This document shows, in pieces, positions 1 to 64,000 of a DNA stretch of 64,000 nucleotides. The notes beneath the pieces were generated by a model. That model made no database searches. It worked only from the letters and a program-made list of their open reading frames with translations, and was not told the origin of the DNA. The position numbers were made by a program, and so were the translations under genes. Source of the DNA: Atractiella rhizophila. Lineage: Eukaryota. The first letter of the stretch is position 1. Every line of letters starts with the position of its first letter. The DNA lies in the NCBI GenBank assembly GCA_021432655.1, contig MU271373.1, forward strand, positions 1 through 64,000, written 5' to 3'.

Positions 1-778
1 CTATGGTTGGACTCGGAGAGACATGTGGGGCTGGTGGAAAATTTTCAAATTGAGGAAATGGGGGAAACTGCGGTGGTGGGGTAGCCATTTAAAGACAACA
101 CAAGTTCAGAGCTGTTCGAACACAAGTTGACAGAATGCAGACTTGTTAGGGAACAGCAATAACGACCACAACACTTATATGGCGGCAACAGAAATTTAGT
201 TTCCAAAATTTCGGTGCCACTTTCACATCAGTGCAGCCATCCCTCTTTCCTTCCCATTCAAGTGAGTTCCGTTATCTACGTTAAAACATTCAAGTTCCAA
301 TCTAAACCTTGTTTAGCTGCACGTTTTGATGTCATTGTCTCAAACACCCCCCTTTGATGTCTCACTCGCAACTTTTACAACACTGTACTCAACATGGTAT
401 CATCAAGCTAGTCGAGATTGGCTTACTCCAACTTACTCCTCTTATTCCTCCCTTCTCCTACTGAAGGAAACAGACATCAAGCTACAGTTGGATTACAGCA
501 CAAGCGCTTCCTGTGTAATGGATGAAGCTTGATTGTAGAGCAAGCTGGTACTTACTGGAGTGTGAAGATATCGGAACGTGGTAGCTTCCGGAAAGTGGCC
601 AGAGAGATCCCGAAGGCTCCGTGGCACGCGCTGCAAGCTGGTGAACAATGAGATTGGAATATACAAATGGCTTACACCAAATGTTTCCTGTTTCCAGGCC
701 CGAGACGCCTCCCGTTTCTATGGGAAAAATACATCTTTTCAGTACATTAGAGTCTAACTACCATTACACATCACGTTT

Positions 779-3700
779 TCATGTTTCTTCCGAAACTTTC
801 TTGAGTACAAGCCCATCTTGCAACACAAACGCCTTCCATTCATGTTCCAGGACAATGGTTTGAGTATCGTCGATGAGTAGAAGGGGTCCATCGAGCTCCA
901 TGCCCTCCTTTAAATCGTCTAACAGGAATACAGGTGTATCATTCTTCCTACCTTTTGCGAAATAAACTGAGACCGTCTTCCGACGGCGCTTTGAGAGCTC
1001 ATCTGCCGACAGCGTGTAAAATTTCTTCGAGCGAGAAGAAGCAGACAGCGTAGGAGGCAGTTTGTCAAAGGAGTGGCCGATGCCTCGCACGCGAACATCG
1101 TCCACAACGATTGGTTTGCCTTCCAGAACGAAACCGAATTCTTGCTTGTAGACCTTTTCAAATTCCTTGACAAAATCATCGTCTCGCGGTGCTAAGGTCA
1201 TCAGAGCGGTATCTGTACCTTCGTATCTTCAAACTGTTGTTAGCCATGTTATTTCCCTATGACCGAGAACTCACCGTAAATTCAGATATATTTCCGTCGC
1301 AATTCTCTCCTCCTTGAACCCCTGTCGTCCAAGTTCTCGCTCAACTTGTTTGGACAGGTGATCAATCCGCGACTGTATCCTCGGTTTTGATTCCTCAGAG
1401 TAAATCTCAGAGCTCGGCTCTTGCTTCTCGAAAACTCGATCGGCAAGGGCCATTCCGTAAGCGGATACTGCCCAAGGATCAATGCCGTATCTTGAGGAAG
1501 CGATAAAAGAGGAAATGGCATACAGACTGATGAAAATTTGTGTACCAACACAGTTTTGATCCCCAAGGCGTCAGCAATGGAACAAGCGTGTTGGCCTTTC
1601 AAATCTCATCAGTCCACAGTTTAAACATTATCGATAATTCACATACCACCAGCTCCACCGAATGACGATAGGATATGTTTCGCTGTGGAATAACCCCTTG
1701 CCTCCGTCAATGCACGAATAGGCCGGCACATCGTCTCGTTGGCTGCCAGACTTCGTTGTCATCACTATCTTCAGGTGCCGTGAAGAGCACAACGAACCCA
1801 CAGTGACGAATCTATGGAATCGTTAATCACCTCCCATCTAGAAGAAGATATAAGAACTCACCCCCAAGCAACTTCATCAACACTCATGTTCTTCCCCGTC
1901 TCTGTATTAATATCCTTCCTTAGCTCCTCTAATCCTTTCTTCGAAGCCTCGATGTCGAGCCCTTCGTTTTCCTTATCCCCGAAGATTTTTGGAAAGAATT
2001 CAGCGTCTAATCTACCTAGGACGAGGTTTGCATCGGTAACTGCCTGCAAAAACTTTCATGGAGTGATATATTAAGTAGAAAGGGGACGGACCAACGGTCC
2101 TCCTTTGCGGTAGCACGATGGACCTATTGCAAGCAACATCAAGAACAACAAACTGTATGCGAGCAAGGAGGCGAACCAGGATGACTGCCTGCTGACTCAG
2201 GGCCGGTGGTGAAAAGTCCATTCCTCCAAAACAGCCTCGAACCACCCCCAGCAGCGACGGTGTCTGTCCATGCACTCTTATCAGTCTTTATTTTATGAAG
2301 TCGCGCTGAGATAGGGTTAGTATCAAAAAAGCTTACTGATATCCAGCTGAGGAGATTGCACTGTGACTCCAGCGGTTGTCGTTTCGAAGACGATCTCATA
2401 CCGCCCATCGTAGCGACTGACATCGGTCGATGTTCCCCCCTACCGTCAACGCGGAATAAGCTTTTCACGTTCAAGAGTGTGTTGGTAGTATACCATGTCG
2501 AGACCGATAATTGGCGTCTTCTCTTCCTATTTTCATCGTTCGGGGGCTTCGTCAGCGTAAAGATGTTGCAACGAGAGAAAAGGCACACCTCATCATACCC
2601 TGTCAATGCATATCCAACCACCCCACCAGCTGGTCCACTTTCGTCGCGCCGATGATCTGTCAGTATAAGCCCTTCGAAGCTAAGGAAGCAGCCTACCTAA
2701 GGATACTCTTAAGACCAGAAAACTTATTGACATCTGTCAATCCACCATCGGACATCATGAACTCAACCCTGGTGTTCTTTTCTCCTCCTCCTTCCGCTTT
2801 CCCTTCCTCCACCTCTTCCGTCTGCGTCCTCAAGCCCTCCTCAAATCCACTAAAAAATCCGTCGATATATTCTCTCAGGATGGGAGTTAGATATGCATCT
2901 GCTGTCGCAGAGACACCTCGGGAAACGAGTTTGATCATTCCAGGTGTGCACTGAGAGGAGAGGGAGATATGGGTGAAGCCTATTCGTTCAGCTACTTCTT
3001 GAATGGCCAATTCGTGCTCTGCCTCAAAGAATAAGAACAGATGTAGATGCTGTGGACGACTTACCCGGATATGTGTATGAGTGCAGTAGAACGACGGCTA
3101 ACACTCGCACTCCGTCGTCATATAGTTTCTGCAGGTCTTCTTCTATTTTCTTGACATCTTTGCCCCGCCATAGTGAAATAGTTAGCGCTTTCCTTCCTCA
3201 AAGATCAGATAATATACCTGGTTTTTTCAATACTTGAACCGCCTCCCCACTCAGTCCCCTCGCTACCTCTCCTTCCCCCGGTAAATCGCCTTTATATTCC
3301 CTCGCCACCTTGCCTTGTTCATCGAACTGTACCTCCCTCTCGCTCCGTTGTGGATCAGATGTATACCCAACCAGCGTCACCTTAGGACCCAATCAGTCAG
3401 CTTACTTCTCCGTTTTAACCGAGTACTTTACGCGCTCATCTACTTCTAGAACAGAGGAATATAAAACATCGGGTTTCCGGATCGCGAGGTCGAAGATGCG
3501 AGGACGAGATTGGTTGCCAATGAGCAGAAGGTCGCGGAAACCTTTCGTGATGACGAGAGCGTGTTTTGCACCTTTACGCTCCAGGAGGGCGTTGGTTGCT
3601 ACTGTTGTAGAGAGTCGAATGAAGTCTGCGTTTCAACAACAGCGTTAGAATCGTGGTCGCATAATATTGGTTGGAGGAGACAGATGAGGAAAGCGATTTG

Positions 3701-4478
3701 CCCAGTTGAATGCCCGATATCACACAAAAGCATCCCCTGATCTGAGTAGCTTAACTACGTCTTGAATGTTGCAGTTGGATGGAAATAACAACAGTTTCAC
3801 GGAGACATATGTTACAACAACTCTTTCAGGTTGTTAGTGACGATATGCCCAACTTATATACATAACAAGTTAAGTGTTGGGATTCGTCTTTGTCTTCGAA
3901 CAACTCGAATGTAGGGTGACAACAAATGCGGTAAGCGCAGGCTGTCGCGTCTGATGCATGATCGCTCGATGAAAAGGGAAAGATGCGGAACATTAACCAG
4001 AATGCAGTTATTCTGAAACCAGGACGTTATACAATGCGCTCATAACAGCAGTGTACGGCAAGCTTGACGAAGATGGACATGGGCATTATGTATGGCCTAG
4101 AAAGATAGAACAAGCTACCTCTGCAGTGAAGAGACAAAGCTAATTCACCAACAGGAACACAAGACTTCTGGGCTTATTCTTCCAGATAAAAGAGAATAAC
4201 AAACACCCATCTGCACAGGAGAGCTACAGTAACATACCTATCTCTTCCACCCCGAGTTTTTCCTCCCGATCCCACTTCCTTCCCGTGACCTTCTCAAGTA
4301 CTCGCCTCACCCCTTCCCTAGGTGCATCTTTGTAGTTTTTGGGATCCTGGCTCAAAAGCTTCAAGATGATCTCGTTCCTCCTCCCGGAGTCGGGATCGGG
4401 CCACGACGCGTAAACGTCCGTAAACGTCCCACCACGGTCGACCGATATGCGGAGAGATTTGGGAGGAATGGAGGGCAT
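779..4478 (-). CDS. OXP1: 5-oxoprolinase-like protein, hydantoinase A (ATP-binding, N-terminal) half only; multi-exon
   Basis: Spliced translation gives [65 protein letters not shown] and FGGAGGQHAC, then ends [12 protein letters not shown]...KKVSEET* at 779. First intron is 4237-3626 (612 nt). Confidence 0.9.
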
Positions 4479-4783
4479 GTTAGCCTGAGGCAGCCAGTAT
4501 CAGAACTTGGATCGAAAAGGTAAAGTGATCGAATGCATGATGAAATGTGCGGATACACCTTATACGATGCCGCTGATTGGTGCCTCCACTTGCAATTGAA
4601 GAACTGAACTGAGGAAGGGAACAGTACAGGATAATTTCCCCAACCAAAAGTAAGCTACAAAACAATGTAATTACAGGCAGATTGAAGCGAGCGAAGAAAA
4701 AAGAAGGATTGCAAAGAGTGGATTTCAAGTCGAAGGGAAATATATATGACGTTGTTTGATATTGTTGAAGAAATTCTGAGCGT

Positions 4784-7677
4784 CTAAAAAACGAGTTCGG
4801 GTTGGGGGCACGCGACTGCTGGGAGCTTAGACGGCACCGTTCGACCTGTTGCTCGATACCAATGCTGGGCGACTTTAAGAGCGAGCTTTTTGAGCGTCGA
4901 AGTGTTGCCATTAGGGCTGTTCATTGCCATGTCACCAGCCGAAGCATTTGTAGAAAGAGAGAAGGACACGTACTAGTAGAGCGAATAACCATCATCCTTG
5001 GTTCATCATCCCGTCAGTTTCGGCTGAATTATTATGGGCAAGAAGAGAACTTACGTGTTGGACATAGTTACAGCACTGCAGAGCATTTCTCAGCTTTTAT
5101 ATGGAGTAAAGAGAGGGAGCGACATACCTGAGCGTCGTGCCCGAAAACGCTCCAGATCATATCACCGGCATAAGTGGTTGACTCTATCTGTGTGATAAAA
5201 TCATCGAGGGTCTGTCCACCATGAGTCTCCTGCATCCTCAATCCATCAACATTACGACCTGGAAAGGTTGGAGCAAGGTGCATACGGTCCAGTCATATTC
5301 ACCTTGAAAGGCTCAGATGTCAGGTAGACAACAGCAAGAGGTGGACGCACCGATGAGAAGGGCCTTGCTATAATTCTGCACCAGGGTATAATCCTGAGCA
5401 AGCAACCCTTGATTGAGAGGATACAAATGGTCGGACCTGTTAGTAGAGCATTTATCAGCATATCCAGCGAGTCAGAGGGCAAACAGCTCACGCAATGTCG
5501 ATACTCGCGACCTGTAATCCAGGAGCAGATACTCTGCACACTCGATGAGTTTCATCCCTCACACTTCAGCTCCAACTCGCTCACTTTGTCGTATAGTTCC
5601 AGACTGCCCACTCATGCGTCAGTACACCGGGTCACAGAAAAAAACAAAAAATAGTCACTTCCGTCAGTCCCATCGATGGTAAGCTGTAAGGGCGCTAGCT
5701 GTTTAATATACCCAGCTATCTCTTCCGTCCAAGCTTCCGGAGGATACCCTTCCCTGCCGATGTAGGCTCTGCCAGACACGTCGTTATTTGTTCAGAACTG
5801 ATCACGGTTGATGGAAAGACATTAAATGAGAGGTGACGTACCCCCATTCGTTCCCTGTCTCCCATGCCATGATTGTCGGATCCTGATTATAAGCAAGCCC
5901 AGTGTAAACGTTGACATGAGAGATAAAGTGTTGGATGTAGGCTTTGTAGGCTGCGATTGCCTGCGCCATTCATCAGCCACTTGAAAGTCAAGAGAAGAAC
6001 AGAAAATGATGAAAAGCGATCTGATACTTACCGTGCTATTGGTGAAAAAGGCGTTTCCGTAATTGTCGGTTGAGATACCGAGCCATCTGAGGAAGGTGTA
6101 CTTTCCACCATGATAGTAGTCGTAGTTCTACCATCCATGATTTAGTCTAATTTGCGAACCATGATGGCGGAGGTTACGCACATCGTTCAGCGGAATAATA
6201 ACTCTCAACCCATACTTTCCGGCTGCAGCGATAGCATAGTCGACAGACTCGAACTGTAAATCATCATCATAGACTGAGAATGAAAGAGCAACGTGGAGGA
6301 AAGACAAACGTACGGCAGCATCATTAAACACTCCCAAAGACGGTTCGATTGACAATGCATTCCCAAAGCTAACACCCAGAGTATGCGAGCGGATCGTGTT
6401 GGCACCCATAGCGACAGCTATGGCCATCGCTTCCCGTACCCTCTAAGCACACAACACAGGATCAACACACTGAATGATAAAACGAGAAGGTCAAGAAAGG
6501 CTACCCCTTTATCAGGATAACTGGGGTTTGGATCCACATTTTCATCCAGTCCCAACCAATAAATATTTGGGCCGAAGATACGATAGTTCTGCCCATCGAG
6601 CTGGAGACCGCTGGTGCCAGATCGAACAACAAAGGAGCTGGGGGTAGGAAGGGTACCTATTGACACGCGAAGTCAGTCCACATCATAACAAGGAATGAAC
6701 AGAAAGAACATACCAGTACCGGTAACCGTCGTGGTAGCGACTGAGTAGGAAGTGAAGCAGGTAGATTCCCTGCCGACCGACTTCAATCACTTGGGAACAG
6801 GAACTTGAAAGAACCTCACACTTCGACATTGGTTGTGGTGGTCGAAGTCGTTGTGATCGAGGTGCTTTTGGCTGTATGTTTCCATCAACTCATGGGATAC
6901 CATTAGCAGCAGCTGCGAGAACGAACTAGTAGTTGTAGCTTTTGTCGTCGAAGTTGTTTTGGCTAGTTTCCATGAGCTTGTCTGGATCATGAGCGACGGC
7001 TGAGACAACGAACCAGTGGTTGTGGTTTTCTTGGTAGAAGTCGTTTTGGCTGGAGATTCACATCAGCTTCGTAGACGCCTTTTGGAAAACGAACCAGTGC
7101 TTGAGGCTTTCTTCGTGGAAGTTGTTTTAGCTTTTTAAAATGATCAGCTCACAATAGATAAACAAGCAAAAAATAAACCCGTGGAAGTCGTTTCGGTGGC
7201 AGTGGACTTCTTGGATGAAGTAGACGAGGTCTTCTTGGTTGATGTAGTTTTCTTGGACGAGGTGGAAGTGGTCTTTTTTGTAGAGGTCGTTTTCTTGGTG
7301 GACGTGGATTTCTTGGTCGAGCTCGACTTCTTGGTTGACGAGGTTTTCTTCGTCGTCGTCGCTCTCTTCAATAGCCCGCCCTCCTCTTCCTCCTCACCGT
7401 CTTCTAAATCTCCTCCAAGCGCCTCCTCAAACTCTTCGTCGTCCATCTGGTCTAAACGATAAGGCAGAGGGGGAGGAGTAATCATGGGCTCTTCCGCCTC
7501 AGGATTTGCAAGTTCCCACTGCCTCTTCTCCTCCTCCAACCGCTGGTACCTCTCCACAAGCCTATCGTGCCTCCTTCTCAACCTCTCATGTTCTGCAAGG
7601 TCGCGATGCTCGAAACCACGGGCTCGGATGGGTAAGAGGGCAGAAAAAAGAAAAAAGCTGTAAAGGAGGGATAACAT
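4784..7677 (-). CDS. Secreted glycoside hydrolase family 5 (mannanase-like) with acidic segment and Thr/Lys/Ser-rich linker; multi-exon
   Basis: Signal-peptide-like MLSLLYSFFLFSALLPIRA. Catalytic-domain motifs GPNIYWLGLDEN, GANTIRSHTLG, YGLRVIIPLNDNYDYYHGG, IMAWETGNE (acid/base Glu) and WSVFGHD. Ends PAVACPQPELVF*. Confidence 0.85.
6927..7130 (-). repeat. Three tandem intron+36-nt exon units encoding AKTTST-type 12-aa repeats
   Basis: Exons 7130-7095, 7049-7014 and 6962-6927 are each 36 nt, AG-preceded and followed by GTTCGT. They encode AKTTSTKKASST, AKTTSTKKTTTT and AKTTSTTKATTT. Confidence 0.8.
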
Positions 7678-8431
7678 GTTCCAATTTCCCAATCTGTGTG
7701 CCAACAAAAGAATGGATGGAAAGCGGGCAGACCAGTGTAAAGAATGTGTTGTTATGAAGCAGCGGCCTTTTCTTTGCTTAAAAGAACTTCTGCGCTGCTG
7801 CTTCTCTCGCGGCGCAGCGAAGGAGATGGTGGAACGTTGGGAATATAAAGAGACTGATAATAATATTCCCGCAACAAGCTGAGCGATTCGAATATTCTCA
7901 AAACGGGACCTTCCATTCAGACGTCAAGCTGCGCATCCTTCCCACTTCAAAAGCGCATGCGTTAGCCTTCATGGCTCCACCGGGCATGTCTATCCACTAT
8001 CCACTATCCACAAAGGTGTTCGCTGTTGCATGAGCTGCGAAGCATGAGGCACATAGTTAATAGATGAGAAAAGAAAATTAATGAGCGAGACTTCCCTTGG
8101 CGGCCGGAAGTGCGAGATAAGCCTTTCAAATCCAGACATGCGGAGCACGAGCAGCTTACGCTTACGGCGCATACTTTCTCCAACTTGAAGCTGGTCCAAG
8201 GCTAGTCAACTTTCTTTCATAGCGGAGCCAATGGTGTATAAGTCCCGCTTCTATGGTCGAGGTGGTATATAACGAACTATCATACACGATGCAAGTCGAC
8301 GGACAGAGAGTCGCGCTACCGCTCCCACTTTTCCCTTTCGTCTTCATCCTCCACATCCACATCGTCCAACGGGTCTCTATAGCTATCTTGCGTCCCAGAG
8401 CTCTCGTTGGTCTCAGCTGTATCGACGAAAC

Positions 8432-10014
8432 TTAAATCGTCGATCCGTGGCGGACTCCTCCCCCTCCCATTGGCGTTCCGATTCTTATAGAACTCTTTCG
8501 CCTTCTCAAACCGCCATTTCTCCGTCTCTCGCGCCTACACAACCCCAGAAATCCCCTTCATCAGCACAATAGTCGTAGAGGTGGTGAATAGCAGACGAAC
8601 CTGCTCCACAGAAACGACAGTCTCTCGTTCAATACGGACATTCTCCCCATCCCTTGACCCCACTGCAGCCTCCACATCGATGTGCTCATTCTTTCCCGCT
8701 GATTTCCTCCCCAACGAACCCAGCTTCAAACTTCCAATTTGCCTCTCGATGAACTTTTCTCTTAACTTGCTTCGAAACAGCAAATTGAAGACGAAGGTGA
8801 TCGAATCTAAACCCAACATCCAATGCCCTCAATTCTGTCCAACCACCGGCAAATACGGAAATTTGAGAGGAGAAACGCACGTAATCGGCCCAAACACTGT
8901 CCGATCGCAGAAGCAGCGTTGCTGTTTGGATTGTGTAGGAAGAGTCCGAAGGCGGCGAGGGAGGCGAAGGATGTGACACTGCCCGTCTCGACTGCGTACA
9001 GCATGAGGCGGACAAGAAGCGAACGAGTCTCCTCGAACACCGTGTGCGTCCGTCGTCGGAAGAGGTAGAAGACTAGTGCGGCGGCTATCGAGATGTCTGT
9101 CCTCACAACTTTGTCAGTTCCGTAGTCTCTAGACGGAAGGAATGAGGGTGGGGAGGCAACGGACCTGTCATCGCTTTGGCGCAGAACCAGATTCTGTCAT
9201 CATTCCCCAGTCAGTCCCAGATCCTTTCGAGTTCGAGAGGAACAGATAGACTAACATGACGCTCGTCTTCACTTTCTCTCGATCCGTGTACTTCGTCCAA
9301 ACTATTATGCCAACCATGACTGCGAGGTTGCCGCCGAAACCAAGGAGGGTGCAGAGGGCTAAGAATAGGGAGACAATGCGATGGCGGGATAGGAGGAAAT
9401 ATCGATGTGTTAGGTACCTGTACGTGTGTTGTTGGATACAGGCAAGCAAGAGGAAAGATGGAGCATGACTGACGATTGGACGATGAGACCAACGACGGCG
9501 GTGGAGCTATTCGTTCGGAGATGGGTGAGCGGAAGTCATGGCGAATGGGAAGGAAGAGGTACGCAAGGTAGGCGGGTATCTCCCAATGTTGGGTTGCAAG
9601 ATAGGCCTGTGAGATTGTGGTTCGTCAGGTTGGACATCGTGCGTGAGTAGAGGGAGGACGAACGGTCTTGCCCCAGTGAGAAATCGTATACTTCACCCAT
9701 GTCACTCTGTCAGCATCGGTTCATGACACCAGAACTGAGCAAAGAAGCTCACATCGTACACACCTACATAGAAGTCTCCGTCAAGAAGAGAATCGGGGTG
9801 GGAGAGGATAGAAGACGGACCAATCATATTAACGGCTGTGCAGAAGCTTTCACGTCTTCGTCAATCACTTCTTCCTCACCAGAGAAGGCAGAAGCGTACG
9901 TATCCACCACACCAACCTAGCAGGCACGCAGTCAGCCTAGCAAGAGTCGAATGAAAGCAGAGTACGAACAATGGCGACTGCACTGTGCAGAAGGGGGGCG
10001 GGGAGGGATCCCAT
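8432..10014 (-). CDS. Multi-pass membrane protein, DUF6534-like basidiomycete family; multi-exon
   Basis: Hydrophobic helices and the segment TDISIAAALVFYLFRRR...LLVRLMLYAVETGSVTS, typical of this family (recognised from memory). TATAAA on the minus strand near 10264-10269. Both termini inferred. Confidence 0.6.
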
Positions 10015-12194
10015 GTCCGCCCAATAGTTGTAGATGAGGATCATTTCGCTCGCCCACAGTGCAGTGTTCACCCATGTACCTATCACTGTGAGTTCAGGCA
10101 AGATGAAGGGACTGCATCAGCCAAAGACGAGTACGGAGAAGCTGAAGGAAAATAATATTCGAGGAGGACGAACTGAGGGACCCCACTGTCTGCTCGACGA
10201 GCTGCATCTCTTGGTGGCTCATCCTTCCTTTCTCCTTCCGTTTCCTTCTCTAACACTTTTGACTTTATAACGATGCACAGAGGTCTAGGAATGTCACTGA
10301 TGATGGCAAAGGCACTGACTGAAAAGGGGACTGGACTACAAAAAGAGGGTAACTGTTATTGACCAGATGGAAGTTGGTCGTTGATGAAACGAAAAACTTC
10401 CCCGAGCATGCGACGTTTGAAGGAGGCTCTAAAGGCAATTACAATATATAAACTGGACCAAACTCAGATCCGTAGCCTTCTCAAGATCTGCCATGTATCC
10501 CTGTTTCGTCCCCATTTCCACTGCCATTGTGTAATGTCGAACACGGACACTGATAGAGCCCTTGATTGGTGTTCCTGGGATGAGGAACCACTGCATAATC
10601 CCAAGAAGACGGAGCAAAAGTTGGGGGCGGGAGCAGAGGACAAAGCGTAAACGAGATAACGTTTGCTCTAACAGTCGCCTGCTTCCGCCCGCCACCAACA
10701 CGTGACTAACTTTCTAATTTCCGTCCTTAGGGCGTTGAGTTTTCTGCACGATAGTGGGTCATTGGATTGAAACGCCTGGAAGGGCGGTTGAGGATTTCAA
10801 TTTTTTTCAAGTGAAGGGAAGCAGGCACGTCCTTCTCTCTTCTACGGTTCATTATCCCGTCCCTTCCCTGGTCTTCTGTTTTGGAGTTTCCTCCATGCAT
10901 GATTGCCAGACAAGATCCCTTTGTCCCATCAGTCCATCAAAAGTGACGCTGCAGTGGCGAAGTTAGAGCTTTGGAGCTTCTCACTTCTGATGGACCATAA
11001 TTGCAATTGCCAAGCAGTTTCTCTTATCGAAGAGCCCTGGGTGGGTACGGTTGGGTACGGTAATATTTGAGCATGAGAAGCCTCCTTCATGGATTTCAGA
11101 AGTGTTGATCGGGAAGAGATTTACGAAATGCTCGGCTGGAATCCTCCAAAGCTGACAGGACCGAAGTATGAGGGTTATCATGTGTTGCTTGGACAGAGCC
11201 TCACCGCCGTTGTAGTGTGGCAAAATTGTGCATCATCCTTTCTCTTGATTTAGGCATTAGGCCGTTACATATACTTAGCGACCATAAAAATGGCTGGTCG
11301 AACCTTCCATGCCCAGCATCAGCATCTGAAAACCAGGTTGATGAATTTAGATGAATTCGCAGAGGAGGAGAAGCCGAGGTGAGACCAGAAAACGAGAAGA
11401 GAAGAGAAGATTTACGATCTCAGACGGCACTCCGTACCGCACATTATTGTTGAGTTCTCCCGGTTCTTCTCCCTCTATCGATTTCATCCCAGATGACGAT
11501 ACGTACGAGAATGCCAGTTTCTACGTTTTTTGACGTTTGTACGATGTGGGGCCAGAGTGCGAGAATGGAGAGAAGGGGTAGTGTCCTTTGATTGCAGATG
11601 TACCACAGATACATCGAACTGAAGCACCGATATAACTTGGAAGATAGGTATATGTGTCCTGCTCTACTTGAATCTTGAATCAAAAGAAATCAGAATCATG
11701 TACTGCAGCGGTGAATTCAATCCGAAGCTCCGTCCCGTAACCTGTACACAAGGAGCAAACTGAACCAGAATGAATCTGAACGAGAACAAGACAATATCGA
11801 TGAGATGGTAAAAAAGTTGCAAAATGGTTATCATTATAAGGAGTGTGGGTAGGCTTCGAAGGAGCCAATCAAGAAGAACGAGTCGAAGATAAAGAAAAAA
11901 CATTGATTTGAATCAGAATGTGTACTGGAAACGGTACGAGAGTCGAATGAAAGTGACAAAAAAATGGGGAATTGAACAAGATGGACACTGTAACGATTGA
12001 TACTACAAAGCACACACATTTCTTCTTTGCTCTGCTTCAGTCTCGTCTTCTAGTCTAGTCTTCCGAGTCTTCCGATACTTGTCTATGGCTTCCACGCCTC
12101 CTCTTCGTTCTACACGACATGCATCGTGCGTCCGGAGCGGAGTGAGTCGTCCGATGGAGTGAGATGAGAGATGATGTTCTCAATCTCGATCCTA

Positions 12195-13785
12195 TCATAG
12201 GAGTTCCGTATTCATCGTCACTCCGGAAGGTAGGATGTCGCTCCTGAGACGACATAGGCAGGCATGGAGGGCACAGAGCCATACCTTGAGTGTTTGTGTC
12301 AGCTTGGGTTCTAGGAACATGAAAACAAAAAAAATCCCAAAAAAATCACGATTGCAAATATGGAATATCGAGAAAAAACGGAACAGGAAGGATAGAGGAA
12401 AGGATTACACACCGAATAAATCACGAAAGAAGGCATCTCCTTCTCCGGCCTACGTACGAGGATATACCGAGTGCAAGTGACGAAGCAAGAAAACTTCATG
12501 AGTTGGACGAAGACGGGATGAGCTTGAGAGATGAAGGAAGCGATGGCGGTTGAAATGAGGAGGACCACGGGGATAGAGGTCCGAGCGAGGGTAGGGTAGA
12601 GGATGGGGAGAGTCTTCCGGCCGTTTGCTCGGTCGCCAACCACGTCTGGAAAGTCTGCACGGGCATCAAACATGTCAGCCTGCTCCGAGGATCTTCCGGG
12701 AAGAAGGAGAGGAGGAGCCCACCTTGACTGTGGATGGTGAGCAGGTTTACGATACCTGAAACGAACACCGCGAGCATCTGGTGGACGGTCAGGGGCGCTC
12801 CACCACCTTTTGTTTGATCAAAAAGCAGTATCAGTACTGTAATATCGAAGATAGACAGAAAACGGGAAAAGACAGACGTACGGGCGACGACCATGGTTCC
12901 CACCTCCCCAAAAGGGTAACAGAAGGCAGCGAACAAGCTCTTGCCCCACCAATACTTGCTCACTTCGAGGTCATTGTGAACGGTATCGATGATTGTCACT
13001 GGTCATCCCATCTGGCATTAGTTCGAACTCGCTGGTGGCTGTTTCAAGTAGGAGAGAGGGGAGGGTGGAGGGCGACATACGAGCGCAAGAACAGGCGATA
13101 GCACGGTGGCCGCTGGGATAATGACATCGAGTCAGCACAAAAGCTGAAGTGAAAGCGTGGAGAGAGAAAACGTACCCGAGGAGGGCGGAGAGGATGATGT
13201 TTACGAAGGGAATAATACACCGAAGGACGCGTGCGGTTCGCAAGCTCATCATCCCGCTCGGAATAGGACGGTATGGTTTGTTGGCAGCGTCTTCGAGGGG
13301 CGCGCTGCCTGTAGAATCGTCAATGGTCAGTGTACCACATCTACTTGGACGAGTGAGGAATAATGAAAGGGGGAAGACAAACCATAGGACTGGTTCGAGA
13401 GGTTGAACTCGATGAGGACCATTGTCAACCAGAAGGCAGAGGCGAGGAAGCTCGACCAGGAACGGAAGCCAACGACTGCGGTGGAGAAGGTGAGGATGGG
13501 GAAGAGGACGGTCTTGAAATCTGAACGTGTGAGTCGGTAGATGGTCTTGAGCACCTGCCACATCCACACTCGGTAGTCGTCCAGCTTATAATCTTCCAGT
13601 CGCAGCTTCCTGTGCCATTCGAGGACCCATCTGATCAGCCTCAGCCATGCCATAGCCATCGCTTGTGCGAGGGTACGAAAACGAAGATTCAAATTTTGAT
13701 GGTTTTTTGAGGTGTTTGAGGAGGAAGAAACATACAAGCTGCGAAGATTGTCGAGGGCACTGCATGGGCCGTTTGGTGAGAACAT
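12195..13785 (-). CDS. UbiA-family membrane prenyltransferase / UbiA-type terpene cyclase-like; multi-exon
   Basis: Spliced motifs NQSYG|SAPLEDAANKPYRPIPSG and TIHSQD|FPDVVGDRANGRKTLP, with multiple TM segments. Last exon inferred as VWLCALHACL...*. Start uncertain (13785 or the downstream MAMAWL). Confidence 0.82.
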
Positions 13786-15211
13786 TATGATGGTCTACTG
13801 AAGAGGATGGTACAGCCAGGTAGAAGGTAGAAGTAGACGAGACAGATGGAAGAAGAACGGTTAAGCTTTTGTATGACAGAGTCGAAGTTTCATTATCGTT
13901 CAATATGAAAAAAGTTTCGTCAGGTTTCATTCGCTTCCGAAGCACCAGCAACAACCGAGTCCGCTTCCGTCCAACTGCCTAATGTCCTCGTTTTTTTTCT
14001 GCTTCTTCTTGCGAATCTCCTGTCAATTCTCAATTCTCCTGCGTTTCTCGCTGTGTCTAGGTAGCTAACATGGTGTTAACCCGTCTCCTGTATGGACATC
14101 CAGCCATCAAACCACCGATCCATTAGCCCGGGAAGGCAAGAGTCAGTGCGTGCTTGTGCCTTGTTGTGGGGGACGCGATAGCTGCATCCCAATATTGCTG
14201 CCTGTCCGATGTGACATGCGTGGTAAAGTCCCCATTCAATCAAATTCAATCCCATTCAATTCAGCTGAGATTCACGGTGGAGCTTTCCCAGAATCACTCT
14301 TGAATCCCAGGACACAGTAGTACTCCAGCAACTGCAATCACCAGAAGCGAAGCTGGTGAAGGTCGGGGAGAAGGAAACCGTCCAAAGACAGTCACACCCT
14401 GGTTCAACGAAGCCGTTGAGCGATCGCCACAAGCCCCGGCGATCAAGACGATCTTACATGCCAGATGGGCGACCTCCGATCTCTTACCAGATCTCGCTGT
14501 GGAAAGCGAGATCGATCCATCAATCTGCGTCGGCTTGAACGTACTCTGCCACACCCATTTCAAAAAGTCATTGGGGTTTGGGGTGGTGGGTGTGGTGATG
14601 ACATGACAAAGTAGGACGGAAAATTCTTCCTCCACAACCATGTATCCATCGCAGTGCTGGACGGCTGCCGAGTTGACGCGTTTGATACTGCACCACGGCC
14701 AGGGGTGGCATTGAATGGAATGATGGAATGGAATGGTTGGATGGAAGAGGTTCGATCGGGTTCATTTGCGTCGGTGAAGCTTTCAGCTGGTCGGCCATCG
14801 CGTTTGCATCATATGAAAGCTCTTCTTCAGCTGCCAAGTCAACACAAATACCTTGAAATGAACAGCTCAGAAAACTAGAGCATGATGAGCGGCGGGAGAA
14901 GGGGAACTTCGAGTTGGTTAAACGCGACTCGGAGGAAACTTTCGAGGACGCGTTGCGACGCCTTCTGAAGCACGCGTTTGGAGTTTGCTGATTCGAAACG
15001 TCGTGATCATGATGAAGTCAATCGAATTACATGTTTACACTCACTCTATCTCGAGTGGAGAGGGAAAGTGAAAATGAAGGGTGCAAGCTTTCCTGCTTCG
15101 GGCTTGGGAAAAGTGTAATGCCCAGCAAGTTGAGACTGCGCCGTATTATTCCCCTCACGGCCTCACCACAGCTTCAAGCACTGAAGCACAACATGGGACC
15201 TTAATCGCCAA

Positions 15212-16407
15212 TCAATCCACCCAAAACACGACCTGATCAACCAAAACCAAATACTCCACACCCCCACCCGTCCCAGCCGTTCCCCTCGTCCTCGCACCCC
15301 CAATCTCCTCGTCCACCTCCCGTCCCACATCTCGGCCTTTGGTCTCGCACCAGCCGAGGGGACCGTGGTCGCAGTCTGCGCAGGTGAGGTATTTGAGCGT
15401 GTTTTTGTTTTGCGTCGGATCGGCGGAGGAGGAGGCTGAGGAGGATGAGGAGGGGAGAGGGACGTCTTTTGAGAAACCGATGTTTTCGAAGGTGAGAGGG
15501 GAGGGGACGAGAAGGACGGTGGTTTGTGAGCTCTCGGGGGAGGTCTGCATTGCATTTATGATTCAGTGAATTTCGATGGATGGATCAGAATGGGATTGAG
15601 AGAGCAGAGACTCACGCGGTTCGGACGCGTCACAACGGTTGCTGTGCCTTTCTTCAAGATGATGGAACGACATCCTTCCCTCTTACAACGGACATCAAAC
15701 TTGTTCCTCTCTCCCTCCAAACCGACATCGACATCGAAAGAGCCTTGCTCTCCCGAAGCTACCAACTCCTTCCAGGTCTTCCTACCCCTAAGCTCCATCT
15801 CCATATCCCACCAAGGCTCTCCCTCCCCCTCCTTCCCCTCCATCCCATGCTCCACCACGCTCTTCCCCACAAACGCAAAGCCCACAGACTCATAAAACCC
15901 AACCAAAGGCCGATGAGCAAGAAGAGCCACGCGATCGTACCCCTGTTCACGTATCCAGGAGAGGTAGCGCCGGAGGAGGATGCGTCCGAGACCTTTGGAC
16001 CGGTGGGATTGGGAGACGACGACGCTGTGGATGCATACTGTGTGGCCGGCGCCGCGTTCCGGAGAGTGGGAGGTGAAGCTTTCTTCTGTCACTAGACGGG
16101 AAGCAGAACAGGTGGCGCAGACGAAGCCGACGAGTTCTCCTTCGTCCTCTCTTAGGTCTTCCTGTTCTGTGACGCTTGGATTGGCCTGAGATTGCGAAGG
16201 TTGGGTGGATGATGGCGAGGAGGAGGGAAGGAAGCAGGCGTAGAATAGGTGCGGCGCATGTGTTAGACGGTAGGTGAAGGAGACCTCAGTGCCTGCTTCT
16301 GAGGCTGGATATGACGCTTGTTCGATCTCCAACGCGCGGGAGAGGAAGGATGGTGGGAGCGGTTTGAAGATGTAGGAGTCGCTGGTTTGCTCGTTTCCAT
16401 GTGCCAT
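15212..16407 (-). CDS. GNAT acetyltransferase (AANAT/Paa1-like) fused to an Mss4/Dss4-like Zn domain; 2 exons
   Basis: GNAT part: LEIEQASYPASEA, CIHSVVV..HRSKGLGRILL, LVGFYESVGF. Mss4 part: RCKREGCRSIIL, FENIGFSK, KYLTCADCDHGPLGW. A 71-nt GT-AG intron at 15615-15545 keeps the frame. Confidence 0.85.
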
Positions 16408-16632
16408 TTGGTACCTTGGGAGTTGTATCGTTGAGCGATTGGATATATATATATGATATCGGAGAGTCAGTCTACCAGTTCAGTTTACACGAAAGTAGAT
16501 CTCAAAGATGATGGTGTCACGTGTTAAAGAGAACGCCGACAAAGGTGCGGGAATATATCGTATCTCAAAAAACGACGACCAGAATTTAACAGAGAAGTAG
16601 GCAAGAGAATTGGAAGAGAGTGAGAAAAGGAG
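16408..16632. promoter_or_regulatory. Probable bidirectional promoter between GNAT-Mss4 and the RRM gene
   Basis: 225-bp head-to-head spacing, with a (TA)n run near 16443-16454 and a CACGTG near 16518. Confidence 0.5.
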
Positions 16633-19600
16633 ATGGACGAAGACGACCTCTACGCCGACCTCTACGGCAACCTCGACGTTCCCGAGCCTCCATCACCACC
16701 AGCGCCTCAGCCCCAGACACAGGCACCACCCGTCGCCCAACTTTCCCAACTCCCACAAGGGACTCTCTCATCCTTACCTCCAGGTCTCAACGCCCCACCT
16801 GGGTTTCCTCCTAATGCCCGTACGTCTCCTCTTCTTCATCTTCATCTGTATCCTACCGTGCTCACTGCTCCCTGTCATGTTGGTGTGGACGACGCACAGT
16901 GCCCATCCCCCAATTCACGTCCCCAGCCACCTCCTCCTTCCTCACCCCTCCCCTCCCCTCCCTCCCCGCCTCCATGGCTCCTCTAAACCCGAACGCACAT
17001 CCACATCCGCCCTCCATGTCCACAAACGCGGGTGGCATGGCGGGGTACGGAGGGTCCTTCGCGAACGGGACGGGCATGGGCATGCAGAACCAGAACCAGA
17101 GTCAGGGTCAGGGTCAGGGTCAGGGTCAGATGGCGGCTCTTGGCGTCGCGGGACAGCAGACGGTGGGCGCGGCACAGGCGCTGGCGGGTGGGAAGTCGGT
17201 GAGGCCGAGCGAGATGCCGGATGAGGGGTGCGTCTTTCTTTCTTCTTCTTTTTCTTCTTCTTGTTTGTTCGTTGCTGTGGTTGTTGTTTGAGGAGGGAGG
17301 TGTGTGTTGTGGTTGCGCTTTGAGACAAGCGAAAATGTCGTTGCTACAGTCAAGGACTTCAAAATATCTTGTCCTTTGATTGAGAGGAGGTCTTTACCCT
17401 CATTAGAAGAGTAGGACAATATTTCCGGAGTTGTCTTCCCTTTCATTCCTTAGGAATGCCGTTTATGAGGTTTAAAAAGACTCAGAACATGCACGTGGAT
17501 CCTCAATGTTCACTGCTAGAAGACCCGTGAGACTGTTTTCTAGAATGAATGAACGACTTTGAGAAGCACTGCGTTTGAAGGTCAAAAGACCTCAAAACCA
17601 CGCTTGTATTTGTCATTGATGGAATGTTCATCAAGGCTCATTGGAAGAGCGGACCGAAGTATTTTCCAAACAGAAAGATGAGAGAGAGCCCTCCTTCGAC
17701 TGCTTGAAATTGAAGACCGTTTGCGTTGGACATGCGCATATAGCTTGCAGATAGATAGTGCAGATAGATTGCATATACATAGCAGATAGAGATAGATTCA
17801 TGTACCCTATCCATCATGATACAGAGATAGATCACACATTGGGCCAAAGGGTAAAGTTAAAGGGAAGGGAGCTGGACCGTGTTCTACTTATAGCCATGTA
17901 GCAGATACCCACATAGGATAATCATCACCATCGTTTCTCAGAACAAGATCCCGTCCCGTTCCCTCCCACATCCCACCCGCACTCCAAAGTCTCCAAAACG
18001 CGTAAAATAGCGCGTTGCACCTTTCACTTTCCTTCCACTTCCTCCAGAACCCCATCTGTCCATCCGATAGTGCGCATGCTCATCCTCCTCTCTCATGCAG
18101 GAAAATGTTCGTCGGCGGCTTAAACTGGGACACAACCGATGGTCCGTCTCTTCTCCCGATCTCCCTTTCTTTGTGTGATGTGTGATCGTGGACTCCGTGT
18201 GTGTGTGTGCGGATGGATGTAGATGGCCTCAGGAACTACTTTGCACAGTTTGGGAAAGTCATACATTGTACAATCATGAGAGATCCTTCCGGACGATCGA
18301 GAGGTTTCGCGTTTTTGACCTTTGAGGACCCGAACGCGGTCAACACTGTGATGGTTCGGGAACACTATTTGGACGGGAAGATCGTGCGTCTGCTCCTCCC
18401 ATTCCAACATTTCCCTCTCCCTCCTTACTTTTGATTTTTGATGAATAAACTGAATGGGGACGCGTAGATCGATCCCAAGCGAGCTATACCGCGTCCGGAC
18501 CAGCCGAAGACGGAGAAGCTGTTCGTGCGCAACATCCACTCGTCCGTCACCACCCAACAGTTCAAATCCTACTGGCACTCCTTCGGCACCGTCCTCGACT
18601 CCACACTCATGATCGATAAGGACACGAGGCAGCATAGAGGGTTCGGCTTCGTCAATTTCGAGGACGCGGTCGGCGTGGAGAACGTGTTGAAGGCCCAACC
18701 GCACTATATGAATGGATTCGAGGTGCGTCCTTCTTCCCATCTATTTCGGACGCTCGATTCTTGATTTGAGTTCGATTGTTGGTTTTTGGTCGCTGATTGT
18801 GAACGCGAGCAGATTGAGGTCAAGAAAGCCCAGCCGCGGCCTAACCAGCGGGACGAGGGCAAGCCCCACTCAGACGGCGGGGGCGGACTGCAAGGCATTT
18901 CGACCTACACCTCCGACTCCTCCGGAGGGATGAACAACGGTTCCATCGGAGCGGGTGGCGGGGGAACAGGAGCTGGAGGAAGCGGAGGAGGAGCGGGGAG
19001 TGGGACGGGGATGGGTCAGCCTTTCGATCCGTACCATATGGCGGAGTTCTTTAAGGCGATGGGATGGGGAGGGAAGGGCGGTTGGAACCCTTCGTCCCTG
19101 TTCGCTAAGGATGGGAATGCTGCGACGACGACGGCGGGAGGAACGATGGGAATGGGCGGCGTTGGGATGAATATGGGAGGTATGGGCATGGGAATGGGAA
19201 ATATGATGGGCGGTATGGGAGGAGGGATGGGGATGGGGAATAATATGGGAGGTATGGGAGGTATGAGCGGTGGCGGGGGCGGAATGGCTGGTGGTGGAAT
19301 GGGTGGTGGAATGGGAGGAGGAATGGGAGGGGGAATGGGAGGGGGAATTGGAGGCATGGGAGGGAACATGGGAGGGAACATGGGAGGGAACATGGGAGGG
19401 AACATAGGAGGAATGGGCGGATACCAGAACCAGAACCATCAGAGAAACTTTTCTGGCGGCCGTGGTGGGTTTGGAGGTGGAATGGGGGGAGGGATGGGGA
19501 TGATGGGTACAGGGAAGCCTCCACCCAGGGGACCAAGAGCGATGGGAGCTGGAGGGATGGGAATGGGGATGGGGATGGGGAACGTGCCTTCTGGACCAGC

Positions 19601-19685
19601 TGCGATGCGGGATGGGGGAGGAGGGGGACAGTTGGGACCAATGAGACATCAAGGAGGCGGAGGGAGGGGGTTTAGACCTTATTAG
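16633..19685 (+). CDS. Hrp1/Musashi/hnRNP A-D-like 2xRRM RNA-binding protein with Gly/Met-rich low-complexity tail; 6 exons
   Basis: RRM1 KMFVGGLNWDTT...RSRGFAFLTF...HYLDGKIIDPKRAIPR and RRM2 KLFVRNI...HRGFGFVNF...IEVKKAQPR. C-terminal RGFRPY resembles a PY-NLS. Intron 17228-18100 is 873 nt. Confidence 0.9.
19140..19590 (+). repeat. Coding Gly/Met low-complexity repeats, including a 12-nt GGAGGGAACATG unit (GGNM)
   Basis: Tandem GGGM/GGNM codon repeats are directly visible; about four copies of the 12-mer lie near 19359-19406. Confidence 0.85.
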
Positions 19686-20570
19686 TTCGCTTACATACTT
19701 TGTGCAGTTCGAGGGAGAAAAAGCTTTGTTTCAGAAGCGAAATTCGGTGTTGTTTTATTATTGACATTTTTGAACGATTTGTTATGCTAAGTTCATATCG
19801 ATATGCTAATGACACTATTCCCTCTTCAGTTCTTGTTCACCAGCTCCTAGAATGAGAAGGGAGACAATTGAGAGAAAACCGAAAAGGGCTGAATAGATAT
19901 TGCATTTTCAGCAGAGTTGAAGGTATATAAAACGCAATAGTTGTATCCAACTCCTTGAATGAATTCGCCAAGTTCGCGCTCATTTGGATTTTCAGGCGAG
20001 ATAACAAACGAACTCCTCCTGCAGTGACTGCAGGAGACCTCTCCTGCTCTCGCCCAGGCTGATCATGAGCCTTCTGTTCTCCACTAAATCGGTGAATCGA
20101 TGAATCGATGACAAGCAAGCTCTTTCATGAGCCCCTCGTGCCAGCCCGCAAGTAACTTAACGTCCTTTCACTTGCAACAAGGGCGAGGACAAGAATACTG
20201 CCCAATCATTGTTACAAAGGCTGAGGAAGGCAATAAAAGGATCCTCAGCCACGACTCGTCGTTGTTGTTTACTTGCGCGGATTCGTGATTCGACTGGGGC
20301 AACAACCACCACCTCCTTTCAGCACATCGACACCGCTGCAATCCCCAGCGCTGTCTGAACAACCAAAACGCGGTGATCCACCGAGTGCGTTGGCATTAGC
20401 AGACGAGCGAAGAAACGAGTCAGATCGCGGAAGAAGGCTCCGTACATCTCGTTCCATTCCGGCCATTTGACAACCACATCTCAGCTCACAACTTGTCCCT
20501 CACCAACACAATATCTCCAATCGATTAGTCCACGATAGTCCTTAGGCATAGAGTCAGAGTGGAGCACGCC

Positions 20571-23500
20571 ATGGCATCGACGAGCGCGAGTGGTCCAAGT
20601 GGAGGCGGAGGAGCAGGTGCGGCGTTGACTTGGGCCGAGAGGGCGAAGAAATCGCTGCCTGTGAACGGAAATGGAAGTGGACATGGGAGTGGAAATGGCG
20701 CTCTCGCTTTGGCCGCCGGAGTGATGGGGACGACTGTGCCTGCATCGGCATCTTCGAATGCTGCGAATTGGAATGTGAATGGAATTGGAGGAGATGAAAG
20801 GGAAGGAAAGAAGAAGAAGAAGAAGAGGAAAGGAGGTGCGTATCCTCTTTTCTTTACTACCCATTCATCATCGAAATGGATGCGGTGTTGGGTTGGAGAC
20901 GCATAGAGATGATTGATTACTCATGTGGGCTATTTGTGAAGGCGATTCAAACTCCCAATCCCCCGTCCCACCATCAACAGCAACCATGTCCCCTCACAGC
21001 CAGTCTCCAAATCGAAATTCCAAAACGGACTCTTCCGACAATCTTCCTGCCCCTTCTTCCCATTCCCAATCGACGAACTCTCTCCCCCTCCCATCACCAC
21101 TGCCCGCGGAATCTTCCGAGTCGACACCGAACTCAACGACGTCAATAGCAACATCAACGGCTAATGCCGTTCCGCCGGCACAAGGGAATGTGAACATATG
21201 GGAGGTACGGAAGGAGCAAGCGCGATTGAAGAAGGAGGCGGAAGCTCGAGAAGCTGCGCAACTCGAACTAGCACGGGACGTCGAACGCGAAAGGGAGTTG
21301 GCTCTCCATTTGCAGAAGAAAGAAGAGCGCGAACGGAGAGAGAGGGAAAGGTTGGTGGAAGAAGAGGAGAGAAGGAAGAAGCATGAGATGGGAGAGGGGG
21401 AGATGGACGAGGAGAAGACGCCAAAGCCGTCGCCAAATGGACATAACCATGGACATCGGAATGCAAATTCAAGTGCAAGCGAGGAAGAAGCACCGATTGT
21501 GAAAGAGGTTAGGAAGGGCCAACATGAGAAGGAGAAGGAGAGGATGGCGGATCCTCTGAGCCTGGACGTTCATGCGAATGGTCTTGGCGCTGGAACCGCG
21601 GAAACTGGGAATGCAGAAAAGAAGAAGTCAACTTGGGCATCCGTTCCGCCTGTCCTCCCCCTAACCAACTCCAACCTTACACCCGCCGGTAGCTCCGGCA
21701 CCAGCTTTCCGCCGCTCTCCCTCTCTTCTTCTGCCTCAAATTCCACTCCTCCTTCCCCTCCAGCTTCGAAGAAGGAGAGAGACGATAGCTCCGTCTCTTC
21801 TCAACCGACTGGAGGAGCAAATATCCCTGCACCGGGGAAAGAGAGCAAGAAAAAGAAGTGGATACCTATCGAGGTCGAAATCACGATCAACGCACCACTT
21901 CCGACCAGGAGGAACCGGAATAGAATGGAGAGGGAAGATGGAGCAGAAGGGAGGGAGGAGAGGAGAGAGCGGAGAGACAGAGGTAAAGACAAGAAGGATT
22001 ATCCTTCTACTTCCGCAAGCTCAAGAAGTGCGGCATCGGGAGACGTTCCTCTACCCCCAGTATCGGTAACGAGTACGGCAGCGGCGGTGACATTTGTTGA
22101 GAAGGAAAAGAGAGCCACATCATCATCAACTTCTCTTCCTGTGGTACATGCGAACGGTTCGAATGGGGATGGAGAAGTCGAAATCAGCATGCAGAGCATG
22201 ATCATCTCCTCTTCCGCCCCCTTCGCATCATCCCTATCTCATCCTTCCACCTCCGCCTCCTCCACTTCTGTATCCACCGCTGCTACATCCAACAATTCCT
22301 CCTCCTCCACTTCGGCCAGCACAAGCCAGCTCAAACTCCCTATCCTTCCCTCTCAGATCATCTCGCCAAAACCAATCCATGGACATGGAAATGCACAAGG
22401 GGATCCAGAGCGATTGGCATCTCCAATACACATGGCAGCCAATGGATTGCCAAGCAAACCTCTTACTATCATTCCAGCAGTCTATCCTCAAGCGATAGTT
22501 TCAAATGCGCGAGCCGTGAACTCCGAAGTGAGGATGGGAAAAGATAGGGATGCGTTCCCTCCTGCTAATACAGGACTCGGCATCACTACTCTACCAAATG
22601 GAAATGGAAATGGCAGTACAAGTGGAAGCGGGAGCGGGAATGGAAGTGTGTCCGGCTCTCCTTTTGCTGATAGACATGCTACTTTATCCTCTCCGCCTGC
22701 GGAGGGAAGACCGCTGCAGAGAGAATTTGGTAACGGATATGCTTCGCGGTGGAGTGGAGAGCGGCCATACAGGGGTGGACGAGGGAGGGGGAGAGGGAGG
22801 GGAGCTTGGGGACGTGGAGGGGCTTGGAGAAATCAAGGCTTCGGGGGAGGGTACGGTCCCCCTCATCACAACCAAGGACACCATGCGTTTCAGGGACACG
22901 ATTATTATTTCGCCGTCCCCTATTCTTTCGTCACTGCCCCAACGGAGCAGCCACAAATCTACGCGGCGTATCCTTACCCTCCTTACTACATCGTGCCACC
23001 GCCACAAATGATCCCCCAACCGATCCCCCCACCTGTTGTCTACCAACAACCTGGTGGTCATGCTAATGGATTCGAAAGGCCTCAACCTGTCACCTATCCT
23101 GGGCCGACGGATCCGGCAAAGTATTATGTGCTCGGACAAGCGGAATGGTATTTCTCAGTTGATAATCTTTGCAAGGACATGTTCCTCCGTGGTCAGGTCC
23201 GTAATTTCCCCTCTCCTGAAATATGCGGAGGCTAAGTCTGTCCTGTAACGCTTAGATGGACTCTCAAGGATGGGTTGACATCTCGATGGTTGCATCTTTC
23301 AATCGAATAAAGTCCCTGACAGACGACATGAACCTGGTTCGGGACACGATGAGTTTATCGACGTTTTTGGAGGTCAGAGATTGGAAAGTTCGGAAAAGAG
23401 GAGATTGGTATCATTGGATTCTTGATACCGCCTCTCCATCAAAAGTCTCCTCCACACCTTCACCAAACACAAATGTTCAGCTCCCATCAACTCCGGTCAC

Positions 23501-23744
23501 TGTTTCACACGCCTCCACCTCGACATCACAGTCACAGTTGCAGTCACAATCGCAGGCGAATGGGGAGAGCGGAACGAGCAGTCATTCAGAAGAAGGAGAG
23601 GGAGAGGATGCTTGGATCGGCACTACTGCTGCTACGAGTCCGGGAGGGAGTTTGAAAGGGATAGTGGAGGAGAAAGAATCTGAAGCGCCAAGAGCCGGTC
23701 CGGGTTCGTTCCCTCTTTTATTTCAGCGCTCAGAGGTGGAGTAG
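20571..23744 (+). CDS. La-motif (LARP/Sro9-like) RNA-binding protein; 3 exons
   Basis: La motif QAEWYFSVDNLCKDMFLRGQ|MDSQGWVDISMVASFNRIKSL, an RGG tract and the KKKKWIPI motif. Introns about 20836-20941 and 23198-23255. Confidence 0.85.
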
Positions 23745-25575
23745 TGACGATTTGATGGAGATAGCAACCCAGAAGACAATGGCGATTGGATTTGACCCGG
23801 ATGTCGATTCCCATTCGCACAGACGGAGAAGGAGCAGCTCGAGACCTATTTGATCGTTGGGTCGGTCAAAGCGTTAGCTGGAGTTGTCAAGACTCCCATG
23901 CATGGTCAATTCCCGAAACGGGCTGCTGACGCGTGCAGCTTACCCGTTTAATTTCCCTTTTCAGATTGGGTTTAATTCTGGATGCCTTTTCTCATTCTTT
24001 CCTCTTCCTTTCCTTTATGATATACCAGCAAAACAACATCGATCCTCATACATTTTTGTCGTCTCTTACTATTCTACTTTTGGTTCGTGATGGACGTTCA
24101 AATGATACGATGATGGCCCTCTTCTTTCCCTTCGTGATATGTTATTCTTTCGAAACAATTTCTTCGTTCTTGGGTCCCCTTCCCACAAGTTCGAACCCTC
24201 CATATCGTATCCCTTTCTCTGGCCAAATTAGTCTTTTATGATCAAGTTTATGCAAAAAGGCACATAAACCTTCGAAATATTTAGTCTCTGCATGACGTGA
24301 GATTGATAATCGATTTGTTCTTCATATCTTTACTTCACACATGCTAAATAACTGGGCCTAGTCCAAATGCCTCTAAACATTTCTTTGTCCTCAACCCAAC
24401 ACATAGCAATACTTGCTGCCACTCAAACTTTCAGTTATTCTCCCTCTCCCACGTCATGATCTGTTTTATATTCCACGTTCCTTTCCATATATTGAAGCCA
24501 CTTCATTTCATTTTGCGGCGCCTTTTTGCTTTGCATGTCATTTCAGCAGGGTTTTATTTGGCTCCTTGCCTTCTCTTGATGAAATCCTAATCCATTCTGT
24601 CTGTAGCAATCAAAACTATGTCCCATACCTCCTCCTCCGAGTCAATGTCCTTACTGTGTCGTGCTCGAAGGGTAAACAGTTTCAGCAGATAGTATATAGT
24701 ATGATCTGTTGACAACGTTGTTTCGGCATTGCAGACAACAGCAGCAATTCCTTCCAACCAGCCTTCATCCATTCATTGTTCAATCCCACACCTGGGCGGA
24801 GAGAAAGGACGATGATGCGCAGACAGGTCAGTTGAACTGTGGGACTTGGGGGAGTGCGAAGATGATATGTGTGTCGATGTACAGAAAAGCATAAAATCTG
24901 AGATGATATTTCTTCAAGAGAACAGGTAACAAATCTTTGATATTGGTTCTGCATGAATTGAGAGAACATTGAACAAATGCTAGATGGCGTTCTGTATGAA
25001 TAGGGGAGCAACGATCTATGAAACCTAAGACGGTGTGCATGTACGAATAAAGAGAACAAACTCATCTGGGAGAAACCACAAGAACTGAGAGCACAGAAGA
25101 GGACACTACTGATTGAAGTTGTGATCAGCGTGTCGCGGAGAGTTGTACTTTGCGTTATTGAGTGAAGCCATTGAAAAGAAACAGAACAATGATTTTGGCG
25201 CTGACAAACGGGACGACGTAACCTGAAAAGGGAAAGCAAAACGCAGAGGCAAAAATAGCAAGAGCAAAATCCAAAGCAAAGCAAAACCAACGCAAACAGA
25301 ATGCAAACGCAGCCCCCATCTTAAATGCAAATGCAAATGTTAAAAGAAAAACAAACGAGCAGTGGTGCACCAGAGGTCCGACGTTGAATATTGAGAGATA
25401 TTGAAGATTGAACCGCTGATGTGCGGTCCATTTGAGCGGAATGATGTATGATTGCCAGGCGCTACGATAATGTTGGACAGCCTTGAATGAAAATATGACG
25501 TTGGATGGACTAATTGTGTTTCGTTTCTTGTTCGTTTCTAGTCGATTTTGGAAGACGTGGTCGGTCAATCGTGTT

Positions 25576-26612
25576 TCAGCCGACGAGGGTAAAGGCCCTT
25601 AGTAGCCTTCTTTGCCATGTCCTCGTCCCTTCACGATCGCTTGCGACCTGCTGTCGGCACGTCGGAAGTTCCGAACAAGGCTTTCCTCTCTCCCTTGCTC
25701 TTCCCCTTTTGCCAAAGGTAATTGCCATCGCCAATATGAGCCAAACACTAATGATAATCGGTAAGAAGCACAATACCCATTTCTTTCCTTCCAAGTGCTC
25801 CATGGTGTAACCAAAGGCAATGATGAGATGAAAACCCCAGAATAGAAGCCAAGGAACGAGGGTCTCTGCAGCTTCTCGAAGACTGCATGGGTGGCGAGCT
25901 AACATGAAGGGGTCGTCAGCCGAAACCCTGAGAGCAAAAAAAGCAGCGGAGGGACATACAGGCGTGATGGCGTGAGACGATGTCGACGAATGCCACGCCG
26001 CAGATGAGGAGCAGGAAACCGATCCAAAGCAAGAGGACCTTTCGCAGATCTTGTGCCTTTCCCAAAGCGAGAAACATCCCAACTACTGTCGCAAGGACAG
26101 GAAGGTACTCCGGAGGCTTCACCTGCTGATTTTCACTTTGCATCGGTGTATGGTGTGCTTCACCCGGATTGGACGTCGATTGTTTGTCGAAATGTGTGGC
26201 CTGGGGATGCATAAGCTCGAAACACGTTAGGTAGAGAGAGCTCACCTCAAGGGTTGAAAATCTTGTTTTGACAGTTGATCCTTTGGCCATGGGGGAAGGA
26301 TTGATAATACTAGCAACAGAACTGCAATTACTTCTGCAGCAGTGCATGAGTTCCCACGCTCAAGTGACAGAGATCAAGAACCTATGAGCTATGGTGTCTC
26401 CATCTCCATCTATAACAAAGACAGTCAGTCTCAGCCTGCAGTGCCCTTAGGGAAAACCCACCGAGGGGAAGATCGCAAAACGATGTGCCATCGACTTCGG
26501 CTGCAGCTCTGAGATGAGCTCTTATCAGCCATCCATTCCTTGTGAGGCTGATCACCCACCTTTGATCGCTCCTCGCTGAACCACTTCGAACTGTCAAAAT
26601 TTCTTGTTCCAT
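25576..26612 (-). CDS. Hypothetical small multi-pass membrane protein; multi-exon
   Basis: Successive minus-strand ORF segments with hydrophobic stretches (VLATVVGMFLALG, LLLWIGFLLLICG, LLFWGFHLIIAFG, LCFLPIIISVWLILAM) are separated by intron-like GT..AG pieces. No family recognised. Confidence 0.4.
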
Positions 26613-28325
26613 CTAGACGAGTGATCGAGTTCGAGTCGTAAATCGTGAAGAGAACAACAAATTTAAGAAGTAAAGAATAAGGAAGATCTATCAGTTAGGG
26701 AAAAGAGAACAAAAACTGAGGGCGAGGAGCTGACGAAGCTACTAGGTACTTGGTTTTATTAAAATGGAAGAGGATAGAGTCATGGAACGATTATTAATAA
26801 CCGTGGCATTTTCGAGACTTTGAGAACCCGAACCCAAACAAACAAACACGAAGCCAACACAGATTTCGATAGACTTCGAATAAACCGTACCTACAGAACA
26901 ACCCTGACACGGCCGTTGATGGGTTGACGTCAGCCTTTGCCCTATAGAACTAATTTACCTGATTTCGCCTATTCCAATCGGTGCTGTTTTCATGGCGTCG
27001 ATACTTTATTTTGACGCACCTTCAGGAGAAGAGGGATCGGTCGTTGCAGCGAACGGATGGAGTGAAATGCATGCCCACGATATGCATCAAAGGTTCAGGG
27101 CACACCAGCCATTGTTCGTCTTGGTTTGTTAGCTCGGAATTTAGAGCAGGGCAACGAGAAGGTAACTGATTAGTTTGTTGTAACTGAAAATAACTTCAGG
27201 ACGAAGAGATATGTATTTCAAGTTCGAATCAGACTTACAAGCCATAAAAAACTATGCTTACACGGGTTGCTTAGAAGAGCAAGAGATGATGCAACTTCCC
27301 TTTCGTCTGGCGACCAACCTTTTAAGCAATCAGAACGTGACATAACTCTGGCTGCTGAGCTTACACAACTTTCAGTGAATAAGGAGGACGTAAAGGCACC
27401 AAAGAGATGGACAAAGCAAGCTACCGCGCCAACATATTTTGAGTGGAACAACGAAATGTCCACTTCATAACGTATTCGATCGATATCTACACTTCGTGTC
27501 CTGAATAGTGGATGGTTCACTGAATAGCTTTAACTTAATGGTTCAGGCTCTGCTGCTTAGCTCAGGTATCTCATCGAAGGCAGCTCGAACGAACTCCCGT
27601 CATCTCGCTCCGCAATGATCAAATTTGTTTTGCTCTGCTTCGGTGCGTGTTTTGTTTGGAATTACTATCACGTGACTAGAAGACGCTGCAGCAGAAATAA
27701 CGGCTGCCGTCCTCCTTGTTGACACTTCAGATCTTCAGATGTTAAAGGCAAACAAGGGTGGAGAGGTGGCGCTGCGTATAGATAACGACGCACAGGATGA
27801 TGTTAAGTAAACCAATTCTACAAAATCCATCCGACCAATCTCAACAGGCCACTCTCATATTGTGAGAGAGAGACTCCAAAGGCATTGATCCTTGAAGATA
27901 TTCAAAGACTCTCTCATATGACCCTCCACCCCCCTTGCACAGGTCAACAAACGTCACAATCCCAACTGCTCCATCAATCATCATCCAATAGAAACCTACC
28001 TCATATGCATACACGTTCCTCCTCTGCCTTTGATAAACACACTTTTCATTTCGCTCGACTCCCATCAAACCACCAATCCTGCCTTCGTCGTTTCCATCAC
28101 CAACAATGAAAGCCAAACAGCTTCTTGTTGATCTCCTCCGCAAAGATCCCTGAGTTTGGCTGGTCGTGTGCGTTCCCCACTCGAGAACAGCTTAGAGGCC
28201 CGCAATTCAATAACTTATAACCCTCTCTTCCCCTATTTATTCGTCCCCGAGCGCTCTGCACGTCCACCCTTCATCACAGTGGTGGTCGAAATTTGGCTGG
28301 TTGTTCCTCACTGCAAGAAGTCAAG

Positions 28326-31300
28326 ATGCTAGTATCTAAGGGTTGGGTGCGATGCCCTCGTGTTGGGAGCACCTCCCTGCGTCCAGCGAGTACGCTGCGG
28401 CCTTTCTACTGTTGCACGCTGACGTGGTGATGTGGAAAGCTTTTGCGACTCGAAAGACATTCTGCACCTCTCTCCGTCTACGAAACAACAGTGAATCTCC
28501 CGTCACAGATGGTCCGTATCTTTTTGAAATTCTGCCCTCAGGAGTGCTAAATCAAAGTGGAATGATGCACAGGCATCTCCTACTCCTCTCTCACTGTCGG
28601 TGCACCTCGCGAGATCTACCCAAACGAGCGTCGCGTCTCTCTCACACCGACCAACGTCCGGCAACTGTTGAAGAAAGGCTTCAAAGAGGTCCTGATCGAA
28701 AAGAGCGCTGGCGCTTCTTCCTCGTTCCCGGACTCCCAATACCTCGAAGCGGGTGCTCGCCTCGTTTCGAACTCAGAAGTATTTGGAGGATCAGATGTGT
28801 TGTTGAAGGTCCGGCCACCGATTGAGGAGCAGGGAGAAAGCGTAAAGTTGAAGGAAGGCGGTACATTGATATCTTTCCTTTACCCAACCCAAAATAAATG
28901 GCTGCTCGAGGACATGAAGAAGAGGAATGTTACAAGTTTTGCTATGGATCAGATACCTAGAATTAGTAGAGCGCAGGTCTTCGATGCTTTGTCGTAAGTC
29001 TCCATTCTCATGCACGCACTGAGCTCAATGACCGAGGGAGCCGCGCAGGTCGATGGCCAATATTGCAGGTTACAAAGCCGTCTTAGAAGCATCAAATCTC
29101 TTCGGTCGTTACCTTACGGGACAAGTGACAGCAGTACGTTTCCTCTTTCTGCTCCCCTCCATTGCTATCGTGAAGGCTCACATGAATATGATTCAGGCAG
29201 GCAAGATCCCCCCATCTAAAACCCTCGTCATCGGTGCTGGAGTCGCTGGACTCTCCGCAATCGCGACTGCACGCCGGATGGGCTCGATTGTTCGTGGCTT
29301 CGATACGAGAGAGGCGGTGAAAGAGCAGATTCAGAGTCTGGGAGCCGAGTTCTTGACTGTTGATATTCAAGAGGAGGGCAGCGGCACTGGCGGTTCGTCA
29401 TCTCTCTACCTCTGTCCGCTCTGGCTATGTGGGAGGCCTGATGCTTTGTGCCGGATGTTTGGAATCTAGGATATGCGAAGGAGATGTCGAAGGAATTTAT
29501 TGACGCTGAGATGAAGTTGTTCATGGAACAGGCGATGGAAGTAGACATCATAATTACAACCGTGAGTTGTCCTTCCTCCCTTAGGATGAATCTGTAGTGA
29601 TGTTCTGCTCTGTAGGCGCTTATTCCTGGTAAACCGGCTCCAAGGCTTATCACAGCGGAAATGGTCGAAGCTATGAAACCTGGTTCTGTGGTATGTCTAC
29701 TTGTCTGCCAACTCGCAAAGTACGTGAGCCATCAAACAGATTGTGGACCTCGCTGCGGAAGCGGGAGGGAATTGTGAACTTACAAAGCCTGGGGAATTGT
29801 ATGAGCACCGTAATGGAGTGAAGATCGTCGGATACACGGTACTGATTCTAGTCAAGCCCTAAAGAAGGACCACCTAACAGTTTGCACACAGGACCTTCCT
29901 TCCCGTCTTCCCACCCAATCCTCAACTCTCTACTCGAACAACATCACCAAGTTCCTCCTTTCCATCGGGAATGGCAGCAGCTACTCCATCGATTTGAAAG
30001 ATGAAGTAATCAGAAGATCCATCATTACGCATCAATCTTCGATTTTGTGGCCAGCTCCCATTCCACCTCCTCCGCCAGTAGCGGCAACAGCTGCTCCGAA
30101 GGTAACAGCGGTAGCGAAAGAGGAACCAAAGCCTATCACCCCACTGATGCTTTGTGCCGGATGTTTGGAATCTAGGATATGCGAAGGAGATGTCGAAGGA
30201 ATTTATTGACGCTGAGATGAAGTTGTTCATGGAACAGGCGATGGAAGTAGACATCATAATTACAACCGTGAGTTGTCCTTCCTCCCTTAGGATGAATCTG
30301 TAGTGATGTTCTGCTCTGTAGGCGCTTATTCCTGGTAAACCGGCTCCAAGGCTTATCACAGCGGAAATGGTTGAGGCTATGAAACCTGGTTCTGTGGTAT
30401 GTCTACTCGTCTGCCAACTCGCAAAGTACCTGAGCCATCAAACAGATTGTGGACCTCGCTGCGGAAGCGGGAGGGAATTGTGAACTTACAAAGCCTGGGG
30501 AATTGTACGAGCACCACAATGGAGTGAAGATAGTCGGATACACGGTACTGATCTAGTCAAGCCCTAAAGAAGGACCACCTAACAGTTTGCACACAGGACC
30601 TTCCTTCCCGTCTTCCCACCCAATCCTCAACTCTATACTCGAACAACATCACCAAGTTCCTCCTTTCCATCGGGAATGGCAGCAACTACTCCATCGATCT
30701 GAAAGATGAAGTAATCAGAAGATCCATCATTACGCATCAATCTTCCATTCTGTGGCCAGCTCCCATTCCACCTCCTCCGCCAGTAGCGGCAACAGCTGCT
30801 CCGAAAGTAACAGCGGTAGCGAAAGAGGAACCAAAGCCTATCACCCCATTCCGAAAAGTGGCGACGGACGTGGGATTCGTCACTGCTGCTTCTACCGCTG
30901 TACTGGCGCTCGGAAAGGCCACAACGGCTTCCTTCATGGATATGTTTACGTTTTTTGGACTAGCGAGCTTGGTCGGTTATAAAGCTGTGTGGAGTGTTAC
31001 CCCAGCGCTCCATAGCCCTCTCATGAGTGTGACGAATGCCATCTCGGGATTGGTTGGTGTAGGAGGAATGCTGCTGATGGGAGGCGGCATTGTGCCTCAA
31101 ACTCTTCCTCAGGCTTTTGCAGCTGCCTCTGTCTTTATGGCCAACGTGAACATTTTCGGTAAGTCGTCGCCGAAGTCAGGTTTGAGAAATTCTGACGCTG
31201 TCGATTGCAGGTGGTTTTGGTGAGTTCTCATGCTGTTGATGAGCTCAAGAACTTATGGGCAACCCCAAAGTCGTCACAAAACGAATGCTGGATATGTTTC

Positions 31301-33239
31301 GTCGACCTGGTTCGTTCATCATTCCCATTCAAATTACTCACCACTCACCTGCACGACAGGTGATCCACCGGACTACCAGTACCTCTACCTCATTCCTGCC
31401 TTGGCTTTCGGCGGTGGCTACCTCTATGCAGCTGCCAGCGGGCTCGCTGGTCTTGTGCAGGCCGGATATGCAGTCTCTTCCTTCTTGAGCATTGCTGCTC
31501 TCAGCGGCCTCTCTTCTCAAGTCACCGCAAGAATGGGAAACGCACTTGGAGCTATCGGTGTCGGCGCTGGAATCTTGACCACTCTCTCCGTCGTCGGGTT
31601 CTCACCTGAGGTTATGGCTCAGTTTGGGCTGGTTACAGGTAAGGGCTGTCGATCACTGCTGAATCGTAGGTCTAATCCCTTTTGAAAGGTCTGGGTGCTC
31701 TGCTGGGTACGCTCATTGGCGGCCGTATCAGTGCCATGCAGCTTCCCCAGACTGTGGCTGCACTCCACTCCGTTGTCGGGCTGGCGGCAGTCCTCACCTC
31801 CATCGCCAGCGTCCTCTCGGAGCCCGCTTCCCATCTCACCATGCTGCACATGACGACGGCTTACTTAGGCGTCCTCATCGGAGGTATCACTTTCACTGGA
31901 TCAGTAGTAGCTTTCTTGAAACTCGCCGGTAAACTATCTTCCAAGCCCACCATCCTCCCCGGTCGTCATCTTATCAATTCAACTCTACTGGGCACCAATA
32001 TTGCAACCATGGGTGCTTTCCTGACGATGGCTCCTGGCTCCTTAAGCATCGCTGCAACTTGTCTCGCTGGAAACACCATCCTCTCTTTCCTCAAGGGATG
32101 GACAACCACCTCTGCAATCGGTGGCGCTGATATGCCAGTTGTCAGTCCTCCCCTCCAGTTAGGTTTATTGTGAAGGAACTGATCGGCGTCAGGTTATCAC
32201 GGTTCTCAATGCTTACTCTGGTTTCGCTTTGATTGCGGAGGGATTCATGCTCGAGGTCAGCCTGCAAGGTGCACTCCTCCACAAAAGCTCACGTTTCTCT
32301 TGCAGAACACCTTGCTTACAACTGTTGGAAGCTTGATCGCCGCTAGTGGATCAATTCTTTCCTACATCATGGTGAGATGAGCTCCTGAACATAGGGATCG
32401 TCCATAAGCTTACGTTCCTTAGTGCCGAGCCATGAACCGGTCCCTGACTAATGTCCTTTTTGGAGGCATCGCTCCAACAGCGACAACTGATCGGGAAATG
32501 AAAGGTGTGATTACGAAGACGAGTGTGGAAGAAGTCGTGGAGATGCTTGGAAATGCAGAGAATGTCAGCAAATTCTGTTCTATCTGTATGAGCAAAACTG
32601 ACACCTGTCCAGGTCATTATTGTGCCTGGTTATGGCATGGCCGTGTCCAAAGCACAGTTCGCGATCAAGGAGATGTTAGACGCTTTGAAATCTAGAGGCG
32701 TGGCCAATGTGCGATTCGCGGTTCATCCCGTCGCTGGCAGAATGCCTGGTCAATGCAACGTGTTGTTGGCGGAGGCTGGAGTGCCGTACGATGTGGTGTT
32801 AGAGATGGATGAGGTGATTAGTCCTCTCTATACTTGACGCAGGACTTACACCCCTTGATAGATCAACGAGGATTTCCCTGAAACCGACGTTGTCATCGTC
32901 ATCGGAGCCAATGATACAGTCAACCCCATCGCTTTAGAAGAAGGCAGCTCCATCGCCGGTATGTCTTGAGTTTGGGATGATGGTAGTTACTCACGCTCCT
33001 ATGACTAGGAATGCCCATCATCAATGCATATAAAGCTAAAAACGTCATCGTAATGAAGCGAGGAATGGCAGCAGGCTACGCAGGTGAGTGCACATTCCCT
33101 TGTCTTTGCGGCGTCTGATCAACCTGCAACAGATGTCCCCAATCCTTTATTCTATCAACCTAACTGCAAGATGCTCTTCGGAGACGCGAAACCAAGTTGC
33201 GAGGCAATTGTCCAAGGTTTGAAGGAACCAGGGAAGTGA
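28326..33239 (+). CDS. NNT: Mitochondrial proton-translocating NAD(P) transhydrogenase (fused alpha-beta); multi-exon; contains an internal tandem duplication
   Basis: [89 protein letters not shown] and MLFGDAK. Arg/Ser-rich N-terminus resembles a transit peptide. Confidence 0.95.
29438..30848 (+). repeat. Direct tandem duplication: 29438-30143 (706 nt) and 30144-30848 (705 nt)
   Basis: Both copies start CTGATGCTTTGTGCCGGATG and end AAGCCTATCACCCCA. About 15 differences counted by eye, including one 1-nt intronic indel. Confidence 0.97.
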
Positions 33240-33425
33240 GGCCTGCTGCAACGGGTTCAGATGTTAGTCAGAATTGATGTTTTTTCAGTTGCATGTAAAT
33301 TAGCTACAATGCTGGAGGTGATGTACAAGGTCAAGATGGCATGTATGATTATGACAAGGAAGAAATTGCGAGAGCTGCAACTGAAACGACCATGGAAGGT
33401 ATTGATCAATGCGAAGACATGAATA

Positions 33426-36400
33426 TCAAAGTGAATCGTGGAGTAAGCAATGGCTACTTTCCTGCTCAAGACAGCGAATGTTTCTGGACTCCAACTGTGG
33501 TAATGCTGCCGTCCACACCTCTGACGAAGTAGGCGTGATGACGCCTCGCCCAGTGATCCTCCCTTGTAGAATTAATAAAGCACCCAGTGCCGCCGTCTCT
33601 CCCACCGTTTTTGCCATCGCCGGGGCCGCTTCGTCTCCGTACGCAACAAGGGTTGATGTAAGAGAGGAGCGTTTGCCTTGTCGATCTTTGACTCCGACTT
33701 CGTGGTGCAAGAAGCAAAGATCACGCTCTCCTGGTTGGTACTTGAGTGCTTGCTGCATGAGCAGAGCAGTTGTGTCCAGCGGTTGTTGGTTGTGAACGTA
33801 TTGGAGATTGGAGTGTGACACAAGCCTGCGATTCCTGTCAGATGGGTTTCTGGCAGGTCAAGAATGAGCCATACCAATCAAAAGCAGCCTCAACTTCATC
33901 AGCCAACGCCTCGTCTCCTTCTACCCTTTCCATTAACACCTGTCGTGCCTGTTTTGAATCCGACACCCCCAGACAAGCAGCAAAGAAGTCCTTCCAGCCA
34001 CTACTCGACCGCTGGAGGGCAACTTGGTTGAGCAGCCCAGCTGATTGAAAGCCTCGTAACAGCCTCGAGAAGCCTCTGTATCGTAAAGTTCCTCGTAACA
34101 TCGTGGGAAGATTCGGCTGGAGTTGGTATGTATCGAGGTAGTGAAGTGAGTTTCGGTTCGGTAGACCCTCGAATGAGAATTGCGAGATGTTCATGTTTGG
34201 GAAAGCTGATTGTAGAAGCCGCGATCCGGGAACAGTAATGGCCTGACAACGCTTTTAGTCGACCTAATGGCTACATCGAGCAAGAGAAATGTACCTGCCC
34301 GCGAAGCCGGTACTTGGCCTCGTTGAAAGCAGCAAGTAGAGCGCTCTTAGGTGCCCACGAGAACTTGTAGCTGAAAGGGACATTAGAATGTTCCGGTGCT
34401 GGAAGCCCACCACAAAAGCTGATGAAGGATTCCAGCTCGAGGTCTCTCCGTTTCGCGTCTTCGAAAAGGCGCATAGCCGACATATCTGTCCAATCCAAGG
34501 ATGATGAGAATACAGCGATGGAATGTTAAATGATGCCATACGATCGATTCCAGGATCCAGGCCCATTTCAGTGAGGACAATACAGTCTTTCTCCTTAGCT
34601 CTATGCCCCACCGATCAGGTCAAGGGAAGTCACTTGACGAGTAAAAGGACGGTACCGTGCATCCATCTTTTGTACTTCTTCCCCCGTGTATGAGGCGCTC
34701 ACAAAGTGTTTACCTCGCTTCAAGCAGAGGTCCACAATCTTTGGATGCATCGGTGCTGGCAGTAGACTGTCTAACAATTAGCTCGCTCGGGACAGAGGTG
34801 AAAGCCATGCCTGATAACCACATCGCTCCCCTGCACGAGTTCGTCGACGGCATTTAAGTCCGTCACGTCCAAATAAGCGGGTTGAGCGCCCGTCAGATCT
34901 GCGACCATGTTTTCGGCTCCTTTTAAATCATTGCTGGCTACGGGTCCACGAGTGCTCAAGACAAAGGCTGGTTTTTGGAAAAATCAAGGACTGACCGACG
35001 ACCAATTTTGCGCCAGCCTCTACCACCAACTTGGCAGCCGGTTTAGCGACCAATCCCGAACCCAGTATGAGCACTCTATCCTTCCTCTGGTTCACGTGCG
35101 CCGTGACCTTCCTCCCCAACTCTCCCTTCCGATCGTGCCTCTCTCCAATCCTTCCACCCCTAACCAACGTCGCTCTCTCCAACGCTTCTCTCAAGTCATC
35201 CCTCGGCTTCTTTCGTATCAAAGCGTCGATGTAGGGTGTGACCTTGTCGGAGAAAAAGGTGGAAGAATCCTTAGGAAGCTCGGTAGGGAGAATCTCGATG
35301 CTGAACACCTGCGTCGCGCTCGGCGTCGGAACACCAGTCTCCACACCTCGATCGTAGTAGTACACAGGTTTGTCGATCGTCGTTGCTCGACGTACGACCT
35401 CGATCCCTCCGTTGAAGTCGCACGAGACGTCGATGATGCTTAACAGCCCACGAGCGCCGCGTCGCGTAGCTTGGAGCGTTTGTAGGTCTCCTTCACTAAG
35501 GACACGGGGAAAGCGAGGGGCCCAGAATGAGCCATTGAGGAGGACGGTGGTGTATGGAGCGACCTAATCCATAAAACATCAGACCTCCTTTATTCCACAG
35601 AATAGCATTGGCACATACCTCTTCGGCGAACAAAGAATGATACCTCTCCGGATGTTCATTGTACTCCTCTCGGGAGAACTTACCCTCTCCGTTCCTCAAA
35701 TACTCCTCCAACTCCAGCTGACAAGCGTATATCTTGTCCCCTTTGAGTCTTCCCAAGTCCCCCTTCCGCACCCAAGTCACTCCAAGCTCGTCAAGCATCG
35801 CTTTTGCACCTTGCGAGACGCGACCACGTCCGAGGACGGTGATGACGAAGGGTCGGAGCGATGGAGGGATGGAGAGCGGACGTAGAGAGCGGAGGTGGGC
35901 TGTTAGGCTTGAGAGGGTGGGGTAGGAGTAAGGACGAGGGAGATGCTGTTTTTGGTTTTGGCTCGTCGTCAGATACAGATACGTGTAATGATGGGGACAG
36001 AGGAAAAGGACTGACGAGGAAGGGAGTTTGAATGCCTAGTCCTAGGAGTGCCATTTCACCAAAGTTCGAAAGCCCGTCAATTGCTCCTGCACGCCATCGC
36101 ATCACGTCAATCCTATTGGTCTTCAGGTCTGTGAAAGAACAAAGACAGACCAACAGCACCAGCATACCATCTGAACACATCACATAAGCATTAACAAAGC
36201 TCAAGAGAGATTGAGGTGATGGCTTACCCAAATGCCGTTGTCCTCTGCCCTTTCTCGTCTGTTAGGAGCTCCCAATCTATATACCTCGAGCCGGTTTTGA
36301 TCACTGTATACAACACAAATCATCAATTTGAGAAACAGAGAGGCGGGAGTAGAAACGGACTGGTGTCCAACAGCCCGAGATTGTAGTCCTGCCCTTTATG

Positions 36401-36797
36401 GGTATGGCTGAAGAAAGCATAGGTCTTTCCGCTCCTCAACGCTTCCCTCGGAATTTCCTTCACTCCAAGTATAATATTTGCCTTATCGAGGTCTTCCTCG
36501 ATCGTCGCTCCAGCCTACACATCAAGCACATCGCATCAGTCAACGATTCTAATCAACAATAAAACGACATACCTCCTCATACTCCTTTTCGGTATAGCAA
36601 CGCTTCGCAGAAGGTTGTACGAGCACCTGAAGATCGTCATGCTCGTCCAACAACTTCTTCACGTCTTTGGGTACTAACGGGACACGTCTCTCCCACACCC
36701 TGTCCCTGTGCTCAGCTACTATGCCGAGCGTGACGGTACGAGCTGGGGAGAAGGCGCTGAAGCGACGGTATTGGAGGTTTCGTAGTCGGAGCAGCAT
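33426..36797 (-). CDS. AASS: Bifunctional lysine-ketoglutarate reductase / saccharopine dehydrogenase (alpha-aminoadipic semialdehyde synthase); multi-exon
   Basis: LKR part: [61 protein letters not shown] part: [64 protein letters not shown]-terminus [16 protein letters not shown] resembles a mitochondrial presequence. Confidence 0.92.
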
Positions 36798-38841
36798 TGG
36801 CGTTGTTGATATGCAAGTTAGGTAGCTGCTGAGTAGAAAGTGGGGGATCGGGACGAGACTGCATCTTATGAGGAGCTGCAGGCTGGAAAGCGTCCGGGAT
36901 CCCGTTGTGCAGAAGGGGATCGCACCAACAAATAAGACCAACCATCAGGCGGCGAACACGATACTGGGTCAGATTGCGATTATCAGGCGGGATAAGAGGA
37001 AGGAAGGGGCAGTGCGAACGGGGTACAATCTTTAATTCATTCATAATGGATAAAGCGCGTCACCAAACGTTACTCAAACACAGAGCTTTTTCCTTCGAGC
37101 AGTGCACTGTGCAGGAGAAGGATGAGCTGATCAACAATACTTCCAACGACCATTTGTGCCGTTTCGATAGTTTACGCCTTCAGAACAGTTCAGAAAGCAG
37201 AATGCGTAGAAAACAAGGATTATAATGTCGCTATCTGATCTAGATATTTAACCTCTCGTCTGGATTGCAATGAATCGAGATCAACGAGAGTCCCATTGTT
37301 CGAGTACATTTCGAATAGCTCCAAATATATTGACTTTCTTATGGCAATGTTCGCTGCTCAGTCCCTGTCAAACGTCAAACCGGGTCAAACGAAGAATAGA
37401 CATAAAATACAACATCTTTTTCAAAGATTGGGAGTCAATCTCTTCTGTACAAAAATGGACAATTTGTACCTCATTTATCTCAGATTAGGCAATTTTGCTT
37501 AATCATTCAGATAAATATGACATGACGTTTGCATGACATACGGTTATTATAATAGGTACTTTGCATTCAGTTCTAAGCTGTGGAGCATTGAACAAGGATG
37601 CAAATGACTTGGGGCTTTCTCTCCCTATCAATCTCTCTACTCAATGCTCATGCCATAGCGCTTTTCTCACCGAAAAATTCGTTGAAAGTCCCTCCTCGCG
37701 GAGGGATCGAGGAGAGAGATGAGATTCCAAAAGAGGTAAGATGGAGGTAACAATGTCTCAGCTGGAGGGGAACATTGAGTTGGAATTTTCCTTACCAGAC
37801 AATTAAATGACTGTAAAGGTCTAAGACCCTTTGAGTTGCGTTGCTAGCATTGAAATATCGGAAGTTCGACGGTGCTGGTTCACTCAACACCAGAACTTCC
37901 GAGCAGTACAGAGCCAACGGATTCATATCGGCATGCTGAAGCAGCCAAAGCGCAAAATGATGAAGAAACCAAAATAGTAATTTGAAGCAGGAGTCAACTT
38001 CGACTTGCAGCCTAATTTGGACTGGACGTACGTCCTCTATGCTCTCTATGATCTTCACTGAGTTCACTCAGAATAGCTCTAAAGGCGTGCAATTAGAACA
38101 GCTTCGAAGAACACCGTGTTAAAGACCTCGAGTGATCCGATTGGAATAATTCAGCAAGTTCGGCACTGGTCAGTCGCGTCGCCATTGTCGTAAACACTTT
38201 ACAAGTTGTATGCGACATTCAGACCAATGCAGACTCTGCATCCTCGTTTCCATTTCTCTCAACAAATCACCTGTCGTTTCTGTTCTCAAACGTGATCAGC
38301 AGCTTGTCTGCTGGCACACGTCCTCCATTCAACTCCTCGAATCGAAAGCAATGTAGTCATCTTGGTCAAGTCGTTCCTCCTAATAGCCCTCCTTGTGTCA
38401 TTGCAAGAATTTTCCAATCACCTGTCCATATACATTGCATGCATGTATGGAACTTCTGTTGTGGCTTCGAAAGTGACAGAAAAGCCTCCTCATTGCATTT
38501 TCATTTTACTTCGACGTGACAAACGTAGCACTCTGAAATTTGGAGAGAGAGCACTGACACGCACTCTGAGTATTAGTACGCTAGCAATGCTTTCCGGAGT
38601 AGCGTTAACAGAGCATCCTCCAATCATAAAACCTCAGCAGAACCCATGTACCATGTACTCAGCCTGGTCAACTATGATGCTTCTTCAAACCCGCGGGCGC
38701 ACGGGACTGGAATGCGGATCTGCGGACAAAGTCGTTTAGCTGGCACCAACTCACCAACCAACACATCCCTCAGAGGAAGCGTTTAAACGTCCAGATTGCC
38801 TGAGCAGCACAACTTCTCGTCGTATAGCCAAGAAGCTCAAG

Positions 38842-39811
<970 letters not shown>

Positions 39812-40420
39812 ACGGTTGCTTCCCTCTACCAGTGTCGAAAACGAACCATAAAGACTATTCCTTTTTTATGTGCGTTGCGTCGCTTTGTGACAATTACAAA
39901 GATGAAGAAAATATGGAAATATTTGTTGTCGAACCTCCACCTGTTTCGGACCGACTCGAAATGTTTAACTTTTTCTGTTGAGCCTGCTCCTGCCTGCTTG
40001 GGACGATGGAATGAATGTCTGTTTATTGTCTAGAGATTTTGTGCGGCCAGAATACTTGCGACCAATTTGTTTTGCGCATTAGAGGCAGTACAGGCAATCA
40101 AGTTAAGGTAGCCCTCTTTCATCAGCTTCACCTACATAGGGTAGTTTGTCAACGATCGCTTGAGGTCTTCCAATGCCATGCAGGGAGCAAAACTTGAAGT
40201 GACAGAAATGTAGTATGCGGCGTATTCAAACCATTGTATTACGGAACCGCACCAAAATACTTAACACCTTCAGCGAATTGCTGAATAAAAGAAGTCAAGA
40301 CATTCAAGGGAGAAAACAAGAAACAGCCAAAATTATAAACCAGAAGAAAGTCCCTTTTGAAAGAAATAAGAAATACCGAATATGAGGATTTGTAAAGAGA
40401 GCCAAAACGAGAAAACATGT

Positions 40421-41848
40421 TCAAAGGTCGAAGTCAATGCCCAGGGCGTCGAGGTCAACCCCAAGGACACAGGTCCCTCCAATCTTCACAACAATGCCAT
40501 CCTTGCAAGTGCTGCACCGTCGCCGAAGACACGTCAAAAGTTGAACGATTAGGGACGGGGGGACAAGAGGAGGACAAACCATTTATAATCGTTGCTTAGA
40601 ATGGTGAGGAGAGCTCCAGGGGGACATTTCGGCTTCACGACACACTTTCCTCCAGAGAGGTAGTGGGTTGAAGGGCAAGAGACGCATTTTCCGTTCAACG
40701 TTCCGCAATCGGGTCTGCAGACGCATTGACCTTTCGAATTTCTGACCTCGTTCGTTCCACACTTGGGGCGGCATTGACCGTTAACGACTTCAGAAGCTAC
40801 AGAAGAGAATCATGAACACGGTCAAAGGAAACGCAAGGACTCACATGAGGGACAAACACAGTGCCATTGCCCGTTCACAGCTTTGAGAGACTGCCCAGAT
40901 GGACAATTAGGAGTAGGCTTGCAAGTTCCATCTAGCATCTTGTATCCTATCCCGATAAGACATTGTCAGATCAATTTTCATTAGGGGAGAGGGAGAAATA
41001 CCGTCATCGCAAACGCATGTCCACTCTCCATGGGAGAGGCTGACATGCGAATGAGAAGGACAGGATGCGGGAACTGGGAGACAATTGGTTCCCGCCATCT
41101 TGTATCCTTTCTTGCAAACACATTTGCCGTTGACACGATCCGCGTGATCGCCGCAGGTAGGTGAGCACACGTTGTGGCCGGTAAGCTCGTATCCTGTATC
41201 CACAGAAAACGAATCTCAGTCGCCGTGAAGGAAACAGGAAGGAAGGAACAGGCAACAGAGGAGGCGACAGACCAGCTTTGCAAATGCATTTCAAGACGCC
41301 GTTGACAAGTTTGACATCCGAATTCGCGCCACATGTTGGAATTTCGACACAAACTCCGTTAACGAGCCTGTATCCATCGTCGCACTCGCACTTGACACCA
41401 CCATTCTGGCAATGGAAATGAGAGTGGGAACCGTAGCCGGAAGTAATAGACGCTTGAAGAACCGATCGCTGTCACACCGAGAGGTTCAGTACGTATCCTT
41501 ACTGCAAGGAGCGGAAGAGAAGAGTGGAAAGGGTTGGAGGGAGGGAAGACAAACCGAGTTAAGAGCGCAAACGCAGATATCCGTCTGCCCCAACTTGAGC
41601 AGAGTGGAACCGAGAAGGTCGACCTTGAGTGGGCTGACATGAACGAAAGCGCAAATGCCATCCTCAAGACCGTAAGTCGAAGGGTTGAGAGCATTGAGGA
41701 GTCCGTCGGTCGTGCCCTTGAGGAGATCTCCAACACCGCCTAAATCGAGACCGAGGTCGAGAGCGCGTTCGACAACAACGGGAGTTGGGCTGGAGAATAC
41801 GCGGGTGGCAACGAAAGCCAGAGTAGAGAGCTTAAGAAATGAAGCCAT
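40421..41848 (-). CDS. Secreted cysteine-rich repeat protein (EGF-like C-x-C-x-x-GY repeats); multi-exon
   Basis: Signal peptide MASFLKLSTLAFVATRVFS. Repeats CECDDGYRLVNGVC, CICKAGY, CVCKKGYKMAGTNC, CVCDDGYKMLDGTC. Ends LGVDLDALGIDFDL*. TATAAAA on the minus strand near 42104-42110. Confidence 0.75.
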
Positions 41849-43123
41849 TCTGTCCATTGGTCCCTGTCAGAGCGTTCTGGGAACATGAAGAGAGGGAAGG
41901 ACGAACTTCGAGGGTCGATCCTTATCAAATATCGAACAAATTTGCCTCAAATAAAATTTGGATTACAATAATGTGAATCGAAAGATAAGTACTCAAATTT
42001 ACTCAAACCGAATACGACGAAACTTGAAGACCCAGAAGACCCAAGAAGTCAGAAGAAAAGAATTTGAAGGAGTTGACGGACGTTGTGGGCTGGAGCGGCT
42101 CGCTTTTATAGCTTAGAGCAGTGGGAGAAAGGGGTTATGCTTTGCCAAACTTTGGCCCGCTCCACAGAGCTTCCGTGAGAAAAACGGGAAAGTGAGACAT
42201 TTGTTGAGGGAAAGGCCAAGCAATACTCATCTTTTTCCAACCCAGTTTCTCACCTAACTCATGGCGGGAAGGGAGTGCCACGGTCGGCATCACACGAGTT
42301 CTGAGAGCGACACCATGGGGTCGAGATATGATAGTTTGTAGTCACAAAGCCGCAAAGGCACCATCAGGCGAATGCTACTGCTTCTCATCAAGCCTCCGTA
42401 CTCACTAAATCGCCACGCCAGTTTCGTCAAGAGAATCGGCAAAGACCCAAATGAAATTTAATGAAGTCTGGATCTTTCTGGAGAAGCGAACAAGACGGCT
42501 TTCCAGGGAACCAAAGCTGTGAGAAAACCAAACCTGCCACACCACTGGCCGTCACTTCCAGTGAAACTCAATTAGTGCCAAGATGGAATGAGACTGCATA
42601 ACTTAAGTGTTCGGAAACAACGACAATGCCTATGGTAGCTACGTGACCTGGAGAATGAGACTGCCATAGAAATCATGGTCTGGCCATGAAGGTACCTGAA
42701 GACCTTGAATGTTTCCTTGAGACTAGTAGTGAATGGACGCGGGCAACAAATACACTTCGTATCTGCATGAACCCGCTTTAAAGGAACCAAAAAACAAACG
42801 TAGACATAACCGCGACTTCAGACTTTGATCTTGCAGGATCTTGGAATATTTTCCTCTAAATTCGCATGATATAAGAAGTAGCACCGATTATGGATATTTG
42901 CATGACGCTCTTCGGTCAGTCTAGGCATACGCTCTGCTAGTATGGAAAGATGTGGTCCGGAAAGAATATACACAAGAAACGTGTATGAAGAGATAAGTTA
43001 GGCAGTCAAGAAGTTGGGAAGCCGTCCATGGACAGTCGCCGCTGGTACATCGACTCATAGGGTATGTCCACTATAAACCGACAGCAGGTTAGCACCATTC
43101 ATAGTCAGCTTGAATGAGGAATC

Positions 43124-43609
43124 TCACCCGTGCCTTTTCCGCACGTCCTTCGTCTCCTCACAGTGACACCCTTCCTCCTTCTCCTCTGCCACACAAACCG
43201 CAACGACGGTGTCCTGATCGTGGCTTAGACTGAGGAAAAGCTGCAACTTTTCGTTTCCTTTTCCTGGGACGAAAGCGATCCTCGGTTTCTGCATCACCTT
43301 CGAGACTTCCAATTCTTTCCAAGTCGGTTTCAAAAGTGGATAGACAGCTTTGTAGGCTGCTTCCTTCGCTGCCCAGCTACAACGGATGCAATTATGGGTA
43401 TTTTGGAGCACTTGACGGGAATGGACACACCGTGTCGCCAGAAATTGGAGGGCAGCGTCTGATAAAAGGTCTTGATAGCTGAGAAACTCTGCTCGTTCAT
43501 TACTTGTCAGAATTCGATCTGCCAGCCTGGAGCGGCTGGAAGGCAGCCTCCCGAATAAAGAGGACAGCCTAGAGAGGTGTATGAGGTCAACTCCAACCCC
43601 GTAAATCAT
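43124..43609 (-). CDS. PPT2: AcpS-type 4'-phosphopantetheinyl transferase (holo-ACP synthase); 2 exons
   Basis: MIYGVGVDL, FLATR|WAAKEAAYKA and LSLSHDQD. 54-nt intron at 43430-43377. Confidence 0.85.
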   Translation of the reverse strand: MIYGVGVDLIHLSRLSSLFGRLPSSRSRLADRILTSNERAEFLSYQDLLSDAALQFLATRCVHSRQVLQNTHNCIRCSWAAKEAAYKAVYPLLKPTWKELEVSKVMQKPRIAFVPGKGNEKLQLFLSLSHDQDTVVAVCVAEEKEEGCHCEETKDVRKRHG

Positions 43610-43859
43610 CTTATTCGTCGTTTGGCTCGACTGGCAGCTTCAACGTCGTCTTTCAAGTACTTCCAAGTTCCAGTGTAGTCACGTTTGAACTCAACTTGGA
43701 AACATGTCGCGTCCGGGACCCGAAATCGGAGATAGACAGGAGGAACGAAACAACCCCTATGCAATAGTCAGCTTCCCTTCTCCCTCAGCTCCCTTCCTCG
43801 AAAACTCCCGCGATTCAGCTCTCCAGTAGCGACTTTACGCGTAACACTGCTTTACAGGC

Positions 43860-45442
43860 ATGAACTTCTTCAAATCCAAAGTCAAGACGCCGTCCGAGCT
43901 CGTGCGTCTGATTAAGGACAACCTCTCAAGATTGGATCTTAACGGTTCGGCAAATGTTGAAGTTAGGAAGAAGGTGTGTTGTTGCGTTATCGTGATGTGT
44001 GTGGAGGAGCCAGAGACTGATTGGATTGGCATGGGAAAAGACGGTGGAGGATATCTCAAAGCACTTGTATCAGGTCAAGGTCGTGCTGTACGGTGATGGA
44101 GGTGAGTCTCTGCGTCCTTTGCATCGAGACGGAATGAGAGAGAGATACATGCGTGTGAATAGACCAAGAAGTGGATCCCAACACCGTTTCCCAGCTCGCC
44201 ATTGAGATATACTCTGCCGATCTCCTGGGCCTGCTCGTTATCAACCTCTGGAAGCTCGAGTTCGAAGTGTGTTCTGTTCTCCTAAGGAAATGCTGAGCTA
44301 ATTGAATTGCTGCTATTGCGAAAAGGCAAGGAAAGACGTGTGTCAAATCTTCAATATTCTCCTACGACGGCAGATCGGAACCAGGCTACCAACCGTTGAT
44401 TACCTAGCAACAAAAGAGGATGTCATCTTTTCCCTCCTTCGTGGGTTAGTTTTTCAATTCTTCCTTACCTGCAGTTTGTGTGCGCAGCGACTGATGGTGC
44501 AAGCGAACGGTTAACAGCTACGAGAATCCTGAGATCGCACTCAACACTGGACTGATCCTCCGAGAACTTCTACGGCATGAACAACTCGCGCGAGTATTAC
44601 TATACTCAGAACAGTGCGCATTTCCTAGTCTCGATTCAATAGTGCATGTGAATGGACTAAGTTATTTTGATGCAGATTTTATCTTTTCTTTGGCTACATC
44701 GAACAGACCACCTTCGGGATAGCCTGTGACGCAATGGCAAACTTCAAAGTCAGTCGTTTGATCTCCCCTCGGCACTCGATTCCACGGTTTCCTGACATTT
44801 TTCGCATTGGTTGATGTAGGATACCCTCACAAAACACAAGCCCATTGTAGCAGAATACCTTGAGAAGAATTATGATCGGGTTCGTCTCCTTCCAACTCTA
44901 CTCCTCTAGACCTGCGAAATCTTATGGACGTGGCAGTTCTTCACAGCATACAACGCCCTTGTTCAATCCAACAACTACGTAACGAAGCGCCAATCTCTAA
45001 AACTCCTAGGAGAAATCCTCCTCGACCGCTCGAATTTCACAATCATGACTAAATACATTGCAGAAGAGGATAACCTGAAGATGATGATGAATTTATTGAG
45101 GGACAAGAGCAAGAATATTCAGTTTGAAGCTTTTCATGTTTTCAAGGTTTGCTTCTCACCGATTTGCTCAAGGAAGAGGGGGAGTGACTGATCGAGTGGT
45201 TTACGTCTGACAAAATAGGTCTTCGTCGCTAATCCGAAGAAGCCGCCGCAGATTGAGGCTATCCTGAGGAGGAATAAAGAAAAACTGATAGGTTTCCTAC
45301 AGAACTTTCACAATGACAAAGAAGGTCCGTCCCGTCCTACCCTCCTTCTTCTCAGTATGGACGATTCATTAATGCATTCCTAACAGATGAGCAGTTCAGC
45401 GACGAGAAAGCATTTTTGCTCAACCAAATTCAGAAGCTTTAG
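43860..45442 (+). CDS. HYM1: MO25/Hym1 scaffold protein; multi-exon
   Basis: [79 protein letters not shown] and DEQFSDEK. Confidence 0.95.
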
Positions 45443-46112
45443 TCAAACTCCTTCCCTTCTCGTCTTCTGTCTCCCCTTCCTTCACTATTCCGCTTGTCCA
45501 AACTCTCCGAGACTCTCGTATTTCAGCCTTCTATCATGAGTACTATCAGTTCAATAACCGGTACCCTCATATATCTGTATCAACACGCGTACTTCTGTTT
45601 GCTTAATCACAGCTTGCTCTACACGACACACAACATCTACTCTTTCTCTGTATCGTTGCCTAAGAGTCCCTTTCTCACTTTCAAAGGTGCAACCTCTTCC
45701 GTTGGCATCACACTCCAAGGTGTGCCTGGACCTTACCCTTTTCCTTTTATCCTTTCTGATAAACTAAACAACTATCCTTCCGTCTTAAGGAGTCCTTTGT
45801 CAAATACACACTAAGCATCTGTAGATTTTTTGAGATTCTTTATCGTGGATTCCTCTTCAATGCTTCTGACTCCCACGACTTGAGTTACACCTGAAAGACG
45901 GAATCCATTCCATTCAAAACAATTTCTGTCCTGCAGATGCAGATCTAAAAGCTGGTGAAGCCGTCCCTTGTCCTGGATCTAAAGGTTCCACATGGCCAAT
46001 CTTTCGGCCTTCCAGCGCAATAAACACTTCTCTTCACCAGGTGTACGAGCCTAGATCCTTTCCCTCGGTCTTTCAGAGGGTTTATACTTCACCTCGTACA
46101 AGTTGGCCAAAG

Positions 46113-49100
46113 ATGGATCCACAGATGTTGGACCTGCGTCAATTCGACTTTTGTAATACCTTTTGGGGTCAAACTACCAAGGGTGGAGTCGAGAATGTGT
46201 TGGAGAATGTGAAGGTGGGAAGTAAGGTATTGCAGGAGCTGGCGAGGTGGTATCAGGAGAGGTGAGTTACTGTCCTTTGGAAGTGCATAGAATGTTTGGG
46301 GAGCGAGAGAGATGTTTTCCGAGGAATGAAGGGAATCAAAGATTACTTTCCATATCACTCACCTTCATTGACTGCGTCACTGAGCCTGATATTGCGGGAT
46401 AACAAGTGAAAGAAATCAGGCTTGAGACATCTGCCTTATCGGTGTGTATAATATGCCTTGACAAGAACGTTACTTGGAAGCGGCGCAGAGTACATTCATT
46501 ATTCTAGTATGCATGCCCATTCTACTCGTGATGCGGGTCTTTCCATGTTTCCTTTTTCATAGCCAGAAATGAATCACTACACGGCCTGATAAGCAACTAA
46601 AATGTTGGACACTGTCTGACAACTACGTGCCGAGGATGACAAAGAGCGGAAACCAATGTTCTTCCAACATTATGTCGGCGTAGATGTTGTCGGATTTAGA
46701 AGCAGACAGAATTGTGCAACAACCAATGCTACATTTAGATTCCTCTTCTTTACAACTTCGTCGTACTAATGCGTCTGTGGTTAATTCTGGCAGGGCCTCA
46801 ATCGAAGAAGAATACGGCAAACGACTCGCTAAACTGTCCCGCCAGCGACTTGGGTATGCTGAATTTGGTACCCTTCGAACAGCCCTAGACCGGTGTCGCA
46901 CGGAGCTGGCGAAGACAGCGCAATGCCATCAGAATTTGTCGACGGTGATGGGGAAGGAGCTGGGAGATGGTATCGAAGAGTTTCTCAAGCGGCGAGAGGG
47001 CTTACGGAAAGGAGTACGTCAACCATCCCATCATTTAGGATATGCTGCTGACGAAGTTTACAGCCGCAAAATTCGATCGAGAAGCTGCATAAGACGCGGA
47101 AACAGCAAGAAGAGGCTGCATTGAAGGTATGCTCGGTCTCTTGATCTCAATCGATCTGGCTGAGCAAGGACGCGAGTAGTCGCGTCGGAAGTTTGAAGAG
47201 TTTGCAGTATCCGTAAACGAGCTCACGGCGCAGAGCAGCCTCACCCAAGGGAAAGAGTACGATAAACTGAGTGTGAAGCTTGACAGGGCCAAGGGCAATG
47301 CAGATGGAAATCAACAGGAATATGAGAACGCTTGCAAAATGTTGAAAGATACGACGATGTATGTTCCCTCTTTCCTGTTCACTACCTGGATGCTGAATGA
47401 TTGTTTATAGCAAGTGGAATACAGAGTGGAAGGGATTTCTCGATGTACGCCACATGCCAACGGTGTTCTAGCCTACTAACCACTAATATAGCTTGCTCAA
47501 GATCTTGAAGAATCTCGACGAGATTTCATCAAGGCATCATTGTGGGAGTATGCCAATGCCGTCTCGACAGTATGTGTAGTAGATGATGAAGTGTGTTTGT
47601 CTCTCTCGGCTGAGAAGTACTCTGATGCGCGGTTCAGTCTTGTGAACGCGTGCGGACCTCTTTAGAAGCCACGCACACTCCTCTCGATCTCCATACCTTC
47701 GTCTCCCAAAAAGGGACAGGACCGGAGATCTACGATCCGGTACCCTATGTCGATTTTGCTGCAGGAGAATCCACTCCGGCTGTCCAGACATTCCGAATCG
47801 CCGACTATGCCAGAGCCTCGACCCATCCTCGAATACGCCCAGTGCCCTCGAGTATCCAAGATCTCGTTGGCGCTATCCAAACCCGCCCAAACACTCCTGG
47901 AGAGGAGATCCCCAGCGCGCCTCCGTCCCCGAGCATCAACACGAGTAAGACAAACTTAGGTCTACCAGGGAAGGAGGAGAGGGATGAGCAGAGGAAACGA
48001 ACACTCGAAGGCCCGAATGCTAACGGGGCTGGAAGTGGAACCGTTGGGTCCATGGCAAGGGCCAGCGAGAGTACATCTAGTCTCAACAAGCTTGCAAGCC
48101 CTTCACCCAAGCCAGCAAATTCCGAAGTCACTTCTCCCAAGTTAAACCTGTCAATCTCCATTGGAGGTGCGGGAAGGGAGAACGGGGTGGAAGGAGAGGG
48201 AGAAGGGGGTGTTGGGACACCTTCAGGAGCCGGTAGAAAATTTACCGCGTCTGCCTTCCAGAAGGCAGCTCCCATACCTGCGGATCGTCGCCCTGCCGTC
48301 AACAAATCTTCGACCTTCGTCGCAGAGCCTGATCCCCTTCAGGCTGCGCTCGAGAAACTCAAGAACTCGAGCAACCCTGCATCATCAGAACCACCTCGTG
48401 CTGGGTCTATTTCTGCAGGAGCCGGAAAAGTGCCTCAACCACGCGATACACTGGAAAGTCTCCTTGTAAACATGGCAGCAGTTGGTGGAAGTCCTAGTGG
48501 TACTCTCCAGACAATCGTTAGTCCGACCGTCATGCAGCCTGTCCAACCACTGTTAAAAGGAATAACAACCCCACGAGGAAGTGGCAATATGCAAGCTGAG
48601 CAAGAAGCAGCGACAAATGGTCCTATGCGCACTGGAACCCCTCTTTCCCTAAACCCGACACCAAATCCCAATGGACAAACCTCGGCACCTCCACCACAGG
48701 AAAGAAGGCCGTCACTCTCGCTTCCTGGCACGACGGAGCAGCTTCCTGCTTCCGGCGGAGCGAGACCACCATCGCGATCCGGAAGCCCAAGTGCTGTTGC
48801 CGTTCCTGCTTCGCACATGTTTACGGCACCCCCGCCAGCTCTTCCTGCAACTTCGGCCCCACCTGCTCCTCCAATTCAAGCCTCGGGTCCACCACCACCG
48901 CCTCCTATTTCGACTCAGGCACCATCACAACCACAATCTCCGCCTCAGATGATGGGGTCGCCCAACAACCAATTCTCCCCATCTGGCTTTAACCCATATC
49001 CTCCAAATCAGTTCAATCCGATGCAGCAAAACCAATATGGCGCGCCTCCTCCAGGACCAGGTCAACAGCAACCCCCTCAACCTCAGAGACAACAGACGGG

Positions 49101-49713
49101 AACATTCCCACCGAGCACTCAAGCTCCATATGGCCAAACACCACCGTTGCAGATGCCTATGCCTCCTCACATGCCGCCTCAAATGATGGGAGGACCAATT
49201 TCGCCGCAGACACCATATGGATTCCACCCAATGATGGGCATGTACGGCGGTCAACCTGGCTTCATGCCACCTGGAGGACCATTCGGCTTCCAGCAGCCTC
49301 CACAACAACAACAACAACAGCAACAGCAACAGCAACAACCCCCTCCCCAGCAGCAACAACAACCTCCGGCAAGACAAGCCAATGGCCCTCCGCCCACCGG
49401 TCAATATACTGAGGATGGGAAACCAATCTTGTTCTATGGTACGCACTTTCTGGTCTGAAAACATCATGACTCAATGAGGTGACAGTACAAGCTATTTACG
49501 ACTATAATCCGCAGGAGGATCAAGATCTCCAATTCAGCGCTGAGGATGTGATTGCTGTGACCCACACAGACGAGACTGGTTGGTGGGAAGGTAGACGTTT
49601 TCTCTGCTTGCACATAAAAGAAGAACGCTGATATTTTTTACGTCCTAGGGGTCAAGATTGGATTGGATCAGAGTGGCAGCTTCCCCAGCAACTTCGTCAA
49701 ACTTTTGGAATAA
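46113..49713 (+). CDS. F-BAR + SH3 protein (Hof1/Cdc15/Imp2-like); multi-exon
   Basis: F-BAR: FCNTFWG, ER|ASIEEEYGKRLAKL, FIKASLWEYANAVSTVCVVDDE. Pro/Gln-rich middle. SH3: AIYDY...GWWEG...GSFPSNFVKLL*. First intron is 46262-46793 (532 nt). Confidence 0.9.
49292..49362 (+). repeat. CAA/CAG polyglutamine-coding microsatellite
   Basis: Encodes QQPPQQQQQQQQQQQQPPPQQQQQ within the F-BAR-SH3 gene. Confidence 0.9.
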
Positions 49714-49938
49714 AATGCTGCCTTACACATACATATATTGTTGGGCGAGTTGCTTGGATATTCAAGCGTTTCGGGTTATGTACATTGCGACCCCACCATT
49801 TGTGGGGGAGCTTTTATACCATCATTTAGGTCTTATGTTGCAATCATGAGTTGTGTTTTCACGCCATCATTGGTCAAAGGTCAAAGGGTTACTCAGGCTC
49901 ATGCTTTCGAAGACTGCACGCTCTTAACACTTGGAGCA

Positions 49939-50986
49939 TTAAGCCTCTATTCCCAACATGCGTAGTATAACCTTCCCAATAACGACTCCGTCATGCGCAT
50001 CAGCCGCATCCTTCATCGCCTTCTCCGCCCTTTCTTCTGAAAAGATGCCTTGCTCTCTTCTCACACCAACAATCTTCTGCACGATGTCACATGTAAACTC
50101 GGGATGACCCTGGACCGTGAATATCCGGACTGATTGGAGGTCGAAGGAAGTGGGCGAGGTGGGAGAGGAGAGCAGGATCATGCCTTGATTCGGCGCCACG
50201 GGAGAATGTGCAAGCAGTTGGAATCCTGCTGGTGCTTTGGGAACGTGGTCGCGATGCATTTGCTGGATCCTCTACAGGATGAAATAGTACCCATTAGTAT
50301 CGTCTCCATTCACAACACAGCTGCAGAGAAATTCAAGGCTCCTTTCAAACCAAAAGAAACAGACTGGCAGTGTACTCTGCGCTCATGTAAAGAATGTTAC
50401 TGATTGTGGTTGCCCGAGATTTGGTCGATAATTTATGTTTTGCAAATAAAGGACCTCTGCATAATTCTTGTCTTAGAATAAACTTGCTCACCAAGCAACC
50501 CTTATTTTCCTTGAAAACAGCCTTGCCCCAATCTGTCATCTCACAATCCACTACTCCGACCTCCCAAGCTCCATTAGATTCACAAACACTGGAATCTTCC
50601 CTTTTTCCAAAAGCCATAGCGACTATCTGATGCCCAAAACAGATCCCAATGATTTTCTTTCCCTTTTCATGCACCTCTTTCACGTAATCTACCAACTTGA
50701 GGATCCACGGGGCGGTATCGTAAGCCGTATGCTTAGATCCCGTCAGAAGGACTCCATCCGCTTCATCTAGCTCTGCAGGAGGAGGATAAGAGCCAGCAAC
50801 GACATCGTAGGACTTCACGTTCAGCGAGGCGGTTGATTCAGCTGGAATCGAAGCGACGAAGAGCGCGCAAAAGATGTCATGATAAGTGCCGTATTGGGCA
50901 AGAACTGGAGGAGCTGGAGTGTCACATAGAAGGACTATGAGGCTCTTGCTCCCGCTTGAAGCATTCGAACCGATGGTTGTTTCCAT
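49939..50986 (-). CDS. Class I glutamine amidotransferase-like protein; 2 exons
   Basis: LLTGSKH, IIGICFGHQI (nucleophile Cys), GAWEVG, QMHRDHV and VQGHPEF (His-x-Glu). Intron 50491-50272. Confidence 0.88.
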
Positions 50987-51183
50987 TTCGCATTTCGCTG
51001 CTTCATTTTGACATTTTGATTTGCGCGCATCTAACAATCATGAAAAGGTCCGAACCCAGTCCTGCTTACAACTCTGACAGGACTCAAGGACTCCAACGGA
51101 CAGTTGTGTGCTTTCTTGAACCAGTCTGAAAAACCTGTAAATATATCAGCGCTCACGGCAAAGAAACTGCTTTGGAAATGGTT

Positions 51184-54100
51184 ATGGAGCACATCTTCCA
51201 CGAAGACGAATCATTTTCCAGTCATCAGATTGTGAGCTTGGGGGAGAACTTGAGACGGGTCAGTGGCGAAGAGGTGCACAAGCGGAAGAGGAATAGGTAT
51301 ACTAAAGTTACCCCGTTAGAGTATTGTGGATTGAAACTGACGTGTATTCTCTCTGCGGTTAGACAGGTTCTTAGCTGGCAAGTCGCTTCCTGAGCTGTTT
51401 GGAGCCACTGAAACACCACTTACCCTATTTGTTCTGCAATAGTACTGTGCGTTTTATCATTATCAGAGTTCCCATCGAATTGAACAGATCAATAACAGGA
51501 ATGCAAGCGGTTCGTACTCATTTCATCGCTGTTCGACATTACGTCCTCACAATCTTCTTACTTTTCAGACGGAAAATAAAAGTGCGCTCATCGTTTACTT
51601 TGGTATATATGGATGGCTGATTTGTTTTCACTCCAGTGCGACAGTGAGTCACTCATCGGAACGCTGCTCATCGTGGTAAATAAAATCCTTCGTTTTAGGG
51701 AAATTGCCCTGTACATCGTGCATTAGTTCGTCACCTCTTTTTCTCCATTGGCTTCCTGTTGAGATGATTGCTCTTAGAGAGAGGAGAAAATGAAAAATGT
51801 CATTGGGAGGTTTGTTCCTCTGTTCGTTCTCCCTCGATCGTATCTAACGAGACCCTAGGAGACGAAGAAGGTATGATTGCACACTTCAGTTCGAGGTTTG
51901 ATTGCTACTCATGCGACTTCCACAGGAAGTAGCACCGCAGCCTGTAAGACTTTCTAGATCTGAAATTGAAGTGCCACTGATCCAACATGGGTAGTTCGCG
52001 CTGGTATCTGATGGTTCGCTTTCTGCCCAACAATGTAAGTACACATTGCTGAGCTCTCTTGCGCAGTTCAAGCGCTGCAAGCGCGCCTTATTCGTCTCGA
52101 ATCATTGTTTCATCAGCGGAATCAGATCGAAAACCCACCTTGTATCCCCCAAACATCGGGCTCCGCGAGTTCTAGCTCTCATTCCTCTTCCAACGAGCCT
52201 CAGTCACCGATACAGCCGGCTACTCTGAACATACCGGAACTCAAAGGCTTCCTCGAGTCGCCACAGATTGAGTCTCTTCTGCGTGCGGTGTCGATGACCA
52301 ATGTGACACAGAAGGCAAAACGAGAACAGTCTGATACAGCACAGGCGCTGGAGGACATGAGTAAGTCTGTTGATTGAATGACAAGTCTACCTTTCATCTT
52401 GGGGGGTTAGTTATTAGCCTCAGTGAAGCTGATGCATCACCAGCCTCACGGCCGGTGGCCCAAATATCAAATGGGTCTTTAGCAATTCTCAAGGACCCAG
52501 CTACAACGACGGCGATGGGAAGGAAAGGTCGTATGCAAAGCATTCTTGAACACATGGGCTCAGATAAAGAAGCCAAGCATCGGGCCTACATTTGGTCTGT
52601 GTTCCCCAAGGACAAGATGACGATGGACAAGATCGTGGGACTGTATTTCGATCGATTTGCGTGGTGTCACCATCTCATCCATGTTCCTTCTTGGAAGTCA
52701 TGGTACCGGGAGTATTGGATTTTGGTGGAAGGTGGATTCAGGGATGAAGTGCGTAGCTTGCCCTGTTTATGTCATCCCAGCCTTGACGTCCTGTGCAAGA
52801 TCGAACCGTGCTTTCTTGCAGTTTTAGCAGGTGTGCTCGCGCTTGGTATGGTCTGTTACGTGCCTGGAAAGGACGAAGCATTACCTGGAGTATTGGAGGA
52901 GGAAGATTATGCCTACCTCCCCATTGTGTTCAACACTGCAAGCATGATGGCCCTCGAAATCGCAAAATGGGAAGAAGCTCCTAGTTATTTTGCTTGTCTT
53001 GCTTTTGCGCTTTTCATTCCATTGTAAGCAAGGTCGTTCTACCATGTTGCCGTATTCCCTGACATGATCTTGTGCGCTTAGCGATAAGTCAATGGGAACA
53101 GGTATTTCTGCTGTAGGAGGTGGTACGCAGAAATATCGCATTGCTTCAGGTGTACGGCTCTGCCAACAGCTCGAATATAATCGACTTGCGCAAGACGTCG
53201 CTGCCATGCCACCGGATTCGAAGGGGCTACCTCCTGGGAGCAACACTCAGAAACGGGAGATGTGCCTTTGGTTGTTCCATAACTTCCAATGGGTAAGTGC
53301 GTAACTGAAGGAGTATTAGTTGGGGTTGATGTGGATGGTGTTTAGTATGAATCAATCTGCTCGCATCCTCGCATCCACAGCATGCGTCTTGAACTGGGAA
53401 TCGAACGTAAAATGATCCTCCCGCTCAACTGCAACGATAAAGAACTCTGTTCTACGACAACCATCCGTCGTTGCCACGACGACAGCGTCTATACAGAGCT
53501 CACCTTTGACCTTATGCGAATTCGTCTCGGCGTAATATCTGTGAAAATTTTCAGATACATCGCGTCAGGTTCGATGTCTTACAACCATGGTGCGCTTTTT
53601 CACCAACACTGAAGCCCAAAGGTTAAAAGAAATGACGAAATAATGCAGTGATGGAAATTGATGGCGATTATCGTGCCATTCTTCAAGCCAACCCAAAAGA
53701 GCTACATGAGGATTATGTTCCGCCGCCAGGGCATAAAGAGGATGCGATCTCCCAGGGACAAAGGTTGTTAAGTTCTGAACTGATTCACAATCGATTAGTG
53801 CGATTGTAAGTGATAACCTCTGTGGGCAGAATATCCTTAGGTGACTTCTCTGAGAGACATCGACCCTTTCTTATTCGAGGATACTCGGATACTCGCTTCA
53901 AATCATCAACAGTAGCCTGTCTGACCTCTGCTCGACGAGCCTTATCACTCCAGAGGCTTGCTTATTCTTTCCTGCAACATTGCGGATGGCTAATAGTGGG
54001 ATAGGAAAATGAGGGACTCGGGCAGCGCCTTCGTTTCTTGGGAGTTCTTCGTGGTTCACCTTTTGGCCTCAAGTCTTGTCATCATCAGTAAGTCATTGCC

Positions 54101-54725
54101 ATTATCTTTTGATTTTATCCTGGTATGTTTATGCTTTCATTGCCTTTGACCAGTCGACTTGTTCCGTGCTGTTGAAGCAACTCACCTCAATGGACCCTGC
54201 ACTCCTCTTCGACGATTGGAACTAGAACAACAACGCAGGGAAGTGCAGGATTGCGTCAACGATTTCAGAGAGTCGCTCAAGACTTGCAAACTCTTCACGC
54301 GGTGTCTCGCTAGATCGTGTCTAGCCATTTTAGAGGAACTTTTGGCTGCTGAGGAGGAATACCGGGCGCAGGCAAAAACGAATCCTGCTCTCCTTCCGTT
54401 CGAGGAAACACTAAGGGTCGTGATAAAGAAGCTGAGCAGCAAACTTAGAGGGAGGGCGATGGACGACGAAGAAGCAGATACGACTGAGCCTATGCAGATG
54501 GAGGAAGATGAAGATCCAGGGATGAAACTTCTTAGAGAGCTGGGGCTGCTGGAGCCAAATTGGTCATCTCAACAGGACTCTTCCTCTGTGACGCAGGATT
54601 TCACTACAAATCTTGGGCAATCAGGCATGGTCGACACCGAGACCCTATTATCTTCGGCACAAGGAACCGATTGGCTTCTGCAGTATTTTGGAAACCAAGT
54701 CAATTCAGAGATCCCTCAGTTCTGA
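51184..54725 (+). CDS. Zn(II)2Cys6 fungal transcription factor with middle-homology domain, copy A; many exons
   Basis: Micro-exon-spliced KRKRNRQVLSCTECKRRKIKCDRKLPCTSCIKRGENEKCHWE (C-x2-C-x6-C-x5-C-x2-C-x8-C). Later YFDRFAWCHHLIHVPSW, PLNCND and HRPFLIRG are typical of fungal-specific TF domains. Confidence 0.88.
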
Positions 54726-54856
54726 TGGCCTGGTTACCACCGTCAAGATTATGTACAATACAAGAACTCTTTCACCTGCAACCTTGCAATCTCCATTCTC
54801 GTGACGGAACACATGACACGGAATCGTGAAATAGATGCAATTCCATAGTCCAAACG

Positions 54857-57825
54857 CTACGTCGGGAACGTAGCACTCATGTTACCACTCTTGGGTTTAA
54901 CGTCCACTTTCAACGGACGGCCCATCTGTAGATCGTCCGGAAAGTCCATCTTACGCCTCGCCTTCATCTTCAAGTCGTCTGGGAAGTCCAACTTGTCTCT
55001 CGTCTTCTTGTCCCTGCGGGCATGGGCTACCTGCTCGTCAGGCATGATATCTAATAACGAGTTGATCGTCGAATAATCTACGCTTTCCATTGGAACATTC
55101 GAAGCGCGAGCCTTCTTTTTCTTCTTCCCCCCTTTCGCGCTTTCTGTAATAGGAGTGGAAGCGCCAGATTCTTCATCAGTCAGACGCTTCCGCTTCTTCT
55201 TCTTGTCGTTGGGCAAAGCAGAGACAATCAGAATATCGTCCTCCTCAGAGTCCTCCTTCTGTCCTGTTGTTGGTCTATTGGCGACCGCAACACCCTCAAT
55301 GGTTGTGCGTTGATCTCTGGGAACAAAAACATGATCAGGAACAATAGTTTCCACCTCGATCCTTTCCTCCATGCATACTGCATTTGATGAGGAGCGCTGC
55401 TGGAGCGTGTCGGCAATAGCTGGCGCTACAGGAGACTCATTCCGCATTTCAGTCTGGATCCTGAGGTGTACTGAGCGAACTGATTCGATCTTTTGACCGT
55501 CAGCAGGTGGAGAAAGCTGGGAAGGGAAAAGAGAGCTGTGAGGTTGATGGAGGTATCTGATAGGGTTTGGCGCAAATAATAACGAGGACGGCGCTTGGAC
55601 ATTCGACAAGTGCGGTGACGCAAGCGTTTTCTTCCCCCAGATTCCAGGAATAGGCCTGACTTTTGGAAGGTCTATCTCGACGGCTGTAGCAGCAATGTTG
55701 GAGCTGTCAGCACCATCCGTAGCTCCGACACTGCCCATGACGACGTCTTCCTGAACTGCTTCCTGGGTAGCAGAAGAAGCTGCTTTCGAGCGCAACTTCG
55801 CTTCCGCCCGGTCGGCCGCATGCTTGATGATCTTCACAACTCCAAGAGCATGCTTTGCTAAGATCAAAGATGCCGGATGACAAATCTGCAGAACGTCTGA
55901 AACTGTGGATGGCCGTACAGTAGCGAGAGTGATGATTTTTTGAGGTATGAGGATGTATCTTCACGCCTATGAGTAAAGCAGCAAAGTGTCACAGAGAGAA
56001 GAGGAGACAAACCGATGACTCTCATCCTCACTGCGTGCCATTCGATCTCTCCAATCGGCTAGATCCTGTCCAACTTCGTAGGCAACTCCTGAACCATCAT
56101 TTGCCCACTCCCCATCTGCACCAGTCATCCCAGTTTTCTTCAATATCATTCCCCAACAATGTGGGCCGGCTCCTTGCTCGTCTTTCTTGAACCTTCGATA
56201 CGAAGTCTCCCTGGAACGTGTGAGGATGTAGGACATGAGAGCAGGTTGCGTTGGCTCCACACCTTCTGGAGGTACATAGGAGGAGTCGGTGTGGAATAAC
56301 GAGTAGCGAAGACGGTCATAGATGTAGAGGAGGAAGTGTGTATCGGATCGAGCGTAATGGAGCATTTCTGACGGGAGAGGTCGAATACGCCAGTCTGCAA
56401 GTTGGTAGCGTTTGTCCGCATCGAAATTACAGAAAGTCTTCAATAGCACGGCTAAACTGTTCTTTGGATAACCTAAAGGTGTCAATGGGTACAAATTTCG
56501 ATATCGGGCAGCTGTGACTTACCCAAAGTCTTTGAAGCTTCGAAGGTGTCGAAGAGAGAAACGATGTAAATGCCAAAATCCCTTTGTAACCACGTAACAT
56601 CCATGAAAGCGCCATGTAAGACTTTGATCCAAGCCGGATCCTCAAAGAACTCCTTCAGCTTGTGGATCAACGGCCTCAGTTCTGGCTTAAGGAGATCGAC
56701 AACCCAATCCTTCTGCCTTGTACTCAGCTGCATGACACATAGGATTCCAGCGTAAGAGTGGTAATCGTGATGTTCGAGATCGACCGCAAGCTCCTTCTCC
56801 TTGCTCTCCCGAATCTCCTCTACCATTGCCTCGAAACTTTCCACTGTATCCACGTAAGCCATCGCGACAGTGTCAAAGCTCCCCTCCCATGTCCGGTCCA
56901 GATCCACGTGTGGCTGCTCGAAGAGGATAGGGTGGGAAGTTGGTGTGGGAATGTCCACAGAAGATGGTGGTGGATACAATGGAACGAACTCTGAAGGGGA
57001 GTTGTCAAATTGAAGATAAGAGGGAAAGAGCAGCTGGGGTTTCGGAGTGTTTGGAGGGTTGTAAAGGTGCTTGGGAAGCTTCCCTTGTGATGGTGTGGGA
57101 ATGAGCGAGGGGGTAAGGGGGACTGCTGAAGTCGATGCGGTGGGCTGCGTCTCACCCATGCGATGCCGATCTATGAGATTGTCCTATTCATACAAGCGTC
57201 AGAATCCGGCTAATTGCACATGGAAACCTCTAATCAAAATTGAAACATCTCTCTGAGGAAAGTGAGCATCAACTTTACATCCAAATCCTTCAAGCTTACA
57301 AAGCACTTCAACAGGTTACATTAAAAGTTCCATAAGAGAGATTCCTTCAACCAATCTAGACACTTAAAGTAATCAATGTAGCATGCCCCCAACGGATATA
57401 CGGGGTACATGGCGACATTCGCTTTGGTATTATCTGTCAGGCTGTCTCTCCGCAATCTGGATCGCTGACTGCTCACTTCAGTAGAACAATGATGGCTTGT
57501 AAAGTTTCATGCTCCAGAGGAGTGATAATGGAAGTGCAAACGACAAAGTAGAAGATGATAGCGAACATACCGCATTTTCCAAATATTTCTCCTCGACACC
57601 TTCCCACACCTTCTTCCACTCCGTTTCCTCCTCCCACTCTCCCGTTCCCCTAATTTTAGGCCCTCCAACCCGCTCTACAACCTTTTCCAGTCGTTCAGTC
57701 AGTCCATCCAATTTTGCTCCAAGCGTGCGATCCATGGAACGCGCAAACGAGATTTCGCCACGGTCAGGCAGAGAATGAGATGCCCGAGTAAGTGCAAGCA
57801 AGTGTGGAAGAAGTGGGGATGCCAT
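54857..57825 (-). CDS. RRP6: Nuclear exosome 3'-5' exonuclease Rrp6/EXOSC10; multi-exon
   Basis: PMC2NT-like N-terminus, ELAVDLEHHDYHSYAG, LHGAFMDVTWLQRDFG, ADKRYQLADWRIRPL, YARSDTHFLLYIYD, HRDC-like WRDRMARSEDES, and C-terminal KSGNMSATF. First intron is 57570-57184. Confidence 0.93.
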
Positions 57826-58245
57826 GTTAAGTCGAGGAGATGGCGTGAGGAGACACCTTCCCAGCAGGTTCATCGAAAATTTGCCTTGTTTGTTTGTTGA
57901 GAAGGTACATGCCAACGTACACGAACGACGCAAGACTCAGTTGGATGTAAGCTGCTATACATGTTATTTGGGACGTTATTAATGAAAGGTGTGCATTCTA
58001 TTCGCAGTGTGAATACTGCCAGCCTAATTTATCCCCAGAGTTCTTTGTCTCCCTGGATTTCAACTAGTAGCATTTTAGATCGTCTGTAGGGAGATCGTCT
58101 GAAATTACATCGTCCTACCTTGTCATCGTGGAATGTTATGGGATAAGGATTGCAAACTTGAATTAAGAGACTACTAGAAGTGTGCAACAGATAGTGGTAA
58201 CCAATCTGGCAATTGGGGTCAGAGCTGAGGAATGTGCGGACTAGG

Positions 58246-61200
58246 CTAGTTTCTAAAATACTGCAAAAGCCAATCAGTCCCTTGTGCCGAAGGTAAAAAA
58301 CTCTGAGCGTCCGTCATGTCCGGTTCTCCAAGGCTGCTGTTGAGGTCCTGCACACCAGAAGAAGAGTTCTGCTGATGCGACCAAAGGGGTTCTAAAAGCC
58401 CCAGCTCTCGCAGAAGTTTCATCCCCGGATCTTCATCTTCCTCCATCTGCATAGGCTCAGTCGCATCTGCTTCTTCATCGTCCACTCTGCCTCTACGTTT
58501 GCTGCCCAGCTTCTTTATTACAATTCCTAGAGTTTCCTCGAACGGAACGAGAGTAGGATTTGTTTTTGCCTGTGCTCGGTATGCTTCCTCCGCAGCTAAT
58601 AGCTCCTCTAAAATGACTAGGCATGATCTAGCAAGACAGCGAGTGAAGAGCTTGCAAGTCTTGAGTGACTCTCTAAAATCGTTGAAACAGTCTTGCACTT
58701 CCCTGCGTTGTTGTTCTAGGTCTAATCGTTGAAGAGGAGGAGTGCACGGTTCATTGCGGTGAGTTGCCTCAACAGCGTGAAACAAGTCGACTATGCAATT
58801 AAAACATTAACCACAAGCCACGACAAACCAAAAGATGAAAGAGAATGACGGACTAATGATGACTAGACTTGAGACCAAAAGATGAACCACAAAGAACTCC
58901 CACGAAACGAAAGCGCTGCCGGAGTCTCGCATTTTCCTATCCTGCTATCAGCCATCTGCAACGTTGCAGGAAATAATAAACGAGCCTCTGCAGTGATAAG
59001 GCTCGTCGAGCAGAGTTCAGACAGGCCACTGTTGACGATTTGAAACGTGTGTCTGAGTATCCTCGAATAAGAAATGGTCGGTGCCTATCAGCAAAATCAC
59101 CAAGGATGGCCAGACCATGAAATCTTCGCTCACAGTCGTACTAATCGATTGTGAACCAGTTCACAACTTAATAATCTATGTTCCCGAACCATTGGTTCTT
59201 CTGTGCACCCTTGAGGGAGAACATAATCTTCCTGCATCTCCCTCGGATGGGATTGAAGAATGACACGGTAGTCGCGATCAATCTCCATCACTGAATTATT
59301 TTAGTCAACATACTGTGTCACTGGAGACAAGGGGCGTACCTTGATTATAAGACATTGAACCTGATTCGATATATCTGAAAATTTTCGCCGATACTTCCCC
59401 CAGACGAATTCGGGTAAGATCAAAGCTAAGCTCTGTATAGACGTTATCGGCATAACAAGGACGGGTGGTCGTCGTGAAAGGAAGCTCGGCATCGTTGCAG
59501 TTGAGCGGGACGATAATTTTGCGTTCCAACCCCAGTTCATGGCGCATGTTGTTTATGGGACGATGCGAACAGACATCTTCATACTACCCCACAATCATCA
59601 TCAGCCAAGTAACAGACTCGAACAACTCTACTGACCCACTGGAAGTTATAGAACAGCCAAAGGCACATCTCCCGCTTCTGTGTGTTGCTTCCCGGCGGTA
59701 GCCCTTTCGAATCAGCTGGCATGGCAGAGACATCTTGTGCGAGCCGATGATATTCGAGTTGTTTGCAAAGCCGTATGCCAGCAGCAATGCGGTGTTTCTG
59801 GGTACCCTCTCTAATCACAGGAACACCTGTACGCATTGACCTGTCACTGTGTAGAAAAGACTGATATCAGCGATGTTTCGATGTGTTAGAACGAGATTGC
59901 TCACAAAGGAATGAGAAGGGCAAAAGCGAGACAAGCAAAATAACTAGGAGTTTCTTCCCATCTCGCGATTTCGAGAGCCATTGTGCTTGCTGCATGGTAT
60001 ACGATAGGGAGGGAGGCATAATCCTCCTCCTCCAATACTCCAGGTAACGCTTCATCCTTTCCAGGCAAGTAACAGACCATACCCAGCGCGAGAACACCTG
60101 CTAGGACAGCAAGGAAGCAAGGTTCGATCTTCCACAACGCCGTCAAGGATGGCAAATGAGAGGAACAGAGCCAAACACACACTTCATCCCTTAATCCACC
60201 TTCTACCAATACCCAATACTCATGGTACCATGACTGCCACGAAGGAACGTGGATGATATGGTGACATAAAAATCGTTCAAAATACAGTCCCACGATCTTA
60301 TCCATCGTCGTTCTGTCCTTGGGAAACACGGACCATATATTAGCCCGATTCTTCGCTTCTTTGTCTAGGTCCATCCGCTCAAGAATGTTTTGCATACGAC
60401 CTTTCCTTGCTCCGCCTATCGTTGTAGAGGGATCCCTCAGAATTGCGAACGACATATTGGACTCTTTCAGGGTCGGTTGTGAGGACAGTGATTCATCAGC
60501 TTCACTTAGGCTTATTGCTGTTTCGCCGAGATGAATTTTGTCACATCAGTAATCAACATGCGTACCCATGTCCTCCAGCGTTTGTATGGTATCAGATTGT
60601 TCTCCTTTCACCTTCTCTGCCCCTCCGGTCATCGATACCGCACGAAGAAGTGACTCCAGCTGCGGCGACTCGAGCAAACCTTTCGGCTCTGACACATTTC
60701 GAACAGACCCTTGCTTCGGCGACGAAAGCTCGTTGGAGGATATCGATTCTGACTGAATATGTGACGGGATTCGGCGCAAATTTTGTTGTTGAAGCAATGC
60801 TTCAAGACGAAGAAGGCGCGTTTGCAGAGCGTGAACTGCGCAAACGTCTTTCAGCTTGTCACATTGTACTTGTCAGATAGAGGCGAACGATCGGATACGA
60901 GAGCGAACTATGTCGTTTGGGTCAGTGGAATTCAGTTCCAGATGGAGAGAATCTCACAGGCTGAGGCGCCACTTCCTGCGGAGTTTGCATGAGCCACAAT
61001 CAAATCTCGAACTGCTGTGGGGTGCCATACCTTCTTCGTTTCCTAAGGACTTGATACATGAGCGCGCAGGGACAAAGGAGCGGAGTAACAAACCTCCCAA
61101 TGGCATTTTTCATTTTCTCCTCTCTCTAAAGATCTCATGAAAGGGAGGCAGTGAATCGAGAAGAAAAAGGACGGACTAATGCAAGCGGTACAGGGCAGTT

Positions 61201-61720
61201 TGCCTGGTAATGAGAACATTTTAGCACTATCGGCAGCGTCAAAATTTGCAGACTCACGGTCGCACTGGATCGAAAGAATGAGCTATGAATGCAAGAAAAT
61301 GTGATAGATGAGCTTACCTTTATTTTCCGTCTGAGAAGTAAGAAGGCATAAGCATATTCTACCAAAAAGCAGAGTGGAAATACGAACCGCTTGCATTCCT
61401 ATCATTCACAATCAGTCACCATGTTCAACCTCTATGACCATTCTAATAATAATAAACTCACAGTGCTATTGCTCAATAGCAAATTGTCAGCAATGCCGCA
61501 CTGCAAGCAGCACGGGAAACGACTTGCCAGCTAAGAACCTGTCTAAAGAGATACCAGAAAATTCGAGATTTCGGTCTGACAATACTATTACAAAGTAATT
61601 TACCTACCTATTCCTCTTCCGCTTTTGAGTTTCCTCGCTGGTTACATGTATCAAGTTCTCTTCTGAGCCCTGCACGAGATGATTGGAAAATGATTCATCG
61701 TCCTGAAAGATGTGCTCCAT
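58246..61720 (-). CDS. Zn(II)2Cys6 fungal transcription factor, copy B (inverted paralogue of copy A)
   Basis: Same exon sizes as copy A. Spliced CTECKRRKIKCDRKLPCTACIKRGENEKCHWE; collinear segments such as IEPCFLAVLAGVLALGMVCY and SLKTCKLFTRCLARSCL are identical to copy A. Confidence 0.88.
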
Positions 61721-62062
61721 ATGTATTCCACAGGAATGTCGTTGATCGTTCCTTGCTGTGAGTGGTGATATCGGTTCAAGTTGGTTTAAGCCGGGGTTCC
61801 AGCCGGTTTAAGTTCGTGCAGAGTCCATAGTTCAACACCCAAACTTCTTTCTTCTTTCGCAGTAAACCGTATCTTATTTCAAACCCGAAACTACGGTCCC
61901 TGTTGCAAAACTATGTCACCTTTTCGCTTCCCTAAGCAGTCTTCTTCTTCGTCGATAAAGGAATACTGTTGAGAACAGCTGATGACAACATAATATAGTT
62001 ATGTGCCACCTTTACAGAGCAGAACTTCCATACATGATCATATGGACAAGGTCAACAATCGT

Positions 62063-63672
62063 CTAACCATCGATCTTCGGTATCCTCTTCTCCAACCATT
62101 CTGCCATATCGTCCAATTCCTCCTGCGAAGCAGTATGGACCACACCTAAACAATCAAACAACAGGCAACAAGCAGCAGATGAGATCACATGCAGAGATTG
62201 CGAAGGAGAACCGAATGGAAAGCCAAACGTACCATCATACCCTCTAAAATCGATATTCTTCATCTTCAACCTCTCCCGCATCCTGTGTCCCACATAACAC
62301 GCATCACATTTCATCAGCACCCGCCAAGTCGAGCTGTTAAGGAATAGAACGGGGAGACAGACAAGGAAACGCTCATCTCTGCCCATTGGTATTTGATCAA
62401 TGGATCCGCCTTCCCATGTCCCCAAAACACCTGCAGGTTCCTCGCGTGATCCGTCGCCAACTAATTGAGATTTCATAAGTGACGCAGTACAACAACGCAA
62501 AGCATGAGCTCAACATATATTGGAGAGCAGAAGGGAGGACGGACGTTATGGACGGTTTTGAAGAGAGGCAACCTTCCAGAGAGACTGACCTGACCTGCGA
62601 GTTTGAGCTCGGAGGTGATAGCGGCTAGCGAAGTGATAGTTGCGCCTTGCGCCCGCCCACCAATCTCTCTCAGGATCCTCAAACGAATTTACAAAGGGGA
62701 GGAGAGGGATACCTTGACTGAACCCGCCAATGACGACTCTGTCGCTCGGGATACCAGCCTCAACTTCGAGCTTCACTAATTCGATGATGGTCCTCGCGCT
62801 CTTCAATGTCCCATCTTCGTCATCCCTATCCCGTATGTGGAACTGGCGTCAGGGAGAGAGGGAAGAGGCACTGATTTACTCGATTGGAATCGAGACTGAC
62901 TGGTAACTGTCGAGGGATGGACCCGTCGGTCCGAAGGAATAGATGTCAAACCTGTATCCAGTGTGATCAGGAATAATGTGGATGAGAATAAAGGAAATGA
63001 ATGGAGACGGACCAGGAGTTCATCGCCATTCCTCCGTTCACTGTTACCTTGGCGTGCGGCCTACCAATCCACAATTATAAATGCAGTCCGACTCCGAGAT
63101 AGATATATCACAGACGCGTTGGGTAGGATCCTTTGTCGCACGTTAGCATCCATGGAGGTAAGAAAGGAAGGACATGCCATTTAACGTGCGGGAACTTGTC
63201 CCCTAGATAATCTTTGAGGAATATCCACCCATCACTCGAATCTCCTAGTCCCTTTCATCACTTCTCGTCAGGCTGCTCTTATTTCTTCAACGTTTTTGAC
63301 AGAGCTAACGCACATGTGCAAAGATCACGGTTGCAGTGTGTTTCTCTTTCGACTCAAAAGTCAAAGTCCTCGTCGCTGTTGTCATCGTCAATATGACATC
63401 CAGGAAAGCTTAATAATTGAAGCACCTTTGTGAAAATGGTCCCCCGGCACCTCCAACAGAGGTTGTTTGGTGGGTGGTCTGCCTGGGAAGGAAAACATAG
63501 TTGTTGTTCTGGCGGATGGTGTGCTTGTGACTGATCTGCTAGCCCAAGCGGTGGCGATGCGGGAGGCCAGTTGGGTGGAAGGGAAGGTGCGTAGGCGGAC
63601 GAAGAAAGCCAATGCTGCTGTGAGAATGAGAGCAAAAAGAACAAAGGGAAAGCGTCGTCGTTGGGCCATCAT
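62063..63672 (-). CDS. Acyl-protein thioesterase 1 / lysophospholipase-like alpha/beta hydrolase; multi-exon
   Basis: HTATVIFAH|GLGDS, VTVNGGMAMNSW|FDI, GIPSDRVVIGGFSQG, LSGRLP, FWGHG and HTASQEELDDM. Hydrophobic N-terminal anchor; start uncertain. Confidence 0.85.
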
Positions 63673-64000
63673 CGGACAGTCCCTTCGGCCTTGCCGAATT
63701 CGGGCGAAAACTTTCACAACCATTGCCAACCACAACCAACTCCTTCATTATTTTGCCAGGGCTTCGTGAGCCAAAGCATACATAGACAACCATGCGTCCC
63801 ACACTGCCAGCACTCGGGAAGAAGGCCAGGAAGTTTCCCATGTCGCCAAAACATGGGAACAAGCATTTTTACAAGGGTTCGTATCTCCCACTCCTCCCCT
63901 TGCTGCCCATAATACCAGCCATAATATGATGTTTGTTGACTTTCTAACGATGGGATTTATTTGGTACAGGAACGGGTACATTTCCTGGTCTTCCTCCCAA

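Follow-up and report, generated by a model that had tools for sequence, protein, structure and literature searches.

Two neighbouring convergent paralogues of the basidiomycete Atractiella rhizophila, copy A on the plus strand and copy B on the minus strand of the 64,000-nt stretch of contig MU271373.1 that was analysed here (the window), very probably each encode an apparently Hap1-like Zn2Cys6 (Gal4-type) transcription factor whose zinc cluster is tiled by micro-exons, including a 4-nt exon and a GC-AG intron. Exon 1 (113 nt) is followed by ten consecutive micro-exons of 15, 4, 11, 13, 7, 27, 32, 12, 18, and 19 nt, which encode a basic stretch, the six-cysteine binuclear cluster, and a linker, and which are separated by introns of 49 to 66 nt. 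The rest of copy A consists of ordinary exons of 83 to 572 nt; ten introns fall in 158 coding bases, compared with eight in the other 2,222. The public protein models, P0001 for copy A and P0002 (812 aa) for copy B, are wrong at one point in this run, where a GT inside the GC-AG intron is used as the donor and the 4-nt exon is skipped.

Contigs of four sequencing runs (X1 to X4), none of them on record as RNA, were aligned to the window. In the X4 contigs, GT..AG joints occur along the whole of both genes, which shows these contigs to be RNA-derived. The features of the two genes are as follows.

51184..51296, + strand: copy A exon 1, 113 nt, ending in the basic KRKRNR; donor GTATAC; X2 (51179-51296) and X3 (51101-51296) contigs continue into exon 2
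51363..51377, + strand: copy A exon 2, 15 nt; last bases TG, the start of the Cys1 codon; loose-end consensus of X2 and X3
51378..51442, + strand: copy A intron 2, GC-AG, 65 nt, donor GCAAGT; the public model uses the GT at 51382 (GTCGCT); the RNA junction string fits the GC donor
51443..51446, + strand: copy A exon 3, 4 nt, TACT (third base of Cys1 plus a Thr codon); seen in RNA
51499..51509, + strand: copy A exon 4, 11 nt, Cys2; seen in RNA
51569..51581, + strand: copy A exon 5, 13 nt; splice sites; identical in the public model
51637..51643, + strand: copy A exon 6, 7 nt, Cys3; splice sites; identical in the public model
51699..51725, + strand: copy A exon 7, 27 nt, Cys4 and Cys5; X4 joints from 51296 to 51699 and from 51725 to 51778 (GT..AG)
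51778..51809, + strand: copy A exon 8, 32 nt, Cys6; X4 joints
51859-51870, + strand: copy A exon 9, 12 nt, linker after the cluster; X4 joint from 51810 to 51924 with 9 letters between
51926-51943, + strand: copy A exon 10, 18 nt, linker after the cluster; reproduction of P0001
51995-52013, + strand: copy A exon 11, 19 nt, linker after the cluster; X4 joint from 52012 to 52067
52067..54725, + strand: remainder of copy A, nine exons of 83-572 nt and eight introns of 49-66 nt, stop at 54725; X4 GT..AG joints and P0001
61608..61720, - strand: copy B exon 1, 113 nt
61542-61528, - strand: copy B exon 2, 15 nt
61527-61466, - strand: copy B intron 2, GC-AG, donor GCAAGT
61465-61462, - strand: copy B exon 3, 4 nt, CACT; the X1 loose end at 61461 joins CACT plus G to exon 4
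61398-61388, 61330-61318, 61264-61258, - strand: copy B exons 4, 5, and 6, of 11, 13, and 7 nt
61203-61177, 61125-61094, - strand: copy B exons 7 and 8, of 27 and 32 nt
61042-61031, 60975-60958, 60907-60889, - strand: copy B exons 9, 10, and 11, of 12, 18, and 19 nt; X4 joint from 60977 to 61093 with 9 letters between
58219..60835, - strand: remainder of copy B, lower end approximate, taken from inverted-repeat arms that are 74 to 86% complementary to copy A; P0002

A preliminary description of this DNA had assembled the zinc cluster from seven micro-exons, and cutting out the exons bore out its coordinates, sizes, GCAAGT donor, and six-cysteine peptide in both copies. In copy A, each of exons 1 to 8 is preceded by AG and, save for exon 2 (GCAAGT), followed by GT, with intervening introns of 52 to 66 nt (51 to 65 nt for their copy B counterparts). 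Copy B has the same exon sizes and the same GCAAGT donor, and its 4-nt exon reads CACT. The Cys1 codon is split: its TG closes exon 2, and its third base, T in copy A and C in copy B, opens the 4-nt exon; the intron between its two halves is of the U2-type GC-AG class with an otherwise consensus donor. Both copies splice in frame to C-x2-C-x6-C-x5-C-x2-C-x8-C, which fits the Zn2Cys6 definition applied here (C-x2-C-x6-C-x5-12-C-x2-C-x6-8-C). With micro-exons defined as internal spliced exons of ≤15 nt (strict) or ≤51 nt (wide), those of 15, 4, 11, 13, 7, and 12 nt belong to the strict class and those of 27, 32, 18, and 19 nt to the wide class. Beyond the exons first described, the run goes on with those of 12, 18, and 19 nt to reach ten in all. 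Joining 19 exons of the window reproduces P0001 exactly, and its start lies at an in-frame ATG at 51178, two codons upstream of 51184.

The RNA contigs show that the 4-nt exon and the GC-AG intron, both proposed from the sequence, are real. In X2 and X3, which come from two studies, the loose ends after 51296 (30 letters given, of 35 and 47) read exon 2, TACT, and exon 4, and in X1 the loose end at 61461 gives the start of copy B exon 4 straight after CACT plus G. The GCAAGT donor is paired with an AG acceptor in both copies, and the exon 2/exon 3 junction is present in the X2 and X3 contigs, with a junction string that matches the GC donor. The contigs bearing the 4-nt exon have a depth of 3.4 to 3.7. 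Mismatches to the window at 3 of 118 and 5 of 196 letters make their source a relative or another strain and not certainly the strain of the window. X4 has high depth and is near-identical to the window; its joint from exon 1 to exon 7 is given without the letters between, where the 4-nt exon is not directly visible, and it shows intron 7, the 12-nt exon 9 of both copies, and the exon 11/12 joint. Among the joints listed, exons 2, 3, 4, 7, 8, 9, and 11 are thus represented in RNA, and the junctions 4-5, 5-6, and 6-7 are supported by frame, conservation, and the public model.

Comparison of the two copies confirmed that the cluster is conserved in both paralogues while the introns have diverged, as had been described. 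Micro-exons 2 to 11 are identical at 141 of 158 positions (89%), compared with 335 of 548 positions (61%) in the intron interiors and 48 ± 4% for shuffled introns, which exceeds what chance would give. The spliced frame is under strong purifying selection, with 13 synonymous codon differences and 1 non-synonymous difference in 53 codons, and exchange of T for C in the 4-nt exon leaves Cys unchanged. In the 121-nt interval between exons 2 and 4, TACT is the sole candidate of the form AG/NNNN/G[TC] in copy A; copy B has 3 such candidates. All 15 homologues from other fungi (P0004 to P0018) have the full six-cysteine pattern and read L-S-C at the point in dispute. A scan of metagenomes with the three paralogues returned 70 loci, none of which matched copy A or B at the nucleotide level, or P0001 at the protein level from a start beyond its residue 100.

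Two further ideas about the locus were rejected. An introner-like origin, in which the introns would be copies of one another, was not supported (mean local score, 6.65, compared with 6.37 ± 1.4 for shuffles). Hidden micro-exons, of the kind that lie within the 402-nt skip of copy A, were also considered for a 387-nt skip in the middle gene; the exons flanking it join in frame, and the piece lengths of X4 record 20 leave no spare letters (2598 + 305 + 16 = 2919).

The fully spliced form is probably the main product and would make a dimeric DNA-binding factor. Exons of this size may be tolerated because recognition applies to each short intron as a whole (intron definition). The 4-nt exon presumably cannot have both of its splice sites occupied at once, and the introns on either side of it would therefore be removed in order, probably with the GT-AG intron 3 going before the weaker GC-AG intron 2.

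The preliminary description suggested that splicing fidelity could gate production of the DNA-binding form, as most of the micro-exons are not multiples of 3. We consider it unlikely that the array, above all the GC-AG intron by the 4-nt exon, acts as a regulated or kinetic checkpoint at which, under some conditions, intron detention or exon skipping leads to a premature stop and sets the amount of DNA-binding factor. Retention of intron 2 would give a stop at residue 48 (copy A) or 61 (copy B), and skipping of the 4-nt exon a stop at residue 50. The X1 bin depths on copy B (0.72 and 0.05) fit exactly one 151-nt contig of depth 2, which would run from the final 60 nt of exon 1 through exon 2, an unspliced intron 2, and CACT into the beginning of exon 4, with introns 1 and 3 gone and the GC-AG intron kept. 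However, this is one contig reconstructed from bin depths, and it may be unfinished pre-mRNA; contigs give no isoform ratios, and strong purifying selection on the coding frame is explicable without regulation. There are precedents for such control in the micro-exon of Trichoderma virens Xlr2, included only without glucose (PMC11121469), and in plant micro-exons, which have more detained flanking introns (PMC8831610). A fuller version, built on the 4-nt exon and its GC-AG intron being kept unchanged in both paralogues, is more doubtful still: the weak GC intron would be removed only after its neighbour, linger detained, and thereby set the dose of the factor, and a Cys1-to-Trp partner might poison dimers. 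If this were true, the tandem array of ten micro-exons would provide a transcription factor with a built-in post-transcriptional timer and would offer a natural substrate on which to study how the spliceosome handles exons shorter than its own footprint.

Full splicing, with the 4-nt exon included, remains the preferred reading, and it conflicts with the deposited models. P0001 and P0002 include all other micro-exons, take the GT four bases downstream as the donor (51382 in copy A and 61523 in copy B), and read W-Q for C-T, so that Cys1 is lost with length and frame kept. Extending exon 2 by 4 nt and skipping the 4-nt exon reproduces the public models in both copies. The junction string of the preliminary description equals the RNA consensus, and that of the public model differs from it at four letters. 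We regard it as very improbable that the public models are right and that the proteins have Trp-Gln and lack one of the six cysteines, with a canonical GT donor and no 4-nt exon. Such models have been deposited for both genes, call for GT-AG introns only, keep the frame, and still pass the Zn_clus search, and the X4 contig is silent on the letters between exon 1 and exon 7. On the other hand, X2 and X3 read TACT and not GCAA at this place, X1 joins CACT to copy B exon 4, cysteine is kept here in 15 of 15 homologues, and the synonymous T/C difference within the 4-nt exon also counts against these models. The +5 G present in 21 of 22 donors is missing from the two public ones (GTCGCT in copy A and GTCGTT in copy B). 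Moreover, loss of the first ligand should leave a Gal4-type cluster unable to fold around its two zinc ions.

That both splice patterns are used, the in-frame form with Cys1 changed to Trp dimerising via the coiled coil without binding DNA as a dominant-negative partner, is likewise very hard to credit: length and frame are the same for the two patterns in both paralogues, copies A and B agree in all eight bases that follow exon 2, and a coiled-coil-like stretch sits downstream of the cluster, but the form is absent among the RNA contig joints listed (from which its absence as such is not demonstrable), its donor is poor, and a GT four bases in comes free with any consensus GC donor (GCAAGT).

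The same property makes the site an annotation trap, since the GT within GCAAGT allows a 4-nt exon extension to be swapped for the 4-nt exon just downstream with the frame intact. The preliminary description had expected automated annotation to call these proteins middle-homology-only, which did not hold for P0001 and P0002. Both pass Pfam Zn_clus (PF00172; 25.3 and 24.8 bits with a cut-off of 21, profile positions 4 to 35 of 39), and Pfam gave no match to Fungal_trans (PF04082, the middle homology that together with Zn2C6 defines the CeGAL family) for P0001 (E ≤ 1) or P0002 (E ≤ 0.01). The guess came closer for the third paralogue, P0003, whose model is without Cys1 and Cys2, scores 21.7 bits for Zn_clus, barely at the cut-off, and has Fungal_trans at 12 bits. 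Orthologues that align over 46 to 83% of the length carry Fungal_trans; in P0004 it scores 40.8 bits at residues 282 to 430, a stretch that aligns with P0001. These Pfam scores are those of the public models; the corrected peptides were scored with a profile of the 15 homologues, reaching 74.6 and 75.4 bits compared with 69.6 and 70.4 bits for the public versions (a gain of ~5 bits). Three public protein models of one fungal transcription factor family are corrected, and the error in two of them is invisible to domain searches, as the domain lies above threshold yet is without a zinc ligand.

Searches of the literature on micro-exons in fungi and in combination with zinc-cluster terms returned no description of these genes, and among the listed articles naming Atractiella rhizophila, judged by their titles, none concerned gene structure. 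Micro-exons are mentioned in PMC3990503 solely as a setting of an aligner. Among solved structures, the one nearest to the Rhodotorula orthologue P0004 is the DNA-binding domain of Hap1 (Cyp1) of Saccharomyces cerevisiae (PDB 1hwt/2hap/1qp9). A structure search was made with P0004 as the query; it matched 1hwt (E = 5.6e-9) over residues 70 to 144, through the coiled coil, and P0001 aligns with P0004 through this stretch. P0004 shares with Hap1 a basic RKRNR lead-in, a cluster start of L-S-C-T-x-C, a linker, and a coiled-coil dimerisation element, a likeness that is limited to the first ~80 residues, and the Atractiella proteins may belong to the same Hap1-like subgroup.

The comparisons with published systems that follow are with the excerpts of the cited articles drawn on here. 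Xlr2 of Trichoderma virens has a 20-nt micro-exon that holds two cysteines of its Zn2Cys6 domain (PMC11121469). The resemblance to the Atractiella genes lies in zinc-binding cysteines of a Gal4-type domain that come from a micro-exon, one that the JGI consensus model and most orthologue annotations overlooked and that shows third-position substitutions across relatives (PMC11121469). In contrast, Xlr2 is an ascomycete gene with one 20-nt exon, GT-AG introns, and glucose-dependent inclusion (PMC11121469), whereas the genes described here are from a basidiomycete and have ten consecutive micro-exons of down to 4 nt and a GC-AG intron, and the public error is a two-residue substitution instead of loss of the domain. 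The CeGAL study of "MHD-only" factors showed that where public fungal proteins are without all or part of a Zn2C6 domain, the cause is mostly an annotation error, as in Rhizopus I1CF81, where a mispredicted short exon (two residues) leaves five of the six cysteines (PMC10141177). That study is a large-scale survey at the protein level, and the excerpts contain no Atractiella, 4-nt exon, GC-AG donor, or array of ten micro-exons (PMC10141177).

Among basidiomycetes, Coprinopsis cinerea has 1,165 gene models in which an exon measures ≤15 nt and 89 in which exons measure 1 to 3 nt (PMC12230235), and micro-exons are known from P450 genes of Phanerochaete (PMC1184071). These genes resemble ours in their short introns and very short internal exons, the omission of which breaks gene models; however, their micro-exons are scattered and P450-enriched, and in the portions of the two reports considered no DNA-binding domain is tiled by an unbroken run of ten (PMC12230235, PMC1184071). 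In plants, micro-exons of ≤15 nt occur in conserved clusters, with widespread misannotation and detained introns on either side, but these belong to another kingdom, have long introns, and in the excerpted text have no link to zinc-cluster factors (PMC8831610). U2-type GC-AG introns are rare, as GT-AG introns make up 98.7% of fungal introns (PMC7072748). Intron 2 is like the known ones in its GC donor, otherwise consensus positions, and AG acceptor (PMC7072748) and differs from those described in that the donor lies directly upstream of a 4-nt exon and contains an internal GT that misled annotation.

What is new is that the public models skip a 4-nt exon and lose Cys1, together with the defect in P0003 and the run of ten micro-exons. 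Basidiomycete micro-exons as well as hidden Zn2Cys6 domains have been published before, and for this reason no new kind of biology is opened. The Atractiella genes are an extreme case of a known kind, and their extreme intron density, present in duplicate, makes them useful for studying how exons shorter than the U1 footprint are spliced under intron definition.

Reading through one larger exon matched two public proteins, P0001 (832 aa; copy A) and P0002 (812 aa; copy B), which their source lists as hypothetical Atractiella rhizophila proteins and which are encoded on one contig (79,324 bases). Because 19 window exons rebuild P0001 letter for letter, the window belongs to that genome. Both proteins are Gal4-type factors. 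For a Rhodotorula orthologue (P0004), the Hap1 DNA-binding domain is the closest solved relative, with a match that runs through the linker and coiled coil, and, by established family behavior, the two factors would be expected to act as zinc-dependent dimers on CGG-type half-sites. The copies are arranged tail to tail, and their exons are 74 to 86% alike.

Features of the two paralogues and their neighbors
50345-51037, - strand: upstream neighbor carrying a class-I glutamine amidotransferase domain (domain search, 28.9 bits)
51184-51296, + strand: copy A exon 1, 113 nt (window sequence)
51859-51870, + strand: copy A further micro-exon, 12 nt, with a counterpart in copy B
51926-51943, + strand: copy A further micro-exon, 18 nt, with a counterpart in copy B
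51995-52013, + strand: copy A further micro-exon, 19 nt, with a counterpart in copy B
54857-57825, - strand: Rrp6-like gene between the paralogues, with PMC2NT and 3'-5' exonuclease domains (Pfam)
61720-61094, - strand: copy B zinc-cluster exons, sizes equal to those of copy A, GCAAGT donor kept, CACT replacing TACT

The amidotransferase frame ends ~150 bases before the copy A start codon, so these two divergent genes have a short upstream region in common. In the Rrp6-like gene, the PMC2NT match spans only profile positions 2 to 43 of 91, and one intron (57184-57570; 387 nt) is far longer than the surrounding 49- to 66-nt introns; hidden exons within it were considered and rejected, as the pieces of one record (record 20) of sequencing run X4 leave no room for them. 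At 57874, an X4 contig of this gene ends in 16 loose letters that, by eye, are the opposite strand of a stretch ~60 bases off, which looks like a fold-back assembly artifact.

The preliminary description had assembled a zinc cluster from micro-exons, including a 4-nt exon and a GC-AG intron, in both paralogues, and its exon coordinates and sizes all hold in the window sequence of both copies. After exon 1 of copy A come exons of 15, 4, 11, 13, 7, 27, and 32 nt, separated by introns of 52 to 66 nt (51 to 65 nt in copy B). In both copies, AG precedes each exon and GT follows each, except at exon 2, where the donor reads GCAAGT. The spliced peptides of both copies read in frame as C-x2-C-x6-C-x5-C-x2-C-x8-C, with the codon of the first zinc-ligand cysteine (Cys1) interrupted by the GC-AG intron (TG|T in copy A and TG|C in copy B). 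The micro-exon run is three exons longer than first described, giving 10 introns in 158 coding bases versus 8 in the other 2,222. The observation is thus confirmed and extended, and its structural interpretation is right. A comparison among the introns of these genes found no copying of one from another.

The public models depart from this structure by an error that is identical in both copies: exon 2 is extended by 4 bases to the GT within GCAAGT and the 4-nt exon is skipped, which leaves length and frame intact, so that P0001 and P0002 read L-S-W-Q-E-C where the corrected splice reads L-S-C-T-E-C. The GT donors used by these models (GTCGCT and GTCGTT) lack the +5 G found in 21 of the 22 donors of both gene heads. 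The P0001 query matched 17 further proteins, and all 15 of those from other fungi (Rhodotorula, Rhodosporidiobolus, and two ascomycetes) have the full six-cysteine pattern and L-S-C at the disputed spot; against a profile of these 15 homologues, the corrected peptides score 74.6 and 75.4 bits versus 69.6 and 70.4 bits for the public ones. At 25.3 and 24.8 bits, the public models nonetheless exceed the Pfam Zn_clus cutoff of 21, but their match begins only at profile position 4; the missing ligand therefore goes unnoticed in a domain search. Pfam found no Fungal_trans middle-homology domain in P0001 or P0002; this domain is present in Rhodotorula orthologues at ~30% identity. The expectation that automated annotation would yield middle-homology-only proteins was therefore wrong in form, as P0001 and P0002 would appear in databases as cluster only, the reverse, but it pointed to a real and subtler error, the loss of Cys1. 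A third paralogue, P0003 (51% identical to P0001), lies outside the window on a different contig (85,325 bases). Its public model has 8 unrelated residues at the place of Cys1 and Cys2, lacks counterparts to the exons of 12 and 19 nt, and scores only 21.7 bits against Zn_clus (profile positions 8 to 32). P0003 probably has the same micro-exon array, even worse mis-modeled.

None of the four aligned sequencing runs (X1 to X4) is recorded as RNA, but X4 is RNA derived, because its contigs are joined across GT..AG introns along the whole length of the two paralogues and of the gene between them. In X2 and X3, from two studies, contigs aligned to 51296 continue through exon 2 and TACT into exon 4 (30 letters known out of loose ends of 35 and 47), a junction string equal to the micro-exon model and 4 letters off the public one. 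These contigs (depth, 3.4 to 3.7) have 3 mismatches to the window in 118 letters and 5 in 196, and their source is a relative or a different strain. In copy B, 9 letters of an X1 contig past 61461 are the start of exon 4, and CACT is therefore joined to exon 4. The X4 contigs show intron 7, the exon 11/12 joint, and the 12-nt exon 9 (nine unplaced letters in both copies). In X4, the micro-exon letters are reported from exon 7 on; ahead of that exon, the RNA junctions seen are 1-2, 2-3, and 3-4, all from the other runs. At 52013, the last base of exon 11, the window has G (Val) and the X4 contig has C (Leu), matching copy B at the equivalent place, probably because of allelic or strain variation; X4 differs further from the window at 51239, 52118, and 52127.

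From general knowledge of fungal splicing, introns of ~50 to 65 nt would be recognized as units, which would lift the normal constraint on how short an exon can be. The intron 2 acceptor and intron 3 donor are 4 bases apart and cannot both be bound, so the two introns would be removed in order. On copy B (61461-61667, - strand), the X1 bin depths of 0.72 and 0.05 are reproduced exactly by a single depth-2 contig of 151 nt that comprises the 3'-terminal 60 nt of exon 1 followed by exon 2, unspliced intron 2, CACT, and the exon 4 start, i.e., with introns 1 and 3 spliced and GC-AG intron 2 kept; two alternative layouts misfit these depths. If this reconstruction is right, the single low-depth contig hints that intron 2 is slow. 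Its retention introduces a stop codon at residue 48 in copy A and residue 61 in copy B. The hypothesis that splicing gates the DNA-binding form has this one weak hint.

Between the copies, micro-exons 2 to 11 agree at 141 of 158 positions, with 13 synonymous differences and 1 nonsynonymous difference in 53 codons, and intron interiors agree at 335 of 548 (48 ± 4% with shuffled introns). A metagenome scan found no close relative. Two fungal metagenome contigs (L070:1060-1440 and L059:4140-4560) carry a very similar cluster (C-K-R-R-K-I-K-C-D-R). Read by eye, it contains just two introns, one in phase 1 after S-C-T and the other splitting the Arg that follows C-D in phase 2; they are displaced by 1 base each from Atractiella introns 3 and 6.

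A literature search, with supplements outside its scope, found nothing on this gene or on Atractiella micro-exons. Comparable cases are on record. JGI models of Trichoderma virens Xlr2 missed a 20-nt micro-exon that encodes two cysteines of the Zn2Cys6 domain and is spliced in only when glucose is absent (PMC11121469). Among fungal factors whose annotation lacks a DNA-binding domain, more than 90% are annotation errors, one of them with a mispredicted two-residue exon that left five of six cysteines (PMC10141177). Exons of ≤15 nt occur in 1,165 Coprinopsis cinerea gene models, with 1- to 3-nt exons in 89 (PMC12230235), and Phanerochaete P450 genes have micro-exons of 2 to 10 residues (PMC1184071). 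Introns flanking plant micro-exons are more often detained (PMC8831610), and 98.7% of fungal introns are GT-AG (PMC7072748). Micro-exons and hidden Zn2Cys6 domains are thus already known in fungi, and the Atractiella genes are an extreme, well-supported case.
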